Source of the DNA: Gammaproteobacteria bacterium
GTDB taxonomy: Bacteria > Pseudomonadota > Gammaproteobacteria > Steroidobacterales > Foliamicaceae
Direction of reading: 5' to 3'
Assembly (NCBI GenBank): GCA_965200225.1
Contig: CBDATM010000001.1
Span: 633,510-697,509 of the forward strand
DNA: 64,000 nucleotides
The notes under the pieces: generated by a model
What the model was told of the DNA's origin: nothing
The model's database searches: none
Seen by the model: the letters and a program-made list of their open reading frames with translations, nothing else
Shown here: in pieces, positions 1 to 64,000 of the stretch
Layout: each line of letters begins with the position of its first letter
Numbering within the stretch: the first letter of the stretch is position 1
Made by a program: the position numbers and the translations under genes

Positions 1-1302
1 GTCGAGAGCGATCTTGCTTAGCGAGCCCAGCAGTTCGATGTTGCCCAGAGCAATTTCGATGTCATTGAACGCGCGGATGACGATTTCGCGGTAGCTGGCC
101 AGCGACGAGTCCATCGCCAGACGGGCGCTCTCCCTGGCCCGCCCGCGGCGGCCGAAATCGAACACGTTTTGCGCCAGAGAAGCGCTCAGGGCGGTGGCGA
201 CGCTGTTATCCGATGTCAACTTGCGCAGATCGCCGCTGGCGGTGTTGGCGGACGCGGTCAGCGAGATGCCGGGCAGCAGCGCGTTGCGCGCGATCGCCAC
301 GTTGGCCCGCGCCCGGCGCAGACTCATTTCGGCCTGCACGATGTCGGGCCGGCGAACGAGCAACTCCGACGGCAAGCCGGGCGCTACGGCGGGCGTTTGC
401 AAACCATCGAGCGTGGTGGCCTGCACATCGAAATTGCGAACTGGCTCGGCCACCAGCAGGGCCAGCGCCGCGCGCGCGGCGTATTCTTCCTGACGCAGCT
501 GGGCGAGCGCGTTGCGCTGCCGTTGCACCGCGATCTGTTGCTGCAGCGCGTCGATGGGGGTGAGCACGCCTGCCTCTACGCGTGCGCGGGTGATGCGCTC
601 GATGGCTTCCGCGTTCTGCAGATTGAGTTTCGCCGCCTCGATCTGATCGCGCGCGTAAAGAATGCGGAAATACGTGGAAGCAGCGGTGCCCAGCAGGTTC
701 AGCCGGGTGGCGGCGAGTTGCGCCGTGGCCGATTCAAAAGCCGCTTCGGCCGCCTCGAACCGGTATGGCTTGCTAAGGATGTCTGCGTAGCTAAGGCTCA
801 GTGCCAGACTCCCGGAATCCGAACCGCCGTCCTGAAACGAGCCGCCGGGCGGGGCGGCTCCGGCGTAGCTGCCGGAAGCGTTGAAATTGACCACCGGCGT
901 GGGGTAGAGGTCGAAGCCGGCGTCGATCAGCGCCAGTTGCGCCTGACGCAAGTTGCGTTCGGCGTTCTCAAGGCTCAGGTTGCGCTCCTGCACCTGCGCC
1001 ATGAGGTCGCGCAACTCGCCGCTGCCGAAGGCGTCCCACCATACTTCTCCGGGCCATTCGCCGGTTGCGTCTGCGGCCGCGCCCCAGTCCGGTGGCGTGT
1101 CCGTGTCCAGTGCAGGCATGGAAACTGTGGAACAGCTCGCCAGCACGATAGCTGCCAGCACGATAGCTGCCGTCCTGCCAGCCGCCGGGCCTCCAGCCGC
1201 CGGCGCAAAGGGCAGCCTTCTCGCGGCAATTCGCGAGTTCCCTTTCAGGCCGATTCGCGAGTTCCCATTCAGGCTGACGGGTTCCCAACTCACCTTTCGC
1301 AT
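1..1302 (-). CDS. Outer-membrane efflux lipoprotein, NodT/OprM (TolC-like) family; 3' end runs off the window
   Basis: Absent from the ORF track because it has no stop inside the window. Plus-strand triplets phased from position 1 contain no tta/cta/tca up to the ATG at 1302-1300, so the minus frame is open for 434 codons. Translation shows a lipobox (AAIVLASC/STV) and OMF-like repeats (WWDAFGSGELRDLM, LLPGISLTASA). It lies directly downstream of macA-macB. The true start may be internal. Confidence 0.75.
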   Translation of the reverse strand, partial: MRKVSWEPVSLNGNSRIGLKGNSRIAARRLPFAPAAGGPAAGRTAAIVLAAIVLASCSTVSMPALDTDTPPDWGAAADATGEWPGEVWWDAFGSGELRDLMAQVQERNLSLENAERNLRQAQLALIDAGFDLYPTPVVNFNASGSYAGAAPPGGSFQDGGSDSGSLALSLSYADILSKPYRFEAAEAAFESATAQLAATRLNLLGTAASTYFRILYARDQIEAAKLNLQNAEAIERITRARVEAGVLTPIDALQQQIAVQRQRNALAQLRQEEYAARAALALLVAEPVRNFDVQATTLDGLQTPAVAPGLPSELLVRRPDIVQAEMSLRRARANVAIARNALLPGISLTASANTASGDLRKLTSDNSVATALSASLAQNVFDFGRRGRARESARLAMDSSLASYREIVIRAFNDIEIALGNIELLGSLSKIALD

Positions 1303-1373
1303 GTCGCTTCCTCGTTCGGAATTGCCGATATTAGCGCCGTGACTGGCTCACATTGTCGCGTCACCACGGGCTG

Positions 1374-3380
1374 CTAGGCCCGCAGCGCCGTGACCGGGTC
1401 CATCCTTGCCGCCCGCCGCGCCGGCGCAAAGCCGAATATCACGCCCGTCAAGGTGGCGCAGGACAGTCCGACCAGCAGAATCCAGGGCGTAAACGCTACT
1501 ACCGCCATGGGCGTAAAACTGTTCGCCACAGCCGCCAGTCCAACCGCTATGATCAGCCCGACGCCGCCGCCCAGCACCGCGACCATTGCGGCCTCGCAGA
1601 CGAACTGCATCAGGATGTCGCGCTGGCGCGCGCCGATGGCCATGCGCAGCCCGATCTCGCGGGTGCGTTCGGCCACCGAGGCCAGCATGATGTTCATTAC
1701 GCCAATGCCGGCCACCACCAGCGAAATGCCTCCGATGGCGCCGAACACCAGGCTCACAATCCGGCTTACATTGTTCTGGGCCTCCAGAATTTCCGCCTGA
1801 TTCGCGATCTGAAACGCGCCTGCTCCGAGACGTTGGCTCAGCAGCGCCGTAATCGCATTCTGGACCGTCTCGACCTCTTCCATATCCGCTGCGACAACCT
1901 GAATCGAGTCCAGGTTGTCGCGGCCGAACAATCGCGCCCCGCCCGTCATGAGCGGCACATGGGCGGCCCGCTGCAGGGGGTCGAAGGCGGCGAATATTCC
2001 CTCACTTCGCTTGAGCACGCCGATTACCTGGTACGGCTCGCCGTTGATCAGGATGTACTCGCCCACCGCCTGGGCGCGTTCGCCAAACAGTTCGCCCGCC
2101 AGCAGCCCGCCTAGAATGACCACCGGCGCATAGACTTCGCTGTGCGAATCGTCGAAAAATGCGCCCTGCGCCAAACGCAGCCCACGCTCCTGCATCGCCA
2201 GGCCGGTGGTGGCGCGAATTCGCGCCCACTCGTCTTTTTCCCCTCCTGACAGCCTCCCGCCGCCGTTCATTTCAGGCGCCACCCAAAGCAGGTTGGAGAT
2301 TTGCGAACGGATGGCTTCCGCATCGCCCAGGGTGAGAGGCTTGCTGTTTTCGCCGAACTGGGGACTTATCGTGATGCCGCCGCCGCCGAGGCCCTGGAAA
2401 CTGTTGATGATCGAGGTGCGCATGCCCTGGGCCACGCCCAGCATGGCGGTGACGGAGAACACCCCGATGACAATGCCCAGCAGCGTAAGCGCAGTGCGCG
2501 ACTTGTTGCCGCGCAGGGTGCGCAGCGCCGTTTGCGCGCTTTCCGTCAGCGATGCTATCGGCGCCTGGATGCGCGGCCGCGGCGAGGCTGTGCGCAGGGC
2601 TTGTGTAGTGTGCGGGGCGTGGTGTGTGTGTGGTGTGTGTGCCGCTTGCGCCGCCCGGGAAGCGGAAACTCGTCCACCCTCCGCCTCTGCGCCCGTGTCT
2701 CCTACAACCCGGCCGTCCAGAAGCTCAATGCGCCGTTGCGCGTGGTCGGCCACGACCGGATCGTGGGTGACCAGGATCACCGTGCGCCCGCGCTCGGATA
2801 GCGCTGCCAGTTGCGCCATGATCTCCTTGCCGTTGCGCGAATCCACCGAGCCGGTGGGCTCGTCCGCCAGCACCACTGCCGCGCCGTTCATCAGCGCCCG
2901 CGCAATGGCCACCCGTTGCTGCTCGCCGCCCGACATTTCGTTGGGATGATGATCGGTGCGATGCGCCAAACCCAGCCTCGACAGCAGTTCCGCGGACCGG
3001 GACCAGCGAACACGCTTACCTGTTCCGGCGTAAATGGCGGGCATCTCGACGTTCTCTTGCGCCGTAGCCATGCGCAGCAGGTTGTAGTTCTGGAACACGA
3101 ATCCGAACGCTTCGCGCCGCAGGCGGGCCCGGCTGTCCGCTCCGACCTCGTGAACCGGCCGGCCCTTGTAGAAATACTCGCCATCGCTGGGCCGGTCGAG
3201 ACAGCCGATGATGTTCATCAGCGTGGTCTTGCCCGAACCGGACGGCCCCATCACCGCAACAAATTCACCCGCGTGTATATCCAGCGTGACGCCCTTGAGC
3301 GCGCCCACTTCGGCGCCCCCGGCGCGATACCGCCGGCTGACGTTGTTCAGCGCAATCAGCGGCGAGTTCGCCTGCGTCAT
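1374..3380 (-). CDS. macB: MacB-type ABC efflux transporter (fused ATPase + FtsX-like permease)
   Basis: 668-aa ORF with Walker A GPSGSGKTT, signature MSGGEQQRVAIARAL and Walker B VVLADEPTG. The C-terminal 4-TM permease has a large periplasmic loop. The start overlaps the macA stop. Confidence 0.9.
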   Translation of the reverse strand: MTQANSPLIALNNVSRRYRAGGAEVGALKGVTLDIHAGEFVAVMGPSGSGKTTLMNIIGCLDRPSDGEYFYKGRPVHEVGADSRARLRREAFGFVFQNYNLLRMATAQENVEMPAIYAGTGKRVRWSRSAELLSRLGLAHRTDHHPNEMSGGEQQRVAIARALMNGAAVVLADEPTGSVDSRNGKEIMAQLAALSERGRTVILVTHDPVVADHAQRRIELLDGRVVGDTGAEAEGGRVSASRAAQAAHTPHTHHAPHTTQALRTASPRPRIQAPIASLTESAQTALRTLRGNKSRTALTLLGIVIGVFSVTAMLGVAQGMRTSIINSFQGLGGGGITISPQFGENSKPLTLGDAEAIRSQISNLLWVAPEMNGGGRLSGGEKDEWARIRATTGLAMQERGLRLAQGAFFDDSHSEVYAPVVILGGLLAGELFGERAQAVGEYILINGEPYQVIGVLKRSEGIFAAFDPLQRAAHVPLMTGGARLFGRDNLDSIQVVAADMEEVETVQNAITALLSQRLGAGAFQIANQAEILEAQNNVSRIVSLVFGAIGGISLVVAGIGVMNIMLASVAERTREIGLRMAIGARQRDILMQFVCEAAMVAVLGGGVGLIIAVGLAAVANSFTPMAVVAFTPWILLVGLSCATLTGVIFGFAPARRAARMDPVTALRA

Positions 3381-4732
3381 CAGCGGCCAAAGGGCCCGGA
3401 GAACTGAGGCATTGGCGGTTGCGGGGTGCCTGTCACGACTTGCTCGCCTTCGGTGAGACCCGACAGCACTTCGATTTCCACCTCGTTGCTGGCGCCCACG
3501 CGCACCGTTCGCGTTTCCTGTTCGCCGTCGGAGCCCACCACCTGCACCGTGGCCGTCCGCTCCCGGGACTGACGCGGTGTCTGGCCGCGATCTTCGTCTT
3601 TGCCTGCTGCGGAAGCCGCTGCCGCGCGCCGTGCTGTGCGCCGTGCTGCGCGCTGCGCGCCGAATCCTGGTCCCCGGAACTGGCCCCGCGGGCCGCCGCC
3701 GGCGCCCTGTCGCGCATACTGGCCCGCCGCGCTCATCGGCCCGTCGGCGAACACTACCGCGCCCCGCGGCACCTTGAGAACGTCGCGCGCCGCCTCCACC
3801 ACGAAGAACACCTTGGCAGTCATTCCCGGCAGCAGCGCGCCGTCCGGATTCTCCACTTCCATAAGCGCGTCGAACTGCGCCAGCCCGCCGGTTCCGCCGC
3901 CGACACCCTGCGGTATGGGCGAAATCTCCTTGAGTTGTCCCTGCCAGCGCCGGTCGCCATCCGCCGGAGTGGTGAAGTAGGCTTCCATGCCCGTGGTCAG
4001 ACGGCGCATGTCTGCTTCCGACACCTTGGCGCTGACCGTAATGGTGCGCAGGTCGCCAATCCGCAGGATGATCGGCGCCGTCAGCGATGCGTTGAGTGTT
4101 TGCCCTTCCTGCGCGGAGACGCTCACGACCGTGCCGTCGGTCGGCGCCGTGATGCGGGTGAAGTCCAACTGCGCCTTGGCTTCCTCCAGACTGGCTTGCG
4201 CTTGTTCGATTTGCAGCAGATGACGCGCCAGACTGGCTTCGGCCTGCGCCAGGTTCACCACCGACCGGTCATACTCCACCTCGGTGGTGGCCTGGGCCGC
4301 CATCAGACGCTCCTGACGCTGAAGCTCCCCGCGCGACAGTGCAAGACTGGCCTCCTGCGAAGATGAAGACGCCTCCAGCGACTCCAGGCTGGCTTCGGAT
4401 TGCGCCACGCGGCTGCGGGTAATGAAGTCGTCAATCTCCGCCAGCAGATCGCCTGCGGATACTACGTCGCCAAGGCGCACGTGCAGCTTCTTGAGTTGCC
4501 CGGACACCTGCGCGCCCACGTCCACCAGGCTGCCGGCCTGCAGCGTCCCGGAAGTCGCAATCAATTGCTCGATATCGCCTCTCGTGACTGGCGCCGTGGT
4601 GGGAGGCGGAGGCGGCTCCTCCCCCTCCGGCCACAGGAACCATGCAACCACGCCCGCTATCACCACAAGCGCGACCGCCTTGGCGCGATTGCGCCGCAGC
4701 CAGACCAGAATTCCGCCGGAGCTGCGTGTCAC
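3380..4732 (-). CDS. macA: HlyD/MacA-family periplasmic adaptor (membrane fusion protein)
   Basis: 450-aa ORF with an N-terminal TM anchor, a coiled-coil hairpin (QAEASLARHLLQIEQAQASLEEAKAQLDF) and a low-complexity Gly/Arg insert near the C-terminus. It is the first gene of the macA-macB-OMF operon. Confidence 0.85.
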   Translation of the reverse strand: MTRSSGGILVWLRRNRAKAVALVVIAGVVAWFLWPEGEEPPPPPTTAPVTRGDIEQLIATSGTLQAGSLVDVGAQVSGQLKKLHVRLGDVVSAGDLLAEIDDFITRSRVAQSEASLESLEASSSSQEASLALSRGELQRQERLMAAQATTEVEYDRSVVNLAQAEASLARHLLQIEQAQASLEEAKAQLDFTRITAPTDGTVVSVSAQEGQTLNASLTAPIILRIGDLRTITVSAKVSEADMRRLTTGMEAYFTTPADGDRRWQGQLKEISPIPQGVGGGTGGLAQFDALMEVENPDGALLPGMTAKVFFVVEAARDVLKVPRGAVVFADGPMSAAGQYARQGAGGGPRGQFRGPGFGAQRAARRTARRAAAASAAGKDEDRGQTPRQSRERTATVQVVGSDGEQETRTVRVGASNEVEIEVLSGLTEGEQVVTGTPQPPMPQFSGPFGR

Positions 4733-4858
4733 GGCACTGGCTTCATCATTCGCAGGATTGGTCCGCCCGGCCCGGCTGCTTCGTGTGGCCCGACTGCTTC
4801 GTCAAGCATGACTGCTTCGTCAGGCACAACTGCTTGGCTCCTTTGCTCCGCCTTGGCC

Positions 4859-5323
4859 TCAATTGGGCAGTGGGCGCGCGGTGCTGACGACCAGGGTGCG
4901 GGCAATCTTGTCATGCCAGCCCTGCTTTCTCTTGTCGAATGCCACCCAGAGAAAGCCCAGACCCAAGGCCAGCCCGGAAACGATGTATCCCAGGTAGCGA
5001 ATGACGCATTGCAGCGGCGAGGCCGGCTCGCCGGTTTTCGCATCGACAATCTTTACCTTTACAAGCATCTTGCCGATCGTGGCCGATTTGAGAATCCAGA
5101 AACCCACATAGTAAACGGCGGGCAACACGTAGTTGAAGAAGACGCGCTCGCGGGTGATGTCTTTCCCAACTCCTTCCATCGCCCATTCCATGTAGCCTTG
5201 TCCGTGCAGCAGCCGCACCGCCAGAACCGTAACGCCGAAAAGAATCAAGCCGTCCAGGAACACCGCCCCTACCCGAATCCAGAATCCGCCATACCGCGGA
5301 TTCGCCGCACCGCCATCATTCAT
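4859..5323 (-). CDS. RDD-family membrane protein
   Basis: 154-aa ORF. GGFWIRVGAVFLDGLIL and the C-terminal KRKQGWHDKIARTLVV are typical RDD-domain landmarks. It has 3 predicted TM helices. Confidence 0.8.
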   Translation of the reverse strand: MNDGGAANPRYGGFWIRVGAVFLDGLILFGVTVLAVRLLHGQGYMEWAMEGVGKDITRERVFFNYVLPAVYYVGFWILKSATIGKMLVKVKIVDAKTGEPASPLQCVIRYLGYIVSGLALGLGFLWVAFDKRKQGWHDKIARTLVVSTARPLPN

Positions 5324-6216
5324 GGCTTTCGCTCTTTCTGTAATCTGTCATCATTGGCGGTAAGGCACTCGAAGTCCCCAAAGTGCCACCCCCTGCCTAC
5401 CATGGAATGGTTGCGCGGCAAGACAAGCGTCACCACAACAAGCGCCAGGAGAGCGGGGAAAATCCATCTTTTGGATTGCGTTCAGTTTAATGGGCGCTTC
5501 AATCCTACACTACACGGCTTGAACCGTACGCTCTCTCGATATTCAGGACTGCGCTTCGGCAGCCGAGCGGCTGGTATGCACCGGAATGAGTCTTGAGGAT
5601 GCGATCGCCAGGGCCGGGATTGAGAATGAGCGGCGAACCCGCCGAAGTCGGTTCCTGCTCCTGGACTTGGTACCGCGGGGCTGCGGGACCTTCCCCCTGG
5701 CCGACGCCACAAGCGCAACAGGCGTTACGGGCGCTACGGGCGTACGGACTATAGTGCCAGTTCTACCTCTCCGCTGCACCCACACAGGTGCTCACAACAT
5801 ACGTGCTCGCAACATCCGGCCATGCTCGCGTTCAGCGTTGCGGTGCAGCGTCTTGGCTTCCCTTGGTCTGTTGATCAGAGTCAAAAGCTCCGGCCTTCTT
5901 GGCTTTGTGTAGCAAGATCGCGGCAGGCACAAGTTCTTCATAACGGCCTCATTATCAGCAATAAAGTTGCACCTGCCTCTGCTCGGCGCTGTTCTGCTGG
6001 TCTGTTCCGCTGCTCAGTGCTGCTGGTCTGAACAAGACTCCAAATGGCCGATGGGAAAGTGCGAGCGGTTTTTCGTATTCGGCCTCGGAAACGGCTGTAT
6101 GGGGGCGCTTTTCAGTAGCGGGTAACGGCACCGGGAAAGCACGCGAAAAAGCACGTGGAGAGGCACGTAGAAGAGGACTAAAATAGCACATAATAGATTG
6201 ATTCCATTAGTGATTC

Positions 6217-7588
6217 ATGCTATATTTCGAACTCTGTAAAGGGACTGAAAGGAGCCCCGATATGGACCTTCAATGCACCGCTTCCAACGCCTCCGTTTGC
6301 GATGCCCAGCGTCCGGTGCCTGGGCCGGATTCGGGCGAGTTTTCTTCAACTGTAGCTGGGGCTGTGGAGCCTGCCTCACTCCCCGTCGCTCTTCCCTCAC
6401 CTCCCGTCGCTCTTCCCTCACCTCCCGTCGCGCTTCCCTCACCGCCCAAAGCGCGGCAGGCCCGCCCGGGCAGCGAGGAGTGGATGGCCGAACGGACTCG
6501 CGAACAGACCGAGCTCGACAAGCTGGAAGCGAAGATCACCGAACTATGGGATCACATTAACGCCGCCACGGCGCAGTTCCTGGCACTGCTGGCAGAGTTC
6601 GACCGCAAGGAAGGCTGGGCTCAGCATGGCGTGGCCAGTTGTGCGCACTGGCTGAACTGGCAATGCGGTATCAGCTCGGGGGCGGCCCGGGAAAAGGTGC
6701 GAACGGCGCGGGCCTTGGAATCGCTGCCCAAGATCAGGGAAGCCTTCAGCGAAGGGCGTCTGTCGTATTCCAAGGTGCGGGCGGTAACCCGGGTGGCGAC
6801 AAAGGGGACGGAAGACTCTCTGTTGAACATTGCCTTGCATGGCACGGCGGCGCATGTGGAGCGTACGGTTCGGGGATTTCGCCGGGTGCAGCGCGAGTTG
6901 GAGCGCAACGAAGCACGGGAGTTGCACGAGCGGCGCTATCTGGACTGTCGCCGTGAAGCGGATGGCAGCGTGAAGTTGGAAGCTTGCTTGCCGACTGAGT
7001 TGGGGGAGATGTTGCTCAAGGCGCTGGAAGCGGCCCAGGCGGAACTGGATGAACGGGACCAACAGGACGAACGAGACGGACGGGGAAAACGTGACGAGCG
7101 CGATGAACGCGATGAACGAGGCGAATGCTATGGGGACGCGGAGCACGCTGGGACTTCCGCCGGGGCCTGCGCGGCGGATGCGGATTCGAATGCGGAGACT
7201 GCCGACGTTTCCGCGGAAACGTACGGGAAGCAATCGGCCCGCCCGCAACGCTGTGGAAAGGCAGGGTCAGGCGTTTCCGCGGAAACGTCTTTGCAAAGGC
7301 GGGGGCGAGAGAGAGAGGAAATGTAAAGGCGAAGGCGAAGGCGGGGGGGAGAGCGAGGGAAAAGAGAAATGGAAAAGCGAATACGAGGGCAAAGATAAAG
7401 ACAAAGGCAAAGTCGAGAGCGAGGTCGAAGACAGGATGCCTTCCCCCGGAGGAGAGGCGCTGGCGGCGTTCAACGCGGCGCGTAGGCTGGACATTGATGC
7501 CGGCACCGCACGTTGCGGCTGGGGCGGGGAGCGTATGGACTACGACATCGCGATTGATGGGCTGTGCTGGGAGGCGGGGTACCGATGA
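6217..7588 (+). pseudogene. Decayed DUF222 / HNH-endonuclease (13E12-repeat type) gene
   Basis: The 6217..7326 frame carries a clear DUF222 core (LALLAEFDRKEGWAQHGVASCAHWLNWQCGIS...LPKIREAFSEGRLSYSKVRAVTRVAT). No CxxC/HH HNH core follows. It is replaced by acidic and purine-rich low complexity. The usual C-terminal tail of this family (RLDIDAGTARCGWGGERMDYDIAIDGL) appears in another frame (7049..7588). Confidence 0.6.
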
Positions 7589-7756
7589 ACTGTTGGCAAC
7601 AGGGAACCGCCCCTGGTTTCGCGGAGGCTCCGTTGTTTGGGAGGATGGAGCGGGCTACTCGTCTGACGTTACTCTATTGCTGCGACAGGGCCGTTTGCGC
7701 GGGACCAACTTCGCCGCGCTATAGCGAAACCCTTCGCTGATAGAAGGCCATGTCAG

Positions 7757-8239
7757 TTGCATATTCATGTTTGTTCGTTGTCAAATGGAAAAACCATCAT
7801 TGAGGGTCTTTCCATGGGACGAGCGGTAACGGAAATTGTGCTGAGCGATGAAGAGCGGTTGGAACTTGAGCGTTGGCGCCGGCGGCGCAACGGTCGGGCC
7901 GGACTTTATGTGCGGGCCGGCATCGTGCTGGATTGCGCGGCGGGACTGTCCGGCAAAGAGATTGCCGAACGGCATCACACGAGCCAGCAGACCGTAAGCA
8001 AGTGGCGCCGCCGGTTTGCAGCCGGGCGGCTGGCTGGTCTGTCCGATGCTCCGCGAAGCGGCCAGCCCCGGCGCCACGGTGACGAGAAGGTGCAAGAAGT
8101 CCTGAACGCTACCCTGCACCGCCGTCCGAAGAACGCCACGCACTGGAGCGTGCGCGGCCTTTCCGAGGAACTGGGCGTGCCGCGGGATTTTGTTCACCGC
8201 GTGTGGCGGTCCTATGGCCTGAAGCCTCATTTGGCCTGA
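7757..8239 (+). mobile_element. IS630-family transposase, N-terminal HTH fragment only (DDE domain missing)
   Basis: MGRAVTEIVLSDEERLELERWRRRR...GLSGKEIAERHHTSQQTVSKWRRRFAAGRLAGLSDAPRSGQPRR...THWSVRGLSEELGV matches IS630 orfA-like HTH domains. The ORF stops after about 140 aa at a 15-bp tandem duplication. AT-rich DNA follows, not a DDE domain. Confidence 0.7.
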
Positions 8240-8503
8240 AGCCTCATCTGTGGCATATCTTAAAGGAATTAACCGGACAGTACACTAGGAACCATTGATT
8301 TATTTGAAAAATATATATATTTCTTCGAACTTTCTTTGAATTAAAGAAAGCCCCAAGGCTGCCCGTACGATGCGATAGCGCCCGGCTGGGGGTGAAGCTG
8401 CGGGAGCAGTCTCTTGTTGCCGGTTCGAGCAAAGTGTCTGGCAATACCGCCGGATGATATAGATATACCTACGATGCCGCGTTCAAGGTAAGGGGGGAAG
8501 CTG

Positions 8504-8878
8504 ATGTGTAGCAAATTATTGTATGTGGGGGTTGCCATCTTTACTCTTGTGTTCCTTGCGGGGTGTAGTAGTACTAGTTCCCCTTATGTCTATACCTTGA
8601 AATTTACACCAGATGGAGATTATGTAATTTCCGGGTCAGGTCGCGAGGCTCCAATTCGTCAAGCACTCGAGCATGTTTATAGCGTTTGCGGCGGCAAGGT
8701 ATTGGACAATGGAATGACAAACGTAGAGTTTGTTTCATATAGCATCGTGCCCGAACTGGGAGACGAAGGATGGCAATTCCGGAGGCTTGAGTGTAGTCCA
8801 GAGGCAGCCTCAAAACCGGGCAAAATGAGCTTTAGTATGCCAATGCAATCGCCACAGAATGTGTCAGCCGCCAGCTAA
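8504..8878 (+). CDS. Small lipoprotein of unknown function (low-G+C, probably acquired)
   Basis: 124-aa ORF with signal peptide and lipobox (VFLAGC/SS). Its G+C is visibly lower than the flanks. It follows an AT-rich 260-bp spacer. Confidence 0.55.
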   Translation: MCSKLLYVGVAIFTLVFLAGCSSTSSPYVYTLKFTPDGDYVISGSGREAPIRQALEHVYSVCGGKVLDNGMTNVEFVSYSIVPELGDEGWQFRRLECSPEAASKPGKMSFSMPMQSPQNVSAAS

Positions 8879-9047
8879 GGAGAGTCTGAGCAAGGCCCGA
8901 AATAGCGCTTGGGGAAGCCGTCTGCCGATTTTTTTGACGGCGGTGGCGACATGACGGCGGTGACGCGGTGGTGGCGCGGCTGCGGCCGGATTCGCCAGCG
9001 GATAGTATGGGGGCGGTATCGGCAGGAAATTTGGCGAGGGGAAAGGC

Positions 9048-9941
9048 ATGAAGCAGGTGGTTTGTGGGCTGCTTGGCGGGCCGGCGCTTAGGCTGGCGCT
9101 GGCGGTTGCGCTGGCGCTGGCGCTTGGGTTTGGGGGCGAGGCGAGGGCGCAGGACTGGAGTAAGGAGTACGAGACTACGAAGATTTCCGAGCGGCTTTAT
9201 ACGTTCTGGCGCAGGGGCATCCGCAACATCTTCGTGATTACGGATGAAGGGGTGATCGCGACCGATCCGATCAGTCCCGAAACCGCTGCCGTGTATCGGG
9301 CGGAAATCGCCAGGGTGACGGATCTGCCGGTGCGCTACGTGATCTACAGCCACGAGCACTGGGACCATGTGCTGGGAGGACAGATCTTCAAGGACGAGGG
9401 GGCGGAGTTCATCAGCCACGAGAATTGCCTGAAATTCTTCTTCCGCAATCCGAACCCGGACCTTGTGATCCCGGACCGCGCCGTCTCCGGGAATACACGT
9501 TTCAGCCTGGGCAGCGAGAGTTTCGGCCTCCGCTACCTCGGCGAGAACCACGGCGACTGCCTGCTGGTATTCGAGTTCCCCGAGGAGCGGGCGATCTACC
9601 TGGCGGACCTGGCGACCGACGGGTTCATCGGCCTGGGCACTATGCCGGACTACGACATCATCGAATACCTGCGTTCCTTGCGCGAGATCGAGGCCATGGA
9701 CTTCGATTTGATGATCGGCGCGCATGGGCCGGCGCGCGCGGGCAAGGACGCGGTGGTGATCCGGCGGCGCTGGATGGAAACGATCATTGATGCGGTGGGC
9801 CGGGAGCTTGACGCGGGCACGCCGGTTGCGGAGATCGCCGGCAAACTGCATTTTCCGGACTTCGAGCACCTGCGCGGCTACAAGTCGCAATTGCCGGCTT
9901 TCGTGCTGCGAATGGCGCAGTTCCACGAGATGGGCTGGTAG
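9048..9941 (+). CDS. Secreted MBL-fold metallo-hydrolase
   Basis: 297-aa ORF with a signal peptide, the metallo-beta-lactamase motif YSHEHWDH and downstream H/D ligands. Confidence 0.8.
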   Translation: MKQVVCGLLGGPALRLALAVALALALGFGGEARAQDWSKEYETTKISERLYTFWRRGIRNIFVITDEGVIATDPISPETAAVYRAEIARVTDLPVRYVIYSHEHWDHVLGGQIFKDEGAEFISHENCLKFFFRNPNPDLVIPDRAVSGNTRFSLGSESFGLRYLGENHGDCLLVFEFPEERAIYLADLATDGFIGLGTMPDYDIIEYLRSLREIEAMDFDLMIGAHGPARAGKDAVVIRRRWMETIIDAVGRELDAGTPVAEIAGKLHFPDFEHLRGYKSQLPAFVLRMAQFHEMGW

Positions 9942-10015
9942 CGGGCGGCGCGCGGGTACGGGCGCGGACACCGGCGCGGACGGATACCGGCGCGGACACT
10001 GGCTCGGAGCCCGGC

Positions 10016-10831
10016 GTGCCCGAATTGCCGGAGGTCGAAACGACCCGGCGCGGCATCGAACCGCTGGTTTTGGGCGTGCGGATTGAACGGGTTGCTATCC
10101 GCGAGCGGCGGCTGCGATGGCCGATACCCCCGCAAATCGAGCAGAAATTGGCAGGCGCTACGATGCTCGGCGTTCATCGCAGGGCCAAATATCTCTTGCT
10201 GGAGAGTGAGCGCGGAACGGCCATCGCACACCTCGGAATGTCGGGCAGCTTCTCGGTGGTGGCGGCGGAGTCCGAGCCGAAAGCCCACGATCACTATGAC
10301 CTGGTTTTCGACGGCGGCAAGGCCCTGCGCTTTACCGATCCGCGAAAGTTCGGCAGCCTGTTATGGGGCGGACGCGAACCCTTGCGCCACAAGCTGCTGG
10401 CCGACCTCGGCCCCGAGCCCCTCGGCGACGAATTCACCGGCGCCTGGTTGAAGCAGCGCTCGCTGGGCCGAAAGGTCGCCATCAAGTCGTATCTGATGAC
10501 GCCGGCGGTGGTTGCGGGCGTGGGCAACATCTATGCGAGCGAAGCGCTGTATCGGGCCGGAATACACCCGCGCCGCGCCGCCGGCCGCACGGCACTGCGC
10601 CGTTACGAGCTTCTGGCCGAGGCCGTGCGAGACGTGTTGAGCGAGGCGATCGAAGCCGGCGGCACCACGCTGCGCGACTTCGCCGACGCAAGCGGCCGGC
10701 CAGGCTATTTCGCCCAGCGCCTGGACGTGTATGACCGGGCGGGCCTGAATTGCCGCCGCTGCGGTTCGGAGATCAGGCGGTCCGTCATCGGGCAGCGCGC
10801 CACCTATTACTGCGCGCGCTGCCAGACTTGA
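10016..10831 (+). CDS. mutM: Formamidopyrimidine-DNA glycosylase
   Basis: The N-terminus MPELPEVE has the catalytic Pro2/Glu3. It has the H2TH region and a C-terminal zinc finger CRRCGSEI...YYCARCQ. 271 aa. Confidence 0.95.
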   Translation: MPELPEVETTRRGIEPLVLGVRIERVAIRERRLRWPIPPQIEQKLAGATMLGVHRRAKYLLLESERGTAIAHLGMSGSFSVVAAESEPKAHDHYDLVFDGGKALRFTDPRKFGSLLWGGREPLRHKLLADLGPEPLGDEFTGAWLKQRSLGRKVAIKSYLMTPAVVAGVGNIYASEALYRAGIHPRRAAGRTALRRYELLAEAVRDVLSEAIEAGGTTLRDFADASGRPGYFAQRLDVYDRAGLNCRRCGSEIRRSVIGQRATYYCARCQT

Positions 10832-10840
10832 TCGGGCCGC

Positions 10841-10995
10841 GTTAGCCTGTCTCTTGCCTGAGGTCGATTTTCTTCCCCCTCCTCTCGTAGGGGCGTCAAC
10901 GGCAGGATGCCGTTGCCGAGCCCCATGGACGGGTTCATGCGTCCCCTACGAGAGGAGGGGGAAGAAAATCGACCTCAGGCAAGAGACAGGCTAAC
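10841..10995. repeat. Nested palindromic element, copy A (53-bp perfect outer stem, 49-nt conserved core)
   Basis: 10841-10893 is the exact reverse complement of 10943-10995. The core at 10894-10942 contains an inner hairpin caacggca-gga-tgccgttg. It sits between convergent mutM and ggt and overlaps the ggt stop. Confidence 0.9.
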
Positions 10996-12739
10996 GCACG
11001 TCGGAGCCGCCGCTGCGGCGCGGGTCGCTGGCGGCGGTTAGCGTGCCGTCGGCGTAGTCGAGGGTGATTGCCTGCATGTTGCCCCAGGGGCGCGACGATT
11101 CGCGCAGCGTGTGGCCCAACTCGGCCAGCGCGGCTTGCAACGGCTCGTCCATGGCGCCGGCCTCGAACGACACCGAGTCCGGGATGTACTGGTGGTGAAC
11201 GCGAGGCAGGCCGACGATGCCTTCGGCGTCCGCGCCGTCCATCCACGCCAGAGCGCCCAGAAGCACCATCGTGATGATACGGCTGCCCCCGGGCGTGCCG
11301 AGTATCGCCAGACCCCGCTCGGACTCCAGGAAGGTGGGCGTCATGCTCGACAGCATGCGCTTGCCCGGTTGGATCGCGTTGGCATGCGAATGCACCAGCG
11401 CGAACGCGTTGGGCACTCCAGGCTTCACCGAGAAGTCGTCCATCTCGTTATTCAGAATCACGCCGGTGCCGGGTGGGACGAAACCGGAACCGAACAGCGT
11501 GTTGATCGTTTGCGTTACCGCGGCGCGGTTGCCGTCCTTGTCCAGAACCGAAAAATGACTGGTGTCCGTTTCGCCGGGCCGCTGACTGACCGGACCCGGC
11601 AGCATGTCGCTGGGCGTAGCGCGATCCATGCGCACGCTGGCTAGCAAGCCGTCCGCGTACCAGGGGTGAATCAGTTGCTCCACCGGAACTGCAACGAAGT
11701 CCGGATCGCCAAGGTACTCGGCTCGGTCGCGGTAGGCGCGCCGGATCGCCTCCACGAGCAAATGCGTCCGCTTCGGCTCTTTGAGCAGGCCGTAGCCGCG
11801 GTGGTCGAGCATGTTGAGCACCTGCGCCAGCGCCACGCCACCGGCCGAGGGCGGCGGCGCCGTGGTGACTTCCACGTCCCCGTAGCGGAAGCGAATCGGT
11901 TGCCGTTCCACGATTCGGTATGCCGCCAGGTCCTCCATGCTCCAGATCCCGCCTGCGTCGCGCACGCCCTTGACCATGAGCTCGGCCCTCGGCCCGCTGT
12001 AGAAGCCCGCTGCGCCTTCAGCGCTCAGAATTTCAAGAGTATCGGCGAGGTCCGGCCGGCGTATCAGGGTGCCCACGGGCGGCGCTTCTCCGCCCGGCAG
12101 GAATATGTCCAGAAATGCCGGCGAGGGCGAGCCAATGCGCGGAACGGCCCGCAGCAGCCGCTGGCTTCGCTCGGTGACCGGCAGGCCCTGCCGTGCCAGC
12201 CGGATTGCCGGCGCCAGACTTTGCGCCAGCGGCAACTGCCCGTACTTGTTCGCGATGTGCTCAAGCGCGGCCGGCAATCCCGGAATGCCCGCGGCCAGCG
12301 GACCCGATAGCGAAGCCTGGCGGACCGGTTCGCCGTTCTCGTCCAGGTACATGTCGCGAGATGCCGCGCTGGGCGCGGTTTCCCTGGCGTCGACGAACAC
12401 GCTGGATTGATCGGCTTCGAAGTGGAGAAGGAAAAAGCCGCCCCCGCCGATGCCCGAACTGTGCGGCTCGACTACCGACAGCGCGGCGCTCACCGCAACG
12501 GCTGCGTCGAAGGCATTGCCGCCCTGCGAGAATATCTCGAAGCCCGCCTCGGTGGCGGCGGGGTGGGCGCTGGCAACGGCGGCATGCCCGGGGCCGCTTG
12601 CTCTTGCAACCATGCCGATTTCATCTTCGGCGTAAGCGACCCCAGCGATGCCCGCAACGCCAGCGACGCCCGCGGCGGCAATCCATAACAAGAGGCTCGG
12701 CAGCAGAAGTTGGCCGGCCCGGGGGAAAAACAATTTCAT
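10991..12739 (-). CDS. ggt: Gamma-glutamyltranspeptidase
   Basis: GGT family with autoprocessing site ...GETDTSHFSVLDKDGN and GGSRIIT. The likely start is MKLFFPRAG (signal peptide) at 12739, whose ATG overlaps the coaD TGA (ATGA). The ORF-track start at 12847 is probably too long. Confidence 0.9.
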   Translation of the reverse strand: MKLFFPRAGQLLLPSLLLWIAAAGVAGVAGIAGVAYAEDEIGMVARASGPGHAAVASAHPAATEAGFEIFSQGGNAFDAAVAVSAALSVVEPHSSGIGGGGFFLLHFEADQSSVFVDARETAPSAASRDMYLDENGEPVRQASLSGPLAAGIPGLPAALEHIANKYGQLPLAQSLAPAIRLARQGLPVTERSQRLLRAVPRIGSPSPAFLDIFLPGGEAPPVGTLIRRPDLADTLEILSAEGAAGFYSGPRAELMVKGVRDAGGIWSMEDLAAYRIVERQPIRFRYGDVEVTTAPPPSAGGVALAQVLNMLDHRGYGLLKEPKRTHLLVEAIRRAYRDRAEYLGDPDFVAVPVEQLIHPWYADGLLASVRMDRATPSDMLPGPVSQRPGETDTSHFSVLDKDGNRAAVTQTINTLFGSGFVPPGTGVILNNEMDDFSVKPGVPNAFALVHSHANAIQPGKRMLSSMTPTFLESERGLAILGTPGGSRIITMVLLGALAWMDGADAEGIVGLPRVHHQYIPDSVSFEAGAMDEPLQAALAELGHTLRESSRPWGNMQAITLDYADGTLTAASDPRRSGGSDVR

Positions 12740-13242
12740 TGCAGGTGATCCTTGAGTGCAGCCGCTACTACTTGAGGTACGAAATTCGATACGTCGCCGC
12801 CCATGCCTGCGATTTCTCGCACCAGGGATGAGGAGATATGGGCGCAACTCTCGGAGGGTGTCAGATACAGGGTTTCAATGGACGAGTCCAACTGCCGGTT
12901 CATGCTGGCAAGCTGGAACTCGCGCTCGAAGTCGCTAACTGCGCGCACGCCGCGAAGGATTGCATGCAGGCCGTTGGCGCGCGCATATGCCACCGTCAGG
13001 CCCTGGTAGCCGTCCACGCGGGCCTGGGGCACATCGGCCAGCGCTTCGGTGGCCAGGCGGATGCGGGCCTCAAGGTCGAACATCGGCAACTTGGCGGGAC
13101 TCGCCGCGACGGCCACCACCACCTCGTCAAACAGCTTCGCGGCCCTGCGGACCAGGTCGCAATGGCCGTTGGTGATAGGGTCGAAGGTGCCGGGATACAG
13201 GATTCCCCGGCCTCTGCCCGGATTCTGTCGTTTCGCGTTCAT
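12736..13242 (-). CDS. coaD: Phosphopantetheine adenylyltransferase
   Basis: YPGTFDPITNGHCDLVRRA (HxGH-type nucleotidyltransferase motif). About 160 aa, the typical CoaD length. Confidence 0.92.
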   Translation of the reverse strand: MNAKRQNPGRGRGILYPGTFDPITNGHCDLVRRAAKLFDEVVVAVAASPAKLPMFDLEARIRLATEALADVPQARVDGYQGLTVAYARANGLHAILRGVRAVSDFEREFQLASMNRQLDSSIETLYLTPSESCAHISSSLVREIAGMGGDVSNFVPQVVAAALKDHLQ

Positions 13243-13856
13243 ATCTCTTGCGCCATGTCGTTTGCCGCGTCGTTTGCCGTGCCGTTACAGCGCCCGGTCG
13301 GTCCGGCCAGCATCATACGTACGTCTCCAACCACTTTCTCGCGCAGTAATTCCAGTTCCGGGGGCAGTTCAGGCATCGGCTCGCGCTTGCCGGCTTCCAG
13401 GTACAAACGGCAATTGTCCGCCAGCCATCCGTTACGGGCAAGCAGTGTACAGCAGCGCGCCGCCAGACCGCTGCCGAAAGGGGGATCCAGAAACACGATG
13501 TCGATGGGCTCGCGGCTGCGGGCCTTCTCAAGCCAACGGACCGAGTCGGCCGACTCAACCCGGCTGGCCAGTTGCCATTCCTGCAGCACGCGGCGCAGCA
13601 TCCTGGCGGCCGCGCGCTCCGACTCCACGAAAACGCAGTGAGCCGCGCCCCGCGACAGCGCTTCCACGCCCAGCGCGCCAGCGCCGGCGAACAAATCCAG
13701 GCATTGCGCCCCTGGCACCATGGGTCCCAGCCAGTTGAACAGGGTCTCTCTCGCGCGCACCGGCGTGGGCCGCGCGTTGGGCGGCACTTTCAGCAGTCGC
13801 CCGCGAAGGCTTCCGCCGGCAATACGCACCCGCCCTTGATGCTTCTTCGGTGGCAT
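13239..13856 (-). CDS. rsmD: 16S rRNA (guanine966-N2)-methyltransferase
   Basis: CLDLFAGAGALGVEALSRGA SAM motif and IVFLDPPFG motif IV. The conserved rsmD-coaD pairing is present. Confidence 0.88.
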   Translation of the reverse strand: MPPKKHQGRVRIAGGSLRGRLLKVPPNARPTPVRARETLFNWLGPMVPGAQCLDLFAGAGALGVEALSRGAAHCVFVESERAAARMLRRVLQEWQLASRVESADSVRWLEKARSREPIDIVFLDPPFGSGLAARCCTLLARNGWLADNCRLYLEAGKREPMPELPPELELLREKVVGDVRMMLAGPTGRCNGTANDAANDMAQEI

Positions 13857-13884
13857 GCTCGGAGAGTATCATTTCGCTTGCCAA

Positions 13885-14553
13885 ATGATTCGCCTTGAGC
13901 ACGTCACCATGCGATACCGGGGCGGCGCGGAAGCGTTGTCGGAGGTCAGCCTTTCCGTGCAACACGGCGAGTTTGCCTACCTCACCGGGCCGTCGGGCGC
14001 CGGAAAGACCACGCTGATCAAGCTGCTGGCCGCGATCGAGCGGCCGGCGCGCGGGCAGGTTTTCGTTCTGGGACGCAACGTGGGACGCATGAGCCGCCGC
14101 GCGGTGTGCCAGCATCGGCGCAACATCGGCATCGTTTTTCAAAACAACCTGTTGCTGGACGATCGAAGCGCCTACGAGAATGTTGCCTTGCCGCTGCATA
14201 TTTTCGGGCTGGGTCCGCGCGAGATCCGCCGCCGCACCGAAGCGGCGCTTGATTCCATGGGCCTGCTGCGCAGCGCGCGAAAATCGCCACGGCTGCTGTC
14301 GCAGGGCGAGCAACAGCGGCTGGGCATCGCCAGGGCGGTGGTGAACAGTCCGGCGCTGCTGATCGCTGACGAACCCACCGGCAACCTGGACCCCGAGCTG
14401 TCGCGCGAAGTCATGCAACTGTTTCGCCGCATGGCGGGCTTCGGCGTAACGGCGCTGGTGGCCACGCATGACCTCGACCTGATCGAAGCCTTGCCCGGCC
14501 GCCGGATCAGCCTGGTGGAAGGTCGAATCGACTCGGATATCACGCCTGCATGA
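13885..14553 (+). CDS. ftsE: Cell-division ABC ATPase FtsE
   Basis: MIRLEHVTMRY..., Walker A GPSGAGKTT, signature LSQGEQQRLGIARA and Walker B LLIADEPTGNLD. It is followed by ftsX with an overlapping stop/start. Confidence 0.9.
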   Translation: MIRLEHVTMRYRGGAEALSEVSLSVQHGEFAYLTGPSGAGKTTLIKLLAAIERPARGQVFVLGRNVGRMSRRAVCQHRRNIGIVFQNNLLLDDRSAYENVALPLHIFGLGPREIRRRTEAALDSMGLLRSARKSPRLLSQGEQQRLGIARAVVNSPALLIADEPTGNLDPELSREVMQLFRRMAGFGVTALVATHDLDLIEALPGRRISLVEGRIDSDITPA

Positions 14554-15464
14554 AACTCCTGCGCTTTTTCCGCAGTCACGTCACCTGTTTCTATTCGGAG
14601 GCCGCCCGGCTTGTACGGCATCCTCTGGGCAGCCTGATGACGGTGGGCGCCATAGGGCTGGCGCTGGCGCTGCCAGCCGGCCTGAGTGCGGGTCTGCGCA
14701 ATGCCGAAGGACTGGTGGCGGTGTGGGGAGAGGCGCGGTCATTTTCGATATACCTGAAGGACGGAGCCAGCATCGCCGTGGCCGAGCAGTTGGCCGAAGA
14801 CCTGGAACGCAACCCTGCCGTTGGCGCAGTCCGTCGGATCAGCCCGGGGGAAGCCCTGTCCATCATGGAGGGCCGCAGCGAGTTTGCGGGCGCGCTCGAA
14901 GTGATGGATGACAACCCCTTGCCCTGGACGCTGGTGGTGACGCCCGCTCCCGCGGCGGCAGACACGGAATTCCTGGCTCTGAAGACCACCGTGGCCACAT
15001 TGGCCGAGGTGGATGAGGTGCTGGCCGACACGCAGTGGCTTGAGCGCCTGAGCGCCCTGCTGGCGCTTGCGGGACAGGCGATGCTGCTGCTGCTGTTCAT
15101 GGTGCTGGCAGCCCTGATCGTGATCATCGGCAACACCATACGGCTGGAAGTCCAGAAGCAACGTGACGCTCTGGAAATCCAGGTGCTGTTGGGGGCCAGC
15201 CGTAGCTACATGCGCCGCCCTTACCTGTACCAGGGATTCTGGTGCGGCCTGGGTGGCGGCCTGGTGGCGCTTGGCCTGGTGCGCCTGGGCATCTGGACCC
15301 TGGACAGTGCATTTTCCGACCTCATGGTCCTCTACGACAGCGAGCGGGTACTGACCGCCGCGGGTTGGCGCCAGGAGTTGTTGATTCTGGGCGTGGGCAC
15401 CTTGACCGGCTGGCTGGGCGCTTGGCGCGCGGTCGCCGGGCACATGCGCGCTCTCGACGCATAA
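14550..15464 (+). CDS. ftsX: Cell-division permease-like protein FtsX
   Basis: 304 aa with 4 TM helices and a periplasmic domain between TM1 and TM2. It is coupled to ftsE. Confidence 0.85.
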   Translation: MKLLRFFRSHVTCFYSEAARLVRHPLGSLMTVGAIGLALALPAGLSAGLRNAEGLVAVWGEARSFSIYLKDGASIAVAEQLAEDLERNPAVGAVRRISPGEALSIMEGRSEFAGALEVMDDNPLPWTLVVTPAPAAADTEFLALKTTVATLAEVDEVLADTQWLERLSALLALAGQAMLLLLFMVLAALIVIIGNTIRLEVQKQRDALEIQVLLGASRSYMRRPYLYQGFWCGLGGGLVALGLVRLGIWTLDSAFSDLMVLYDSERVLTAAGWRQELLILGVGTLTGWLGAWRAVAGHMRALDA

Positions 15465-15488
15465 CCCGCCCCGAGAAAGAATACGCGG

Positions 15489-16496
15489 TTACTCGTCGGG
15501 AAGCTTGGGCAGGTCCGGCATCGTCAGGCGCACGAACAGTTCCTCCAGGCGATTGGTCTTGTGCCGGATGCTGGCAACCTGAACGCCGGCCGGACCGAGC
15601 AGCGCGAAGAACTCGTTAAGGCTTCGCTCCGCGGGCACTTCCAGTTCCAGTTCATAACGGCTGCGCCAGTGCACCTGGAAGCCCTTGAACTTGAGGCCTG
15701 GCCGGGCGGGCGACTGAAGCGAGATCACGAAATGCTGTTCGGGCAATTGCCTGAGCACCTGCTCCATCCGGTCCTCCACCACGATTTTCCCGCGGTCGAG
15801 GATCGCCAGGCGGCGGCAGAGGTGCTCGGCTTCCTCCAGGTAGTGGGTGGTCAGGATGATCGTTACGCCCCGTTCGTTAATTTCCCGCAGCAGGTCCCAC
15901 ATCGAACGGCGGATTTCGATATCCACGCCTGCGGTCGGTTCGTCGAGAATCAGCAGCCTGGGGTTATGGACCATCGCGCGGGCGATCATCAGCCGACGCT
16001 TCATTCCGCCGGAAAGCGTGCGCGCAAGCCGGTTGCGCTGGTCCCACAGCCGAACCGCTTTCAGGCATTTCTCGGCCGAACGGCGCGCCTGACGCGGAGT
16101 AAATCCGAAATAGCCTGCCTGTTGCATGAGCGTTGGCAACAGCTTCTCGAACATGTTGAGATTCACTTCTTGCGGCGCTACGCCGATACATCTCTTGACG
16201 GCCTCTTGGTTCTGGTCCAGGTCATGGCCATACACGAGGACCTTTCCGCTGGTCTTGTTGACCAGCGTGGTGATGACTCCAATGGCCGTGGTCTTGCCGG
16301 CGCCGTTGGGGCCCAGCAAGGCGTAGAATTCCCCCTCGCGCACGGTGAGATCAATGCCCTTGAGCGCCCGCACGCCGTTGGGGTAAACCTTGGTGAGTCC
16401 TTTGAGGGAGAGCGCGTCCACAAAAGGGATTGTGCAGCGATGCGGCCGCCGCCGCAAGAGTATTGACTGTGGATCGTTTGAATGAATAATATGCAC
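15489..16496 (-). CDS. ABC-2-type transporter ATP-binding protein (YadG/NatA-like); no adjacent permease
   Basis: Walker A GPNGAGKTT, signature LSGGMKRRLMIARA, Walker B LLILDEPTAGVD and a C-terminal YadG-like extension. The start codon is uncertain. Confidence 0.85.
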   Translation of the reverse strand: MHIIHSNDPQSILLRRRPHRCTIPFVDALSLKGLTKVYPNGVRALKGIDLTVREGEFYALLGPNGAGKTTAIGVITTLVNKTSGKVLVYGHDLDQNQEAVKRCIGVAPQEVNLNMFEKLLPTLMQQAGYFGFTPRQARRSAEKCLKAVRLWDQRNRLARTLSGGMKRRLMIARAMVHNPRLLILDEPTAGVDIEIRRSMWDLLREINERGVTIILTTHYLEEAEHLCRRLAILDRGKIVVEDRMEQVLRQLPEQHFVISLQSPARPGLKFKGFQVHWRSRYELELEVPAERSLNEFFALLGPAGVQVASIRHKTNRLEELFVRLTMPDLPKLPDE

Positions 16497-16527
16497 TCTT
16501 TTGAGATTTTATGAGAATTTTATGCAG
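16463..16527 (+). promoter_or_regulatory. Putative sigma-70 promoter with AT-rich ARG-box-like operator in front of argR
   Basis: TTGACT (16463-16468), an 18-nt spacer and TAATAT (16487-16492). These are embedded in the only AT-rich stretch of this region, which carries repeated TGAAT/ATGAGAwTTTTATG motifs resembling ArgR half-sites. Confidence 0.4.
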
Positions 16528-16968
16528 ACACTTGCCAGCCGGACGGTGCGTCGCCACGAATGCATAGCGGACATCGTCCGCCGTTACAGCGTGGGCAGTC
16601 AGGCCGAGTTGGGCGAAATGCTGGCCGAGCGCGGCATCCGCGTCAGCCAGTCGTGCATAAGCCGTGACCTGTCCTTGCTGGGCGTGGTGAAGCAGGGCCG
16701 CGCCTACACGCTCGACCGCTCCGACATCGCTGCTGAAGATCGCCGGGCGCTGGCGGCCTACGGACGCGGCGTGGACCAGGCCGGCCCGCACCTGGCGATC
16801 GTGCGCACGGCCACCGGATCCGCACAGCGAATAGCGCTGTTTCTGGACCGCAGCGGCTGGCGGGAAGTTCTGGCCACAGTAGCGGGAGACGACACCATTT
16901 TCGTAGCGACGCGCAACCTGGCCGAGCAGCGCGCACTGCTGGCCCGCCTGCGCCGCGAGATGAGTTAG
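16501..16968 (+). CDS. argR: Arginine repressor
   Basis: Winged-helix N-terminus (SQAELGEMLAERGIRVSQSCISRDLSLLGVVK) and a C-terminal oligomerisation/arginine-binding domain (GDDTIFV). The real start is probably the ATG at 16522 (MQTLASR). Confidence 0.88.
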   Translation: MRFYENFMQTLASRTVRRHECIADIVRRYSVGSQAELGEMLAERGIRVSQSCISRDLSLLGVVKQGRAYTLDRSDIAAEDRRALAAYGRGVDQAGPHLAIVRTATGSAQRIALFLDRSGWREVLATVAGDDTIFVATRNLAEQRALLARLRREMS

Positions 16969-16983
16969 CGAGCTTTTGGCGCC

Positions 16984-18210
16984 ATGAGCAATTCACCCAT
17001 CGTGCTGGCTTTCTCCGGCGGACTGGACACGTCCTTCTGCGTGCCCTGGCTGGCCGAGAAGCACCAGCGTCCGGTAGTGACGCTGACGGTCAACACCGGC
17101 GGCATCGGGTCCGAGGACGCCGCCGAGCTGGAGCAGCGCGCCCTGGCGCTGGGCGCCCAAAGGCATCTGCTGGTGGAAGCGCGCCCTCAGTTCTTTGATG
17201 AGGTCATCCGGCACCTGATCGCAGGCAACGTTCGCCGAGGTCACAGCTACCCCTTGTGCGTGGGCGCCGAGCGCGGCATACAGGCGCGGATCCTGGCCCG
17301 TACCGCCAGCGAACTGGGCAGCGATACGGTGGCACACGGCTGCACCGCGGCGGGTAACGATCAGTTCCGCTTCGAGATGGCCATGCGCGCCCTGGTGCCG
17401 GAAATGACCGTGCTGGCGCCGGTGCGCGACGAGTCGCTTCAGCGCGCAACGCAACTGGAATACCTGAGGCAGCGCAACGCTCCGGAAATTCCGACCGGCG
17501 GCGATTATTCGATTAATCGCGGCCTGTGGGGGGTGACCATCGGCGGCAGGGAAACGCTCACCTCGGCGGATTCGATCCCCGAGTCCGCATGGGTGCTGTC
17601 TGTGGGGGCGCTGGAGAAACCGCTTGCGGAAGAGTCGCATGAACTGGATTTCGAGGCCGGCGTGCCGGTGCGCTGGGACGGCCGGCGCCTTCCGCCGGTG
17701 GAGCTGATCGAGGCGGTGGAGGCGAGCGCCGCGCGGTTCGGCATCGGCAGGGGCATCCACCTGGGCGATACCATTCTCGGCGCCAAGGGCCGGGTCGCCT
17801 ACGAGGCGCCGGGCGCGGAGGTTCTGCTCACCGCCCATCGCGAACTGGAGAAGCTCACATTGGGCGCCGGTCAATTGCGCGTGAAGGACACGCTGGCGGC
17901 GGTTTATGGCGACCTGGTGCATGAGGGCAAGCATCTCGATCCGGTATGCCGCGACATCGAGGCCTTCTTCGACAGCTCGCAGCAATACGTGAGCGGCCGT
18001 GTCCATCTGGCGCTCAGGCCCGCAAGCGTGTGGGTGCGGGGGGTGGAATCGAACCACTCCCTGCTTGCCGCCACCCGCGGCGTCTACGGCGAGTCCGCCG
18101 GAGAGTGGACCCCGCGGGACGCGCTGGGAGCCGCCCGGGTGCTGTCGCTGCCCGGCCTGCTGCACAGCCGGGTGGCGGCTTCCGCCAGGAAAGGGGGCGG
18201 CGATGCGTAG
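16984..18210 (+). CDS. argG: Argininosuccinate synthase
   Basis: N-terminal PP-loop IVLAFSGGLDTS and argininosuccinate synthase signature regions. 408 aa. Confidence 0.93.
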   Translation: MSNSPIVLAFSGGLDTSFCVPWLAEKHQRPVVTLTVNTGGIGSEDAAELEQRALALGAQRHLLVEARPQFFDEVIRHLIAGNVRRGHSYPLCVGAERGIQARILARTASELGSDTVAHGCTAAGNDQFRFEMAMRALVPEMTVLAPVRDESLQRATQLEYLRQRNAPEIPTGGDYSINRGLWGVTIGGRETLTSADSIPESAWVLSVGALEKPLAEESHELDFEAGVPVRWDGRRLPPVELIEAVEASAARFGIGRGIHLGDTILGAKGRVAYEAPGAEVLLTAHRELEKLTLGAGQLRVKDTLAAVYGDLVHEGKHLDPVCRDIEAFFDSSQQYVSGRVHLALRPASVWVRGVESNHSLLAATRGVYGESAGEWTPRDALGAARVLSLPGLLHSRVAASARKGGGDA

Positions 18211-19264
18211 CGTGGTTGTGGACAAGCTGGCCTCGGTGGCGTCCGGCCTGGAGCTGGAGCGCGAAATCCGCGTGGGCAACGAGATTCCCAACGAGGAAGG
18301 CGTGCTGCTTGCAGTGGAGGTGCTTAACGACAAGTCGTCCTACAACCGGCTGGAACTGGCCAGCGGCCGCATGGCTCGGGTGTGCCGCGGAGACATTGTG
18401 GTGGGCGCCCTGGGGCACAGGAAAGCCTTGTTCGGATACGCGGGCCACGTGCCGGAATCGGTCCGCGCCGGAGATGTGCTGCAATTGCTCAACATAGGTG
18501 GTGTGTTGGGTGTGTGCGATTCGGTAAACGCCACCATGGGGCCGCCCTTCGACGCCCGGGTGCTGGGGGTGGTGCTGGAGTTCCCCTATCTGGGCGAGCG
18601 CGTGGGCATACCTGCCCGGGTAGGCGGCGAAGCGCTGCCGGACGCGGATTCCGGCGACCTGGATCTCGGCGGCGTGCCAGTGGTGGCCCTGGCCGGCACC
18701 ACCATGAATTCCGGCAAGACGGCGGCCGCCTGCGCAATCATCGGCCGTCTGCGGCATGAAGGATGTGTGGTGGACGCTTTCAAGGCCACCGGAGTGTCGC
18801 TGCGCCGCGACATCCTGGCCATGGAGGACGCGGGTGCGCGCAATACTGCGATTTTCACCGATTTCGGTGTGGTGAGCACCGCTCCGCAGAACGCGCCCCG
18901 CCTGGTGCGAGCCATGCTGAGACAGATGGCGGCCGCTGCGCCCGACATCATTCTCTTTGAACTGGGCGACGGCATACTCGGGGCCTACGGCGTGGAGGCG
19001 ATCCTGGAGGACGAAAAAATACGCTCTGCCATCAGTTGTCTTCTGCTGTGCGCCAGCGATCCCGTTGCCGCGTGGGGCGGCGCCGCCCTGCTGAAGGAGC
19101 ACTACGGAATCGAGGTGGCCGCAGTTACCGGACCCGCCACCGACAACCAGGTAGGACTCGACATCCTGCGGCAGCGTGTCGGCGTGCCCGGCTACAACGC
19201 GATTACCCACAGCGCGGACCTGGGCGAGTTCGTGGCCCGCAGCCTGGGCCTGAAGCAGCCATGA
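18203..19264 (+). CDS. Uncharacterised two-domain protein (N-terminal beta-rich domain + P-loop/DTBS-like domain) embedded in the arg operon
   Basis: MRSVVVDKL... is 353 aa. It has the P-loop-like VVALAGTTMNSGKTAAACAIIGRL. Its start overlaps the argG stop by 8 nt and its stop overlaps the argC start (ATGA). I do not recognise it as any canonical arg enzyme. Confidence 0.6.
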   Translation: MRSVVVDKLASVASGLELEREIRVGNEIPNEEGVLLAVEVLNDKSSYNRLELASGRMARVCRGDIVVGALGHRKALFGYAGHVPESVRAGDVLQLLNIGGVLGVCDSVNATMGPPFDARVLGVVLEFPYLGERVGIPARVGGEALPDADSGDLDLGGVPVVALAGTTMNSGKTAAACAIIGRLRHEGCVVDAFKATGVSLRRDILAMEDAGARNTAIFTDFGVVSTAPQNAPRLVRAMLRQMAAAAPDIILFELGDGILGAYGVEAILEDEKIRSAISCLLLCASDPVAAWGGAALLKEHYGIEVAAVTGPATDNQVGLDILRQRVGVPGYNAITHSADLGEFVARSLGLKQP

Positions 19265-20310
19265 GCGTCCCCGCGGTAGTGCTGGGCGCCTCGGGCTATG
19301 TAGCCGGCGAACTGTTGCGCATCCTCGCCGGCCACCCGGAATTCCGGGTGGCGGCGGCAATCTCGCAGAGTAATGCGGGCACCGAAGTGGAGTCCCTGTT
19401 TCCCAATCTCACCGGTCTCTGGCCGGATTTTCGCTTTCGGCCCCTGGCCGAACTCGAAGAGGTGCTGAGCCAGCCGTGCGCTGTTTTCTCCTGCGCGCCG
19501 CATGGGGCTAGCGCCGGGCTTGTCGCGAATGTCCTCAAACTCGCCGGGAAGCTTGATTCCGAAGTTCGGATCGTGGATGTTTCCGCCGACTTCCGTTACG
19601 GCGCCGCCCAAGCCTATGAGCAGGTCTATGGGACCCCCCACGCCGCTCCGGAGTTGTTGTCGAAGTTTTTCTGCGCGCTTCCCGAGCATCGGGCGCAAGC
19701 AGATGCCCCGCATGTGGGTCACCCTGGATGTTTCGCCAGCGCCTTGCTGCTCGCGTCTGTGCCACTGATGCGCTTTGCGCTCACCGACACTCCACTTTTT
19801 GCCAGTGGCGTGACCGGTAGCACCGGTGCCGGCAAGCGGCCGCTGCCAACCACTCATCACCCGCTGCGTCATTCCAACCTGTTCGCTTACCGGCCGCTGC
19901 GTCATCGTCATGCGCCCGAGGTGGAAGAGGTCTGTGAGGCGGTAAGCGGCCGACGTCCGCAGTTGCAGTTCGTGCCGCATTCGGGACCGTTCGCGCGCGG
20001 AATCCACCTCACGATGCAGGCTGGCCTGAAACCCTCAGTGAGCGAGCGGCAGGTGAAGAATGCCTTCGAGCAGAGTTACGGCGATGCGCCGTTCGTGCAT
20101 CTGACGGACTCGCCGCCGCGCCTGAAGAGTGTGGTTGGCAGCAATCATGCGCATCTGTCGGTTACCGTCGAAGGCGGTTCGGTGGCGGTTTTCGTAGCGC
20201 TGGACAACCTGGTGAAAGGCGCTGCCGGCGGAGCGGTGCAATGGGCCAATCGCTTGTACGGATTCGATGAGACGGCCGGTCTGACCGCTCCGGGGCTGGC
20301 ATGGACATGA
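19261..20310 (+). CDS. argC: N-acetyl-gamma-glutamyl-phosphate reductase
   Basis: MSVPAVVLGASGYVAGELLRILAGHPEF (Rossmann) and the catalytic Cys region HVGHPGCFASA. The upstream 75 codons of the track ORF are antisense-like filler. Confidence 0.9.
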   Translation: MSVPAVVLGASGYVAGELLRILAGHPEFRVAAAISQSNAGTEVESLFPNLTGLWPDFRFRPLAELEEVLSQPCAVFSCAPHGASAGLVANVLKLAGKLDSEVRIVDVSADFRYGAAQAYEQVYGTPHAAPELLSKFFCALPEHRAQADAPHVGHPGCFASALLLASVPLMRFALTDTPLFASGVTGSTGAGKRPLPTTHHPLRHSNLFAYRPLRHRHAPEVEEVCEAVSGRRPQLQFVPHSGPFARGIHLTMQAGLKPSVSERQVKNAFEQSYGDAPFVHLTDSPPRLKSVVGSNHAHLSVTVEGGSVAVFVALDNLVKGAAGGAVQWANRLYGFDETAGLTAPGLAWT

Positions 20311-20335
20311 GCGCGAAGCAGGCGCCGGGATTGGC

Positions 20336-21538
20336 ATGGACATGAGCGTGCAACAGGCGGCAGGCAAGCTCGACGATGCGCGCAGCCTGGAAGCGGCCCA
20401 CCTGGCGCAGGTGTATGCCCAATTCCCGTTCGAGGTGGTCGCCGGCGAGGGGTCGTATCTGATCTGCGCCGATGGCCGCCGGCTGCTGGACCTCTACGGG
20501 GGACACGCTGTATGCGCCCTGGGATACGGCCATCCGCGCCTGCTGGCCGCCCTCAAGCGGCAGGCCGGCGAGCTGTTTTTCGCCAGCAATGCGATGGCGC
20601 TCAGGGTGCGGGCGCGGGCCGCCGAAAAGCTGGCGCGGTTCGCTCCCGACGGATTGAGCCGGGTGTTTTTCGTGAATTCGGGAGCGGAGGCCAATGAGAA
20701 TGCCCTGCGTCTGGCCTGTCGGCTTACCGGGCGCTCCCGGGTTGTCGCTCTTGAGCACGGTTTTCATGGACGCACGGCTGCCGCTGCCGCCGTCAGTTGG
20801 GGCGCGCGGGAGCGCTGGTACGGCTTTCCGCAAACGCCGTTCGAGGTGGCGTTCGCGCCGCGCGACAATGCCGCGGCCCTTGCGGCGATGATCGACGGGG
20901 AGACGGCCGCCGTCATACTGGAGCCGATACAGGGTCTGGGGGGCGCCTATCCCCTGGACAGCGAAGTGCTGGGCGCGGCGCGCGCGGCCTGCGATGCCCA
21001 CGGCGCCTTTTTCATCGCCGACGAAGTGCAATGCGGAATGGGCCGCAGCGGCTTGCCATTCGCCGTTTCGCATGCCGGCGTGGTGCCCGACCTGCTCATC
21101 ACCGCGAAGTCGCTTGCCGCGGGCTTTCCCTGCGGAGCGCTGCTGATGCACGAGGACTGCGCTGCGCAGCTCGCCAAGGGCGATCTCGGCAGCACCTTCG
21201 GGGGCGGTCCGCTGGCTTGCGCCGCGATTGAAGCGGTGCTGGAAGTGATGCATGAAGAGCAGCTTCCCGAACGGGCGGCGGAGCGCGAGCGTCAAGTACG
21301 CGCCACTTGCGCTCACGGCCCGGTCGAGGCGATACAGGGCCGAGGTTTGCTGCTGGCCCTCAAATGCACGAGCGGCGCGACTGCCGCCAGGGACCGGCTG
21401 CTGGATGCGGACATCCTGACCGGCACCAGCGCGGTGCCGGGCTGGCTGCGGCTCATGCCCCCGCTTACCCTTCGCGAGAATGAGGCAGCCGCGCTGGCCG
21501 CCGCCCTTAGTCAACCTGGTGCGCGGTCCCGCAAATGA
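20336..21538 (+). CDS. argD: Acetylornithine (class-III) aminotransferase
   Basis: FFVNSGAEANENALRLA, FIADEVQCGMGRSG and a PLP-lysine region LITAKSLAAGFP. Confidence 0.88.
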   Translation: MDMSVQQAAGKLDDARSLEAAHLAQVYAQFPFEVVAGEGSYLICADGRRLLDLYGGHAVCALGYGHPRLLAALKRQAGELFFASNAMALRVRARAAEKLARFAPDGLSRVFFVNSGAEANENALRLACRLTGRSRVVALEHGFHGRTAAAAAVSWGARERWYGFPQTPFEVAFAPRDNAAALAAMIDGETAAVILEPIQGLGGAYPLDSEVLGAARAACDAHGAFFIADEVQCGMGRSGLPFAVSHAGVVPDLLITAKSLAAGFPCGALLMHEDCAAQLAKGDLGSTFGGGPLACAAIEAVLEVMHEEQLPERAAERERQVRATCAHGPVEAIQGRGLLLALKCTSGATAARDRLLDADILTGTSAVPGWLRLMPPLTLRENEAAALAAALSQPGARSRK

Positions 21539-21583
21539 CTGTTATTTGCGCGAAGCACACCACCGCTCACCGGGAGCATTCCA

Positions 21584-22600
21584 ATGAGTGAAGTACAACG
21601 ATTCGACGACCTGGCCGATTTCACGGCGGCAGAAATATCGGCGCTGCTTGCGCTGTCGGCCCGCCTCGAGCGCGAACCCGAACCGGAGGCGCTGAAAGGC
21701 AAGGTTCTGTCGCTGCTGTTTCTCAACCCCTCGCTACGGACCCTGGCCTCATTTCAGGCTTCCATGACCCGGCTGGGGGGCGGCGCCTTCGTGATCTCGC
21801 CGGAGATGTCGATTCACGGGCTGGAGACGCGCCCGGGAATCGTCATGGACGGCGCTGCCGCGGAGCATGTCCGAGAGGCGGTCCCGGTGATCGCCTCGTA
21901 TGGCGATGCCTTGGGCCTGCGGGCTTTCGCGGAGCGGCGCGACCTGGTGGAGGATCTGGAGGACCGGGAATACCGCGGCCTTGCGGAACTGGTCTCCACG
22001 CCGCTGATCAACATGGAGTCGGCGATCAACCATCCTTGCCAGAGTCTGGCGGACTGGAAGACGATGGACGACCTGGACATTCCGGCTTCCGGGGGCAAGT
22101 TTGTGCTCAGCTGGGCCTATCACCCGCTGGCGCTGCCGCTGGCGGTTCCGGCGGCCACGGTCCAGATGGCGGCCATGCGAGGCATGGACGTAACCGTGCT
22201 GCGGCCCGACGGGTTCGAACTGCCGCCGCTGGTGATGGACAAGGCGAAGCGGCTCGCCGAGCGCTCCGGCGGCTCCGTTGAGGAAACGGACAACCGCCCG
22301 GAGGCGCTGGACGGCGCCCATGTGCTGTATGCCAAATCCTGGAGTTCGACCCGCCATTACGGCGACAAGCATTCCGACTATCAGTTGCGCAACCAGCTTG
22401 AGGACTGGTGCGTGGACGAGGACTGGTTCCAACCCGCTGAAACCGGCTGCCGGTTCATGCACTGTCTGCCGGTTCGCCGCAAAGTGGTGGTGAGCGAGGC
22501 GGTGCTGGACGGCCCGCGCAGCGTCGTGGTGGCGGAAGCGCGCAATCGCATGTGGGTGCAGATGGCCGTTCTCTACGCCATGCTGGGACCGGGACTGTGA
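21584..22600 (+). CDS. argF': N-acetylornithine (or N-succinylornithine) carbamoyltransferase, ArgF' type
   Basis: SLRT, HPCQ and HCLPVRR motifs, plus VMDG...EHV, VLYAKSW and AEARNRMWVQMAVL. These resemble my memory of Xanthomonas AOTCase rather than classical OTCase. Confidence 0.8.
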   Translation: MSEVQRFDDLADFTAAEISALLALSARLEREPEPEALKGKVLSLLFLNPSLRTLASFQASMTRLGGGAFVISPEMSIHGLETRPGIVMDGAAAEHVREAVPVIASYGDALGLRAFAERRDLVEDLEDREYRGLAELVSTPLINMESAINHPCQSLADWKTMDDLDIPASGGKFVLSWAYHPLALPLAVPAATVQMAAMRGMDVTVLRPDGFELPPLVMDKAKRLAERSGGSVEETDNRPEALDGAHVLYAKSWSSTRHYGDKHSDYQLRNQLEDWCVDEDWFQPAETGCRFMHCLPVRRKVVVSEAVLDGPRSVVVAEARNRMWVQMAVLYAMLGPGL

Positions 22601-23535
22601 ACCGCAAGCGGACTAGCGGCGCGGGATTCGGCGCGCTGCGAGCCGCCGCGCCGTACCTGCGCCTGTACCAGGACCGCGTGTTCGTGGTCAAGCTGGGCGG
22701 CGAGGTGCTGAGCCGGGCCAGCCGCATCGAAGCACTGGTGGAACAGGCGGCGGTGTTGCAGGCCCTGGGAGTTCGCGTGGTCATCGTGCATGGTGGCGGG
22801 CCGCAATCCACCGAGCTGACCACCCGGCTCAAGCACGAGGCGCGCATGGTGGCCGGCCGCCGCGTCACCGGCTCCGAGGATCTGAAGGTGGCCAGCTATG
22901 TGCTGAACGGCGAGGTGAATACGCAGTTGCTGTCCGCTTGCCGGCTCTGCGGCGTTCCGGCCGTCGGCCTGTCCGGCGTGGACGCGGGCCTGGTTGTGGC
23001 CCGCCGCCGCCCGCCGATGAAGATCGAGGGCGCTGGCGAGGAGCCGGTGGATTTCGGCTTTGTGGGCGACATAGAGAAGGTGGAGCCGGCAGTGTTGAAC
23101 ATGCTGTTGAAGAAACGCTTTCTGCCCATCGTCAGTCCGCTCTCCGCGGACTCGAAGGGCGGGCTTCTCAACATCAACGCTGACACGGTGGCGGCTGCGG
23201 TGGCAACGGCCATAGGGGCCGAGAAGCTGGTGCTCACCATGGCCGCGCCGGGCATTCTTTCGGACCGCTCGGATGTTTCCACGCTGTTGTCCTACCTGGA
23301 TCTTTCCGGCTTGCGCAAACTGCGCGCGGAGGGCGCCCTGGCCGACGGCATGCTGCCCAAGACGGCCGCCATCGAGGCCGCGATCAGAGGGGGCGTGCCG
23401 AGGGTCCACCTGGTGTCGGGAAGCACCCAGGACGCTCTGCTGCGCGAAGTGTTCACCAACGAGGGTTGCGGGACCATGGTGGTGCGCAGCATCGACGCCC
23501 TGTCGACCGCCGAGCAGGAGGCGGGCAGGCAGTGA
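22597..23535 (+). CDS. argB: Acetylglutamate kinase
   Basis: APYLRLYQDRVFVVKLGGEVL and VIVHGGGPQ. A GTG at 22597 overlaps the argF' TGA (GTGA). The track start at 22552 is an alternative. Confidence 0.88.
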   Translation: MNRKRTSGAGFGALRAAAPYLRLYQDRVFVVKLGGEVLSRASRIEALVEQAAVLQALGVRVVIVHGGGPQSTELTTRLKHEARMVAGRRVTGSEDLKVASYVLNGEVNTQLLSACRLCGVPAVGLSGVDAGLVVARRRPPMKIEGAGEEPVDFGFVGDIEKVEPAVLNMLLKKRFLPIVSPLSADSKGGLLNINADTVAAAVATAIGAEKLVLTMAAPGILSDRSDVSTLLSYLDLSGLRKLRAEGALADGMLPKTAAIEAAIRGGVPRVHLVSGSTQDALLREVFTNEGCGTMVVRSIDALSTAEQEAGRQ

Positions 23536-24722
23536 CCCGGCTCTGGGACAAGGGCGGGAAGCTCGACGACGCCGTGCTGCGCTATACCGCGGGCGAGGAC
23601 CATCGCCTGGACGGCCGGCTGGTGGCGTACGATGCGCGGGCCTCTATCGCCCATGCCGGGATGTTGCATGCGGCGGGCTATCTGTCGGATCAGGATCATG
23701 CCGGGATCGTGAGCGGTCTGGAGGCGTTGGCCAGCGAGCACGCGGCCGGGAAGTGGACCATCTCCCTCGAAGAGGAAGACGTGCATACCGCGCTGGAGCG
23801 GCGCTTGGTGGCGCGCATAGGCCAGGCCGGCGAGCGGGTGCATCTGGGACGTTCCCGCAACGATCAGGTGCTGGCGGCCTTGCGGCTGTACCTCAAGGAT
23901 GCGGCTGCTGACCTGGAGCGGGCCGCCACCGCCGTCGCGGACGAACTGAGCGGCCTGGATGCGCGCCAGGGCGGCTTGCCCTTGCCCGGTTATACGCACA
24001 TGCAGCAGGCCATGCCCATCAGCGTGGGACTGTGGGCGCGCGGCTTCATGGGGGAGTTGCGCGACGATGCCGCGGGTCTGGCTGGAACCGCGCGGCGCAT
24101 GGACCGCAATCCGCTGGGCAGCGCCGCCGGTTTCGGCGCTCCGGGGCTAGACATCGACCGCGAACAAACGCGCGCCAGCCTGGGTTTTGCCGAAGTGCAG
24201 GAGCCGGTAACTTCGGTGCAGCTTTCGCGCGGAAAAGCGGAGGCGGGCCTGTTGTTCGAGTGCGCCTTGCTGATGCAGGACCTCGGCCGTCTGGCCGCCG
24301 ACCTGCTGCTGTTCTATACACGGGAATTCTCGCTGGTCCGCCTGGCGGGCGAGGTCACGACCGGTTCTTCGATCATGCCCCAGAAGCGCAATCCCGATGC
24401 GCTGGAGCTGGTTCGGGGCGCCGGAGCTACGGTACGGGCCTGCCTGCTGGAAGTGCTGGGCATAACGGCGTCCCTGCCTTCCGGTTATCAGCGCGATCTG
24501 CAGCGCATCAAGGCGCCGCTTTTCCGGGGCATCGATCTGACCGGCGAGAGTTGCGCCGTCCTGTGCCGTATAGTGCGCGTTTTGCGCTTTGTGCCCGGAC
24601 GCTGCGAGGAACTGGCCTCGGCGCCGGGGCTGCGGGCCGCCGAACAGGCCAACCGGCTGGTTGTGGAACAAGGCGTCAGCTTTCGCGAGGCCTACCGCAG
24701 GGTTGCAAGGCAGGAGGAATAG
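23532..24722 (+). CDS. argH: Argininosuccinate lyase (short form)
   Basis: Fumarate-lyase signature GSSIMPQKRNPD and HLGRSRNDQV. A GTG at 23532 overlaps the argB TGA. Confidence 0.9.
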   Translation: MTRLWDKGGKLDDAVLRYTAGEDHRLDGRLVAYDARASIAHAGMLHAAGYLSDQDHAGIVSGLEALASEHAAGKWTISLEEEDVHTALERRLVARIGQAGERVHLGRSRNDQVLAALRLYLKDAAADLERAATAVADELSGLDARQGGLPLPGYTHMQQAMPISVGLWARGFMGELRDDAAGLAGTARRMDRNPLGSAAGFGAPGLDIDREQTRASLGFAEVQEPVTSVQLSRGKAEAGLLFECALLMQDLGRLAADLLLFYTREFSLVRLAGEVTTGSSIMPQKRNPDALELVRGAGATVRACLLEVLGITASLPSGYQRDLQRIKAPLFRGIDLTGESCAVLCRIVRVLRFVPGRCEELASAPGLRAAEQANRLVVEQGVSFREAYRRVARQEE

Positions 24723-25168
24723 TGTCCGCGCGCATATGGCATCCCAAGGCGTTCAGCCGCCCCGAACAGTTGAACGCCATGGAAGAAAACCGGATGCTGG
24801 GGCATCTGGGGGTGGAGATCGTCGAGATCGGCGACGACTTCCTGCGTGCGCGCATGCCCGTGGACCATCGCACCCAGCAACCCTTCGGCCTGTTGCACGG
24901 TGGCGCCTCGGCGGTGTTGGCGGAATCGGTGGGAAGCTGGTCTTCGTACCTGTGCACGCCTCCGGGCGAATACCGGGTGCTCGGCCTGGAGATCAACGTC
25001 AGCCACCTGCGCCCGGCGCGCTCGGGCTACGTGTACGGCACGGCCCGCCCCATACGCATCGGCAGCGTGGTGCATGTGTGGGACATTCGCGTAACGGACG
25101 AAGAGGGCGCACTGCTGAGCGTGGCTCGTCTGAGCACATCCGTCCGCCCGATCAGGAAACCGCGCTGA
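24722..25168 (+). CDS. PaaI/YbdB-type hotdog-fold thioesterase
   Basis: The motif GLLHGGASAVLAESVGS is typical of PaaI-family thioesterases. A GTG at 24722 overlaps the argH TAG by 1 nt. An alternative start is the ATG near 24779. Confidence 0.75.
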   Translation: MSARIWHPKAFSRPEQLNAMEENRMLGHLGVEIVEIGDDFLRARMPVDHRTQQPFGLLHGGASAVLAESVGSWSSYLCTPPGEYRVLGLEINVSHLRPARSGYVYGTARPIRIGSVVHVWDIRVTDEEGALLSVARLSTSVRPIRKPR

Positions 25169-25224
25169 GCATCGCGCCCGGTCAGCGTTTCGCAACGACC
25201 CTTTTGGGCTTGCCCGGCCGCCGC

Positions 25225-26079
25225 TCAGTCCGAAGCGTCCTTTTCCGCCGCGCGCTTCCTCAACATTACACGTGACATGAGGATGCCGATCTCGTAGAGG
25301 AGAAAAAGCGGCACCGCCAGAAGCGTTTGCGAGATCATGTCGGGCGGCGTGAGGAACATGCCCAGCGTAAAGGCTCCCAAGAGGACATAGGGCCGCATCT
25401 TGCTCAGCGATTTGGGGCTGACGACTCCGGCGCCTACCAGCAGCAGTATGGCGATGGGCACTTCAAAGGAGATTCCGAAGGTAAAGAACAGCACCAGCAC
25501 GAAATCCAGGTACTCGCCAATATCGGTCATCATCGCCACGCCGTCCGGCGTGGCGGCCGTAAAGAAACCGAACATCAGCGGAAACACCACGTAGTAGGCG
25601 AACGCGGCGCCCGAATAGAACAGCGCGATGCTGGACAGCACCAGCGGCAGCGCCACCTTCCTCTCGCGTTTGTACAGCCCCGGCGCCACGAAGGCCCAGG
25701 CCTGGTAAATGACGATGGGCATGGCGGCGAATACCGCCACCCAGAAGGCCGTCTTGAAGGGGGTCAGAAACGGGGATGCGACCTGGGTGGCGATCATGGA
25801 GGCGCCCTCGGGCAACTTGCTCATCAGTGGTTGCGCCACGAGGGTGAAAACCTCCTGGGCGAAGGGCACCAGACCCACGAAAATGACCGCCACCGCCGCG
25901 GCCGCTTTCATCAGCCGCGAGCGGAGTTCCACCAGGTGCGACAGCAGACTGGATTCTTCCAGTTCCTCCCGCTCGTCTTCCTGCTGTTCCTCCGACTGCT
26001 CTTCCTGCTGTTCCTCCGACTGCTCTTCCTGCTGTTCCTCCGACTGCTCTTCCTGCTGTTCCTCCGACTGCTTGTTCAC
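25225..26079 (-). CDS. tatC: Twin-arginine translocase subunit TatC with repetitive acidic N-terminal extension
   Basis: LLSHLVELRSRL... plus 6 TM helices is the TatC pattern. It is preceded by (SEEQQEEQ)x4, encoded by a 24-bp tandem repeat. Confidence 0.92.
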   Translation of the reverse strand: MNKQSEEQQEEQSEEQQEEQSEEQQEEQSEEQQEDEREELEESSLLSHLVELRSRLMKAAAAVAVIFVGLVPFAQEVFTLVAQPLMSKLPEGASMIATQVASPFLTPFKTAFWVAVFAAMPIVIYQAWAFVAPGLYKRERKVALPLVLSSIALFYSGAAFAYYVVFPLMFGFFTAATPDGVAMMTDIGEYLDFVLVLFFTFGISFEVPIAILLLVGAGVVSPKSLSKMRPYVLLGAFTLGMFLTPPDMISQTLLAVPLFLLYEIGILMSRVMLRKRAAEKDASD

Positions 26080-26462
26080 TGCGATCCGGCCTTGCCCCGG
26101 GCATCTTCATCCCGCTCATTGGAATCCCTTTCCGGTTTATGGGAATCCGTCCTGTCTGCCTCTTTTTCCGGCTTGTCGGCGCCTTTTTCCGGTTCCTCAC
26201 GCTTTTTTCCGGCTGCGCCGGCCTTTGCCTTCGCGCCACCCGCCGCGCCCGCCCGCGCTGACGGCCTGCCGGTCGAAAACGGCATGGGGTCGTCGAGATT
26301 CACTTCCTGGCGGAGCTGGTACATGAGCGTGCGCGACATGCGCCGCGCTTGGCCGACCCAGCGGCCCAACTGCGCCGCCACCTTGGGCAGGCGCTGGGGA
26401 CCGAGGACGATCAGCCCCAGGCCGGCAAGAAGAATAAGTTCTGCAAACCCGATATCGAACAT
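26076..26462 (-). CDS. tatB: Twin-arginine translocase subunit TatB
   Basis: MFDIGFAELILLAGLGLIVLGPQRLP is the canonical TatB N-terminus. Its stop overlaps the tatC start. Confidence 0.9.
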   Translation of the reverse strand: MFDIGFAELILLAGLGLIVLGPQRLPKVAAQLGRWVGQARRMSRTLMYQLRQEVNLDDPMPFSTGRPSARAGAAGGAKAKAGAAGKKREEPEKGADKPEKEADRTDSHKPERDSNERDEDARGKAGSQ

Positions 26463-26488
26463 GGAGGGCGCGCGCGCCGACCCGCAAA

Positions 26489-26731
26489 TCAGGCCTTGGG
26501 AGCTTCCTTTTCCCTGGTTTCGGCACCGGACTCGGCGCTACTGAATTCAGCGTCCGTCCGTCCCAGCTTCTCCGGATCGGACTTGTCCGGATCGGACACG
26601 GCCTTGCGGAACCCCTTGATCGCCGATCCCAGGTCGCTGCCCAGGTTGCGGATGCGCGAGGTGCCGAATACCACCAATGCGAGCAGCAGCACGATTAGAA
26701 GCTGCCAGCCGCTGATTCCGCCAAATGCCAT
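26489..26731 (-). CDS. tatA: Twin-arginine translocase subunit TatA
   Basis: [44 protein letters not shown]. The track ORF start at 26812 is upstream filler. Confidence 0.9.
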
Positions 26732-26819
26732 TATGTCGTCCTCATTGCGCTTTCCCGGTTCCGGCCAGGCGCGTTCGCCGTTGCAACAACGGCCAGGAAC
26801 GCCCGCCGACAAGGCTTAA

Positions 26820-27278
26820 TCATACCCTTTTTGGCGCGGCGCGGGCCTGCAGAAGCACGGTCACGGGGCCCGAGTTGATCAGTTCCACGTCCATATTCGC
26901 TCCAAAAACGCCGGTTTTGACGCCTATGCCTTGCGCTTCGGATTCGGCAACCAGACGCTCGAAGAGCCGCCTGCCTTCATCGGGAGGGGCGGCGCGGGAA
27001 AAGCCGGGCCGGGTGCCCTTGCGCGTATCGGCCGCCAGCGTGAACTGCGACACCAGCAGCAGTTCGCCTTCAGTCTGCCTCAGGCTCAGGTTCATGCGCC
27101 CTTCGGAATCGGAGAAAACGCGGTAGTTCGCGATCCGTTCGGCCAGCCGCCTTGCCTGCGCCTCGGTATCGCCGCGCTCCACGGCGGCCAGAACCAGCAG
27201 TCCGGGGCCGATCTTTGCGCACACTTCGCGATCCACGCTGACCTGCGCTCGGCTGACTCGCTGCAGTAGTCCGATCAT
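26820..27278 (-). CDS. dtd: D-aminoacyl-tRNA deacylase
   Basis: MIGLLQRVSRAQVSV...LLLVSQFTLAADTRKGTRPGFS...NSGPVT is the classic Dtd pattern. About 152 aa. Confidence 0.92.
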   Translation of the reverse strand: MIGLLQRVSRAQVSVDREVCAKIGPGLLVLAAVERGDTEAQARRLAERIANYRVFSDSEGRMNLSLRQTEGELLLVSQFTLAADTRKGTRPGFSRAAPPDEGRRLFERLVAESEAQGIGVKTGVFGANMDVELINSGPVTVLLQARAAPKRV

Positions 27279-27342
27279 GGTCCGCTTTCCAGGGGGCCGC
27301 CAGTGTAACATCGGCCCCCTGTTCGGAGGAGGACTGTCTGGA

Positions 27343-29229
27343 ATGCCTCAATTGACTGTCAAGGCCCTGGTGACCGGTGTGCTGCTGTCGATCATACTGT
27401 CCTGGGCCAACGCCTATATCGGACTTTTCGCAGGGCTTACGGTGTCGGCCTCCATCCCCGCCGCGGTGCTCTCCATGGCCGTGCTCGGATTGTTCAAACG
27501 CAGCAATATCCTGGAGCACAACATCGTGCAGACCGCGGCCTCGGCTGGCGAGTCGCTGGCCGCCGGCGTGATATTCACCTTGCCGGCGTTGCTGATACTG
27601 AACTACTGGAACGTGTTCGACTACTGGTGGGTGAGCGTTATCGCAGGCGTGGGAGGTCTGCTCGGGGTGATGTACACCATCCCACTTCGCCACTCGCTGA
27701 TTGTTTCCGAGAACCTGGCGTTCCCGGAGGGCCAGGCCACCGCGCAGGTCCTCAAGGCCGGCCAGGAGCGCAGCGGCGAAGTGCGGTTTCTGGCTCTGGG
27801 CGCCGGCCTGGGCGCGCTTCTCAAGCTGTGCGAAACCGGGTTCAAGACCTGGGACGGCATCGCCCAGGCGGCGGGGCGAATCACCGGCGACAGCATTGCC
27901 TATATCGGCTCCAATCTTTCACCCGCATTGATCGGCGTGGGCTACATCGTCGGCCTCAACATCGCCACGCTGGTGCTGTTGGGCGGCATGTTTTCCTGGA
28001 ACATTGCCCTGCCGGCGTACGGCGCGTTCTTCCTGGACCATGACCCGCAACTGGCTGTCAGCGTTGCCGGACTTTCCGCGGCCGACGCCGCCTTCGCCAT
28101 CTGGAGCGAACAGATACGCTATCTCGGCGTTGGAGCGATGATCGTGGGCGGACTGTGGGCCATCGTGTCGCTTCGCGGTTCGCTGGTGGACGCTTTCCGG
28201 CGCGGTTTCGGGAAATCCTCGACTGCCGGCGCGGTGGCGGAGACCGACCGCGATACCCCCATGCGCTACGTGCTGGTGGCCGTGGCCTGTCTGGCCGTCC
28301 TGATGTGGTTCATCTATAACAACGTGGTGGACAGCGCTGGCGTATCGCTGGCAATGACGCTGCTCATGGTTACGACCGGCTTTTTGTTTTCGGCGGTTGC
28401 CGCATATATGGCTGGCCTGGTGGGGTCCTCCAACAACCCGGTGTCCGGCGTCACCATTGCCACCATTCTCTTTTCCTCCATGCTGATGCTGTGGATGGCG
28501 GGCGCCGGCGAGGCCAGCGCTCCGGCGGCGGTAATCATGATAGGCGCGGTGGTGTGCTGCGCCGCGGCCATCGGCGGGGACAACATGCAGGATCTCAAGG
28601 CAGGCCGCATTGTCGGCTCCACGCCCTGGAAGCAACAGATCATGCAGATCGTGGGCGTGGTTTCGGCAACCTTCTTCCTGGCGCCGGTTTTGAACCTCAT
28701 GCTGGAAGCCTATGGAATCGGCCCGGCCACTCCCGAGCGTCCCGATTCGCTGCTCGCTCCGCAGGCCACGCTGATGGCTTCGGTGGCGCAGGGCGTGCTG
28801 GGCGGCGAACTGCCCTGGAACATGATCGCCGCCGGCGCTGGAGTGGGCGCGGCCATCATCGTCTGCGACGAGATATTGAAGGCGCGCAAGGCCGGGTTCC
28901 GCACTCCCGTTCTTGCCGTCGCGGTGGGAATCTACCTGCCTGTGGAACTCGCCGTGCCCATTTTCCTGGGCGGACTGTTGTCGCATATGGCCAGGCGAGC
29001 CCGAGGCGGCGCGTCCGCCCGGACGGGTTCGCTGCTGGCTGCCGGCCTGATTACGGGCGAAGCGCTGGTGGGAATCGCTATCGCTGTGCCCATCGTTTTG
29101 AGCGGGGACAGGAACGTGCTCATGCTTCCGTTCTCCGCCGGGATCTGGCTGGGCCTGTTGGCGGTTGCAGCCGTGGCGGTTCTGCTCTATCGTGCCGGCG
29201 TGCGCAGGGATGCCCCCGGTTCAACCTGA
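27343..29229 (+). CDS. OPT-family oligopeptide transporter
   Basis: About 628 aa and polytopic (more than 14 TM helices). The N-terminus LVTGVLLSIILSWANAYIGLFAGLTVSASIPAAVLS is typical of bacterial OPT proteins. Confidence 0.75.
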   Translation: MPQLTVKALVTGVLLSIILSWANAYIGLFAGLTVSASIPAAVLSMAVLGLFKRSNILEHNIVQTAASAGESLAAGVIFTLPALLILNYWNVFDYWWVSVIAGVGGLLGVMYTIPLRHSLIVSENLAFPEGQATAQVLKAGQERSGEVRFLALGAGLGALLKLCETGFKTWDGIAQAAGRITGDSIAYIGSNLSPALIGVGYIVGLNIATLVLLGGMFSWNIALPAYGAFFLDHDPQLAVSVAGLSAADAAFAIWSEQIRYLGVGAMIVGGLWAIVSLRGSLVDAFRRGFGKSSTAGAVAETDRDTPMRYVLVAVACLAVLMWFIYNNVVDSAGVSLAMTLLMVTTGFLFSAVAAYMAGLVGSSNNPVSGVTIATILFSSMLMLWMAGAGEASAPAAVIMIGAVVCCAAAIGGDNMQDLKAGRIVGSTPWKQQIMQIVGVVSATFFLAPVLNLMLEAYGIGPATPERPDSLLAPQATLMASVAQGVLGGELPWNMIAAGAGVGAAIIVCDEILKARKAGFRTPVLAVAVGIYLPVELAVPIFLGGLLSHMARRARGGASARTGSLLAAGLITGEALVGIAIAVPIVLSGDRNVLMLPFSAGIWLGLLAVAAVAVLLYRAGVRRDAPGST

Positions 29230-29254
29230 AGGCAAGATTTTGCGGAGGAATTCC

Positions 29255-29551
29255 ATGTCTCACTACCTGGTTGCGGTGTGCAACATCACGAACTTCAACG
29301 ACAACATGAAGAAATACGTTCAGCTCTCCGCCGAGCTTGTAGCCAGGCACGGCGGCGAATACGTCATAAGGGGCCCGGCGGAAGAAGAGGTGGAGGGCGA
29401 TAAGCTGGCGGGTTGCTATCTGATCGTCAGTCGTTTCCCCACCCGCGAAAAACTGGACGCGTTCTGGAAAGGCGACGAATACCGCAGCAAAGTGCGCCCC
29501 CTGCGCGCCGGCACCGGAACCTACGACATAGCGATCTACTCGTCCGCCTGA
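29255..29551 (+). CDS. DUF1330-domain protein
   Basis: 98 aa, MSHYLVAVCNITN...YVIRGP...LIVSRFPTREKLDAFWKGDEYR, with a dimeric alpha/beta-barrel-like DUF1330 pattern. Confidence 0.65.
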   Translation: MSHYLVAVCNITNFNDNMKKYVQLSAELVARHGGEYVIRGPAEEEVEGDKLAGCYLIVSRFPTREKLDAFWKGDEYRSKVRPLRAGTGTYDIAIYSSA

Positions 29552-29801
29552 CCCGTGCACCTTGCATTGCAAGGACAGACCATGGATGTTGAAGAGCTCC
29601 GCAAGCGGTTCAACCTTGGTCAATAGTAGACGAGGTGATTTCAAACTTGATTTTGTAGTTCCCCTCCGTGCCTTTACCTGATTCGGCGTTATTGTTCCGA
29701 GGTCGTTTGCCTCGACCCGAACCAGAAACGCGTGATTGAGCCTGCGAGCCCCGCCGCCGTGGCCTCACCCGGAGCGTATCCCGGTCCGGCAGCGATGGCC
29801 A

Positions 29802-32800
29802 TCAGCCCCCATCCAGGATGTCCTTCAGCGTCGTGTGCGACGGGTCCAATTCCACACCGTCGGCGAACTCCGGCGCGATGAACAGGGGGTTGCCGGGCGA
29901 CCAGAGTTCCACGCTTTCGGCGTGCTCCGCGTAGTACTCCGGGTCCGTCGTCACCCGCAGCGGCTTGGACATCCCCGGGGCCAGCAGGCTGTACTCCCGG
30001 CGGCCCATCGGCTGGACCTCGACACCAGGGGCCATGAGCGCGACCGATGCGACGATCCGGTCCAAGTCTTCCATGGTGACGGTCGGCTGCGGACGCGCCG
30101 TCACGGCGAGATCGCCCTCCGTCACGGCATCGATGTCGAATCCCGCATCCTGCCGCTTGCCCGCCTCCCGTTCGATGGAGTCGACGAGATTGGCGCGCCC
30201 GCGGGCGTCGCGGCCTTCGCCTTCAAGCACGCTTTGCGAAATCCTGCTGGGCAACCGGGCCAGAATGGGTTGCAGCGGTCCCACCACGGATTGGAACAGG
30301 CCGATGCGGTCCCGGAGGGCGCGGTAGATGTCGGTCTCCACCGTCCCCTCGTAGTGCAGGTTGACGATACGGATGTTCGTGTGCTTCTGACCCAGCCGGT
30401 CGATGCGCCCGATGCGCTGCTCCACCCGCATGGGATTCCATGGCATGTCGTAATTGACCAGCGCGCCGCAAAACTGGAAGTTCAGGCCCTCGGCCGCGGC
30501 GTCGGTGCACAGCAGGATTTCGGCTTCGCCGTCGCGGAACCGCCGCTTGGCGTCATCCCGGCCGATGCGCCGCCAAGCGCCATCGGCACCGGGCGCCTCG
30601 CCACCGCGCCCGGAGAAGCAGAGCAGTTTCCACTCGGCGTCCTTGAGTAGTTCACCGCGCAGGAAGTCCATGGTGTCGGTGTATTGGGTGAAGACCATCG
30701 CCTGGACGTAGTCCGTCCGGCGAAGCTCGTGCAGAACGTCCTTGAGGCTGTCGAGCTTGCTGTCCGGCGGCAGGCCGTCCATGGCCAAGAACAGGCGGTC
30801 GATATCCGCCTTCCGCTCGTTGGCGAGGGCTTCGCGTTCGAGGCGCGCCACCTCGTCCGCATCCACGATCTCGTCCTCCGCCTCGTCATCCGGCAGGTCG
30901 TCATCCGGGCTCGGCAACCGCGGCGTCCCGTCGGCGGCGATGGCGTCGCGCCGTTTCCGCAGGGTCTCCCGGAGCGCCATGAAACTGCTCGCGATCCGTC
31001 GGCGGTAGACCGTCATGACAAACCCCACGGCGGTGCGCTCCTTGCCGCTCGTCTGGCTGTAGGCGGTGGCGATGTAGTCCTCGACCGCCTCGTAGACCGC
31101 CCGCTCGTCCGCGGCCATCTCCAGGAAGCGGTCCTCGACTTGGCGCTTGGCGATCCGCGTCGTCATCATGCCTTTCTGGAAGTACCCCCGCAGCAGCTCG
31201 CGGGTGTTCCGCGACACCAACCGGCGCACCGGGGTGCCCGCCCGCATGATCTTGACCGCCGCCCGGCGTTCCGCGGTCTCCAGTTGACGGCGCGGAATAC
31301 TGGCCGCGTCGCGCAGCGCGCGCAGCACCTTTTTGGTCTTCAGGCGCGACAAACCCGTGAGCCGCTTCGCATCCGCCGCCCCGACGACGCCGTGCGCGCG
31401 TTCGACCGCTTGGAACAGCGACGCCATCCGTTCCATCGCCTCCGCCGAGGGGCTCGGCTGTTCGATGTCGCTGAAGAAATCGAGAAACTCGCGCTCGGTC
31501 CATTCGGGCGGCAGGCCAAGCAGGTCGAGCAGATCCCAGACCTCGATGGGATGCACCTGCATGGGCGTGGCGGTGAGCAGCACCAGCCCCTCGGCGCGTT
31601 CCTTCAGGCCGTGCATCAGTTTGAGCAGGGTGTTGGGGCCGCCCTCGCGCTGGCTACCCGCGCCGCGCCGCCGGGCGTGATGCGCCTCGTCGAGCACCAC
31701 CAAGTCCCAAGGTGCCGCCTGTTCCAGTAGCTCCGCCGCCCGGTCGCCGCGGCGCATCAACTGGCTTGACGCGATGACGGCGGGTTCGCGATGCCATTCC
31801 CCGCGTCCGGCAGCGCGCTCATGGCGGCCAAGCAACGCCGGCGCCGGGTACCATGTCAGCTTGTCGCGGTGGTAGATCGGCCAGTTGAGGTTGAACTTCT
31901 CCCGCAACTCGATCTGCCACTGGCCGAGCACAGCCTTGGGCGCGAGGATCAGGATGCGTTTGGCACGCCCGGCGAGCCATGCCTGCCTCAGCAGCATGCC
32001 CGCTTGGATGGTCTTGCCGAGCCCCACCTCGTCGGCGATCAGGAGCCTGGGCGGCCAGTTGTCGTAGAGGCGCTCGAACACCCTCTCCTGATGCGGCCAA
32101 GGATTGACGGCCGCGGTCGCCTCGCCGACCCGCTTGCCGCCGTGCGGACACGCCGGCGCCTCCCGGATGAACTTCCAGACCCGTGCCCGCAGGTCGCCCA
32201 CCGGCGACGGAGCGCGTGTCGATGCCGGCCGCGGCGCCCGCCCGGCATCGCCAGCGGGCCGCTTCGACGGTTTGTCGGTCGGCTTGCGCTCCAGACGGCC
32301 CGGCATGTTCGTTGCCGGCCTGAAGCGCATCAGGTCTCGGCGCGCCGCCTCCGGGATGTCCATCACGATCACGCGCTTCGCCTTCCCCGCCCAGATCCGT
32401 GCGAAGCTCGCCTCTTCCTGGTCAACCCGTCCGGGTTCGGGTCCCCAGCTCGTGTAGACGCCGATGCCCTCCCAGTTCTTCTGCCAGCCGGCGTTCGTCT
32501 CGTTCAGGCTTCCGGTCCATGCCAGCCGGTCGCCGACCCGATCCTCTACGATACCGGTCTTTTCATGGAAGATGGCGTTCTCCGTGATCGGCGCGCCGGC
32601 CGCGTCGCAGGGTACGGCGACCTTCACTTCCAGAAATCCGCGCGCAACCATCCATGCCAGCAATTCCAACGCGCCGACCGATGCCGAATCAGGCGGGTCG
32701 AGCGGCAAGCTCGCGAGACGCCGCTCGACAAGTTCGCGGAGTTCCTCGCCCCGTTCGATTGCCTCGATTTCCGGCGGCTCCAGGGTGCAGCCGACGACGA

Positions 32801-32990
32801 GCCTCATGCGGCCGTCGTTTCGCACCAGACCTTCAATACCGCGCGCCGCCAGCGCCAGGGCGCCGGCGTTGAAATAGCCCGTCAGGCGGTCGTAGCGCTC
32901 CGCTTCCTCAAGGGCAGGAATGTAGAACCGCTGGACGAGGTTGCCGCCCTCGACCGTGTACTTGAGTTGCCATTCGCGATCCCGAAGCAT
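29802..32990 (-). CDS. PLD(HKD)-nuclease domain fused to SNF2-family helicase (defence-island helicase)
   Basis: 1062 aa. The N-terminal HKD motif is IFHEKTGIVED. SNF2 motifs are LLIADEVGLGKTIQAG, VVLDEAHHARR and LLCTDAAAEGLNFQ...NYDMPWNPMRVEQRIGRIDRLGQ. The start lies 3 nt after the methyltransferase stop. Confidence 0.9.
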   Translation of the reverse strand: MLRDREWQLKYTVEGGNLVQRFYIPALEEAERYDRLTGYFNAGALALAARGIEGLVRNDGRMRLVVGCTLEPPEIEAIERGEELRELVERRLASLPLDPPDSASVGALELLAWMVARGFLEVKVAVPCDAAGAPITENAIFHEKTGIVEDRVGDRLAWTGSLNETNAGWQKNWEGIGVYTSWGPEPGRVDQEEASFARIWAGKAKRVIVMDIPEAARRDLMRFRPATNMPGRLERKPTDKPSKRPAGDAGRAPRPASTRAPSPVGDLRARVWKFIREAPACPHGGKRVGEATAAVNPWPHQERVFERLYDNWPPRLLIADEVGLGKTIQAGMLLRQAWLAGRAKRILILAPKAVLGQWQIELREKFNLNWPIYHRDKLTWYPAPALLGRHERAAGRGEWHREPAVIASSQLMRRGDRAAELLEQAAPWDLVVLDEAHHARRRGAGSQREGGPNTLLKLMHGLKERAEGLVLLTATPMQVHPIEVWDLLDLLGLPPEWTEREFLDFFSDIEQPSPSAEAMERMASLFQAVERAHGVVGAADAKRLTGLSRLKTKKVLRALRDAASIPRRQLETAERRAAVKIMRAGTPVRRLVSRNTRELLRGYFQKGMMTTRIAKRQVEDRFLEMAADERAVYEAVEDYIATAYSQTSGKERTAVGFVMTVYRRRIASSFMALRETLRKRRDAIAADGTPRLPSPDDDLPDDEAEDEIVDADEVARLEREALANERKADIDRLFLAMDGLPPDSKLDSLKDVLHELRRTDYVQAMVFTQYTDTMDFLRGELLKDAEWKLLCFSGRGGEAPGADGAWRRIGRDDAKRRFRDGEAEILLCTDAAAEGLNFQFCGALVNYDMPWNPMRVEQRIGRIDRLGQKHTNIRIVNLHYEGTVETDIYRALRDRIGLFQSVVGPLQPILARLPSRISQSVLEGEGRDARGRANLVDSIEREAGKRQDAGFDIDAVTEGDLAVTARPQPTVTMEDLDRIVASVALMAPGVEVQPMGRREYSLLAPGMSKPLRVTTDPEYYAEHAESVELWSPGNPLFIAPEFADGVELDPSHTTLKDILDGG

Positions 32991-32992
32991 TG

Positions 32993-35932
32993 TCAGTCGT
33001 GATCGTTGCGCCAGAGAGCGAGCTGTTCCGGCTCGTCAATCCGGTCGCGGTAGGCAAGGCAGCGGAGATTGTAGAGGACTTCAAAGTCGCTTCCCGATGC
33101 CGCCGCCTCGCCTTCGAGATCAATGCCCGTGAACGTCTTGGAAGGCGGCAGCACTTCCAGCACCGCTTCGAGCGCAGCGAAAAAGCGCGGTTCCCGATCA
33201 ACCTGTGCGTCAGCCAGCAGTTCGCGAGCCGCGGTCAGCGAGCGCAGCCGGGCCATGTTGGCGGCGTGATGGATGGCATCGATCATCCCGCGAGAGCCGT
33301 CGGGAGGTCCGAGCGCTCCCCTGGCCGCTCGGCGTTCGCTGCCCCACAGGGTGAAATCGCTTCCCTTCTTCGCGGCCAGGCGGCTGACAATATCGCGGTC
33401 GAGATTTGCCCCTACGGCGCGGGCGAGCCGCAGCGCCTCGTCGTAGGAAAACTTCGGTGCCCGAAAGGCATCCCAGGCAAGCACGAAGAAGGCGGTCGCA
33501 GGATCGAGATCAGCATCGGCCTTGAGATGCGTCAGCTTCTCCAGGCGCCAGCGCTTGACCTCGCGCCGCGCGGTGTCGAGCGCGTCCTCGGGCGTGGCCG
33601 CATAGGGGTCCCACTCGTCCTCGCGCTGCGCCGGCTGCCGACGCCTTCGGCGTTCCTCCGGCCTCTCCCGAGGCGTGCCGCGCTTGAGCGGCCAATGGCG
33701 CGAGAGCTCTTCGAGCGCCGGTCCGAAGGAGGCCAGATAGAGATCGACACCCGTGATCCCTGCCTCCTGAAACTCCCCGATCCGCGCGCGAACCGCCTTC
33801 GCCACCCGGGGTTCCACGTCCTCCCAGTAGACGACTTCACTGGAGTCGTCCCGGTCGCCGCGCGGGCGGCAGACCAGGAAGACCGTGCTGTTGGCCGCTG
33901 CCTTGTTGCGGATGTGCAGGCTGCCCTCGGCCTCGGTGTTCACCGGCCACGATGCGGTAATCGCGAAGCCCGCCTCCATCAGGCCCTTGGTGAGCGCGTC
34001 CCAGGCGCCGGTCGCCTTGTGGGTGAACATGAGCGTCATGATGCCGTCGGGCTTCAGCACCCGGCGGCACTCGGCGAAGATCGACGCCATGCGTTCCTGG
34101 TAGTCGCGGCCGGCGAGCGCCCTCGCGCCCTTCTCGCCCCGGAAACGCGCGGGATTGGCCACCGCCTCGTTGTGCTTGTCCGTCAGATGCCGTCGGAAGA
34201 GTTCGGGGAAGACATGGCCGGCGGTGCGCTTGAGCCAGACGTAGAAGAAGTCCGACAGCTCGGCGTACATGACGTTGTCGTAGTAAGGCGGGTCCATCAC
34301 CACGACATCGATGCTGGCGTCCTCGATGTGGTCGAGGCTGTCGCCCGGCTTGCACGAGATGGTGATCGAAGGCGCTGCGTACCCCGTCGCGCCCGCGCCG
34401 ACAAACAGGTCGTCGTTGTCACCCACTGCGCCGGGACGCACGAGCGCGACGAGCTCGTCGATGCACTTGGCGGTCTGGCCGATGGCCCAATCGTAGCCGA
34501 GCCCGACGATGAGCGGGGCCATTTCGGCGTAGGACCACTTGAACGCGAAGTCGTGACGGTCGAACTTGCCCGCAATGACTTCGCGTTTCGGTATCTATCG
34601 CGTCATTCGAACGTTGTAATTCAGCAGCTTGTCGAGCGAGAGCGCCAGATACCCATACGCCGCCTTGCGAACATCGCTCAGTTCGCCCCGCTGCCGGTCG
34701 GCTTCGAGCATCTCGCGGAAGACCTCGACGCCGGTGCCGTGACAGAGAAGCTGACGCGGCGAGAACAGGTCGCGCCAGAGCGGCATGCCGTACTGTATGG
34801 GCCGGTCGTCATTGCTGTCCGTGGGAAACCGTTCGCTCGGCACCATGTCGAGCGCCTCCCACTCGGGGAGCTTCTCTGCGAGCCGTGCGGCGATCTCGGC
34901 GCTGTTGTCGTCTTCGGGACGCGGCGCCCGATAGCCGCGCACCCACTTCGGCTTGCCGAGCTTGCCGGACTTGAGCACCCGGTCGTCGCGCCGCTTGTAG
35001 ACCACGGCATAGAGCTGCTCCCCCATCCCCCCGGCCTGCGCCTGCGCCTTGATCTCGTCGCCGTCGATCACCCGCCCGCAGTCCGGATACGGACACGTCC
35101 CATCCCCCCGCGCCACCGTCCCCGCCGACTGCTTCCGCACGTTCTCCACGATCTCGAAGGAACACATCCGCCCCTCCGACCCCGGTCCCGATGCAAGCTC
35201 CGGCTTCAGCTGCACCTCGGTTCCGCCAGGTGCGAGCCGCCAGTTCGGGGAGAGCGGCACTAGGCCCGCGCAGTAGGGGCAAGAGATGGTGCGCGCCCAG
35301 AGATAACCGTCTGGCCGGGAGTTTTCTTCGGCTTCCACCGGATAAACTCCCGCAAGGCGTTCGCGAATGATCGCCGTTAACTTGGCACCGATTTCGTCCA
35401 CGAGTGTCTTGACTTCATTTCCGTGCTTACTGGGCCATTCAAGCGTGGCATGCTCGATCAACGCGGCAACCGGGTTCAGGTCGTTCGCCAATGTTTCCAG
35501 CCCGAGACGGACACTCTCAAATGGCACACTGCCGCCACCCGCAGTAGGATCGAGGAGAGCAGTGCCCTTAGCTATGCGCTTCGCGAGCCAAGTTCTGTCA
35601 ACATTGTCTGGCGTGTATCCGAATGCCCGTGGATACCCGTATGCCGCTGCTCCCAGCCGCTTCCCTTTCCGGGTGGCGACAGCAATCCGCTTCTTCGCCT
35701 CGACCGGATCCCCGTGAATCCCCAGCACATGCAGAAACTTCTCGCGATCCGCATCCGCGGGAAGCAACGAGGCCAGAACGGCGGCCCGCGCCGCCACCAG
35801 CGGCCGCCGCGCCCACCAGACGTGCAGATAGTACGTGGGAGGCAACGCGGTCATGGAACGGCGCTCGCGAATGCTCTCTTCCCCCAGAGCCGCGATCGGC
35901 AGCCAGCGCTCGATCAGGCGAACGTCCGTCAT
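32993..35932 (-). pseudogene. DUF1156 (COG1743-type) Zn-ribbon DNA methyltransferase interrupted by a single in-frame TAG
   Basis: The N-terminal part (34595..35932) has the DUF1156 hallmark YYLHVWWARRPL, SAM motif LLDPTAGGGSVPFE and a Zn ribbon CPYC...CPYPDC. The C-terminal part (32993..34522) has motif IV VVMDPPYYDNVMYAELSDFFYVWLKR. Both ORFs are in the same frame (36013-34522 = 1491 = 3x497). They are separated only by TAG at 34595-34597, and the sequence between them reads on sensibly (IPKREVIAGKFDRHDFAFKWSYAEM). Confidence 0.85.
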
Positions 35933-36423
35933 GGCTGCCTCCATCCAGTGCGGAAATTCAGGTCGCGCAACATCTGGAACGTGTGGATGCACCTTATGCC
36001 GAAAGTTTTGCACACATCCGGCAGATGCCGGTTGGCCCGTTCACGCGCGGGCTTGGAAACCTCCGTGGTGACCACGGTAATTTCCTCCTTGGCGGCGAGC
36101 GCGTGGGCTACCAGGAACGGGTCGGCACCAACTTTCAAAAGCTCTTCCTCTCGGAGATCAGGAGCATAGCCTTCCGCCACAGCCCTTTGCACAACGCTTG
36201 GCTCCGATTCCCGGGGCCACCGGAGGACGGATTTGGCTTGCTTTACCCACTCCACAAGATCACCCCTTCCGCGGACGATTTCCTCGTATATTTCGATCGG
36301 CATCTTCGCCCGGCCTGATTCCGCCTGGTGCAGCAGCCAATCCCAAAACTCCGGCACTCGATCCAGCTGATAGTAGTCCCGGCCCGCATCGATCAGGACA
36401 TTGGCGTCGAGGAGATGGGTCAA
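35929..36423 (-). CDS. DUF4411 PIN-like nuclease
   Basis: 164 aa. (M)THLLDANVLIDAGRDYYQLDRVPEFWDWLL...IEIYEEI...DLVEWVKQ...DPFLVAHALA matches the DUF4411 pattern. A TTG start lies 6 nt after the ImmA-like stop, with AGGGA as RBS. Confidence 0.8.
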   Translation of the reverse strand: MTHLLDANVLIDAGRDYYQLDRVPEFWDWLLHQAESGRAKMPIEIYEEIVRGRGDLVEWVKQAKSVLRWPRESEPSVVQRAVAEGYAPDLREEELLKVGADPFLVAHALAAKEEITVVTTEVSKPARERANRHLPDVCKTFGIRCIHTFQMLRDLNFRTGWRQP

Positions 36424-36429
36424 GATCCC

Positions 36430-37584
36430 TTATCCCGCCAATACGGGCCCAACCTGCGTCGGCTTGACGCCGAGCACCACAGCGGCGCGTCTGGTGGGCA
36501 ATGAACGCTCCGCCAGAGAGCGGGCGACCAATTCGAGCATTGCTTTCCCCACGCGGTGACGCCTGACTGTGTAAAAAGCGGGCCCGCCTTTGGACTCCCG
36601 GTTCTTGAATCTCTGCCTCTGCCTTTGAGAGAGCCATGATCGCCTAAATCCCTCCGCCAGACGTCGGTATTCGGCTTGCCCGATGTGCCCGGCCCGCAAG
36701 AGCCTATAGGCGAACAGCGTCCTGCTGACATTCCATTCCTTGGCAATGTCGGCTATCTCCGCAGCAAGATCGTTCCGGGTTGCGCGAAACTCCCTAATGG
36801 GTTTTTTCGGGAGCAGGAACCTGCTGGCGACATCGTCGCAGAATCGCTCCACCTTCGAGTCCCCGGCGGTGGAGGAACAGGCGTTTCGGCCCAGCAGCAG
36901 ATGAACAAGTTCGTGTACGAGCGTGAAGCACCAAGCGGTCTTGGCGTCGTTGTTATTGATAACGATGAAGGGCGCCAGCGGATCCGACAGCGCGAGGCCG
37001 CGGAACGCGGTTGTGTCCAGCGCCGTATGATGGCTGCCGAGATCGCCTTTCAGAATGACGAAAACCTGCGCGCCCTCGGCGGCCTCCCGGAGCCCTTTGA
37101 AGAGGGCCTCCGCACCGAGATGCCTCATGGGCGCGACATCCCCAAGCAGTTGCCGCACCTTGGACAAGCCGCGGCGGACGCCTTGGTCCAAGGTTAGGGT
37201 GCCGATGAAGGGAACCCTCGGCGCGTCCTCGTCCGCCAGAATCTCGTGAACCAGGCTTTGGCTGGCTTGCATATCCCGCACCAGCATGTTGATCCGCGCT
37301 TGATCGGAGCGCGAACCGGAAAGAGAACGGAACTCAGAGTCGCGCAAGCTCGGTTTTGGCGGCCGCGCCAAGTAAAAGGCGATCAGCGGCTGTCGATAGA
37401 TGTCCACCATCCGCAACAACAACGGCTGCGTTGGCTCATGTTCGCCACTCTCAAGGTCGGTCAGGCGGTCAAGCGGCGTTTTCCCATGTGCTTCCTTAAT
37501 CCTCAGTTTGCGTGCGGCTTCGGCCTTGGACAGGCCAGCCCGGTTCCTGGCCCAAGACAGAATTTCGGGGTTCACGGCTGGCAT
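36430..37584 (-). CDS. Xre-type HTH fused to ImmA/IrrE (COG2856) zinc metallopeptidase
   Basis: 384 aa with an N-terminal HTH (ILSWARNRAGLSKAEAARKL) and a HEXXH site (FTLVHELVHLLLG). A strong AGGAGG RBS lies upstream. Confidence 0.85.
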   Translation of the reverse strand: MPAVNPEILSWARNRAGLSKAEAARKLRIKEAHGKTPLDRLTDLESGEHEPTQPLLLRMVDIYRQPLIAFYLARPPKPSLRDSEFRSLSGSRSDQARINMLVRDMQASQSLVHEILADEDAPRVPFIGTLTLDQGVRRGLSKVRQLLGDVAPMRHLGAEALFKGLREAAEGAQVFVILKGDLGSHHTALDTTAFRGLALSDPLAPFIVINNNDAKTAWCFTLVHELVHLLLGRNACSSTAGDSKVERFCDDVASRFLLPKKPIREFRATRNDLAAEIADIAKEWNVSRTLFAYRLLRAGHIGQAEYRRLAEGFRRSWLSQRQRQRFKNRESKGGPAFYTVRRHRVGKAMLELVARSLAERSLPTRRAAVVLGVKPTQVGPVLAG

Positions 37585-37659
37585 GTTGCCGCCTCCTGGG
37601 GGTAGTCGCCCGGAACCAGTGGCCGACCTTCGGCCAATCGGGCATCGCCCCTCAGCCGA

Positions 37660-38010
37660 TCAAGCGGCATAGTCAAGCAGCCGACCGGCGCTGCCGAAGG
37701 CTTCGACCGTCCACCCTTCGTTTGATCCCATCGAACGGCGCAGTCGAACCCGGCCCTCGCTGCCAGCTAGCCGTCGAACGCGCGCACCGCTCTCGCGCAG
37801 GGTCCTCTCCACCGCCTTGATTTCGTGCTTAAAGGGCCCGGGCTTTGTCTTGCTGGTGATCCAAGCGTGCGGAGTTGCTTGCAGTATGCGCTCAGCATCC
37901 TGTGCGGTTGGCAACTGGCCACGTCCCCGGCGCCAAGGTGCAAGCACCGCAACGGGTTCGGGTTGCAGCATCTGCTTCCACACTCCGTCGATCTCTGGTT
38001 GGATCCGCAT
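37660..38010 (-). CDS. Hypothetical protein (116 aa), no recognisable domain
   Basis: The ATG at 38010 is preceded by GGAG and lies 8 nt after the stop of the upstream ORF. It has the same strand and composition as the operon. The longer track ORF (to 38424) overlaps the upstream gene and is unlikely. Confidence 0.45.
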   Translation of the reverse strand: MRIQPEIDGVWKQMLQPEPVAVLAPWRRGRGQLPTAQDAERILQATPHAWITSKTKPGPFKHEIKAVERTLRESGARVRRLAGSEGRVRLRRSMGSNEGWTVEAFGSAGRLLDYAA

Positions 38011-38018
38011 ATGCTCCG

Positions 38019-38498
38019 CTACCGTTTCGGCTCCGTCAACAGGCACCGCAGCGCGGTCAGCACCCGGCGGGGATGCTTGCGGTGCATGGCCATGCCCAGC
38101 CAGTAGGCTGCCTCCTCGCGCCCCATCGCCTCGATTCCTTCCGCCACCGCGCGCATGTTTTCGCGGCTGCGCATCGGCGCCAGGGTGCGGAACAGGAGCC
38201 CCAGCGCCAGCGCGAGATCCTCCGTCAGGGCATGGCCCCGCCTCGTCGCATTGGCAGGCCGTCCGAGCCTGACGCCAGCCTGCGAGAGCTGTTTCAGCAC
38301 CTGATGCTCGACCAGCTCGAGGTTGCGTCCTCGCAGCCCGGCGACGCGTGCTGCACAAGTGACATGCGGTGAGGCGGGCGCCGGCAGTTGCCAGATCTCG
38401 TACTCGGCATCCGCCGACCCGCAAGGCCGAACCCGCAACTCGTAGCGCGGCGCGGACTCCGGCATCTCGACGCTGGCTATGCGTTCCAGCCGCGCCAT
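38019..38498 (-). CDS. Hypothetical protein (159 aa) translationally abutted to the DUF499 ATPase
   Basis: The junction is TAA-ATG with zero spacing to the DUF499 stop (38499-38501). The sequence is helical and Arg-rich (…GREEAAYWLGMAMHRKHPRRVLTALRCLL). It could correspond to the small accessory protein family often found with DUF499/DUF1156 genes (DUF3780-like?), but I cannot confirm this. Confidence 0.55.
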   Translation of the reverse strand: MARLERIASVEMPESAPRYELRVRPCGSADAEYEIWQLPAPASPHVTCAARVAGLRGRNLELVEHQVLKQLSQAGVRLGRPANATRRGHALTEDLALALGLLFRTLAPMRSRENMRAVAEGIEAMGREEAAYWLGMAMHRKHPRRVLTALRCLLTEPKR

Positions 38499-41400
38499 TT
38501 ACGCTTTGGCTTCGGCTTTCGCCAAAACATGGGCGGCGCCGCTCGCGAACCGGCTGAGTTGCTCGGCCTGTTTCTCCGCAGCGTCCCCTTTCATCGGCAG
38601 GCCTTCCTTGAAGGTCAGCTCGAACCCGACCTCGAGGTCTGTCGAGCTGGCATCGCGAAGCTGTGGTTCCAGGAATTCGCGGACCGGTTGCGCATCGCTC
38701 ACCGGACCCCGGAACTCCAGTTCGAAGGTTCCGCCGTCGCGCGTCTCGTAGCCACCTTTCACGGTCACGATCACGACCGCGCCGGACACGGCGCCGACTG
38801 CACCGAGGAGCCGGAATGCGTGGCCGGCCTCGAACAGGCGGATGGTTAGCGATGCGATGGCTTCCACCTTCTTTGCCCGAGCCTGTTCCCAGAGCTGCAC
38901 GAGCGCTTCCCGGAGAATCCCCTCGGCTGCAAACGAGCCGGGTTCAGACCTGGTCACGTGCGGCGCACCTGGAGGAGAGCTGTATCCAGGGACTGCCGGT
39001 TCACTCACCTCGCCGTGCCCGGGAGCGGTTGATCGCGTTTCCGGCGGCTCGGCGGGCCTCCGTGGCCAGATGCCCTTACGCATCGCATAGTCCATCGTGA
39101 AGATCATCGACTGCTCGTCGATCTCGATGTCCGCCGCCGGGTCGTCCGGACCGAACAACAGGTCTCCGCGCCGGTATATGTACTCGCCTTGTTCAATGCC
39201 TTGCCGGACGCCGCGAACGAAGATGTCGTCGCCCACCAAAATGGGCAGTGCTGGATCGCGCCGAAATTCGTTCCTGAGCGACAGGGACGTGATGCTGCCT
39301 TTTTTGAGTGGCGTTCGGTCGCGCACATAGGCAGGCGAGTCCGGCTGATCCTCCGACAGCCGGAGCTTGTTCAGGTCGCGCAGTGCCCGCACGACCTGCT
39401 GTTGCCCGGCTCCTGGCTTGTCTGAGGCGGAGTGCGTGTCGATGGCGGTGTGCGCCAGATCGATGTCGCTTGCGTCAATGCGATTGCGCGATGGATAAAA
39501 CAGGTGCCGGTAGCACTGCTGGATGGCGAGGGCGAGCTCCTGCTCGGAGCGCTGCTCCATCTCGCGCACGCTGGCCTGTTGATGCTCCGCCAGCTCGACG
39601 AGACGCTCCGGCTTCTTCATTACCCGCAATGCCAGCCGACGATAAACCTTGCGGCGCATGTCCTCCTTGCGCGCCTCCTCGGCGGCTACGAAGACCAGAT
39701 GGTTTCGGAGCACGCGCAGCGCCGAGCCTTCCGATCCCTTCCGCTCGAAGATGCTTTCGATCAATTCCGGCACGGCTTCAACGGATGTCCCGATGGTTAC
39801 GGCCTCGAATCCGAGAACGACCAGCTTCGGCCGTCCGTCCGCAATGTCGTCGGCCACGTCGAACGGGCCGCCGGGAAACGGCACCGCGTCGAACGTCCTG
39901 CCGTCGAATATCTCGCGGATACGGCCGTTCAGCTCCGCGCGCGCTTCCCCGGCATCGACATGGTCTTCCGTGCGCCGGATGATCCGGGTCAGATTGGCTT
40001 CGGCCAGAAAGCGCATCGGTGCACCGGGCCGGTCGTCGAGATAGGCGGACTCGGCGATGAACTTCTTGCGCGCCTCTTCCACAAAGCTGATGTCCGTCGC
40101 GGGACCCAGCACCGAATAGCGCAGCCGCTCTGGCGAGATACCTTTCAAGGAATCGTTGAAGGCGAGCGTGTGCATGAAGATCGTGCGGGCGACATAGGCG
40201 GCATAGGGCGGCAGGCCCCCGTGATGCGCGGTGTCGATCTCCTGGGCCAACGCCGCCTTGCTTCCGGGTCCGGCGGACACATCGTTGGAAATGGCCGGCG
40301 TAAACGCCGACTGCTCCAGGCGCGTCACGATTTCTTGCCGGATTGGCTCGTGTCCCGGGTCCATGTGGTGCAGGTGGATTGCCATGGCGTCGGCCGGCCG
40401 TTCCCGCCACAGATGCGCCACCGTGCGCGCCAAGAGCCGCAACATGCCCCGCACCCGCTGGAAATTGCCGAGTGTGGCGGTCTTGGATGTCAGCGTCTCC
40501 AGCACTTCCGGGTGTAGGGGATAGCTCGACCGGAAAGCTTCGACGGCCTCGGGCCGGGTGGCGGTTTCGGGCAAAGCATCGCCGTGGGTCGTCCATTTTG
40601 TCCCGTAGGCTGCCGCCGCGTCATTCGCCGCCTTGTCGTCGATGGATTCGAACAGGCGGCGCCGAAGAACCTGGACCGTTTCATCCTCTTCGGTCGGGTT
40701 GAGCAGCGTGGCCTTGCGCGCCGACACACTCTCGGCTTCCCCCATGCCGTCGGCGAGGAACTGGTTTTCGTTTTTGTAGGCGTTGGTGGCCCGACCGTCC
40801 TTGCCTACGGCTAGCGTGTAGACGAGTGCCGCGTTGTCGGTGCCCTCCACGGCCTTGAACAGAGAGGTCAGAAACGCCGTCAGTTGATCGCCGCCGTTGC
40901 CGAGTCTGTTTGCCTTGCGCAGATAGATAGACAGCTCGTCGAGCAGAATGAGTGCCGGTTCGCCGCCGAACAGTTCCCGCATAGTCCCGGCGCCCGGAGC
41001 GACCCCGGCCTCGTCGCTCTTGCGTATTCGTTCGTAGCCGTCTTTGCCGCCGAGCGCGGAGGCGATCTCGCCCCAGGGAGTGAATGCGAGATGCCCTCCG
41101 TCCATCCGGCGGCCGTTTGCCGGGTCCGCGTTCTCGCCATCGAAGGCCGCGATGCGAACGCGGCCCCTCGGCAGCAGAGCGGGCTTCACAAACTCCTCGA
41201 TCCTCGGCACATTAGCGCCGCTCCGAGCGGCGTGGCACAGGGCGATCAGGCCGTGCGATTTGCCTCCGCCATAGGAGGTGTCGAGGCGGAATATCGACGC
41301 GACTTCGCCGCCCGCGCCGCTCAATCGGCGACAGACATGTGTCAGCAGGTTCTTGAGGCCCCTCGTCGGATAGGTGTTGTCGAAGAAACGGACCGGATCG

Positions 41401-41528
41401 GCATAGTCGTCGCTTCCCTTACCCACAATCACCTGCGCCAAATCCGCCGCGAACTCGGCCTCCGCCAACGCGCCTGTCAAGACATCCCCACGCGGGCGGC
41501 AAGAATCGAATATCGTCGGGACCGTCAT
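38499..41528 (-). CDS. DUF499 (COG1483-type) P-loop ATPase, BrxC/PglY-like
   Basis: 1009 aa. Walker A-like FRLDTSYGGGKSHGLIAL and Walker B ALILLDELSIY, with a long helical C-terminal region typical of DUF499 proteins. Confidence 0.85.
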   Translation of the reverse strand: MTVPTIFDSCRPRGDVLTGALAEAEFAADLAQVIVGKGSDDYADPVRFFDNTYPTRGLKNLLTHVCRRLSGAGGEVASIFRLDTSYGGGKSHGLIALCHAARSGANVPRIEEFVKPALLPRGRVRIAAFDGENADPANGRRMDGGHLAFTPWGEIASALGGKDGYERIRKSDEAGVAPGAGTMRELFGGEPALILLDELSIYLRKANRLGNGGDQLTAFLTSLFKAVEGTDNAALVYTLAVGKDGRATNAYKNENQFLADGMGEAESVSARKATLLNPTEEDETVQVLRRRLFESIDDKAANDAAAAYGTKWTTHGDALPETATRPEAVEAFRSSYPLHPEVLETLTSKTATLGNFQRVRGMLRLLARTVAHLWRERPADAMAIHLHHMDPGHEPIRQEIVTRLEQSAFTPAISNDVSAGPGSKAALAQEIDTAHHGGLPPYAAYVARTIFMHTLAFNDSLKGISPERLRYSVLGPATDISFVEEARKKFIAESAYLDDRPGAPMRFLAEANLTRIIRRTEDHVDAGEARAELNGRIREIFDGRTFDAVPFPGGPFDVADDIADGRPKLVVLGFEAVTIGTSVEAVPELIESIFERKGSEGSALRVLRNHLVFVAAEEARKEDMRRKVYRRLALRVMKKPERLVELAEHQQASVREMEQRSEQELALAIQQCYRHLFYPSRNRIDASDIDLAHTAIDTHSASDKPGAGQQQVVRALRDLNKLRLSEDQPDSPAYVRDRTPLKKGSITSLSLRNEFRRDPALPILVGDDIFVRGVRQGIEQGEYIYRRGDLLFGPDDPAADIEIDEQSMIFTMDYAMRKGIWPRRPAEPPETRSTAPGHGEVSEPAVPGYSSPPGAPHVTRSEPGSFAAEGILREALVQLWEQARAKKVEAIASLTIRLFEAGHAFRLLGAVGAVSGAVVIVTVKGGYETRDGGTFELEFRGPVSDAQPVREFLEPQLRDASSTDLEVGFELTFKEGLPMKGDAAEKQAEQLSRFASGAAHVLAKAEAKA

Positions 41529-41633
41529 CGTTTGCCTGTCATCCGTTTGCTTTCTTCACCCGGACCCACCGCGTTCGCGTCCTTCCATCGGTCGCTGGGC
41601 CGGGAACGGCGCCAGGCGCAGCTGGCTGTCAAC

Positions 41634-42065
41634 CTATGATGTTGGCTGCGAGGTTGCTCCCCTGGTCCCAAAATAAAACCCCACAATTGAACCCGTCAAC
41701 GTACCGAACGCAGTCAGAGCACTATCGAAATTTTCGCCCAAAGCCGGGGAGCCAAGCCCTATTACATTGACAAATGAACCGATCACCGCCAACGCGAGAA
41801 TGGCCCGTATCGACCCTTGAGGAAGATTCAGTCCGCGCAACTCCTTTCCAGCATTGGCGCTACTGTTTTTTCTTCCTGCAACGTAAGCGTAAACAGCGGC
41901 ACCTACGGTGACAAGCAACATCCAAACACATTGCGCGACTACTAACGGAGAATTCCAATCCAGTGGATCTGGAGATTTTGAAGACCCATTTTGGGCAAAC
42001 GCATCCAATCCAGCAAAATGCATTGTAATCAATGCCAAGACGATGGTTGTCATTTTCCAGTTCAT
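41634..42065 (-). CDS. Small membrane protein, unknown function (low G+C), first gene of the island
   Basis: 143 aa with a signal peptide (…AGLDAFA/QN) plus 3 TM helices and a GGAGG RBS. Composition is roughly 45-50% G+C by eye, against about 65% for neighbours. Confidence 0.55.
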   Translation of the reverse strand: MNWKMTTIVLALITMHFAGLDAFAQNGSSKSPDPLDWNSPLVVAQCVWMLLVTVGAAVYAYVAGRKNSSANAGKELRGLNLPQGSIRAILALAVIGSFVNVIGLGSPALGENFDSALTAFGTLTGSIVGFYFGTRGATSQPTS

Positions 42066-42370
42066 CAGCGCGGACCTCCGCTTATGTCAAATGCACAAGT
42101 TTGCCGCAATCCTCGGGCCGTATCAAAACATATGGCCCGCCTCGCTTTCCTCAAATATTCTAGGGCATCGAATCCATCGTTGGGACTGGAGCGCTTGTCC
42201 CAACGATGGATTAGCGGCGCAACCGGCGCTGGCGCAGTTCCTGCTCCGGCAGGAAGGCGAGCGGATCGTCCAGCAAAGCCCGGATTGCCGCGGCCAGCTG
42301 GGCCGGCTCGACAACAGCGAGCCGGTCCATTCATCCAGCGCCCAAATAACGCCGTTACGCGAAACAAGCA

Positions 42371-42805
42371 TCAACGTGATGCGTTGGTCAGCATGAAGCG
42401 CGCCTGGGCGGTGGCGGCGAGTGCGCCGTTGTCGTTGCGAAACGCCTTGCCTTCCATCTCCATCATGCGGCCCCGCCGCCGAACGAGGCGGCCTTCGAGC
42501 TTCAGTCCGATGCCCGTCGGCACCGCGTTGCGGTAGCGCACCTCGCAGCGTGCCGTATGCGCGCGCAGGCCCTGCAGGAAACTCCAGTTGGCCATTACGT
42601 CGTCCAGCAGGGAATAGAGAATTCCGCCGTGCAGCATGTCGCTGTAACCCACATGCGTCGGCCCGGGCGTGAATTTCGCCCGGCAAACCAACTCGCCGCC
42701 GCTTTCCTCCAGACGGAACCGCACTTGCAATCCGCCGGGATTGGACGGGCCGCACACAAAGCAATGATTGGCGGGGTCCCGGAGATTGACGGCATTCTTT
42801 TCCAT
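42371..42805 (-). CDS. PaaI-family hotdog thioesterase
   Basis: 144 aa. HCFVCGPSNPGGLQVRF... and MLHGGILYSLLDD are motifs typical of this thioesterase subfamily. Confidence 0.75.
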   Translation of the reverse strand: MEKNAVNLRDPANHCFVCGPSNPGGLQVRFRLEESGGELVCRAKFTPGPTHVGYSDMLHGGILYSLLDDVMANWSFLQGLRAHTARCEVRYRNAVPTGIGLKLEGRLVRRRGRMMEMEGKAFRNDNGALAATAQARFMLTNASR

Positions 42806-42889
42806 GGACTGTTATTGTGCGCGGAACACTGGGTTAAGGCATGATAGAAACGGAAGCGGAGAACGCGGAAATGATACGCGGGCTGAACC

Positions 42890-43324
42890 ATGACATATGA
42901 CTCGGGCAACATCTTTGCGCGTATCCTCGCGGGCGAAGCGAAGTGCCACAGCGCTTACGAAGACGAGCATGTTCTGGCCATCATGGATGTCATGCCGCGA
43001 GCCGACGGTCATGTTCTTGTGCTGCCCAAGGCGCCTGCCGCGGACTTTCTGGCGCTGCCCCGCGCCGCCGTGCCTGGCGTGTTTGCGGCTACGAAGCGGC
43101 TGGCGAAAGCCGTAAAAGAGGCCTTCGCGGCAGATGGCGTTCTCATCAGGCTGCATAACGGTTCCGCGGCGGGCCAAGTGGTGTTTCATATGCATGTTCA
43201 TGTGATTCCCTGCCACCACGGCCAGCAGATAAAGCCGTCGGGCCACGCGCTTGCGGATGATCAGGCGCTGGCGCAGCACGCGCGGCTTGTTAGCGACGCG
43301 CTGGCCCGGCAAGCGGCGGAATAA
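42890..43324 (+). CDS. HIT-family nucleotide hydrolase
   Basis: IFARILAGE... and the histidine triad VVFHMHVHVIP. Confidence 0.88.
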   Translation: MTYDSGNIFARILAGEAKCHSAYEDEHVLAIMDVMPRADGHVLVLPKAPAADFLALPRAAVPGVFAATKRLAKAVKEAFAADGVLIRLHNGSAAGQVVFHMHVHVIPCHHGQQIKPSGHALADDQALAQHARLVSDALARQAAE

Positions 43325-43345
43325 AGGCCAACAGGGGCAAGCGCG

Positions 43346-44503
43346 ATGCCGACCAGCCATCTTGACTGGCCGTTCTTCGAGGCGCGCCATCGCGCGCGCG
43401 AACGCAGGCTGGAGGAGTGGTGCGGACAGCAATCCTGGACGCGCGAGCCGTCGGCCAAGGACCTGGATGCCGTATGCAGGGACATCGCCGCGCGTCTGGG
43501 GGAAGCCGGATTTCTCAAGATGGCGGTTCCCCAACCGTTCGGGGAAGACGCGAATCCTGATCTCCGAAGCCTGTGCCTGATGCGGGAGACTCTGGCGCGC
43601 CACGATCCCCTGGCGGATTTTGTCTATGCGATGCAGATGCTCGGCAGCGCTCCGATCAGCCTCTATGGCAGCCGTAGGCAAAAGGACGCCTGGCTCCAAG
43701 ACGTCGCTGCCGGCCGCAAGATCGCCGCCTTCGCGCTGTCGGAAGCGGAGGCCGGCTCCGACGTTGCCGCTATGTCCACTCGTGCGGAGCTGGACGACGG
43801 CTGTTACGTGCTCAATGGCTCCAAGGCCTGGATTTCCAACGCCGGGGTAGCGGACTTCTACGTGGTGTTCGCCCGAACCGGCGAGGGCAGGCGGGGCGTA
43901 AGCGCGTTCATCGTGCCGGCGGAGACTTCAGGGCTGGAGGTTAGCGAAAGAACGCCGGTCATCGCGGGGCATCCGCTAGGCAGCCTTGCGTTCACGGATT
44001 GTCGGGTGCCGGCGGATTCCATGCTGGGTGAACCAGGGGACGGACTGCGTGTGGCGCTGGGAACCCTGGACCTGTGCCGCTCCACGGTAGGAGCGGCGGC
44101 GTTGGGCATGGCGCGCCGCGCCTATGCCGAGGCCCTGCGCCGGTCCCGTAGCCGCGAACTGTTCGGCGGCATGCTCTCGGACCTGCAACTTACGCAGGCT
44201 GCCCTGGCGGACATGGCCACCGCCGTCGACGCTTCAGCACTGCTGATTTACCGGGCAGCCTGGCTGCGGGATTCAGGGAAACCGCGCATTACCCGCGAAG
44301 CCTCCATGGCCAAGCTGTTTGCGACCGAACAGGCGCAGAAGGTGATTGATCGCGCCGTGCAGCTTTTCGGCGGCGAAGGGTTGCGCGCCGGATCGGTTGT
44401 CGAGCGCCTGTACCGCGAAATCCGTGCGCTCAGGATCTACGAGGGGGCGAGTGAAATCCAGCAACTGCTCATTGCGCGCCACGAGTTGCGGGAAGAAAAA
44501 TAG
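43346..44503 (+). CDS. Acyl-CoA dehydrogenase
   Basis: 385 aa with [31 protein letters not shown] and C-terminal [16 protein letters not shown]. Confidence 0.88.
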
Positions 44504-44551
44504 AAGCGGGAAGCAAAGCGGAAAGCGGGATGGAAATAGCGGCGCGGGGCA

Positions 44552-45430
44552 TCATGCGGTGTCCGCGGCGCAACGGAACCCCAGGTTGTTGAGCCCGGAA
44601 TCGGGTGGAGTCATCATCCGCGCGGCCAGACGGTAACCTCGGCAGTAGTTCTCGCTGCACAGCCAACTGCCGCCTCGGTGGACTTTCTGCGTTCCGCTGT
44701 CCGGACCGCGTGGGTTCTCGGTGGGTGATCGGGCGAAGTAATCGGGCGCGTACCAGTCGTTAACCCACTCCCATACATTGCCCGTCATATCGTAGAGACC
44801 GAATCCATTGGGCGGGAATTGTCCAACGGGCGCGTGCCCCGGATAGCCGTCCAGCGCCCGGTCCTGATAGGGGAACTCGCCCTGCCACAGATTCGCCTGG
44901 TGCATGCCTTCGGGCGCCAATTCGTTTCCCCACGCGTAGCGTGTATTCCTGACGCCGCCGCGGGCTGCATATTCGAACTCGGCCTCAGTGGGCAGGCGGG
45001 CGCCTCGCCATGCGCAATAGGAAACGGCATCGTCCCATGAGACATGCACCGCGGGATGTTCCGGCATGTCCTCATGCGAGGAACCCGGGCCGTTGGGATG
45101 GCGCCAGTTGGCGCCGTCGCTCTTCGTCCATCGGCTGAGCGCGGCTTCGAACACGCCCGACCATCCCAGCCTTTCGGATTCGGTGACGTAGCTGGTGGCC
45201 TCCGCAAACCTGGCGAACTGGGCGTTGGTGACCTCGTGTACATCGATATAAAAGGAATCCACGACCACCCTGTGCGCCGGGCCCTCGTAAGGCAGTCCGT
45301 CATTCATGCCCATCACGAACTCCCCTCCGCCAATGAGCAGCATTCCCTGGGCATCGACTGGATCCCGGGAACTGCAACCCAAGCCCAAAATGACACCGAA
45401 TGCCAGCGCTGCCGAGGTAAATTTACGCAT
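44552..45430 (-). CDS. Formylglycine-generating-enzyme (SUMF1/FGE-sulfatase) family lipoprotein
   Basis: HEVTNAQFARF, HPAVHVSWDDAVSYCAWRGARLPTEAEFEYAARGG, GNVWEWVNDWY and RGGSW. The likely start is MRKFTSAAL...GLGC/SS (lipobox) at 45430, not the track start at 45643. Confidence 0.85.
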   Translation of the reverse strand: MRKFTSAALAFGVILGLGCSSRDPVDAQGMLLIGGGEFVMGMNDGLPYEGPAHRVVVDSFYIDVHEVTNAQFARFAEATSYVTESERLGWSGVFEAALSRWTKSDGANWRHPNGPGSSHEDMPEHPAVHVSWDDAVSYCAWRGARLPTEAEFEYAARGGVRNTRYAWGNELAPEGMHQANLWQGEFPYQDRALDGYPGHAPVGQFPPNGFGLYDMTGNVWEWVNDWYAPDYFARSPTENPRGPDSGTQKVHRGGSWLCSENYCRGYRLAARMMTPPDSGLNNLGFRCAADTA

Positions 45431-45501
45431 ACCCCCTATTATAGAAAGCGGGTGTCCCTTCGTTTTTTCACACCGGCCTGGTTCCGCCGGACATTGAGTC
45501 C

Positions 45502-47643
45502 ATGCAAGCAGCCTTGATCGTCGCGCTCGCGCTTTTTTTTCTGCCTGGGGCTTTCGCTTTGGCCCAGCCGCCTGCCGCAGGCGACGAAGCGCCACGATCG
45601 CAGGGGCAGGGCTCGCAAGCGCAAAGCAACTCCCGCGACCCACTCGAGGAAATCGTGGTGACCGCCAGGCGGAGAGCGACAGCCGCCCATAGCGTCGCCC
45701 GCAGCCTCACTGTTCTGGGACTGGAGAATGCGGGCTGGCTCCTGGGCCAGACGCATGTGCAGGAGGTCCTCGCACGGGTCCCGGGCCTGAATCCGCAAAG
45801 GGGCAGCGGCCAGGAGTACCTGCCCGCCTTGCGTTCGCCGGTGCTCACTGGCGCCGGCGCCTGTGGCGCTCTTCTTACGGCGGAAGACGGCATACCGTTA
45901 ACGTCGCCGGGGTTCTGCAACATCAACGAGCTGTTCTTCGCCCACCACGAAGCGGCCTCGCGGGTCGAGGTCCTGAGGGGTCCCGGCACCGCGGTTCATG
46001 GCGGCAACGCCCTGCACGGGGTAGTCAACGTCATCACGGCGACTCCGGGAGCTTCCTCCGAGGCGGGAGTGGAAATCGGAACGCATGGGTTTTCCCGTTT
46101 TCGACTGAACGTTCCGGGTAAGTCCGGCGCCGGCGTGAAGCTCACCGGAACGCGCGGCGGCGGCTTTCGTGAGGACTCCGGCTACCGCCAACTCAAGTTC
46201 ACCGGCTTCAAGGCGGGCGGGAACGGTCGCTGGCGCTGGACCGCGGGCGTGGCTGCAAGCGGGCTGGATCAGGACACGGCCGGCTACGTGACCGGCCTTG
46301 ACAGCTACCGGGACCGGGAGACCGCACGAGCCAACCCGGACCCCGAGGCCTTTCGCAAGGCCGTCAATTTGCGCGCCTACTCCCGTCTGGAGTACAGCCG
46401 CACAGAAGCGTTGACCGTGGTTGTGACGCCTTATGCGCGATATTCGCGCATGCGCTTTCGGATGCACTTTCTGCCAGGCGATCCCTACGAAAGCAACCAT
46501 CACGGCGGTCTTGGCGTGCAGTCGGCCGCCTATATGAACACCGCTGCGGGTCTGTTGGTGGCCGGCGTGGATACCGAATACACCAAGGGGGGATTGCGGC
46601 AGTGGCAGGAAAACGACACGGCGGGCAGCGCATTCGCCCGCGAAGTGTTCCCGCGCGGCGGTCACTATGACTACCGCGTGGGCGCGCTGTGGTTGGCGCC
46701 GTTTGCCCAGTTCGATCTTCCCGCTGGCGAACGCTGGACTTTCAGTGCGGGCGGCCGCTACGAGCGGGTGCGCTATGATTACCGAACCCGTCTGGCCGCC
46801 GGACGAACCCGCGACGACCTGAGCGTTTGCGGCTTTGGCGGTTGCCGCTACAGCCGGCCGGCCGACCGTGCCGATACCTTCATGACTTTCTCCCCCAAGC
46901 TGAGCGTCATGTGGCGGCCCGAGCCGGAGCGGCGCGCCTGGTTAAGCCTTGCGCACGGGTTTCGCATGCCGCAGGCCACGGAGTTGTATCGCCTTCAGGG
47001 GTCGCAGACCACCGCCGAGTTGCGCCCGGAGCATGTTCGTGCGGCGGAACTGGGATTTGCCCTTCGTTTTGCGGCAGCGGGCGCACAGGCTGATGCGCAG
47101 GCTGACGCGCAACTGGTTCTTTACCACATGCGCAAGCGGGACGTGCTGTTTCGCGATGCAGAACTGTTCAACCGCGCCGGCGGCGGTACCCGGCACGAAG
47201 GCCTGGAGGTGGATTTCGGGTGGCCGCTGGCCAGCGCGTTCAAGCTGGAACTCACCGCCAGTCTGGCGCGCCATCGCTACGATCGCGACTTCGTTCTCGC
47301 AGGCATCAATCTGAGGGGGCTGGACGTGGATACCGCTCCGCGGCGGTTCGGCGGGGTTCGCCTGCGCTGGCAGGATGGACAAGAGCGCACGGTGGAGCTG
47401 GAGTGCCTGTGGACTGGAGGTTACTTCCTGGAGCCACAGAACCTCCACCGCTATCCGGGACACGAACTGTTCAACCTGCGCGCCAGCACGGTCCTCAAAG
47501 GTGGACTGACTGCCTACCTGAGGCTGCTGAATCTCACCGGCCGCATCTACGCGGACCGCGCCGACTACACGGTATTCAGCGGCGAGCGCTACTTTCCGGG
47601 CGCGCCTCGCTCCCTGTATCTGGGGTTGCAGTGGCGCTGGTGA
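45502..47643 (+). CDS. TonB-dependent receptor
   Basis: Signal peptide, plug domain (EEIVVTARR), beta-barrel repeats and a terminal ...LYLGLQWRW aromatic residue. Confidence 0.88.
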   Translation: MQAALIVALALFFLPGAFALAQPPAAGDEAPRSQGQGSQAQSNSRDPLEEIVVTARRRATAAHSVARSLTVLGLENAGWLLGQTHVQEVLARVPGLNPQRGSGQEYLPALRSPVLTGAGACGALLTAEDGIPLTSPGFCNINELFFAHHEAASRVEVLRGPGTAVHGGNALHGVVNVITATPGASSEAGVEIGTHGFSRFRLNVPGKSGAGVKLTGTRGGGFREDSGYRQLKFTGFKAGGNGRWRWTAGVAASGLDQDTAGYVTGLDSYRDRETARANPDPEAFRKAVNLRAYSRLEYSRTEALTVVVTPYARYSRMRFRMHFLPGDPYESNHHGGLGVQSAAYMNTAAGLLVAGVDTEYTKGGLRQWQENDTAGSAFAREVFPRGGHYDYRVGALWLAPFAQFDLPAGERWTFSAGGRYERVRYDYRTRLAAGRTRDDLSVCGFGGCRYSRPADRADTFMTFSPKLSVMWRPEPERRAWLSLAHGFRMPQATELYRLQGSQTTAELRPEHVRAAELGFALRFAAAGAQADAQADAQLVLYHMRKRDVLFRDAELFNRAGGGTRHEGLEVDFGWPLASAFKLELTASLARHRYDRDFVLAGINLRGLDVDTAPRRFGGVRLRWQDGQERTVELECLWTGGYFLEPQNLHRYPGHELFNLRASTVLKGGLTAYLRLLNLTGRIYADRADYTVFSGERYFPGAPRSLYLGLQWRW

Positions 47644-47673
47644 AGCGCTGGAGAAAGGACGGCGTGTGAGCCG

Positions 47674-48030
47674 CTATTCCTCCGAGTCCGAGCTCGCGAC
47701 CCACTCGCCACCCAGAAAACCGCAGCCGATCTCAAGCGCAAAGGCCTCGCCAGTGTAGTAGTACAGCTTCGATTCGCCCAGGTCGCAAACGCCCACGGTG
47801 TCCCGCTCGGTGTCGCACTCTTCGCCTTCTGCGAAGGATGCGTCGTGGTTGTCGTCGGTCTCGCCCATCTCGGTGCACTGGGCTTCCGTCAGCGGCCCCT
47901 GACATACGTCGAAAGGTCCGGCGAACATGTTTTCCTGGACATAGGTGCAGGCGCCGCCCGCTTCCTCGTCGCCCATCGCAGTGCCCATCAGGACGAGAAT
48001 CAGGCCCGGCAGAAGGTGAAATGTCTTCAT
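47674..48030 (-). CDS. Small secreted acidic Cys-rich protein, unknown function
   Basis: 118 aa with a signal peptide. The mature part has 8 Cys and is strongly acidic. Confidence 0.5.
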   Translation of the reverse strand: MKTFHLLPGLILVLMGTAMGDEEAGGACTYVQENMFAGPFDVCQGPLTEAQCTEMGETDDNHDASFAEGEECDTERDTVGVCDLGESKLYYYTGEAFALEIGCGFLGGEWVASSDSEE

Positions 48031-48179
48031 GAGTTTGTCCCCCGATCAAAACTGCCGGGAATGATAAACCACCACTCTGATATGCTAGCGCTGCGACCGG
48101 CTGATATTGTCGGAGCACTAGCGAGAGTGTCCTGAGCAATCGCTTTTTTGGGTTTGGGACGAACCGGGGGGTCCAGCCT

Positions 48180-49601
48180 GTGTGGAAGAAAAAGAACGAG
48201 CATGATCGTCTCGCCGGAGTTCAATTTCCTGTTCCCACGCAGATTGTTTCCAACGAGGAGTACCTGCCAACGCCCCAGACGCCGGAGCAGCGGCAGGTTG
48301 AATCGCTGCTGCGGGAATGGTCGGCGGAACGCAGCCGGGCGCTGGGGCTGTCCCGCCGCGAGTTCCTGACCGGAAGCTGCGGGATGGCGGTGGCTTTCCT
48401 GGCGATGAACGAAGTCTTCGGTCCCTGGTTTCGCGTTGACGCGGCGGAAACCTACGACCTTCATGCCTATCCCGAGTTGTGGCCCAAGACCTCTTTCGTG
48501 TTCGATGCGCAGACCCACCACGTGCGCACCGGGGGCATGGAACCCTTGTTCTTCCGCAAGCTCTCGGCGCCCTTCAACAAGGAACTGGAGGGCGTGGAGC
48601 CGCAGCGGGGCGATCTTGAGTTTCGCAACTTCGTCAAGGAAGTCTTTTTCGACAGCGACACGCAGGTGGCGGTGATCAGCGGCGTGGCATCCAACCTGTT
48701 CAACGTGCTCAACTCCGACGAGATGGTGGAGGGCCGTCAGCGCCTGAACGACCTTGCCGGTTCCCAGCGCCTTCTCGCGCATGGGCTGGTGGCGCCGTTC
48801 TTTCCGGACTTTCTCGAGGAGACGGAACGGCAGGCGCTTGAGCTCAAGGTCGATTCCTGGAAGTTCTATCCCGGGGTCCGCGAGCGCAAGGGCGAGTTTC
48901 CGTTCTGGATGGACGACGAGAAGCTCATGTATCCCTTCTACGAGAAGATCCGCAAGCTGGGCATGAACCTGGTGTGCGTCCACAAGGGCCTGCCTCTGCC
49001 CGGTAGCAGCCTGGAGCACAACCACCCGCGCGACATCGAAAAGGCGGCAAAGGATCACCCGGACATCAACTTCATTGTGTATCACTCCGGTTTCAGGGCG
49101 GCGAACTACGAGTTGCCGCCCGGCGACGGCTATATCGAGGAAGGCGGCTACCTGCCGTGGACCACGGACCTGGTGCGGATGCGCGAGGCGAACCCGGACA
49201 TGACGAATGTGTACATGGAACTGGGCACCACCTTCGGTCACACCGTCATTACCCATCCCAACGTGTGCGCTCATTTCCTGGGCCAGATCCTCAAGGCCTT
49301 CGGGGCCGACCACGTGATCTGGGGGACGGATGCGATCTGGTGGGGCTCGCCGCAGTGGCAGATCGAGGCCTTCCGCCGCTTCCGGATGCCGGAGGAGCTG
49401 CAGGAAGAATTCGGTTATCCCGAGCTTACGGACGAGGACAAGGACAAGATTCTGGGGTTGAACGCCGCCCGCCTATACGGCGTCGATCCGGAGAAGGCGC
49501 GTCTGGCCCTGCCGGATGACGGCCTTGCGCGGCTGAAGACCTGGTACAGCTTCGAGGGCGGTCGCCCCAGCAACACGCAATACGGCTGGATCAAGGCCTG
49601 A
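48180..49601 (+). CDS. Amidohydrolase-2-family (TIM-barrel metal hydrolase) protein with Tat-type signal
   Basis: The twin-arginine motif LSRREFLTGSCGMAVAFLA follows an unusually long N-terminal leader. The C-terminal HVIWGTDAIWWGSPQWQIEAFRRF is typical of this family. GTG start as given in the track. Confidence 0.7.
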   Translation: MWKKKNEHDRLAGVQFPVPTQIVSNEEYLPTPQTPEQRQVESLLREWSAERSRALGLSRREFLTGSCGMAVAFLAMNEVFGPWFRVDAAETYDLHAYPELWPKTSFVFDAQTHHVRTGGMEPLFFRKLSAPFNKELEGVEPQRGDLEFRNFVKEVFFDSDTQVAVISGVASNLFNVLNSDEMVEGRQRLNDLAGSQRLLAHGLVAPFFPDFLEETERQALELKVDSWKFYPGVRERKGEFPFWMDDEKLMYPFYEKIRKLGMNLVCVHKGLPLPGSSLEHNHPRDIEKAAKDHPDINFIVYHSGFRAANYELPPGDGYIEEGGYLPWTTDLVRMREANPDMTNVYMELGTTFGHTVITHPNVCAHFLGQILKAFGADHVIWGTDAIWWGSPQWQIEAFRRFRMPEELQEEFGYPELTDEDKDKILGLNAARLYGVDPEKARLALPDDGLARLKTWYSFEGGRPSNTQYGWIKA

Positions 49602-49610
49602 TCGCCAGCC

Positions 49611-49744
49611 CCTCGGTCTTTTCGCGCCCAGCCCGTTTCGCGCCCCCGTCCTGTGCGGAGCGTCGGCGGCAGGACAGCCGCCGCCGAGCCCCATGGATGG
49701 GTTCATGCGTCTCCGCACAGGACGGGGCGCAAAAAGACCGAAGG
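49611..49744. repeat. Nested palindromic element, copy B
   Basis: The core at 49661-49710 is about 86% identical to the copy A core. The flanking stem gcgcc(c)ccgtcctgtgcggag / ctccgcacaggacggggcgc is extended by cggtctttt / aaaaagaccg. The left arm carries a 16-nt internal duplication. It lies between convergent genes. Confidence 0.85.
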
Positions 49745-49755
49745 ATTATCGGCGG

Positions 49756-51333
49756 CTATCGCGGGGACGCTGATGTGAGCTTGATGATCTGCCCGCCGCT
49801 GTCATGTTCCAGTAGAAGATAGATTTCACCGGCCGGCCCCACTTCGATGTCGCGAAAGCGGACCACGTCTTCCAGCAGCGTTTCCTGATGGGCCAGTTGA
49901 TGGTCGATCACGGTCATGCGCAACAGATCGGACGCTCGCAAGGTACCGACAATGATGTCGCCGTTCCATCGAGGGAACATGTCGCCCTGGTAAAACACGA
50001 AGCTGGACACGGCGGGCGCGGGTGTGAGGTCAATGACAGGCTGCTGAATGTCGGCCAGGTCGAAGTCGATGCCGAGCGCTTTGCCAAAAGCTACCGGCCT
50101 GCCGTCGTAATTGACGCCAAGAGAGAACAACGGCCACCCGTAATTGAGCCCGGGCTCGACAAGATTGATCTCATCGCCTCCGCGCGGACCCATCTCGGTG
50201 CTCCAGAGTTCGTTGGTGACCGGATTGAATTCCAGCCCCTGGGGATTCCGGTGGCCATAGGTCCAGATTGCCGGCTCCGCCTCGGGCGTGCCGAGGAAGG
50301 GATTGTCGGCCGGCACCCGGCCGTCGTCATGCAAGCGCATGATCTTGCCGTAGGGGGTGCTGAGATCCTGCACGCCGATGTGTTCCAGCGGGCCCTTGAT
50401 GCCCACGCCGAAATACACAAAGCCATCGTTGTCGAAGGCGATGCGACCTCCTGCGGCAATTTCCGGCATCAGGGTGTAATGCTTGTAATCCGCCTGCCAG
50501 AGGACCTCTTCGTCCACCCAGGCGCCGTCGCGAATGCGCCCGCGCACCAGTTTGTTCATGGACACATCCAGTCCTGATTGCCGGCTGATGTCGTTGCAGC
50601 CGGAGCAGCGATCACAGTAGTGGAGATAAATCCAGCCGTTGTTCTCATAGTCCGGATGCACAGCCACTTCCATCATCCAGCCGAGGCCCATCGGCTGACC
50701 GACGAAGTTGAACGAGTCCGCGTAGGCTTTGGGCGCGCCTGAAATCAGGTCGGATTGCCGCCCGTCAGCGGAAATGATGCTTAAACCCCGGCGCTTTTCC
50801 GACAGGAGCAGGCTGCCGTCCGGCAACGGTTCGATGGAAAACGGCAGCGGATCAAGTCCGTCAATCACCGTTTCAATGGTGAAATCGTGGTGTTCGCTTT
50901 CGATAGTCCCGGACGGTATTTCCAGCGGCGCGTTGTAGCGGAAATCCTCCAGGCTGGTGCCCTGACGCTGTTCGGAAACATACAGCGCCAACGCCCTTAT
51001 CTGCTGGCCGCTGAGCGCCGGAGAGAACCCGGGCATGCCCCGTTCGGGAAATCCCTGCGCGGTGCTCCTTGCAATGTCGTCTATGGAATTGCCGTGGAGC
51101 AAATCGGCGCCCCTGAGCGCCGTGCCCTGGGGCGCCCCCTGCAAGGCGTCCCCGTGGCAAACCGCGCATTCCTTGAGATAAAGCCGCGCAACAAGATCGG
51201 GCGGCGCCTCAGGCATATTCAGCTTCCGAAGATCAACGATTGGAGGAGCCCCTGCCGGTTGCGCCGTGGCGGCATCGAAAGCGCTGCAGGTAGCCGCAGC
51301 CAGCAGAGCGCACATTACGACGGTCCTATGCAT
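49756..51333 (-). CDS. PQQ-dependent sugar dehydrogenase (sorbosone/glucose dehydrogenase-B family) with N-terminal c-type cytochrome domain
   Basis: Signal peptide, haem motif CAVCHG, and beta-propeller motifs GHRNPQGLEF and GGDEINLVEPGLNYGWP. Confidence 0.85.
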   Translation of the reverse strand: MHRTVVMCALLAAATCSAFDAATAQPAGAPPIVDLRKLNMPEAPPDLVARLYLKECAVCHGDALQGAPQGTALRGADLLHGNSIDDIARSTAQGFPERGMPGFSPALSGQQIRALALYVSEQRQGTSLEDFRYNAPLEIPSGTIESEHHDFTIETVIDGLDPLPFSIEPLPDGSLLLSEKRRGLSIISADGRQSDLISGAPKAYADSFNFVGQPMGLGWMMEVAVHPDYENNGWIYLHYCDRCSGCNDISRQSGLDVSMNKLVRGRIRDGAWVDEEVLWQADYKHYTLMPEIAAGGRIAFDNDGFVYFGVGIKGPLEHIGVQDLSTPYGKIMRLHDDGRVPADNPFLGTPEAEPAIWTYGHRNPQGLEFNPVTNELWSTEMGPRGGDEINLVEPGLNYGWPLFSLGVNYDGRPVAFGKALGIDFDLADIQQPVIDLTPAPAVSSFVFYQGDMFPRWNGDIIVGTLRASDLLRMTVIDHQLAHQETLLEDVVRFRDIEVGPAGEIYLLLEHDSGGQIIKLTSASPR

Positions 51334-51683
51334 TCCTGAAGCCCTTTCTGTTCATCAGTTTTCAAACAAGGTGACGTGCCCGGCCGCCTCAATGGCCGTT
51401 GCACCTCAATGTATTCCCTTCGGCAGCATTGTGCCAGAGCCAGCTTCTAAAATAAGCATTGACGCTCAATATGCCCCGCAACCACCCGTGGCCGCAACTC
51501 CGCGCAGCAGAACTCCGCAGGCCACAAGGCTCGCAGTAAGTCCCGCAGTCTCGCAGAGCAGCAGACCGCAGTTCCGCAGTCCCGCAGGATGACTAAGCGG
51601 TATTATTCGGGTAATCTTGGGTCGGCGGATTCAATGGTCTGTCCGCGCCGGGGGCTTTGGACAACTTTGCAAGGGGGGTTGTT

Positions 51684-54497
51684 ATGCAAGCGACTTGTGG
51701 CCGAATTCTTTCACTTTCCATGGCGATTGCAGCGGGAGCGCTGATGGCGCTGCCGGCGGTGGCTCAGAACGATGCGGGGATCGAGGAAATCGTCGTCACC
51801 ACGCGGAAGAAGGAGGAAAACCTTCAGGACATTCCGATCGCGGTGAACGCCTTGAGCCGCGAAGACATGGAGCGGGCCGGCGTCAAGGAGTTGAACGAAA
51901 TCGCCCACCATGATTCCAGCCTGCAATTCGACATGGGCTTTGCGCCCTCCGATACGCGGCTGGTCATTCGCGGACTGTCGCCCACCCGGGGCCGTCCCAA
52001 CGCGGCTACCCTGGTGGATGGCATCGATATTTCCAGCGAAGCCATCGGCGTGGCCGGTGGCACCTTGCTCATCAACCCTCGCATGCTCGACATTGAGCGC
52101 GTCGAGGTGGTAAAGGGCCCGCAAAGCGCCCTTTACGGCCGCAGCGCGTTTGCAGGCGCGGTCCAGTACGTCACTCGCGACGCCTCGGATCAGCTTGACG
52201 GCGAAGTCTCGCTCGACGGCGCCGAGGAGGGGTACTACACGTTCAAGGGCAGCCTTTCGGGACCCCTGGGCGAATCCGCGGGCTTTCGTCTTAACGCCAT
52301 GTACTGGGAAGAGGGCGGCTTCTACAAGAACTCCATTACCGGCAACGACATCGGTGGCGGCGAAGGACTGGGCCTTGCCGCCACACTGAATTTCGAGCCG
52401 AACGATTCCTCCCGCTACAAGCTGCGCGTGGAATACTCCGACGACGAGTTCGAGGTGATGCCGCAGGCCAACGTTCCCTTCAACGGGATCAACCGCGTGC
52501 CGGACGCGGCTTCCCGATGCAACGGCGGCTTCGTACACGACGACGATTGCGACGGCCCTGCGAAAATCCTGCAGGATCACTTGTTGCGGACCCAAGCGGC
52601 AAACCCCAACGATCCCGCGGTGTTCGATGACATGGATCATCCCGGCGTGATCGGCGAGATTCCGGATGGCGATGAACTCGTGGTCACATTGACGCCCGAC
52701 TACCGCTACGGCATCGGCAACGATGATTTCCCCGGTTCAACGCGGGAAGTGCTTCGATTTTCGCTAGTGGCGGATTGGGAAATGGGACCCGGCACGCTCA
52801 CTTCGCTCACCGGCGTGGCGGACGGGGACACGTCGGCCCAAACGGACATTGACCGGATCGCCGAGGCAGGTCCGGGCGGCATGGACATCAGCTCCGCCAG
52901 CCAGATTCTCAATACCTGGACGAACACGTCACTGCTCAGCCAGGAGTTGCGCTACGTCTCCGATTTCGAGGGGCGGTTCAATTTCGCAGTGGGCGCGCAG
53001 TTGTGGCAGGAAGATGTGGACCAGAACGACCGCAACCACACCATTATTACCAATGGCACCTACTGCGCCCTGCTTCGCATCAAGCCCAGTCCGTTCGCCC
53101 CCGCTTTCACGATCGACACGTTTGGCGGGAATCCTCAATTGGGAATCCCCCCGAACCCTGTGCGCAATACCTGCAAATACTCCAGCCTTCCCAGCGCGCT
53201 GTTCACCCAGCAGGTCTTTGACGCGCGGCACGTGACCAACATAAACCGCGATACGGACCACCGGTCCATTTACCTGGCTCTCGATTTTGATTTGACGGAA
53301 ACGTTGGTGGCGACCGCGGAAGCGCGCTGGACCGACGAAACAACGGACCTGACCGCACCCAACACCTTCAATCCCGACCCCCGAGTTCGCCGGGCGGAGG
53401 GTCCCGGGTCGCTGCAGGCTTGCGGAAGTTCCGGCAACTGCATACCCGTCGTTTCCTGGGGCGTCTATCCGCCCAATGGCTTCGGCGTGGCCGGCAACTT
53501 CTCCACGCCGCTCACGTTCAGCCGCGGCGACAGCTATGTTACGCCCAAAGTGGGTCTGCAATGGACTCCGGCGGACAGCACGATGATGTACTTCTCCTGG
53601 GCCGTGGCCAAGAAGCCGGGCGGTTTCAGCACGCTGGGGATCGGCGGCTTAGGCGCGGACGGCAACGGCAACGGCGAGCCGGACGAGGTGGAGTTCGATC
53701 CCGAGGAAATGCAGGTGTGGGAGTTGGGCATGAAACGCACCCTCATGGATGGGCGCTTGCGACTCAACGGCGCCTACTTCTTCCAGGACTTTACCGATAA
53801 GCAGATCAGCACCCAGAGGATCATTCGTGGTCAACTGGGCACCGTGATCAGCAACGCCAGCGGCGCCGAGGTGCATGGCGTGGAACTGGACGCGAACTGG
53901 CTGATCAACGACAACTGGAGGCTGTCTGGCGGCTACACCTGGTTGAGTGCCGAGTACACCGATTACAAGGTCCTGTCCACCGGTTCGGCGGACGCAGCCC
54001 GCGTAGGCAACTGCAGCCTGGTGGTTGTAGTGGCAGGCTCGCCGCTTTGCGAAGTGGACCGCAGCGGCTTCGAGCTGGAGCGTTCGCCAGAGCATTCATG
54101 GCAGTTCACCCTGTCCTATCAGGGGCCTTCGAGGATCCGCGAGGGATGGGATTCCTTCGCGTCCTTCAGCGCCAACTACCAGAGCGAGCGGTTCATTGAG
54201 GATTTCAACAAGAAGATACTCAAGTCGTACTGGCGCGCCAACCTGAATTTCGGGCTGGCTGCGGACGAATGGGAATTCACGGTTTATGTGAACAACGTGT
54301 TCGACGACGACACGGTCACCTGGGCAGGCGGTGGTCCGGGCATGCCGGTGAGCGACTGGAGATTCGCCATTCTGTTGGACAGGACGGGATTGGGAGCGCC
54401 TTTTTCCATTCTCCCTGCGCCTCGGATCGCATCAACCGTGTATGGTTATTTGCCGCCTCCGAGGCAAGTGGGGCTGCGCCTGAACTACCGCTTCTAG
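51684..54497 (+). CDS. TonB-dependent receptor
   Basis: Signal peptide, plug (IEEIVVTTRKKEENLQDIPIAV) and terminal ...GLRLNYRF. The ATG at 51684 is preferred over the TTG at 51657. Confidence 0.88.
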   Translation: MQATCGRILSLSMAIAAGALMALPAVAQNDAGIEEIVVTTRKKEENLQDIPIAVNALSREDMERAGVKELNEIAHHDSSLQFDMGFAPSDTRLVIRGLSPTRGRPNAATLVDGIDISSEAIGVAGGTLLINPRMLDIERVEVVKGPQSALYGRSAFAGAVQYVTRDASDQLDGEVSLDGAEEGYYTFKGSLSGPLGESAGFRLNAMYWEEGGFYKNSITGNDIGGGEGLGLAATLNFEPNDSSRYKLRVEYSDDEFEVMPQANVPFNGINRVPDAASRCNGGFVHDDDCDGPAKILQDHLLRTQAANPNDPAVFDDMDHPGVIGEIPDGDELVVTLTPDYRYGIGNDDFPGSTREVLRFSLVADWEMGPGTLTSLTGVADGDTSAQTDIDRIAEAGPGGMDISSASQILNTWTNTSLLSQELRYVSDFEGRFNFAVGAQLWQEDVDQNDRNHTIITNGTYCALLRIKPSPFAPAFTIDTFGGNPQLGIPPNPVRNTCKYSSLPSALFTQQVFDARHVTNINRDTDHRSIYLALDFDLTETLVATAEARWTDETTDLTAPNTFNPDPRVRRAEGPGSLQACGSSGNCIPVVSWGVYPPNGFGVAGNFSTPLTFSRGDSYVTPKVGLQWTPADSTMMYFSWAVAKKPGGFSTLGIGGLGADGNGNGEPDEVEFDPEEMQVWELGMKRTLMDGRLRLNGAYFFQDFTDKQISTQRIIRGQLGTVISNASGAEVHGVELDANWLINDNWRLSGGYTWLSAEYTDYKVLSTGSADAARVGNCSLVVVVAGSPLCEVDRSGFELERSPEHSWQFTLSYQGPSRIREGWDSFASFSANYQSERFIEDFNKKILKSYWRANLNFGLAADEWEFTVYVNNVFDDDTVTWAGGGPGMPVSDWRFAILLDRTGLGAPFSILPAPRIASTVYGYLPPPRQVGLRLNYRF

Positions 54498-54543
54498 CGC
54501 TGCAGGCGCGGCTGTTCCGGGCGGCTTGAAAACCTGTAGCGGG

Positions 54544-54572
54544 CTTGAAAAACCAGGATTCCGCCCCCATAA
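54544..54572 (+). promoter_or_regulatory. Sigma-32 (heat-shock)-type promoter upstream of rpoH
   Basis: CTTGAAA (54544-54550), a 14-nt spacer and CCCCATAAA (54565-54573). This is a near-perfect match to the CTTGAAA-N13-15-CCCCATnT consensus, about 20 nt upstream of the rpoH ATG. A second CTTGAAA box lies at 54525-54531. Confidence 0.5.
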
Positions 54573-54593
54573 AATGGTAAAATCCATTGCGTA

Positions 54594-55475
<882 letters not shown>

Positions 55476-55597
55476 CCGAGGCTTTCAAACGGTCCGGCCC
55501 CGGACAGGCGTGAAACCGTCAGCCATTCCGTGTTCCTGCACCATGCTCGGCTTTACGTAGCGGACGATGTGTTCTCCCGAGCCTGATTCGTAGCCTC

Positions 55598-55961
55598 TCA
55601 TTGGTAGAGCAGTGAACGAAGATCGAATGCATCAATCTGCCGCCTAAGTCCATCGAAGGTATCCCGGCCTGCAACTCTTGAAACCACGGAGGCTGCCTTA
55701 CGTTTCTTGAAAATCACGTATTGCACGATTCCTTCCCCGAGAAACTGCAAGCCCAAGTGCGTTCCATTCCCACCCTTCCATACTGCACGCAGATTGCCGT
55801 TGTCCCCCAGGATCAGGCTCCCCCGTCGAATTTCAGGCTCGCCCTTCACGAAACGCCAAAAAAACTCGAGATGACATCGGACGCAATTGATATCCGTCCT
55901 CTGCCGCATAACCGCACAATTCTCGTATCCGGTCCTCGTAGGCTCTGAGTTTTGGTTGCAT
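55598..55961 (-). pseudogene. Hypothetical gene disrupted by a frameshift in an A7/T7 run
   Basis: The frame from the ATG at 55961 (MQPKLRAYEDRIRELCGYAAEDGYQLRPMSSR...) stops at 55833. The 55598..55909 ORF continues (…FWRFVKGEPEIRRGSLILGDNGNLRAVWKG…) in the adjacent frame. The switch coincides with the homopolymer at 55858-55864. Confidence 0.45.
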
Positions 55962-56307
55962 CAAGCCGTCTTATGGAAGAATTTCATGCGTAAAGGCGGC
56001 ACTGGACCCATCCGGCGCGATTTGCATACCGGCCAATATAAACCAACGATACTGCTGAGGAAGCAAGCGAGGCGGTCATGCAGACCGTCAGAAGATCAGA
56101 CCAACTGGGATTCAATTACCCCGACGTGGAACCCGCACACTGGGCTCCTAACATCGCGAGACATCGGGAGTTGAAATCTTCCTCCCGATGGTTAAACTAC
56201 GCTGCAAGAAAACCCATCGGACCACCGCCCAGATAGGGAGATACGGGGTCCGATCATCTTGATCCCAGGGACGCCTCGCGCGTCCCTGTATCTTTGCAGG
56301 GATTAGC

Positions 56308-56778
56308 ATGACGGATGAAGATTTGATCCAAGGACCACGGTACCGAGTCAGCGTGTTCGTGGATTTTTGGAATTACACGCTGTCGATACGGGATACCGAT
56401 GAGGCGTTTCGCACGGACTGGTCGAAGCTCGGGCCGACGCTCTCACGCGCGGCTGCAGCAGTAGTCGATGCCACCGCTACCGGAGAATATCAAGGACTGA
56501 ATTTCTACGGCTCCCACGATCCGGCCAGTGAGGCGGACCGTAAGCTTCACCGATGGGCCACGAGAGTGGTTGACACGTTTCCGGGTGTGAGTGTGTCGAT
56601 CGTTCCCCGTCAGAAGAAGCGTTCGCCGCCCGTGTGCCCTGCCTGCCACGCGCCAGTAGACGAATGCCAGCGCTTCTACAACCACGTCCGCCCTCACTGC
56701 GCGCTGGACTTGCTCACCCCAATGGAATACCACCGCAAATACAGGCCAGCCGAATCCACACAGTCCCAAATGTACTGA
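56308..56778 (+). pseudogene. Chimeric ORF: NYN-domain-like N-terminus fused to the C-terminal tail of an rve-type (IS3/IS481-like) transposase
   Basis: The N-terminus YRVSVFVDFWNYTLS... and a CPACHAPV ribbon resemble NYN/LabA-like proteins. The last about 35 aa (FYNHVRPHCALDLLTPMEYHRKY) are the conserved end of integrase-core transposases. Confidence 0.5.
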
Positions 56779-56845
56779 ACCCTTACAGGCGCTTGCATTT
56801 TGCACCGGTGGTGGTTCACACTCTCCGGGGCAACTTTGGCAAGGC

Positions 56846-58042
56846 TTGGGGGATATAGCCATGATCCGTAATCTCATTTCATCCCGTTTCCGAGCAGTGT
56901 CTGGCGCATTGCCGGTGCTGGCCCTACTCGGAGTGGCCTTCTTCCTGAGCGCATCGAAGGCGGCGGCGCAGCCTGCGGAGGGAGGGCCGCCTCCCGCGCC
57001 GCCGGTTCCGACCGAAATCGTGTGGCAGAGCGACGAGATGCTGCCGTACTATGAAATACCGAATATTCCCGTGTCCGCCGAGGCGTACTTCTCCCCGGAC
57101 AGCTACTACCTGATTGCCCAGACTCGCGACAAGGATGCCGTCCAGGGCGAGAGCGGCAGGCACGGCAATCTCACCTACACCTACACGATTGAAGGCACCG
57201 AGCTTACGCGCATCAATGACAAGGGTCAGGACGCCTGCTCGTATTTCTTCCCGGACCAGAAGCGCGTCATCTTCACTTCCACCCGGGACAATCTGCATCT
57301 GCCGGTGGGGAACTGGTCGGACGAGGACGAGTATCCCAGGGGCGGCGAACTCTATATTGCCAATATCGACGGCAGCGACCGCCGTCGGCTCACGCACAAC
57401 GAGTACTACGAGGCCGAGGTGGTGGTCTCGCCCACCGGCGAGTGGATCGCTTTCGGGCGAAACATCGACGGCCGCCAGGATTTGTGGCGAATACGCCCGG
57501 ACGGCACCGACGAACAGCGCATAACAGACACCGACGATTGGCAGGAAGGCTCGCCGTATTTCATGCCCGACGGAGAGAACTTGCTGTTCCGCTCCTGGCG
57601 CGACTCGGAGTACAAGAAGATCAGGCCCACGCCCATGACGGTGATGACGATCAACATCGACGGCTCCAACTGGCGCCGCTATACCTTTGACCGCGACATG
57701 AACTGGGCGCCGAACCCGGCCCCCAATGGACGGCACTACGTGTTTGTGCGGGTCTCCGAAATGACCGGCAGCCCGCTGGGCAACTGGGACCTGTACCTCG
57801 GCGACCTCGCCGGGGGCGAGCCCGTTCGCCTTACGACCTTCGAGGGATTCGACGGGCTTCCGGGCATGGCGCCCAACGGCAAGCTTCTGGCCTGGGCGCG
57901 GGCCAAGGGCGGACGCTTCATGGCTGGCATACGCACGCACATCATGGACGTGTCTTCGCTGAACCTGGGTCCGGAGCACTATGAACCGCTGAATCCCGAG
58001 TGGGGCGAAGCCATGTTCGACGATCCGCCGGCTGCCGAGTAA
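56846..58042 (+). CDS. Secreted TolB-like (PD40/WD40-like) beta-propeller protein
   Basis: Signal peptide and repeated PD40-like units (SPDSYYL, SPTGEWIAF, FMPDGENLLF, APNGRHYVF, APNGKLLAW). Confidence 0.7.
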   Translation: MGDIAMIRNLISSRFRAVSGALPVLALLGVAFFLSASKAAAQPAEGGPPPAPPVPTEIVWQSDEMLPYYEIPNIPVSAEAYFSPDSYYLIAQTRDKDAVQGESGRHGNLTYTYTIEGTELTRINDKGQDACSYFFPDQKRVIFTSTRDNLHLPVGNWSDEDEYPRGGELYIANIDGSDRRRLTHNEYYEAEVVVSPTGEWIAFGRNIDGRQDLWRIRPDGTDEQRITDTDDWQEGSPYFMPDGENLLFRSWRDSEYKKIRPTPMTVMTINIDGSNWRRYTFDRDMNWAPNPAPNGRHYVFVRVSEMTGSPLGNWDLYLGDLAGGEPVRLTTFEGFDGLPGMAPNGKLLAWARAKGGRFMAGIRTHIMDVSSLNLGPEHYEPLNPEWGEAMFDDPPAAE

Positions 58043-58285
58043 CACACGCAGATTCAGGTTCCTTGAGGCTGTGCCGCAGCCTCAGCCGCAGGCTCAGCCT
58101 CTACTCGCCGCTTCCGAATAGCAGGAGCGCCGAATGACAGGAGCTCCGAATCACAGGAGCGCCGGAGACGGTGGGCGCCGATGCCCCGGCGCTCAGTGCG
58201 AACTCGCAGCGCCTTCAGAAAACCGGCGACACATGCGGGCTGATGCGCTCGTATATCATCCTGCCGGAGATATGGGAGCGCCGCC

Positions 58286-60001
58286 TTGGATGTAATGAAC
58301 TTCTTCAACGCGCTGAATGCGTTGATCTGGCACAACTGGATGCTCTACGCCGTGCTGGCCACCGGCGTGCTGTTCACGGTCTGGAGCGGCTTTTGCCAGT
58401 ACCGCGCCCTTACCCACGGCGTGGCCATTACCGGCGGAAAGTATGACGACAAGGACGATCCCGGCGCCATTTCCCACTTCCAGGCGCTGTCCGCGGCCCT
58501 GTCCGCCACGGTTGGCCTGGGCAATATCGGCGGGGTGGCACTGGCGATCAGCCTGGGAGGTCCGGGCGCCGTGTTCTGGATGTGGGTCGTGGGGCTTTGC
58601 GGCATGGCGGTCAAACTCACGGAAGTAACGCTCACCATGCTCTACCGGGACACGGATGACCCCGAAAACCCGCACGGCGGCCCCATGATGGTGGTGGATC
58701 AGGGCGTGCCCGCGCGCTGGCCGAAATTGCGTCCCGCCGGAAAAGTTTTCGCGGTGATTTTCAGCATATCGGTAATCATTTCCGCGATTACCGGGGGCAA
58801 TCTCTTCCAGGCCTGGAATGTGGGCGACGTGACCGAAAGCTATTTCGGCGTACCCGCCTGGATGTGCGGTCTGGCGCTTGCGGTGGCGGCGGGGCTGGTG
58901 ATTATTGGCGGCATTCGGCGGATCGGGCAGGTGGCCTCGCGTCTGGTGCCATTCATGGTTGTTTTGTACTTCCTGGGCTGCATTGTGGTGCTGGGCCTCA
59001 CCTGGGAGCAGATTCCCGAGTCCTTTGCACTGATCTTCCGCGGTGCCTTCTCTTCTCTGGACGGTGTTGGCGCGTTCATTGGCGGCACCGCGGGTTCGGC
59101 GTTCATTTTCGGCATGAAACGAGCACTCTTTTCGAGCGAGGCCGGGCAAGGCTCCTCTCCGATCGCCCACTCCGCCGCGCGCACCGACGAACCGGTGCGC
59201 GAAGGCCTCGTTGCGGCGCTGGAGCCCTTCATCGACACGCTGGTGGTATGCACGCTCACCGCTCTGGTGATCCTGAGCACGGGACAATGGCGGCGCGGGC
59301 CGGAAGCGGACTTCCCCGTGGCGCCCGAGGTGGTTGCCGCGGAGACTTCCGGTTCCTGGACGATTGCGGAAACGGTTCCGCCGCAACGGGCTGGCGGCGA
59401 TTGGTCGGGCGGCGAGTCCGTATTCATGGTGGCTTCCGCCGACTACAACCCGGACACGGACAACAACCTGCACAAGATAACGGGGGAGATTGAACTGGCC
59501 GCGAACGGACAGGCTGTGGTTCGCTGGCAGTCCATCGAAAGCGCGGCTGTTCCGGTATTGCGGGACAGCGGAATATTCGTGTCCTACGAGGGCGCGACGA
59601 TGACGGCGCGAGCGCTGGATTCCGCAATTCCGGGCCTGGGCAAGTGGCTGGTGAGTCTGGCGGTGTGGCTGTTCGCCTTCTCCACCATCATTTCCTGGAG
59701 CTATTACGCGGAGCAGGCGGTGTGGTTTCTGGGCGCCCGCAAGATCGGCCTGATGGTTTACAAGATCGGCTATTGCCTGCTGGCGCTGGTGGCGACGCTG
59801 GGCTGGCTGAAAACGGATGCCGAACTGGACACGGTAACCACCCTGGGCACCGGACTGATGCTGGTGGTGAACATGCCGATTTTGTGGCTGTTCGGCTGGC
59901 AGGCGATGCGCGCCTACAAGGAATACATCCGAAGGTTCACCAGCGGCCGCATGCAGCGCGGCCAAGGCGCCCCCACCCTGGAGCAGCTGATCCGCAACTG
60001 A
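58286..60001 (+). CDS. Alanine/glycine:cation symporter (AGCS) family transporter with about 100-aa insertion
   Basis: ISHFQALSAALSATVGLGNIGGVALAISLGGPGAVFWMW and FAFSTIISWSYYAEQ are AGCS hallmarks. 571 aa against my recollection of about 450-500 aa as usual. Confidence 0.85.
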   Translation: MDVMNFFNALNALIWHNWMLYAVLATGVLFTVWSGFCQYRALTHGVAITGGKYDDKDDPGAISHFQALSAALSATVGLGNIGGVALAISLGGPGAVFWMWVVGLCGMAVKLTEVTLTMLYRDTDDPENPHGGPMMVVDQGVPARWPKLRPAGKVFAVIFSISVIISAITGGNLFQAWNVGDVTESYFGVPAWMCGLALAVAAGLVIIGGIRRIGQVASRLVPFMVVLYFLGCIVVLGLTWEQIPESFALIFRGAFSSLDGVGAFIGGTAGSAFIFGMKRALFSSEAGQGSSPIAHSAARTDEPVREGLVAALEPFIDTLVVCTLTALVILSTGQWRRGPEADFPVAPEVVAAETSGSWTIAETVPPQRAGGDWSGGESVFMVASADYNPDTDNNLHKITGEIELAANGQAVVRWQSIESAAVPVLRDSGIFVSYEGATMTARALDSAIPGLGKWLVSLAVWLFAFSTIISWSYYAEQAVWFLGARKIGLMVYKIGYCLLALVATLGWLKTDAELDTVTTLGTGLMLVVNMPILWLFGWQAMRAYKEYIRRFTSGRMQRGQGAPTLEQLIRN

Positions 60002-60034
60002 CCTCAGGAAAGAAACGGGTTGGACGGGGCGTGA

Positions 60035-61237
60035 TCAACGGCGGGGGAGCACGCCGCCACGTCTGATCGCCCGACGCAGACTGCCGGCGCGGCTGGCCAC
60101 GCAGGCCAGCGTGAGCACGGAGAACAACAGCACGCAATAGACCATCGGGTACGGCGTGTCGGTGAGCACGGTTCCCACCAGCTGCATCCCGACCGCGCCG
60201 AACACATGCTGCAGGAAAGCGGTAATGGCGGAGGCAGTGCCCGCGTGCGGTCCGGCGCTGGTGAGCGACCCGGCCTGCGCATTCGGCATGAAGATTCCCG
60301 ACGCGAACGCCCATGGGGCCATTCCGATGAACAACACCGTGAGGCTCCATTCCCAGAAGTAGAGCATCGCCAACAGCACAACGGCGGTTGCGGTGGTCAT
60401 CACCATGCCCAGCATCATGGAGCCGTTAACGCCCAGCCGGGGCCCAAGCCAGATCGAACTCATGGTTCCGAAGAAGTAGAAGGAACTCAAGGCCATGGTC
60501 CACAGCCCGTAGGTGGTGGGGCTGTGCCCGAGCATGGTTTCCACTACGTGCGGCGCTCCGGCGCCGAAGCAGTAATAGCCACCCACGATCATGCCGGTGG
60601 CGAAGGCGTAGCGCAAAAAACGCGGGTTGACCAGCAATACGCGGAACGCCCGGCGGCTTCGCGACTCTCTTTTTACAAAGGTTTCCTCGATCCGCAGGAA
60701 CATTGCCAGCAGCAACACGAAGAACGCCGTAAGGAATATGAAGATGCTGCGCCAGCCGAAGCTTTCGGTCAGGTATCCGCTCAAGGCCGGCGCCGCCATG
60801 GGGCCCACCATCATTGCCATGGTCAGTATGGCCAGCATTCGCGGCAACCGCTTCTGGCCGAAGGCGTCCCTCAGCATGACCCGTGCCAGCGTGATGCAGC
60901 CCGCCGCGCCCAGGCCCTGCAGGCAGCGGCCGATGATCAGCGTTTCCACGTTGGGAGAAAAAATGCAGATCACGCTGCCCGAGCACAGCAGCAGCAGGGC
61001 GCCCAATAGGGGCGGGCGGCGGCCGAAGCGGTCGGCCAGAGGTCCGTAGATCAGGACGCCCGGCGCCAGGATCAATGTCGCCAGAGAGGTTGTGAACTGG
61101 GCCAGTTCGCGGGAAATCGAGAAGTCGATTTCGAGCGCGGGAAGAGCCGGAAACAGAATGGTGAGCGACATGGGTCCGCTCATGGTGATGAGCGCCAGCA
61201 CGGTCACCAGATTGCGTTCGGATCGCGTAAGCGCCAC
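60035..61237 (-). CDS. MFS transporter (Bcr/CflA-like drug efflux type)
   Basis: 400 aa with 12 TM helices and the MFS motif GPLADRFGRRP between TM2 and TM3. Confidence 0.8.
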   Translation of the reverse strand: MALTRSERNLVTVLALITMSGPMSLTILFPALPALEIDFSISRELAQFTTSLATLILAPGVLIYGPLADRFGRRPPLLGALLLLCSGSVICIFSPNVETLIIGRCLQGLGAAGCITLARVMLRDAFGQKRLPRMLAILTMAMMVGPMAAPALSGYLTESFGWRSIFIFLTAFFVLLLAMFLRIEETFVKRESRSRRAFRVLLVNPRFLRYAFATGMIVGGYYCFGAGAPHVVETMLGHSPTTYGLWTMALSSFYFFGTMSSIWLGPRLGVNGSMMLGMVMTTATAVVLLAMLYFWEWSLTVLFIGMAPWAFASGIFMPNAQAGSLTSAGPHAGTASAITAFLQHVFGAVGMQLVGTVLTDTPYPMVYCVLLFSVLTLACVASRAGSLRRAIRRGGVLPRR

Positions 61238-61378
61238 GCGATCTACCCCCGGTTGCCGGAATACGGCTCTTTCACGCTGCGGGAAACTCGGTCGGTCCGC
61301 GCCGATTTCGCCGAATCGTTGCCGGAATACGGCTTTTTCACGTGGCGGGAAACGGGTTTGCGAGTGCCGCGGCCGGCA

Positions 61379-62350
61379 CTAATCGAGATAGAGGGAGCTG
61401 ACCGACTCATCCAGGCTGATTCTGCGCATGGTCTCGGCCAGCAGTTCGGCGACGCTGAGCTGGCGAATCTTCCCGCAGGCGGCGCCCTCGTCCGACAGCG
61501 GTATGGTGTCGGTAACCACCAGTTCGGTAAGGTCCGAGTTCGCGATCCGCTCCAGAGCCTTGCCGCTGAGCACCGGGTGCGTGATGTAGGCCACCACTTC
61601 CAGCGCGCCTTCTTCCAGCAGGCTGCTGGCCGCCTGACAAAGCGTGCCGGCGGTATCGATCATGTCGTCGATCAGCACGCACACCTTGCCGCGAACTTCG
61701 CCGATGATGTTCATGGCCTCGGCCACGTTGGGCTTGGGCCGGCGCTTGTCGATGATTGCCAGGTCGGTGTTGTCGAGGCGGCGCGCCAGGGCCCGGGCTC
61801 TGACCACCCCGCCCACGTCGGGAGACACCACAACCACGTCTTGATCCATCCTCTTCCAGGCGTCCGCCAGCAGAACGGGCGAGGCATAGACGTTATCCAC
61901 GGAAATCGAAAAGAAGCCCTGGATCTGGTCGGCGTGCAAATCTACCGTCACCAGGTGATCAATGCCCGAGGCGCAGATCATTTGCGCCACTGCCTTGGCG
62001 GAAATGGGCGCCCGCACCGCGCGCGAGCGGCGGTCCTGCCGGGAATAGCCGAAATAGGGGATCACGGCGGTGATGCGCTGCGCGGAGGCGCGGCGGCAGG
62101 CGTCCGCCAGCAGAATCAACTCCATCAGATTGTCGTTGACCGGCGGGCAGGTGGATTGCACGATAAACACGTCCCGGCCGCGGATGTTGTCGAGCACTTC
62201 CACGCTGATTTCGCCGTCGCTGAAGCGTTCCACCTGCGCCCGGCCCTTCCGCACGCCCAGGGCGCGGGCTATGGACGAGGCGAGAGCCAGCGTGGCATTG
62301 CCGGCGAGAATCTCGATCTTGGGCAGTTCGTAGCTACGATTTTCGGCCAT
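61379..62350 (-). CDS. prs: Ribose-phosphate pyrophosphokinase
   Basis: [14 protein letters not shown] and the PRPP-binding loop [14 protein letters not shown]. 323 aa. Confidence 0.95.
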
Positions 62351-62379
62351 GGACTGTATCGCGGTGAATGCACCAGGGT

Positions 62380-62454
62380 TGGCTGGGGCGGCAGGATTCG
62401 AACCTGCGAATCACGGGATCAAAACCCGTTGCCTTACCGCTTGGCTACGCCCCA
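62380..62454 (-). tRNA. tRNA-Gln (anticodon UUG)
   Basis: The reverse complement is tggggcgtagccaagcggtaaggcaacgggttttgatcccgtgattcgcaggttcgaatcctgccgccccagcca. It folds as a cloverleaf (anticodon stem acggg/cccgt, loop ttTTGat, T-arm gcagg-ttcgaat-cctgc, encoded CCA). It is almost identical in D-arm and T-arm to E. coli tRNA-Gln as I remember it. Confidence 0.9.
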
Positions 62455-62567
62455 ATGCGCCAAGCACTTTATTGTCTTGCCGCCCGCCCGCGCCTGTCAA
62501 TGCGCGCACTGCCATAATTGGGCGGCAAAGCTCTGATGCGACAATATGAGCGGGACAGGCTGCGAGT

Positions 62568-63161
62568 ATGCGAAAGATTGCATTTTTTCGAGCGGCGGCG
62601 GCGCCTCGGGCGGTGCTGCTTGCCGCGCTGCTCGCGCTGTTCGCGGTGACTCCGGCGGCTCCGGTGGGCGCGCAGGTGAACATCGATGCCTACCGGGATT
62701 ACTTTCTGGTAGGCCGCTTCGGCGAGGTTTGCACCATGTGCGAGGTGGTGGTGCTGTGCGAGGAAGGAAGCGAGCCGCCTGAGGCCCAGGAAATCCCTTC
62801 CGAGGGCGACTTTACGCTCTACCACCTGCAAACTCGCACCTTCTGGTCGCAGTTGTCCACGATCTGGGAATGGTTCATCTCCAATTTCACGGCCGCCGAC
62901 CTCGCCCAGCGCGGCCACACGCGTCCGGTGCATGTTTATTCCGTGAGCGGTGGCGACTGGCCGGCCAGGACCGTGATCGAGGGCCGGCTGATCCTTGAGC
63001 CGGGAGTGCTTGAATTCGGGGCTCGGCGCATCGACCGCGTCAACCGCGCCTGGTTGCGCGCCGACACCGGCGAGGCCTTGGGCTACTGCGCGCGGCTGTC
63101 TCTGTGGGAAGCGCTTGAGAGCATCGAGGCCAACGCCCCCGAGCCGGAGAACGAACCATGA
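62568..63161 (+). CDS. Secreted hypothetical protein
   Basis: 197 aa with a signal peptide (…APVGA/QV) and a CxxC pair. Its stop overlaps the next gene's start (ATGA). Confidence 0.55.
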   Translation: MRKIAFFRAAAAPRAVLLAALLALFAVTPAAPVGAQVNIDAYRDYFLVGRFGEVCTMCEVVVLCEEGSEPPEAQEIPSEGDFTLYHLQTRTFWSQLSTIWEWFISNFTAADLAQRGHTRPVHVYSVSGGDWPARTVIEGRLILEPGVLEFGARRIDRVNRAWLRADTGEALGYCARLSLWEALESIEANAPEPENEP

Positions 63162-63676
63162 GCCGCGCGATTCAGGAATTCCGGCAAGTCTGGAAATGGG
63201 ACTGGATCAAGAGCCACCCGGTTCGCTTCGCCGGCATACAGCTGCACCTGCTCTTCAGGACACTGTTCGCGATCTTCTGGCTGGCCGCGGGCATCAACAA
63301 GATCGTCAAGGACTGGCTGACCAGCGACATCCTCAAGGAGATCTTTCTGGACCGCTTGACGGAAATGCCGCCGGACGCCTTCGCATCGCTTTTCCTGCAG
63401 GAATTCGCGCTGCCGCTCTACGTCCTGGTGGCATGGGTGATCACCTGGGGCGAGATTTATTCGGCGGTCGGCCTGCTTTTGGGATTCACAACCCGCATCG
63501 CCGCCGGAGTCAGCCTGTTCATCCTGTGCGGTTTTGCCGTGGGCGGCTACTACGACGCTTCGCTGATTCCGTTCTTCCTGCTCACCGCCGTGTTTCTGTG
63601 GTGGCCCTCCGGACTGTGGCTGGGAATCGACCGCCCTCTGGCCAGACGCTATCCGAAGAGCCGCTGGTTCCGGTAG
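63158..63676 (+). CDS. DoxX-like 4-TM membrane protein
   Basis: 172 aa with 4 TM helices and a DoxX/TQO-small-subunit-like pattern (GINKIVKDW..., GEIYSAVGLLLGFTTR). It is coupled to the upstream ORF. Confidence 0.55.
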   Translation: MSRAIQEFRQVWKWDWIKSHPVRFAGIQLHLLFRTLFAIFWLAAGINKIVKDWLTSDILKEIFLDRLTEMPPDAFASLFLQEFALPLYVLVAWVITWGEIYSAVGLLLGFTTRIAAGVSLFILCGFAVGGYYDASLIPFFLLTAVFLWWPSGLWLGIDRPLARRYPKSRWFR

Positions 63677-63711
63677 CTCGCCTGCGACGATAGACGCTCT
63701 GCTGCGGATGA

Positions 63712-63787
<76 letters not shown>

Positions 63788-63895
63788 TCGTCGAATCCGG
63801 GCGGATTATAGCGCCGCGCAAGCCCCAGCTCGCATATGTCGCCAGTGGGCTGCGTCGTCGCTGCTTTCTTCTGCCCCGGCGCCATGGTTTGCGTG

Positions 63896-64000
63896 TTATC
63901 GCGTTCCCTCTCTGTGGGGAGACGCAACAAGCACGTCCCTGTCTGCTCGGCTCGGGCCTGGCTGCCCTCGCAAGCTCCCCACAGAGAGGGAACGCGATAA
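63896..64000. repeat. Nested palindromic element, copy C (inverted orientation, divergent core; touches window end)
   Basis: 63896-63921 is the exact reverse complement of 63975-64000 (26 bp). The 53-nt centre aligns in reverse orientation with the cores of copies A and B (shared acgca...gtcc...gctcggc). Confidence 0.7.

Follow-up and report, generated by a model that had tools for sequence, protein, structure and literature searches.

A P-loop protein encoded in a gammaproteobacterial arginine operon is predicted to form N-succinyl-L-glutamate

The window analyzed here is a stretch of 64,000 nucleotides from the genome of a gammaproteobacterium, and it contains a nine-gene operon with the order argR-argG-X-argC-argD-argF'-argB-argH-thioesterase (Table 1). 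Family-model matches identify all of the arginine genes (argR, G, C, D, F', B, and H) that a preliminary description of this DNA had named, and the 353-amino acid open reading frame that it placed between argG and argC, overlapping both, agrees with that description. The ATG of this gene, referred to here as gene X, is at position 18203, so that its first 8 nt lie within argG, which ends with a TAG at 18210, and its TGA (19262-19264) overlaps the argC ATG at 19261 as ATGA (4 nt). The start codon is backed by relatives of 351 to 360 amino acids that align from residue 1, and a purine-rich stretch is found 5' of the ATG. The argB product has AA_kinase as its sole Pfam domain and consists of the kinase domain only, without an acetyltransferase domain. 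The hotdog thioesterase gene at the end of the operon is found in 11 of 80 related loci.

Table 1. Genes and other features of the arginine operon, with positions in the window.
Feature	Position	Strand	Evidence and remarks
Sigma-70-like promoter match just 5' of argR	16463..16492	+	TTGACT, 16-18 nt spacer, AATAAT/TAATAT; 9-10/12 matches; consensus match only
argR (arginine repressor)	16501..16968	+	TIGR01529, E 1.8e-27; start TTG 16501 or ATG 16522
argG (argininosuccinate synthase)	16984..18210	+	TIGR00032, 269.6 bits, cutoff 268.2
Gene X, 353 aa	18203..19264	+	Predicted N-succinylglutamate-forming enzyme
argC	19261..20310	+	TIGR01850, 294.8 bits, cutoff 233.6
argD (N-acylornithine aminotransferase)	20336..21538	+	TIGR00707, E 8.7e-90; NF002874, E 1.8e-94
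argF' (N-acylornithine carbamoyltransferase, AOTCase family)	21584..22600	+	NF003384, 324 bits, cutoff 288
argB (N-acylglutamate kinase)	22597..23535	+	TIGR00761, 202.8 bits; GTGA overlap with argF'
argH (argininosuccinate lyase), short form, 396 aa	23532..24722	+	TIGR00838, 302.9 bits, model positions 10-386 of 455; GTGA overlap with argB
Hotdog-fold (4HBT, PaaI/EntH/MenI-like) thioesterase	24722..25168	+	PF03061; TIGR00369, 122.9 bits; 1-nt overlap with argH stop

Because gene X has more than 6,700 relatives in 90% clusters and an exhaustive search with it detected 1,386 representatives at E≤1e-3, it is a real gene and not a chance open reading frame. No Pfam or NCBIfam family was matched by the protein, and its relatives, which number in the thousands, are every one labeled "hypothetical". 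The labeled relatives are mostly from Gammaproteobacteria, and the neighboring Atlas clusters are mostly from Acidobacteriota.

The gene order argR-argG-X-argC-argD-argF'-argB-argH is retained in 80 of 80 genome loci, where X is 61 to 89% identical to the protein studied here. A metagenome scan provided the contexts of more distant relatives (36-62% identity): despite rearrangements, X adjoins arg genes in 78 of 80 of these loci, and in all 48 that are at least 6 kb long. Nine loci keep only a reduced operon, argR-X-argC-argD-argB, which corresponds to the glutamate-to-acylornithine module, and in six distant clusters X is found together with an ArgE/DapE-type M20 gene. Longer proteins (n=19) fuse X to ArgC, ArgG, or ArgD, each with a single member and contig, and P0222, from a representative search that gives no member count, is a fusion of X with an amino acid kinase. 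These fusions mirror the overlapping gene junctions and are therefore most likely gene-call or frameshift merges; they were dropped as Rosetta-stone evidence. A paralogous clade, 27 to 31% identical to X, co-occurs with ArgA and adjoins genes for an ABC exporter, an alpha/beta hydrolase, and a porin, and the superfamily thus extends beyond arginine.

The preliminary description had pointed to the absence of ArgA, ArgJ, and ArgE equivalents from the cluster. This holds for the operon, and ArgA and ArgJ are also absent genome-wide: in the source genome (2.58 Mb, 97.5% complete), no ArgJ was found, the search for ArgA matched argB only, and no acetyltransferase of the GNAT type (PF00583, PF13508, or PF04768) was detected above cutoff. 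A canonical ArgE is likewise absent from both operon and genome, the DapE protein reaching only 90 bits on TIGR01892 (cutoff 298), and no AstE-type desuccinylase was found in the genome. Thus, canonical argA, argJ, or argE genes elsewhere in the genome, which would have spoken against a replacement, were sought and none was found. The genome carries DapE and an M20D amidohydrolase as candidate hydrolases, and the M20D subfamily is that of the alternative ArgE validated in GapMind 2026 (PMC13759103). Phylogenetic profiling against ArgA and ArgJ, which the preliminary description had suggested, was performed on about 250 sampled genomes of the class, with an orthologue of X defined by a score of more than 390 bits. 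ArgA is found above cutoff in none of the six orthologue-bearing genomes (the source genome and five others, in an interrelated sample), compared with 154 of 251 in the sample, and ArgJ is found in none of the six.

The AlphaFold model of X (pLDDT 95.6) consists of an all-beta region from residue 1 to approximately residue 130 and an alpha/beta P-loop domain from 157 to 350, which agrees with the two-domain layout proposed from the sequence, and the Walker-A-like motif that had been noticed in the C-terminal domain is GTTMNSGKT, residues 165 to 173. As modeled, the C-terminal domain is a SIMIBI-class P-loop NTPase fold. Its highest VIA scores against the PDB are to BioD (3of5, Z 16.8, rmsd 2.6, 177 residues aligned), a DUF1611 protein (2g0t, Z 16.6), CTP synthase (7dpt, Z 16.0), and DgcN (7xrj, Z 15.0); 124 PDB representatives score at Z≥8, and the top 50 are all SIMIBI members or close kin. 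In Foldseek, SRP GTPases and BioD were matched with E values of about 1e-6. The modeled fold thus resembles dethiobiotin synthetase, CTP synthase, and the DUF1611/DgcN proteins about equally, much as the preliminary description had guessed in comparing the domain to dethiobiotin synthetase, CobQ, and DUF1611. Using hhalign, X matched a DgcN/DUF1611 alignment with a probability of 71% (E 3.7e-5, 182 columns, C-terminal domain only). The N-terminal domain modeled alone (pLDDT 77) gave a best VIA Z of 3.8, to Tudor and LexA-like barrels, a score too low to be convincing, and Foldseek found nothing for it at E≤0.001, a result that does not establish a new fold.

Within the X family, the Walker A GK[T/S] and Lys194 are each kept in 302 of 304 members, and Asp203 and Glu253 are near-invariant; the motifs of X itself are GTTMNSGKT and FKATGV. 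A PDB profile search matched X to Mycobacterium tuberculosis BioD over about 50 residues (E 1.8e-4), aligning the P-loops, with the GKT of X on BioD Lys15/Thr16 and Lys194 on BioD Lys37. By motif position only, Asp203 and Glu253 may be equivalent to the Asp/Glu Mg2+ ligands of BioD.

The carbamoyltransferase encoded by argF' was aligned to X. campestris AOTCase (PDB 3kzc) and its E92A/S/V mutants (PDB 3l02, 3l05, 3l06). Ala93 of ArgF' occupies the position of Glu92. The equivalent residue is Ala in 63 of 63 close loci, and in 42 distant loci it is Ala (18), Thr (17), Val (3), Gln (3), or Ser (1); Glu is therefore found in none of the 105 X-neighboring ArgF' proteins. The E92A, E92S, E92V, and E92P mutations switch AOTCase to succinylornithine, according to the part of PMC13759103 that cites Shi et al. 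2007. Specificity of ArgF' for N-succinylornithine is accordingly predicted from the residue at this position and, because Ala stands where the X. campestris enzyme has Glu92, the acyl group of the pathway is probably succinyl and not acetyl. Thr and Gln lie outside the tested mutant set, which makes the acyl group uncertain in lineages with either residue. The earlier claim of an acetylornithine-type carbamoyltransferase therefore stands with respect to the AOTCase family (NF003384), but acetyl specificity probably does not, with Ala replacing Glu92.

We consider it likely that X makes N-succinyl-L-glutamate and thereby opens an arginine pathway whose intermediates are N-succinylated, a judgement that concerns the function of X and not the acyl donor. 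In this pathway, X would convert L-glutamate to N-succinyl-L-glutamate, standing in for the absent ArgA/ArgJ, after which ArgB, ArgC, and ArgD would lead to N-succinylornithine. ArgF' would carbamoylate N-succinylornithine, a hydrolase encoded outside the operon, with DapE and the M20D amidohydrolase as candidates, would set citrulline free, and the last steps would be those of ArgG and ArgH. The N-terminal beta domain, with conserved Arg56 and Arg73, may bind the dicarboxylate substrates. Both the reaction and the acyl donor are what we infer from these data. The same function was predicted in print for Steroidobacter denitrificans ACG33_RS14135 (GapMind 2026, PLoS Genet; PMC13759103, S1B Text; preprint 10.1101/2024.10.14.618325, Appendix 2); what is new here is the analysis of the ATP-amidoligase residues. 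The idea that X replaces a missing arginine step is thus upheld for the first, ArgA-type step by an operon context retained among relatives as distant as 36% identity, by the absence of ArgA and ArgJ in six genomes, and by the published prediction. It is not upheld for the ArgE step, because X is retained in the front-half argR-X-argC-argD-argB operons and stands alongside an M20 gene in six clusters.

Two forms of the proposed reaction, which fit about equally well, share most of the probability, the ligase having about half of the total and transfer from succinyl-CoA somewhat less than half. The one we tentatively put forward is that X is an ATP-dependent succinate:L-glutamate ligase, an amidoligase of the BioD/CTP-synthase type that would work without acyl-CoA: the P-loop domain would phosphorylate free succinate to succinyl phosphate, which the alpha-amine of glutamate would attack. 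Phosphorylation followed by amine attack is the chemistry that this fold supports in dethiobiotin synthetase, CTP synthase, and CobQ. The other, a little less probable, is a DgcN-like acyl-CoA-dependent transferase that would convert succinyl-CoA and L-glutamate to N-succinylglutamate and CoA, with the P-loop merely holding the CoA phosphates. DgcN (PDB 7xrj) is the sole characterized enzyme of related fold that N-acylates glutamate, and the structural score to it and the hhalign match to DUF1611 given above, together with an Atlas neighbor cluster automatically named 'putative DUF1611', speak for a CoA-dependent reaction. To our knowledge, all ArgA/GNAT-type N-acylglutamate synthases use acyl-CoA, and DgcN reportedly N-acetylates D-glutamate with acetyl-CoA. 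However, the DUF1611 Walker A is GK[M/R]xT, the Lys being followed by neither Ser nor Thr, in three solved proteins including DgcN and in an eight-sequence alignment, and the three solved proteins have Arg or Leu at the BioD Lys37 position, whereas X retains both ATP-amidoligase residues in 302 of 304 members. Furthermore, the N-terminal domains of X and DUF1611 are unrelated, and X scores below the PF07755 cutoff. It is because X keeps the ATP-amidoligase residues (GKT and Lys194) that are absent from DgcN that the ligase is as plausible as the transferase. The published rationale implies acyl-CoA transfer, which represents a variant of the same N-succinylglutamate-forming function.

Other roles for X depart further from the N-succinylglutamate-forming enzyme that we favor. 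A regulatory or assembly role, in which X would be a regulatory, chaperone, or assembly NTPase (for example a metabolon organizer or a SIMIBI metallochaperone) and the first step would be performed by an unrecognized enzyme encoded elsewhere, is disfavored and appears improbable. X has a canonical Walker A, many of its structural neighbors are non-enzymatic (SRP/FtsY, HypB, UreG, MinD/ParA), and operon position alone is no proof of catalysis. Nevertheless, the pathway is short of an enzyme and not of a regulator, since argR is already within the operon; X anti-correlates specifically with ArgA and ArgJ, the structures that it resembles best are enzymes (BioD, CTP synthase, DUF1611) and not G3E chaperones, and it carries the Lys37-like lysine that typifies the amidoligase subgroup. 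Formation of N-acetylglutamate or another N-acylglutamate in place of the succinyl form is a still weaker prospect. It would agree with the score of ArgF' above the cutoff of a model named N-acetylornithine carbamoyltransferase, and succinyl specificity is read from one residue, of which the Thr and Gln variants have no counterpart among the tested mutants; but the Glu of the acetyl-specific enzyme occurs in 0 of 105 neighboring ArgF' proteins, and the X. campestris enzyme switches to succinylornithine when Ala, Ser, or Val is substituted there, as reported in the cited part of PMC13759103. The lack of a canonical ArgE in operon and genome would leave room for X as a deacylase acting on N-acylcitrulline or N-acylornithine. 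We regard this as very improbable: the reduced operons pair X with steps 2 to 4, the six distant clusters place X beside an M20 gene of the ArgE/DapE type, and DapE and the M20D amidohydrolase provide two plausible hydrolases in the genome. We also know of no amide hydrolase with the fold of X.

Genome-based metabolic reconstructions repeatedly lack the first step of arginine biosynthesis, and the X family, with thousands of members, is predicted to fill this gap in a large and mostly uncultured set of bacteria. The window adds another family member and an independent replication of the published prediction, and sharpens the mechanistic question. If the proposed function is correct, X would represent a non-GNAT route to N-acylglutamate. 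If the ATP-dependent ligase is correct, it would be the first CoA-independent route to this compound and would found a new class of enzymes for the initial arginine step; its two-domain architecture would be new, with an N-terminal domain that has no solved counterpart, and succinate would serve as a recyclable protecting group in arginine synthesis.

The closest known counterpart of X is ACG33_RS14135. Both are hypothetical proteins encoded in the arg operon of a gammaproteobacterium that has no ArgA, both weakly resemble DgcN (7XRJ) in structure, and both accompany an ArgF' with a residue other than Glu at position 92. The features that define the published family, namely location inside an arg cluster, lack of ArgA, and a non-Glu residue (A/P/S/V or I/T) at ArgF' position 92, are all found for X. 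The two are linked through Steroidobacteraceae-labeled orthologues, which share 64 to 66% full-length identity with X and have the same gene order, and X very probably belongs to the published family by sequence as well. For ACG33_RS14135, PMC13759103 gives a prediction only, without an acyl donor or residue analysis.

DgcN and other DUF1611 proteins (PF07755/PF17396; PDB 7XRJ, 2OBN, 2G0T) share with X the C-terminal SIMIBI P-loop domain (Z 15.0-16.6), and DgcN has the same layout of P-loop ... xTG ... D ... E-x-G and a glutamate substrate that is N-acylated on the alpha-amine. The homology is remote, at the superfamily level, and confined to the C-terminal domain: X has no match to PF07755 at E≤1, and some of its remote relatives reach sub-threshold scores of about 20 bits on the P-loop. 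DUF1611_N is Rossmann-like, whereas the N-terminal domain of X is all-beta; the DUF1611 motifs are GTDxxxGK[M/R]xT and ATGQTG, compared with GTTMNSGKT and FKATGV in X, and Arg or Leu replaces the invariant Lys194. DgcN acts on D-glutamate in catabolism, whereas X is predicted to act on L-glutamate, probably with a succinyl group, in biosynthesis.

BioD and the amidoligase domain of CTP synthase, the top structural matches of X, are ATP-dependent SIMIBI enzymes that form C-N bonds. In their chemistry an oxygen is phosphorylated before the attack of an amine, which in X would give the N-succinyl amide, and the BioD catalytic set (Walker A GK[ST], Lys37, and Asp/Glu) appears to be present in X when the sequences are compared. 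No BioD family model was matched by X, which has only the local profile match to BioD in the PDB, and X differs from BioD in its additional 130-residue N-terminal domain, its predicted substrates, and its operon. The classical enzymes of the step proposed for X, which are ArgA (AAK+GNAT), ArgJ, short GNAT-type NAGS, and bifunctional NAGS/K, have a distribution mutually exclusive with that of X; their folds (GNAT and Ntn-type) are unrelated to its P-loop, and X matches none of their models (ArgA TIGR01890, GNAT, ArgJ PF01960). The LysX/ArgX ATP-grasp ligases of the LysW carrier pathway provide a precedent for ATP-dependent masking of the amine of glutamate or aminoadipate at the start of arginine or lysine synthesis. 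Their likeness to X is an analogy only: neither their sequences nor their structures were seen to resemble X, they have an ATP-grasp fold, and their protecting group is a carrier protein, where X would use succinate.

The open reading frame between argG and argC, here called X, is real as the preliminary description had it: starting with an ATG, it overlaps the end of argG by 8 nt (argG TAG stop at 18208-18210), and its TGA stop and the argC start codon at 19261 are merged as ATGA. The start codon is supported by relatives 351-360 aa long whose alignments with X begin at residue 1, and X is single-copy in its own genome. NCBIfam and Pfam identified the neighbors as argR, argG, argC, argD, argF', argB, and argH, the gene content already proposed; argF', encoding an AOTCase-family N-acylornithine carbamoyltransferase, matches NF003384 (324 bits), and the argB product is a kinase domain only. 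A hotdog thioesterase gene lies downstream of argH. The argF'/argB and argB/argH junctions each overlap as GTGA, the argH/thioesterase junction overlaps by 1 nt, and the sole promoter-like match is upstream of argR, so that the nine genes look like one operon. The thioesterase is translationally coupled to the operon end; as just 11 of 80 related loci have it behind argH, it is a lineage-specific addition. ArgH relatives of at least 60% identity have their C termini about 0-16 residues from that of this ArgH, whereas those of distant arg clusters are 57-105 residues longer; the shortened C terminus is therefore characteristic of the lineage and does not stem from misassembly.

Features of the arginine operon and candidate deacylase loci elsewhere in the same genome
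Feature	Position	Strand	Details
X	18203-19264	+	353 aa; GTTMNSGKT at residues 165-173
argH	23532-24722	+	396 aa, short; covers positions 10-386 of 455 in TIGR00838
PaaI/EntH/MenI-like hotdog thioesterase	24722-25168	+	GTG shares 1 nt with argH stop; AGGAGG upstream
DapE, candidate deacylase (locus L002)	C1:918900-922829		own genome
M20D amidohydrolase, candidate (locus L003)	C1:352475-356371		own genome

Gene order around X is kept in 80/80 genome loci (61-89% identity to X). In a metagenome scan that started from relatives sharing just 36-41% identity with X, arg genes lie beside X in 78 of 80 loci (36-62% identity), including all 48 of 6 kb or more, in several different arrangements. Nine loci (L015-L023; 74-76% identity, operons nearly identical) contain only argR-X-argC-argD-argB, the module that covers precisely the steps between glutamate and N-acylornithine, with argG, argF', and argH elsewhere in those genomes. 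The record titles of these nine conflict, some reading Gammaproteobacteria and others Gemmatimonadetes or Longimicrobiales, reflecting either taxonomic mislabeling of MAGs or recent transfer. Longer "fusion" X proteins were not counted as evidence because each occurs singly and they reproduce the overlapping junctions between the genes.

The genome-wide check found neither ArgA nor ArgJ in the 2.58 Mb assembly (97.5% complete), the ArgA model matching only argB, below cutoff. Among about 250 genomes evenly drawn from the class, six related ones, the own genome included, carry an X orthologue above 390 bits. ArgJ is absent from all six and ArgA is above cutoff in none, versus 154/251 of the whole sample; given the kinship of the six, these counts are not a formal statistical test. 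The proposal that X replaces a missing arginine step is thus supported by operon conservation and by the absence of ArgA and ArgJ, and can be narrowed to the first step, with succinylated intermediates: X is probably the enzyme forming N-succinyl-L-glutamate. A role as deacylase is disfavored, since six distant clusters contain both X and an ArgE/DapE-type M20 gene.

Recognizable GNAT acetyltransferases are almost nil in this genome, which is unusual for a free-standing genome of 2.6 Mb. Domain searches of it found no NAT domain, and no acetyltransferase reached the cutoff of PF00583 or PF13508; PF00583 gave one sub-threshold match (19.6 bits), and PF13508 and PF04768 gave none.

The nature of the acyl group is suggested by ArgF', which has Ala93 at the aligned position of Xanthomonas campestris AOTCase Glu92 and whose best PDB matches are to entries for the mutants E92A, E92S, and E92V. 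This position is Ala in all 63 close loci and Ala (18), Thr (17), Val (3), Gln (3), or Ser (1) in 42 distant loci, and Glu in none of either set. According to Shi et al. 2007, as cited in PMC13759103, the E92A/P/S/V replacements switch the substrate of AOTCase to N-succinylornithine. Sequence evidence thereby supports succinylated rather than acetylated intermediates. Only two M20 hydrolases score above cutoff in the genome, DapE (533 bits with the DapE model) and a CpsA/DoeB2-like M20D amidohydrolase (TIGR01891, 278 bits), either of which could be the desuccinylase for N-succinylcitrulline. An N-succinyl amino acid is already the substrate of DapE; the M20D subfamily is that of an alternative ArgE validated by GapMind (PMC13759103).

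N-succinylglutamate synthase activity has been predicted, and labeled a prediction, for Steroidobacter denitrificans ACG33_RS14135 (GapMind 2026, PLoS Genet, PMC13759103, S1B Text; preprint 10.1101/2024.10.14.618325, Appendix 2) on the basis of operon context, non-co-occurrence with ArgA, a weak Foldseek match to 7XRJ, and ArgF' position 92. Each argument was independently replicated here. Steroidobacteraceae-labeled orthologues are 64-66% identical to X in the same operon, and X is a further member of this family. A Mariana Trench survey (PMC12363236) named Woeseiales as major 'dgcN' carriers; Woeseiaceae-labeled MAGs carry the arg-operon X gene, and some of the reported 'dgcN' genes might belong to the X family and not encode genuine DgcN.

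X matched no Pfam or NCBIfam family (best, MobB, E 0.04). Its relatives, more than 6,700 scored among 90% clusters and 1,386 representatives at 50% clustering (exhaustive search, E<=1e-3), are all "hypothetical" in the former set, the labeled ones mostly Gammaproteobacteria. An AlphaFold model (pLDDT 95.6, pTM 0.92; 56-sequence alignment) bears out the two-domain layout described earlier, with beta strands throughout residues 1-~130 and an alpha/beta P-loop domain at 157-350 containing the Walker-A-like motif. The modeled C-domain belongs to the SIMIBI class: Foldseek gave SRP GTPases and BioD (dethiobiotin synthetase) at about 1e-6, and a Foldseek-independent aligner gave tied best matches (Z 15.0-16.8) to dethiobiotin synthetase (3of5, 16.8), DUF1611 (2g0t, 16.6; 2obn, 15.8), CTP synthase (7dpt, 16.0), and DgcN (7xrj, 15.0). 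Profile-profile comparison with a DUF1611 alignment from same-class genomes (404 bits on 7xrj) gave 71% probability (E 3.7e-5), for the C-domain only. Modeled by itself (pLDDT 77), the N-domain resembles no solved structure convincingly (best Z 3.8) and has no Foldseek match at E<=0.001.

A paralogous clade (27-31% identity, same layout; loci L086-L093, seven genomes) occurs in genomes that have ArgA, with no arg genes nearby, and the chemistry of the superfamily is therefore broader than arginine synthesis. In several loci the paralogue is directly 5' of an ABC exporter gene, and in some of these, genes for an alpha/beta hydrolase and an OprO/P-type porin come next; DUF6502/DUF5666 genes or a two-component system also occur near some. 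The paralogue may likewise catalyze amide formation, in this case toward a compound that is exported.

The mechanistic question is whether X is a CoA-independent, ATP-driven ligase. If X has the predicted role, the chances of ATP-dependent ligation are about even: X would join succinate to glutamate as an N-succinyl amide, by analogy the reaction type of a subgroup of ATP-dependent amidoligases. Among 304 full-length members (roughly 26-100% identity to X), the Walker A Lys, the following Thr/Ser, and Lys194, which aligns with Lys37 of Mycobacterium tuberculosis BioD in a PDB profile search, are each kept in 302, and Asp203 and Glu253 hardly vary. Such residues in BioD and CTP synthase bind Mg-ATP and stabilize phosphoryl transfer to a substrate oxygen, which the amine then attacks. 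Arg56, which is conserved in the clades linked to arg genes but varies in the paralogous one, and the invariant Arg73 are candidate carboxylate binders in the N-domain. Succinyl-CoA transfer is a serious contender, at somewhat under an even chance, and other acyl donors are improbable; the DUF1611 family, with which the X C-domain shares its fold, includes the D-glutamate N-acetyltransferase DgcN. However, the three solved DUF1611 proteins, DgcN included, have a GK[M/R]xT Walker A, also seen in an eight-sequence DUF1611 alignment, where X has GKT, and their counterpart of Lys37, Lys194 in X, is Arg or Leu. By these residues, X looks closer to an ATP-dependent amidoligase than DgcN does.

Follow-up and report, generated by a model that had tools for sequence, protein, structure and literature searches.

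A probably decaying Hma-type anti-phage operon with a DUF7680 core subunit and a putative toxin-antitoxin-like cargo pair in a gammaproteobacterial genome

Hma (helicase-methylase-ATPase) systems commonly host other defence systems, embedding having been reported for 62.7% of 1,485 Hma systems (bioRxiv 10.1101/2024.01.29.577857), in line with what a preliminary description of the present locus had stated; both the system type and its embedding habit are already published (Payne 2021, 2024; Rakesh & Krishnan 2026). The same description took the mechanism to be uncharacterised, which is dated: HmaA of Halomonas has been tested and defends against phage T4, the helicase defending alone and no methylase-dependent protection being seen (PMC11232893), and the family is now classed as BREX-related systems centred on DUF499, of which Type 2, with its own published model, fits the architecture here (PMC12839542). 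The tested Halomonas Hma has a Type-1-like helicase with a C-terminal NOV_C nuclease, whereas the helicase described here carries an N-terminal HKD domain.

The window (the whole stretch of DNA analysed, 64,000 nt of gammaproteobacterial contig CBDATM010000001.1) contains eight ORFs in the same direction on the minus strand (29802-42065). Coordinates and spacings (in operon order 105, 0, 8, 75 and 6 nt, an ATGA overlap and 2 nt) agree with the co-directional, closely packed (0-105 nt) arrangement first described, and the neighbouring genes bear out housekeeping flanks on both sides. The edges, set down earlier as low-G+C junk, are indeed low in G+C (0.57 on the left, 0.49 in the membrane gene, vs 0.636 for the whole window), but the right edge is not junk, holding a conserved gene and a DUF3368 remnant. 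Features are as follows, in operon order:

42247..42365, minus strand, remnant of a DUF3368 (COG2405) PIN-like gene, C-terminal ~50 codons, frameshifted (matched in two frames by residues 115-154 of the L094 DUF3368 protein in tblastn)
41634-42065, minus strand, membrane protein ORF, 143 aa
41525..41625, minus strand, 3′ end left of an HTH_17 regulator gene, roughly its final 30 codons (matched by residues 61-91 of the L002 HTH_17 protein in tblastn; reading frame checked)
38499-41528, minus strand, DUF499 ORF, 1009 aa
38019-38498, minus strand, 159-aa ORF (DUF7680)
37660-38010, minus strand, 116-aa ORF
36430-37584, minus strand, Xre-HTH plus Peptidase_M78 ORF, 384 aa
35929-36423, minus strand, DUF4411 ORF, 164 aa
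32993-35932, minus strand, DUF1156 methylase ORF, 979 codons
29802-32990, minus strand, PLD/Snf2 helicase ORF, 1062 aa

Comparison with about 90 related loci (cited by L number; most counts were made on subsets of 80, 76, 58 or 48) assigns the eight ORFs to different roles. The region is very probably a horizontally acquired, restriction-modification (R-M)-like anti-phage operon of the Hma/DUF499-centred, Type-2 BREX-related kind, belonging to a DUF7680 clade, with a cargo hotspot and present as a decaying copy. Pfam and PADLOC recovered all of the family assignments made beforehand (DUF499, DUF1156, PLD-Snf2, HTH-ImmA and DUF4411), and PADLOC matches to HmaC, HmaB, PLD_Helicase and HmaA confirm the Hma-type assignment. 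PglZ, BrxL and DrmB gave no PADLOC match in any of nine proteins, consistent with the earlier statement that the locus is neither canonical BREX nor DISARM; DrmA matched the helicase only weakly, through the Snf2 domain, at rank 13. The core consists of the DUF499 ATPase, DUF7680, the DUF1156 N6-methylase and the HKD-nuclease/Snf2 helicase, all four being 66-86% identical to their counterparts in L001, L002 and L005. Metagenome-assembled genomes of many phyla share the order DUF499, DUF7680, variable cargo, DUF1156, PLD-Snf2, as do, among cultured organisms, Sinorhizobium pMl1 (a compact four-gene operon), Picosynechococcus PCC 7002 pAQ6, Rhodococcus and a haloarchaeon. Comparison of gene order with homologous islands, proposed at the outset, shows a co-occurring core and variable cargo.

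The DUF499 ORF encodes an intact HmaC-type STAND/ORC-like AAA+ ATPase (Walker A GGGKS at aa 87, Walker B LLDEL at aa 195; Pfam DUF499, 1.6e-33; PADLOC HmaC, 5.6e-98, residues 10-783), with a full-length identity of 75-85% to its L001, L002 and L005 counterparts; NCBIfam DUF499_antiphage also matched (2.8e-61), far under its equivalog cut-off. The helicase ORF is likewise intact and encodes an HKD (PLD-family) nuclease with a single HxK...GSxN signature (HEKTGIVED at aa 142, GSLNET at aa 160) fused to an Snf2 helicase (motif I GLGKT at aa 323, II DEAHH at aa 434, VI QRIGRIDR at aa 858), with 70-81% full-length identity to the same three loci. Pfam matches are SNF2-rel_dom (1.4e-18), Helicase_C (4.4e-18) and PLDc_2 (1.1e-4, 22.5 bits, under the 27-bit cut-off); PADLOC matches are PLD_Helicase (3.1e-67), the PbeA N-terminal region (3.8e-67), BrxHI/II (3e-71) and HmaA (4e-54), and NCBIfam phospholipD_antiphage matched under its cut-off (3.8e-106).

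Canonical Type-2 BREX-related systems have the same gene order, but with DUF3780 occupying the small-subunit slot that is filled here by DUF7680 (Pfam PF24728, 7.3e-44), a substitution that is apparently unreported. The two families share no significant sequence similarity (hhalign probability 0.1-0.3%; no Pfam DUF3780 match at E ≤ 10). DUF7680, whose start abuts the DUF499 stop (0 nt between), has 2956 homologues, the best 120 of them at 75-88% identity, and lies directly 3′ of DUF499 in all contexts looked at. Its AlphaFold2 model (pLDDT 88.9) comprises four strands and five main helices, with no match to this fold in the PDB. It is a conserved core subunit, the fourth of the system, and 78 of 80 related loci carry it intact.

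The DUF1156 ORF encodes a disrupted HmaB-type N6-adenine methyltransferase, 76-80% identical to intact homologues of 980-988 aa (Pfam DUF1156, 1.7e-15; N6_N4_Mtase, 1.1e-5, 25.9 bits, just under the Pfam 26.7-bit gathering cut-off; PADLOC HmaB, 7.9e-34 for one half and 4.2e-34 for the other). It is interrupted by one in-frame TAG (34595-34597, minus strand; codon 446 of 979), a TGG-to-TAG change at a conserved Trp that aligns with W in L001 and L002. Of its motifs, AdoMet-binding DPTAGGGS (aa 128) and zinc-ribbon CPYC (aa 218) and CPYPDC (aa 280) precede the stop, and the catalytic DPPY (aa 547) follows it. The other core ORFs are all full length, which would be unexpected after long-standing inactivation.

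By homology to BREX and the published Type-2 model, from which we infer R-M logic, the methylase, with its zinc-ribbon target-recognition insert, would mark a host motif and provide the sequence specificity; the ATPase, probably together with DUF7680, would assemble on or sense unmodified incoming DNA; and the Snf2 motor would bring the HKD nuclease to cut it, a nuclease expected to require dimerisation since it has a single HKD motif. In this copy the core system is most likely non-functional, and marks of decay comprise the methylase TAG, the cut HTH_17 gene, a deletion scar in the cargo and a truncated ImmA/DUF3368/membrane module, catalytic motifs of the locus being otherwise intact. Loss of the methylase would presumably be tolerated because, as in BREX, the enzyme would also be needed for restriction. 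Repair of the TAG alone may not restore function, as HTH_17 is truncated and the cargo cassette has collapsed too.

The stop could nevertheless stem from faulty assembly or consensus calling or represent a minority allele, and it is possible, though rather unlikely, that the four-gene system is fully functional and carries toxin-antitoxin cargo, the TAG being such a variant, an error of sequencing or assembly, read through, or bypassed, e.g. by assembly of two methylase fragments. DUF499, DUF7680 and the helicase retain their full length and their motifs, the TAG is one base from the conserved TGG, and such a stop is atypical, with no simple in-frame stop in any of 48 scorable related loci. 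However, the TAG is present in the sequence as given and parts the AdoMet motif from DPPY; the first ATG 3′ of it is 24 codons downstream, with no Shine-Dalgarno-like sequence seen before it by eye. HTH_17 truncation, the cargo scar and the DUF3368 remnant are three further independent decay events, and decay of the system is common in relatives, the methylase being partial in 12 of the 48 scorable loci.

A quite improbable alternative is that the system is not R-M-like and acts by methylation-independent abortive infection or nicking, the helicase-nuclease alone defending; methylase loss would then cost nothing, as methylase and ATPase would either have regulatory roles or be dispensable. Halomonas HmaA alone cut T4 propagation about 100-fold, phage from HmaB-expressing cells gained no protection, and hmaB and hmaC are missing beside 15-20% of hmaA homologues (PMC11232893); an intact nuclease-helicase beside a broken methylase also fits non-lethal methylase loss. 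That work, however, concerned the other architecture, with C-terminal NOV_C rather than N-terminal HKD, and the tolerated loss is explained equally well if restriction depends on the methylase as in BREX. Moreover, the four genes are co-inherited across phyla (61-86% identity) and the methylase of relatives keeps all catalytic motifs, which argues for a selected role.

Between DUF7680 and the methylase lies a cargo hotspot, which ranges in length from 20 nt to about 9.9 kb in 58 loci. Cargo elsewhere includes Septu PtuAB (3.7e-109, 1.1e-60), Menshen NsnABC (about 1e-100) and AbiL-like, TIR+SLOG, STAND-TPR and metallo-β-lactamase-fold (MBL) cassettes; recombination here probably stacks independent defence cassettes, all in one orientation. 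Alignment to L051, L055, L007, L013 and L018 revealed that the 116-aa ORF, which has no Pfam, PADLOC or NCBIfam match, is chimeric: residues 1-9 are the N-terminus of gene 1 of an uncharacterised three-gene MBL cassette, intact in 14-17 related loci, and residues 10-116 correspond to the C-terminal 109 residues of gene 3, a 370-aa MBL-fold protein (Pfam Lactamase_B, 1.1e-10). Rather than a separate gene, it is the scar left by an in-frame deletion in this cassette. The four ORFs lying between ATPase and methylase, initially viewed as cargo or unrecognised core subunits, divide into a core gene (DUF7680), the sole intact cargo (ImmA and DUF4411) and a scar that is neither. That all four belong to the core of a larger system of eight genes is scarcely credible and is already contradicted by the comparative data, for although the ORFs are close together and co-directional and DUF7680 is indeed core, the gap is <1 kb in 10 of the 58 loci with no gene in it in the Sinorhizobium operon, ImmA is present in only four of 80 loci, the 116-aa ORF fuses two unrelated cassette genes and none of the 80 has a match to the membrane ORF.

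In the intact cargo, an Xre-type HTH is fused with an M78 (ImmA/IrrE) zinc peptidase (HExxH, as HELVH, at aa 224; Pfam Peptidase_M78, 5.7e-14; HTH_31, 7e-5, under the gathering cut-off; PADLOC RmrA, 3.3e-20, and capP, 3.7e-11). The adjoining protein belongs to the DUF4411 PIN-like nuclease family (Pfam, 1.4e-38), keeps the invariant acidic residues D6, E44, E48, D101 and E121 (alignment with L009 and L018) and matched no PADLOC toxin model. L009 has the same cargo (ImmA 58% identical), L063 a degraded form of it, and L018 a more distant ImmA (25% identical) with its own DUF4411. An HTH-DUF955 fusion followed by DUF4411.1 has been described as a predicted three-component toxin-antitoxin system (PMC5499597). 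The pair here most likely forms a toxin-antitoxin or abortive-infection module resembling RosmerTA, with HTH-ImmA as predicted antitoxin/regulator and DUF4411 as predicted toxin/effector; until removed by a phage cue, the HTH-protease would repress or neutralise the nuclease. This pair may still be active.

At the upstream edge, DNA homology to related loci begins at ~41594. In the closest relatives an HTH_17 gene precedes and overlaps DUF499; here its 5′ part and all sequence upstream are lost. This truncation need not silence the operon: HTH_17 is intact in only about nine of 76 related loci, and at least five others show comparable remnants. The membrane protein, originally counted as a member of the system, is no component of it and belongs to another module. 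Among its 47 homologues, those in L094 and L095 come after an HTH-M78 gene and a DUF3368 PIN-like gene, and those in L096 and L097 lie in other defence-island contexts. The DUF3368 remnant is immediately upstream of the membrane gene, which is part of a second, 5′-truncated ImmA/PIN-like module, and blastn aligned window positions 41653-42355 with L094 7697-8431 at 73.5% identity.

The locus is a four-gene Hma/BREX-related operon carrying one toxin-antitoxin-like passenger, with gene remnants on its flanks. All eight co-directional minus-strand ORFs of the preliminary description were recovered where it had placed them and within the 0-105 nt spacing it had given (successive gaps of 105, 0, 8, 75 and 6 nt, then overlapping ATGA codons, then a 2-nt gap), in the order membrane protein, DUF499 ATPase, 159-aa ORF, 116-aa ORF, Xre-HTH/Peptidase_M78 (‘ImmA’) protein, DUF4411, DUF1156 methylase and HKD-Snf2 helicase. 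Landmarks, in window coordinates, are:

29802-42065, minus strand, the eight ORFs together
42247-42365, DUF3368 (COG2405) PIN-like gene reduced to a frameshifted remnant, lying between the thioesterase and membrane genes
41634-42065, minus strand, membrane ORF
~41525-41625, last ~30 codons of an HTH_17 gene
37660-38010, minus strand, 116-aa ORF
34595-34597, minus strand, TAG at codon 446 of the DUF1156 methylase gene

HMM searches and a comparison of gene order with homologous islands, both proposed in the preliminary description, were run: the DUF499, DUF1156 and SNF2 families were all assigned (Pfam, PADLOC), and among the islands the core order recurs and the inserts vary. Its reading of the island as Hma-type, and as neither BREX nor DISARM, was borne out, but the four ORFs inserted between ATPase and methylase do not form one class, as one (DUF7680) is core and another (the 116-aa ORF) is a scar. 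The ATPase (AAA+, STAND/ORC-like; Pfam DUF499, 1.6e-33; PADLOC HmaC, 5.6e-98) has Walker A and Walker B motifs. The methylase (Pfam DUF1156, 1.7e-15; marginal N6_N4_Mtase match in the C-terminal half, 1.1e-5) contains motif I, a zinc ribbon (CPYC...CPYPDC) and DPPY, and its two halves match PADLOC HmaB separately (7.9e-34 and 4.2e-34). The helicase has Pfam SNF2-rel_dom and Helicase_C domains and a marginal PLDc_2 match (1.1e-4; residues 132-200) with an HEK...GSLN signature; the PADLOC PLD_Helicase model (3.1e-67) outscores a partial HmaA match (4e-54). A PbeA N-terminal model spans residues 2-439, with the Snf2 region beginning at ~residue 297, and a TUDOR domain is probably lacking, since the PLD domain fills the N-terminus. 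The 159-aa ORF is DUF7680 (Pfam, 7.3e-44), DUF4411 was assigned at 1.4e-38 (Pfam), and the ImmA-like protein matches Peptidase_M78 (5.7e-14, with HELVH, an HExxH motif, at aa 224), HTH_31 (7e-5, below the gathering cut-off) and PADLOC RmrA. The 116-aa and membrane ORFs have no match to curated models in Pfam, PADLOC or NCBIfam. No direct repeats flank the island, no integrase ORF was seen in the region and the only tRNA genes of the window lie at 62-64 kb; a promoter/terminator scan gave counts no higher than in shuffled sequence.

The order DUF499, abutting DUF7680, variable genes, DUF1156 and PLD-Snf2 was seen in every genomic context examined, comprising three from the protein collection, 80 from reference genomes and four from plasmids of cultured organisms (Sinorhizobium medicae, Picosynechococcus PCC 7002, Rhodococcus and the haloarchaeon Salinirubellus). 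DUF7680 is a core subunit, not cargo, because its position is constant and it is intact in 78 of the 80 related loci. It has 2956 homologues, the best 120 of which share 75-88% identity, and the four core proteins of the window are 66-86% identical to those of three related loci (L001, L002 and L005). The closest relatives of the window locus are from Alphaproteobacteria MAGs, and the clade of HKD-helicase DUF499/DUF7680 systems was found in Alphaproteobacteria, Cyanobacteria, Actinobacteria, haloarchaea and many MAG phyla. ‘DUF7680’ is mentioned in no paper of the literature collection searched, and the supplementary files of PMC12839542 contain neither the name nor accessions of DUF7680-type loci. 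It should count as core when such systems are called or cloned, and tools that score it as ‘embedded’ cargo would mis-score these loci.

The reference-genome loci (L006-L085) derive nearly all from MAGs of many phyla, with lineages including Alphaproteobacteria, Binatia, Entotheonella, Vicinamibacterales, Latescibacterota, Poriferihabitaceae and Chloroflexi. Identity among the core proteins is nevertheless 61-86%, so transfer between phyla must have been recent. Judged by the taxon names alone, these relatives may belong to sponge-symbiont communities.

Type-2 BREX-related (BR) systems are defined by a DUF499 ATPase, a DUF1156 methylase, an HKD-helicase without TUDOR and a standalone DUF3780, the last found in the core locus in 98% of taxa (Rakesh & Krishnan, NAR 2026, PMC12839542). 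They correspond to the NCBIfam ‘anti-phage-associated’ DUF499/DUF3780/DUF1156/phospholipase-D set, e.g. that of A. baumannii pSSMA17_1. The window encodes the ATPase, a DUF1156 N6-methylase with a zinc-finger TRD insert (in a TAG-interrupted gene) and an Snf2 helicase with N-terminal HKD and no C-terminal REase, and shares with Type-2 BR the gene order and the three large proteins. Unlike canonical members, it has DUF7680 as its small protein instead of DUF3780, its large proteins are only ~23% identical (the NCBIfam DUF499, DUF1156 and phospholipase-D models match far below their equivalog cut-offs) and its helicase is ~160 aa longer (1062 vs 905 aa). We file the locus as a Type-2 BR/Hma member, working alike, though no standalone DUF3780 is recognisable by sequence (no Pfam match in the locus at E ≤ 10). 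It is a decaying member of an already published system type, in which the core role of DUF7680 and the unannotated cassettes of the cargo hotspot are the leads worth keeping.

DUF7680 fills the DUF3780 slot, being in the same position directly after the ATPase and of similar size (~160-195 aa, α+β), and DUF3780 stands exactly where this clade has DUF7680 in canonical Acinetobacter, Bacillus, Thiodictyon and Pseudomonas plasmid loci. The two families show no significant similarity in sequence or profile, hhalign giving the pair a probability of 0.1% (small profiles) or 0.33% (larger profiles). The DUF7680 model (pLDDT 88.9) is built of four strands and five main helices, the composition described for DUF3780 (PMC12839542), and the element order β1 β2 β3 α1 β4 α2 α3 α4 α5 is common to both models at nearly the same positions; as the alignment behind the DUF3780 model was shallow and the pLDDT of that model only 51, this likeness of topology is suggestive only. 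A PDB fold search with the DUF7680 model returned nothing below E = 0.1, and DUF3780 is likewise stated to be without a PDB relative (PMC12839542). DUF3780 proteins (P0318-P0437) are 73-90% identical between Enterobacteriaceae, Acinetobacter, Bacillus and Desulfobacterota, which parallels the conservation of DUF7680.

Going by the published model and by homology to Type-3 BREX, the methylase would mark self DNA and give specificity, the ATPase together with DUF7680 would sense or scaffold, and the HKD-Snf2 protein would cut DNA. In the window the methylase gene is a single 979-codon frame broken by one TAG, which takes the place of a tryptophan conserved in intact homologues and leaves motif I and the zinc ribbon on one side and DPPY on the other. 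Decay is common among related loci, with all four core genes intact in ~22 and the methylase intact in 36 and partial in 12; a simple in-frame stop was found in none, so that the TAG lesion is unusual among relatives and may reflect an error of assembly. The simplest explanation for a nuclease-helicase that has stayed intact next to a broken methylase is that restriction requires the methylase. In that case this copy no longer restricts, which is also the probable state of the locus, and the toxin-antitoxin-like pair may persist in it. A methylation-independent mode of defence is a live rival, as the sole experiment in the family found no methylase-dependent protection (Halomonas HmaA, PMC11232893), but that experiment concerned a different helicase architecture, with a C-terminal NOV_C PD-(D/E)xK nickase where the window helicase has an N-terminal HKD nuclease. 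For methylase-dependent restriction, as in BREX, the broken methylase beside an intact nuclease-helicase offers a natural test.

All three Hma models (PADLOC; HmaA helicase, HmaB methylase, HmaC ATPase; Payne 2021) match on one strand in the window, and its clade resembles Hma in carrying cargo, Septu included, between the hma genes and in the same orientation. Unlike in Hma, where PADLOC treats all non-HmaABC genes as embedded, this clade has DUF7680 as a constant subunit, and the window methylase is apparently pseudogenised. The Hma call of Payne 2024 (preprint, bioRxiv 10.1101/2024.01.29.577857) was limited to three embedded genes and no pseudogenes; with four ORFs between HmaC and HmaB, and HmaB split, the window locus would probably be missed or flagged by this rule.

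The ATPase, methylase and Snf2 helicase are also homologous to those of Type-3 BREX (BrxC, PglXI, BrxHII, PglZ): the best PADLOC match of the helicase is to BrxHI/II (3e-71), and the C-terminal half of the methylase matches PglXI (7.8e-18). In contrast to Type-3 BREX, the locus has a fused HKD nuclease as effector. BREX of types 1-6 was rejected, as PADLOC found no PglZ, BrxA, BrxB or BrxL among the nine proteins of the region and the flanking genes are housekeeping. DISARM was rejected too, with nothing beyond DrmD/DrmA-type Snf2 similarity in its single helicase and no DrmB (PADLOC), and so was Pbe or Dnd phosphorothioation, the likeness to PbeA being confined to the PLD N-terminal region, with no PbeBCD.

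In the 58 loci where both ends of the gap could be seen, DUF7680 and the methylase lie between 20 nt and 9.9 kb apart, with <1 kb in 10 of the 58; the Sinorhizobium operon has no gene at all between them. Clustering of the ORFs in this gap gave recurrent co-oriented cassettes, single or stacked.

Cargo cassettes between DUF7680 and the methylase (matches; loci)
Septu PtuAB: 3.7e-109 / 1.1e-60; ~10 loci
Menshen NsnABC: ~1e-100 each; ~8 loci
AbiL-like / PDC-M38 ATPase: PADLOC match; 3 loci
TIR + SLOG: Pfam matches; 2-3 loci
AAA_22 ATPase + STAND-TPR pair: no PADLOC match; 5-8 loci
Three genes ending in a metallo-β-lactamase (MBL)-fold protein: weak PADLOC matches only; 14-17 loci
HTH-M78 with or without DUF4411: Pfam and PADLOC matches; 4 loci and the window

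This agrees with the published description of Hma embedding, where genes are embedded in 62.7% of 1,485 systems, 96.7% of these genes being co-oriented (Payne 2024 preprint). The gap is a sharply bounded place to harvest candidate defence cassettes, and the MBL cassette and the AAA_22/STAND-TPR pair are frequent in it and lack a strong PADLOC match. The MBL cassette looks like an undescribed candidate defence system. Taken jointly, the propositions that DUF7680 is an unreported fourth core subunit which sets apart a widely distributed clade of HKD-helicase DUF499 systems and is either an analogue or a very distant homologue of DUF3780, that the DUF7680-methylase junction is a dedicated cargo-exchange site, and that the MBL cassette is a new defence system make up a tentative reading, which we rate as possible and somewhat short of probable.

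The MBL cassette is the commonest gap cargo (L051:10484-12896, also L007, L011, L013, L018, L023, L024, L038, L044, L055, L059, L074 and L079) and consists of ~235-aa and ~205-aa proteins without Pfam match, then a ~370-aa MBL-fold protein with weak PADLOC LmuA/RTasMBL matches only. The other pair joins an AAA_22 ATPase (~427 aa) to a STAND/AAA_16-TPR protein (~1000 aa) (L081:13576-17790, also L023, L037, L053 and L070). At L018:15262-16877 an E1-like ThiF/DUF6791 and DUF6527 pair forms the middle of a stack, flanked by the MBL cassette and an ImmA/DUF4411 pair. Two DUF7680-type copies occur in one genome in L011 and L017 (OZ240210.1), L032 and L033 (OZ253576.1), L064 and L085 (CAXXVU020000002.1) and L012 and L059 (same MAG); in the sole pair with both gaps visible, L011 holds the MBL cassette versus no cargo in L017.

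In tblastn the 116-aa ORF matches the 3′ end of the gene for the 370-aa MBL-fold protein of the three-gene cassette. In pairwise alignment its residues 1-9 (MRIQPEIDG) correspond to the N-terminus of cassette gene 1 (MRI[EK]PEIS.V) and residues 10-116 to residues 262-370 of cassette gene 3; it is the scar of a ~2 kb in-frame deletion. Cassette remnants also occur in other loci: in L009 a 90-aa fragment of NsnA stands before ImmA and DUF4411, L053 has a further remnant, and L063, which is 76% identical to the window in nucleotide sequence across the scar-ImmA junction, has a remnant of the cassette middle gene and a truncated ImmA, without DUF4411. In the window, the DUF4411 gene lies 6 nt downstream of the HTH-M78 gene and keeps the invariant acidic residues of its family. 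RosmerTA is reportedly the toxin-antitoxin system of Millman 2022. As in RosmerTA and in HTH-DUF955/DUF4411 (Matelska 2017; Makarova 2009), an Xre-HTH-M78 fusion (384 aa; RmrA models, 3.3e-20) is followed by a small gene for a predicted nuclease-like toxin; unlike in RosmerTA, the predicted toxin, DUF4411, matches no PADLOC RmrT model. The arrangement matches that of DUF4411.1, which downstream of HTH-DUF955 fusions is predicted to form a three-component-type toxin-antitoxin system (Matelska et al., PMC5499597). The HTH-protease may restrain the PIN-like nuclease DUF4411 until infection.

At the 5′ edge, a small HTH_17 gene precedes and overlaps DUF499 in the closest relatives; only its stump is present in the window, where DNA homology to relatives begins at ~41594. 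No more than ~9 of 76 loci have the gene intact and at least five others carry a similar stump, so HTH_17 was rejected as a universal core gene and is an accessory regulator. HTH_17 (L002:6687-6962 and equivalents) matches the PADLOC mad1 model (MADS system) at 7e-7.

The membrane ORF (G+C 0.49) has 47 homologues and no match in any of 80 related loci. Its family (~145 aa) is without a Pfam family and recurs in defence-island settings, with homologues at:

L094:8001-8444
L095:8001-8453
L096:5001-5426
L097:5001-5465

In L094 and L095 the membrane gene comes after genes for an HTH-M78 protein and a DUF3368 PIN-like protein; in L097 it lies inside a Type-1-like Hma and in L096 beside an ABC ATPase. 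The remnant at 42247-42365 is what the window retains of this DUF3368 gene. The window is 73.5% identical to L094 over 41653-42355, and the membrane ORF belongs to a second, truncated module. The DUF3368 gene of L095 has itself collapsed to a 40-aa internal-deletion product.

Follow-up and report, generated by a model that had tools for sequence, protein, structure and literature searches.

Two adjacent minus-strand genes in the window (the whole 64,000-nucleotide gammaproteobacterial stretch analyzed here) make up a toxin–antitoxin-type module that sits in a swappable cargo slot of a BREX-related phage-defense operon, an identification that is well supported. We assign a probability of about 0.7 to a fuller reading, in which the pair is a self-contained, mobile Xre-COG2856 (ImmA)/DUF4411 cassette of toxin–antitoxin type, RosmerTA-like, carried as cargo in the hypervariable slot of an Hma-like operon and working by the mechanism proposed below.

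The first gene of the cassette (36430–37584, minus strand) starts with ATG and encodes a 384-aa protein that joins an HTH domain to an M78 (ImmA/IrrE-type) zinc-metallopeptidase, the candidate antitoxin and autoregulator. Its stop codon (36430–36432) is separated by 6 nt from the TTG start, at 36423, of the second gene (35929–36423, minus strand), which encodes a 164-aa DUF4411 PIN-like protein, the candidate toxin (RNase). The TGA of this second gene (35931–35929) and the ATG of the following methyltransferase gene (35932–35930) share an ATGA overlap, and an AGGAGG ribosome binding site (37597–37592) lies 7 nt 5′ of the first gene's ATG. The original prediction had described two such ORFs 6 nt apart, and the re-read coordinates agree. 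The meeting of the DUF4411 stop with the methyltransferase start at 35932 is seen as the ATGA overlap, and the AGGAGG site, the 75-nt spacer and the GGCCGA-AGG-TCGGCC hairpin are each present in the sequence.

The Pfam profile Peptidase_M78 (PF06114) matches residues 189–295 of the 384-aa protein above its cut-off (E = 5.7e-14, 52.4 bits versus 22), which upholds the earlier COG2856/ImmA-IrrE assignment. The zinc motif HELVH supplies H224, E225 and H228, with E246 as a further ligand downstream, and all four residues are invariant in 8 relatives. Toward the N-terminus, residues 11–64 give weak HTH_31/HTH_3 matches that fall under the Pfam cut-offs; no GAF domain was detected in the protein. 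It also matches phrog_2439 (E = 8e-41), and it can be aligned along its whole length (residues 5–379) with PDB 9vzy chain A (E = 4.4e-19).

For the second protein, the DUF4411 assignment (PF14367) likewise stands, with a match above cut-off that runs end to end across profile positions 2–158 of 159 (E = 1.4e-38, 132.6 bits versus 23.5). We take its TTG start to be correct because the homolog consensus opens M-x-Y-L-L-D. The predicted PIN-like fold is borne out by an AlphaFold2 model (pLDDT 92.7), whose top Foldseek matches in the PDB are all PIN domains (7og5, HARP RNase P; 8kda; 1v8o, PAE2754; 6a7v, VapC11; 3h87; 5ecd), with 7og5 at E = 6.9e-4 and a TM score of 0.55–0.57. Among 64 sequences, the acidic residues D101, E121 and D136 are invariant, and D6, D12, E44 and E48 are conserved in at least 90%. 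As modeled, the protein is a candidate PIN-like nuclease. PADLOC models do not match it even at E = 10, and the searchable literature yielded no functional results for any DUF4411 protein. VapBC toxins have the same PIN-like fold and acidic active-site residues; however, DUF4411 is only distantly related to the VapBC toxin family PF01850, and VapBC antitoxins are short RHH, AbrB or Phd proteins, in contrast to the window's 384-aa HTH-metallopeptidase.

We surveyed the pairing of the two proteins across the nearest 80 DUF4411 loci, 78 of which were assessable. In 78 of 78, the gene immediately upstream of DUF4411 is ImmA-like, so that the habitual pairing claimed earlier is essentially obligate, and neighbor-joining trees of ImmA and DUF4411 are broadly congruent. 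The combination of HTH-DUF955 with DUF4411.1 has already been proposed as a predicted toxin–antitoxin system (Matelska et al. 2017, PMC5499597). In those modules, too, HTH and M78 are fused in one gene, which immediately precedes a gene for a single-domain DUF4411 protein on the same strand; the acidic residues are conserved and the architecture does not differ from that of the window pair. That paper contains neither an experimental test nor a DUF499/DUF1156 context. In PDB 9vzy, with 9vzz as a related entry, an HTH cro/C1-type domain protein of 393 aa accompanies a DUF4411 family protein of 162 aa, and these are distant homologs of both window proteins. A profile built from 64 DUF4411 homologs matches the 'DUF4411 family protein' chains of 9vzy and 9vzz (9vzy partner chain, E = 8.6e-8). 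We found no publication for 9vzy, which holds three antitoxin-type and six DUF4411 chains, a ratio that would be compatible with a single antitoxin for each DUF4411 dimer.

We place the pair, which is RosmerTA-like, in the predicted Xre-COG2856/DUF4411 toxin–antitoxin class. It shares with RosmerTA a two-gene organization and an antitoxin that combines an M78 Zn-peptidase with an HTH domain, and 13 PADLOC RmrA models match the 384-aa protein (best E = 3.3e-20, PDLC03949), some of them spanning residues 4–310. The toxins differ. No PADLOC RmrT model matches DUF4411, and consequently current tools would not call the pair RosmerTA; the validated RmrT toxins, which have unknown function or depolarize the membrane, are not PIN nucleases. 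Elsewhere, the ImmA antitoxin node of NetFlax pairs with PIN-like toxins (PMC10440598), and a RosmerTA system with its Zn-peptidase antitoxin deleted was not transformable (Millman et al. 2022, 10.1101/2022.05.11.491447).

The operon that hosts the cassette resembles Hma, or the 'Type-2 BR' systems, and is DUF499-centered and BREX-related, with the order DUF499, DUF7680, variable slot, DUF1156 methyltransferase and PLD/SNF2 helicase. Its core DUF499 ATPase (38499–41528, minus strand) is HmaC-like (Pfam DUF499, E = 1.6e-33; PADLOC HmaC, E = 5.6e-98) and is directly followed, as in about 60 related loci, by the core gene DUF7680 (38019–38498, minus strand; PF24728, E = 7.3e-44), which forms the upstream slot border. 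The downstream border is an HmaB-like DUF1156 N6-adenine methyltransferase (32993–35932, minus strand), matched by Pfam DUF1156 and N6_N4_Mtase and by PADLOC HmaB at about 1e-33 per half. The core SNF2 helicase (29802–32990, minus strand), effector of the host system, has a putative PLD (HKD) nuclease domain, which Type-2 BR helicases carry at the N-terminus (PMC12839542). It matches Pfam SNF2-rel_dom, Helicase_C and PLDc_2, the last at E = 1.1e-4 and 22.5 bits, under its cut-off of 27. PADLOC matches it with PLD_Helicase (E = 3.1e-67) and HmaA (E = 4e-54); PLD_Helicase, like NCBIfam phospholipD_antiphage, gives a strong match that stays under its curated cut-off. PADLOC and Pfam agree that a DUF499 ATPase, a DUF1156 N6-methyltransferase and an SNF2 helicase-nuclease share one operon, with scores below the NCBIfam anti-phage equivalog cut-offs for DUF499, DUF1156 and PLD (207.7 versus 1200, 139.8 versus 1000 and 356.4 versus 1100 bits). 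Published Type-2 BR is defined by DUF3780, a standalone gene in 98% of Type-2 BR taxa (PMC12839542), whereas the window operon has DUF7680 as its small core gene in that place and gives no match to DUF3780 at E up to 1.

Within the slot, the pair is preceded by a 116-aa ORF (37660–38010, minus strand), which is what is left of the 3′ part of a gene with a metallo-beta-lactamase fold that belonged to another slot cassette. By BLASTP it is 60% identical (E = 8e-41) to residues 263–371 of a 371-aa protein (L019:8878-9993) that matches Pfam Lactamase_B and closes a recurrent three-gene cassette. The earlier placement of the pair between the ATPase and the methyltransferase needs correction: DUF7680 and this ORF intervene between DUF499 and the spacer. 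Read from the sequence, the spacer (37585–37659, minus strand) separates the cassette remnant from the toxin–antitoxin cassette and carries the hairpin at 37635–37621. At 75 nt it is the widest intergenic gap of the operon, versus 0–8 nt at all other junctions, in keeping with its description as the single real gap. Its interpretation as a module boundary also survives, as the GC3 of the cargo lies below that of the core genes (0.66–0.73 for the pair and the preceding 116-aa ORF; 0.77–0.85 for the core) and related operons have other cargo or nothing at this point. Across related loci, the spacer and hairpin are not conserved, bar a first few bases common to L032, and comparison with promoter and terminator consensus sequences and with Rfam gave no match.

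The methyltransferase contains an in-frame TAG at 34595–34597, a Trp-to-stop change at codon 446, where 82 of the 85 homologs in the alignment have Trp. Consequently, a second layer of defense behind a working first layer, as originally envisaged, may not apply in this genome. This lesion, together with the other cassette's remnant in the slot and the decay of the pair in two related loci (L031 and L032), would suit a relic without present function. We regard that as very improbable, as neither ORF is shortened relative to any of its relatives, the catalytic and invariant residues are all kept, and both the ribosome binding site and the translational coupling have been preserved. The original prediction had overlooked DUF7680, the cassette remnant and the nonsense codon.

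Across 59 related loci, the interval between DUF7680 and the methyltransferase varies, contradicting a fixed slot. It is empty (21–316 bp) in 11, whereas in 44 it is filled by 1.2 kb or more of co-oriented cargo, which includes Septu (PtuA/PtuB), Menshen (NsnB/NsnC), TIR, AAA-ATPase with PDDEXK, the metallo-beta-lactamase module or ImmA-DUF4411. The last occupies the slot at four loci (L043, L064, L086 and the divergent lineage L021), with two decayed copies besides, of which L032 lacks DUF4411 and part of ImmA. Further slot-borne pairs occur in L011, L012, L093, L098, L100, L101, L104, L119 and L137, and core-gene fragments are found inside slots, such as, in L011, a methyltransferase N-terminus of 57 aa flanked by DUF4411 and PtuA.

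Such embedding is itself already known, as is the module type. Gene insertions occur in about 66.5% of hma systems, in a region termed a defense-gene hotspot (PMC11232893), and backup effectors, PIN endoRNases included, are embedded in BREX/BR loci (PMC12839542). Hma/DUF499-centered BR and BREX operons carry unrelated co-oriented defense cassettes (Septu, PARIS and others) between core genes, as the window does (PMC11232893; PMC12839542). The Halomonas hotspot, however, concerns Hma with a C-terminal nuclease (Type-1-like) and lies mainly between hmaA and hmaBC, unlike the window's slot in the DUF7680–methyltransferase interval of a PLD-helicase system. The assertion that the pair was undescribed in this embedded context was therefore overstated in view of these two papers and PMC5499597; what stands is that ImmA-DUF4411 in a DUF499/DUF1156 operon is not named in the searchable text of the literature, PMC11232893 and PMC12839542 included.

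The position of the cassette bears on a second possibility, that the HTH-peptidase is mainly a damage-responsive regulator of the methyltransferase and helicase, equivalent to a fused CapH and CapP or ImmR and ImmA, with DUF4411 as an accessory BR effector. The PADLOC capP match (E = 3.7e-11) points this way, and most embedded pairs lie directly upstream of the methyltransferase, with a gap of 0–25 nt (the window, L012, L093, L098, L100, L101, L104, L137 and L143). We nevertheless find it quite unlikely. The protease accompanies DUF4411 at every assessable locus whatever is downstream, mostly in contexts without a BR gene; unrelated cassettes take the same position; the DNA upstream of embedded copies is not conserved; and both protein types were co-deposited in 9vzy. 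ImmA/ImmR, IrrE (PprI)/DdrO and CapP/CapH share the M78 HEXXH peptidase family and act by cleaving an HTH protein in response to a signal, whereas the window cassette fuses HTH and peptidase in one chain, has no separate repressor gene and conserves a nuclease-like partner.

The distribution of the pair is broader than the operon. One ImmA-DUF4411 clade is enriched in DUF499/DUF1156-type operons, but of the nearest 78 pairs about 83–90% are located outside BR operons. There, neighbors are mostly housekeeping or miscellaneous genes, with defense genes beside a minority, which fits a selfish toxin–antitoxin element as well as a defense module. The pair might then be purely an addiction module, whose loss kills the cell and which stabilizes the surrounding DNA with no role in phage defense. 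Consistent with this, one pair sits between cdsA and rseP (L096) and others on rhizobial megaplasmids (47 plasmid records); the 118 adjacent ORFs form a heterogeneous set in which 147 Pfam families are represented, none in more than three; and the pair is intact both beside fragmentary BR genes (L095, L105) and, in the window, beside the nonsense-mutated methyltransferase. Yet the other recurrent slot occupants are all recognized or candidate defense modules, at least two distinct pair lineages (L021 versus the rest) reached the same slot, RosmerTA systems that share this antitoxin type protect against phages (10.1101/2022.05.11.491447; PMC10440598), and decay in place at L032 is unexpected for a strongly addictive module. 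On balance, a purely selfish role appears unlikely, though less so than the two readings above.

In the preferred reading, that of a RosmerTA-like defense cassette, the pair would have arrived by recombination-driven cargo turnover, as for Septu, Menshen, TIR and other modules, and would be transcribed together with the operon, its translation being coupled to that of the methyltransferase. From analogy we infer its toxicity, antitoxin role, peptidase-site role, trigger and defense against phages; the protease gating and island stabilization of the original prediction are likewise extrapolated from RosmerTA, CapP/IrrE biochemistry and PDB 9vzy. DUF4411 would be a Mg-dependent PIN-like RNase that arrests growth, the 384-aa HTH-metallopeptidase would bind and neutralize it as a protein complex, and the N-terminal HTH would probably autoregulate the pair. 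The related M78 peptidases IrrE and CapP are activated by single-stranded DNA (PMC10904395, PMC13228613). A comparable phage- or damage-derived cue may activate the peptidase or alter the antitoxin's conformation, which would free the nuclease and abort the infection.

The candidate toxin–antitoxin module comprises two minus-strand genes. The first (36430..37584, ATG start) encodes a 384-aa protein that matches Pfam Peptidase_M78 above the gathering score (E 5.7e-14), contains a HELVH sequence and has weak N-terminal matches to HTH_31 and HTH_3. Six nucleotides beyond its stop codon, the second gene (35929..36423, TTG start) encodes a 164-aa protein matching Pfam DUF4411 from end to end (E 1.4e-38), and its TGA overlaps the ATG of the downstream methyltransferase gene as ATGA at 35932-35929. 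The original prediction, made from the sequence alone, had described this gene order, the abutting stop and start codons and the two domains, and the profile searches that it had called for show the domain-level interpretation to be right. The two-gene observation is far beyond chance. An AGGAGG (37597-37592, minus strand) precedes the 384-aa reading frame, and the 75-nt spacer (37585-37659, minus strand), which is the widest intergenic gap and the sole large one of the operon, contains the hairpin GGCCGA-AGG-TCGGCC (37635-37621, minus strand), also as described. As a conserved regulatory element, the spacer and its hairpin are ruled out: the sequences upstream of 14 related ImmA genes do not resemble one another, close pairs excepted, no sigma-70 or terminator pattern occurs in the spacer or hairpin, and neither has an Rfam match above noise (the P15 match, at 20 bits, falls short of its gathering score of 70).

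The DUF4411 protein has 2,516 homologs at E values up to 1e-5 in the protein collection, and an alignment of 64 homologs identifies D6, D12, E44, E48, D101, E121 and D136 as its conserved acidic residues. An AlphaFold2 model based on the 64-homolog alignment is confident (pLDDT 92.7, pTM 0.88), and the PDB structures most similar to it are without exception PIN domains (the HARP protein-only RNase P, VapC toxins and PAE2754; TM ~0.55). Among relatives of the 384-aa protein, H224, E225, H228 and E246 are invariant. Its C-terminus (residues ~355-384, window 36430-36540) carries a further invariant motif, AAxVLGVKPTQV, which from its sequence looks like a second helix-turn-helix. Homologs of both gene products have been solved together, because both match molecules of PDB entry 9vzy: the 384-aa protein aligns over residues 5-379 with a 393-aa ‘HTH cro/C1-type domain-containing protein’ (E 4.4e-19), and the homolog profile of the DUF4411 protein matches a ‘DUF4411 family protein’ (E 8.6e-8). 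The entry contains three HTH-type and six DUF4411 chains. Our literature search found no dedicated paper for 9vzy or 9vzz, nor one on COG2856 plus PIN defense.

Pairs of this kind have precedents. HTH-DUF955 genes upstream of DUF4411.1 are predicted toxin-antitoxin systems (Matelska et al. 2017, PMC5499597), and NetFlax pairs an ImmA antitoxin node with PIN-like domains (PMC10440598). RosmerTA joins a Zn-peptidase antitoxin to a variable toxin, and its antitoxin deletion could not be transformed (Millman et al. 2022, 10.1101/2022.05.11.491447). In PADLOC, the 384-aa protein matches 13 models of the RosmerTA antitoxin RmrA as well as capP; it also matches phrog_2439, a phage ‘transcriptional regulator’ family (E 8e-41). 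The window pair thus has a RosmerTA-like architecture, but its candidate toxin is recognized by no PADLOC toxin model. Membership of DUF4411 in the RosmerTA toxin family RmrT as modelled by PADLOC is rejected, as no RmrT model matches it even at E 10. Consequently, the pair is RosmerTA-like without being callable as RosmerTA by PADLOC.

The most likely role of DUF4411 is that of a toxic, metal-dependent RNase, and direct binding by the HTH-M78 protein is most likely too, given that homologs of both are deposited together in entry 9vzy; the HTH of the 384-aa protein probably autoregulates transcription. Single-stranded DNA switches on the M78 peptidases IrrE/PprI and CapP, which then cleave an HTH partner (PMC10904395, PMC13228613). 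Because these related peptidases are activated by single-stranded DNA and the protease motif is invariant here, a phage- or damage-derived signal is a plausible trigger; it could lead to self-processing or a conformational change that would free the nuclease. A protease-gated nuclease that would act in abortive infection or addiction is a plausible functional interpretation of the pair.

How constant the pairing is was determined by an alignment-based scan anchored on DUF4411, with one genome per species, which returned 405 relatives, of which the best 80 were fetched. An ImmA-like gene lies directly upstream of DUF4411 in all 78 of the fetched loci that include upstream sequence. Eight of these 78 pairs are embedded in an operon of DUF499, DUF7680, DUF1156 methyltransferase and helicase genes (L100, L101, L104, L119, L125, L137, L143, L152), the same type of BREX-related (BR) operon that hosts the window pair. 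Five more are BR-associated: the upstream BR trace of L105 is only a 74-aa DUF499 fragment, the L111 pair is placed after the helicase, and the pairs of L124, L128 and L154 adjoin distant DUF1156/DUF499 homologs. Within this sample of the best 80 of 405, 10-17% of pairs are thus in or beside BR loci. In the comparison of DUF499/DUF1156 loci with other places, which the original prediction had proposed, one clade is enriched in such loci and the majority of pairs in the 78 loci are elsewhere.

The BR association is concentrated where ImmA is at least 48% identical to that of the window, with ~10 of 15 such pairs embedded or associated. Among the nearest relatives with usable contigs, the pair is embedded in L011 (DUF4411 85% identical), L012 (65%), L093 (60%) and L098 (58%), is retained in L095 (60%) with a DUF7680 fragment on one side and a stub of 39 aa on the other, and lies outside BR operons in L096 (between cdsA and rseP), L097 and L099; a protein relative, P0002, is 93% identical. 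In rough neighbor-joining trees, the ImmA and DUF4411 topologies are similar, and nearly all embedded pairs form one clade, within which three free-standing members are nested. This clade has a real affinity for BR operons. The pair of L021 is a much more divergent M78 plus DUF4411 combination (25% ImmA identity; Pfam confirmed), yet it occupies the same slot between DUF7680 and the methyltransferase, which implies at least two independent entries. Elsewhere, the 118 reading frames flanking free-standing pairs contain 147 different Pfam families, none of them in more than three frames, and a minority are defense genes (type IIG restriction-modification enzymes, ABC ATPases and integrases). Relatives of the pair also occur in two phage records and on 47 plasmids; most of the latter are rhizobial megaplasmids, on which the two genes bear the annotations ‘XRE family transcriptional regulator’ and ‘DUF4411 family protein’. 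This scattered distribution is typical of a mobile toxin–antitoxin module.

The host operon, all on the minus strand, runs from a DUF499 ATPase (38499..41528; PADLOC HmaC, E 5.6e-98) through a small DUF7680 core gene (PF24728; 38019..38498; E 7.3e-44), whose ATG comes immediately after the DUF499 stop, a 116-aa reading frame (37660..38010) between DUF7680 and the spacer, and the pair itself to a DUF1156 N6-methyltransferase (32993..35932) directly after DUF4411 and, as its last gene, an SNF2 helicase with a putative PLD domain (29802..32990). A 254-aa reading frame upstream of the spacer (37660..38424) is rejected as a high-G+C artefact; its N-terminal part is an off-frame reading of DUF7680, and the true genes there are 38019..38498 and 37660..38010. 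The operon is an Hma-type system, termed ‘DUF499-centred BREX-related (BR)’ in PMC12839542, where the published definition of Type-2 BR includes DUF3780, whereas the window operon has DUF7680 in that place. None of its three large core proteins comes near the cut-off of its NCBIfam anti-phage equivalog, and our literature search found no paper mentioning DUF7680; the DUF7680-bearing operon may be an undescribed BR/Hma subtype. This operon type is widespread, with 275 methyltransferase relatives among species-representative genomes. The relatives at 63-79% identity (L013-L092) span Alpha- and Gammaproteobacteria, Acidobacteriota, Latescibacterota, Binatia, Spirochaetia, Gemmatimonadota and other MAGs, several under record titles with sponge-associated names, and their spread over many phyla points to extensive horizontal transfer of the operon. 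The genes that flank the locus are ordinary: to one side lie those for an OPT transporter, Dtd and TatC, to the other those for an acyl-CoA dehydrogenase and a TonB receptor.

The slot was characterized with a methyltransferase-anchored scan, fetching the best 80 of the 275 relatives (63-79% identity, many phyla) and basing statistics on the 59 loci with a complete, co-oriented DUF7680 upstream of the methyltransferase. These two genes are 21-316 bp apart in 11 loci and ~0.5 kb apart in 4; in the remaining 44, 1.26-9.0 kb separates them. Clustering of slot reading frames across the 59 loci yields modules that recur and always share the orientation of the operon: PtuA+PtuB (Septu; ~10 loci), three genes including NsnB/NsnC (Menshen; ~7 loci), TIR/ThsB-like proteins, AAA-ATPase_like+PDDEXK_9 proteins, ImmA-DUF4411 (L043, L064, L086, L021) and, in ~14 of 59 loci, an unnamed three-gene cassette (~235, ~200 and ~371 aa) that ends in a 371-aa metallo-beta-lactamase-fold protein. 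The last has only weak PADLOC matches (LmuA, RTasMBL) and is a candidate uncharacterized defense module. Partial copies of the flanking core genes also occur between cassettes inside slots, both DUF7680 3′ pieces (L019:7371-7586, L025:6391-6538) and methyltransferase 5′ pieces (L011:2176-2346, between DUF4411 and PtuA; L016:7580-7821), and these look like traces left when cassettes were exchanged through recombination in the core genes.

The window slot shows the same history of cassette exchange. Its 116-aa reading frame (37660-38010, minus strand) matches residues 263-371 of the metallo-beta-lactamase protein L019:8878-9993 at 60% identity, which identifies it, on sequence grounds, as a 3′ remnant from another cassette. 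With a GC3 of 0.66-0.73, this remnant and the two genes of the pair lie below the core genes (0.77-0.85). L032 shares the remnant’s end and the first spacer bases with the window, and there the BR operon is intact, ImmA is internally deleted and DUF4411 is gone (L032:8800-10010); in L031, ImmA is reduced to a 46-aa fragment. A transposon-like insertion is rejected, as no direct or inverted repeats flank the cassette in the window and neither an integrase nor a tRNA adjoins the operon, the nearest tRNAs starting at 62380. The spacer had been read as a module boundary, and that reading is right, but the boundary belongs to a generic cargo slot. Decay runs both ways: L095 (7550-9717) and L105 (5324-7480) keep the pair intact beside fragmentary BR genes, and in L032 it is the pair that has decayed. 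Many relatives (L013-L092; for example L023, L043, L047, L067 and L084) have a second variable gap of 1-5 kb from the methyltransferase end to the helicase start, which in the window is empty (0 nt). In L048 (11377-12870), the methyltransferase frame is broken by ~1.5 kb of unrelated sequence, perhaps an insertion element or a further cassette.

The window methyltransferase has an in-frame TAG at codon 446 (34595-34597, minus strand), a single TGG-to-TAG change at a position that is Trp in 82 of 85 homologs, and it splits the protein into parts of 445 and ~530 aa. Unless the TAG is an assembly error, it has probably disabled the host BR system, and the pair would then work without it, as an independent module for abortive infection or addiction and not as the second layer of defense envisaged in the original prediction. 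A near-identical relative with gene context that could date the stop codon and the cassette junction was not found, the metagenome scan giving only relatives of 47-59% identity. PARIS, which senses Ocr beside BREX, and PrrC, which guards EcoprrI, are precedents for another role, in which the BR-enriched clade would be a dedicated guard of the DUF499/DUF7680/DUF1156 system instead of passive cargo. Such a guard would respond when a phage inhibits the BR methyltransferase/helicase complex, or when that complex is lost, by releasing the PIN nuclease, with the conserved position and translational coupling to the methyltransferase forming part of the wiring; we consider this improbable.

The embedding of defense modules is already known, because ~66.5% of hma systems contain inserted genes, among them Septu, PARIS and Ppl, in a region described as a defense-gene hotspot (PMC11232893), and ‘auxiliary and backup’ effectors are embedded in BREX and BR loci, with PIN endoRNases as the less common RNase class (PMC12839542). 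The text and searchable supplements of the latter do not mention DUF4411, M78, ImmA or DUF7680, and in the literature searched, ImmA-DUF4411 is not explicitly described as a slot occupant. The claim of an undescribed context thus holds narrowly, for the specific occupant and not for the embedding.

With this RosmerTA-like PIN toxin–antitoxin-type pair, the backup modules already listed for BREX-related operons gain another member, and one that current defense finders would overlook because PADLOC has no DUF4411 toxin model. It offers a compact natural setting for asking whether proteolysis triggers an HTH-metallopeptidase antitoxin, and its persistence intact beside a nonsense-mutated methyltransferase bears on whether cassettes outlive or stabilize their host systems. 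The more interesting by-products are the footprints of cassette turnover and the unnamed metallo-beta-lactamase cassette: the slot is a clean case of within-operon turnover with recombination footprints that can be mined for new defense modules, and the three-gene cassette is an example of what such mining could yield.
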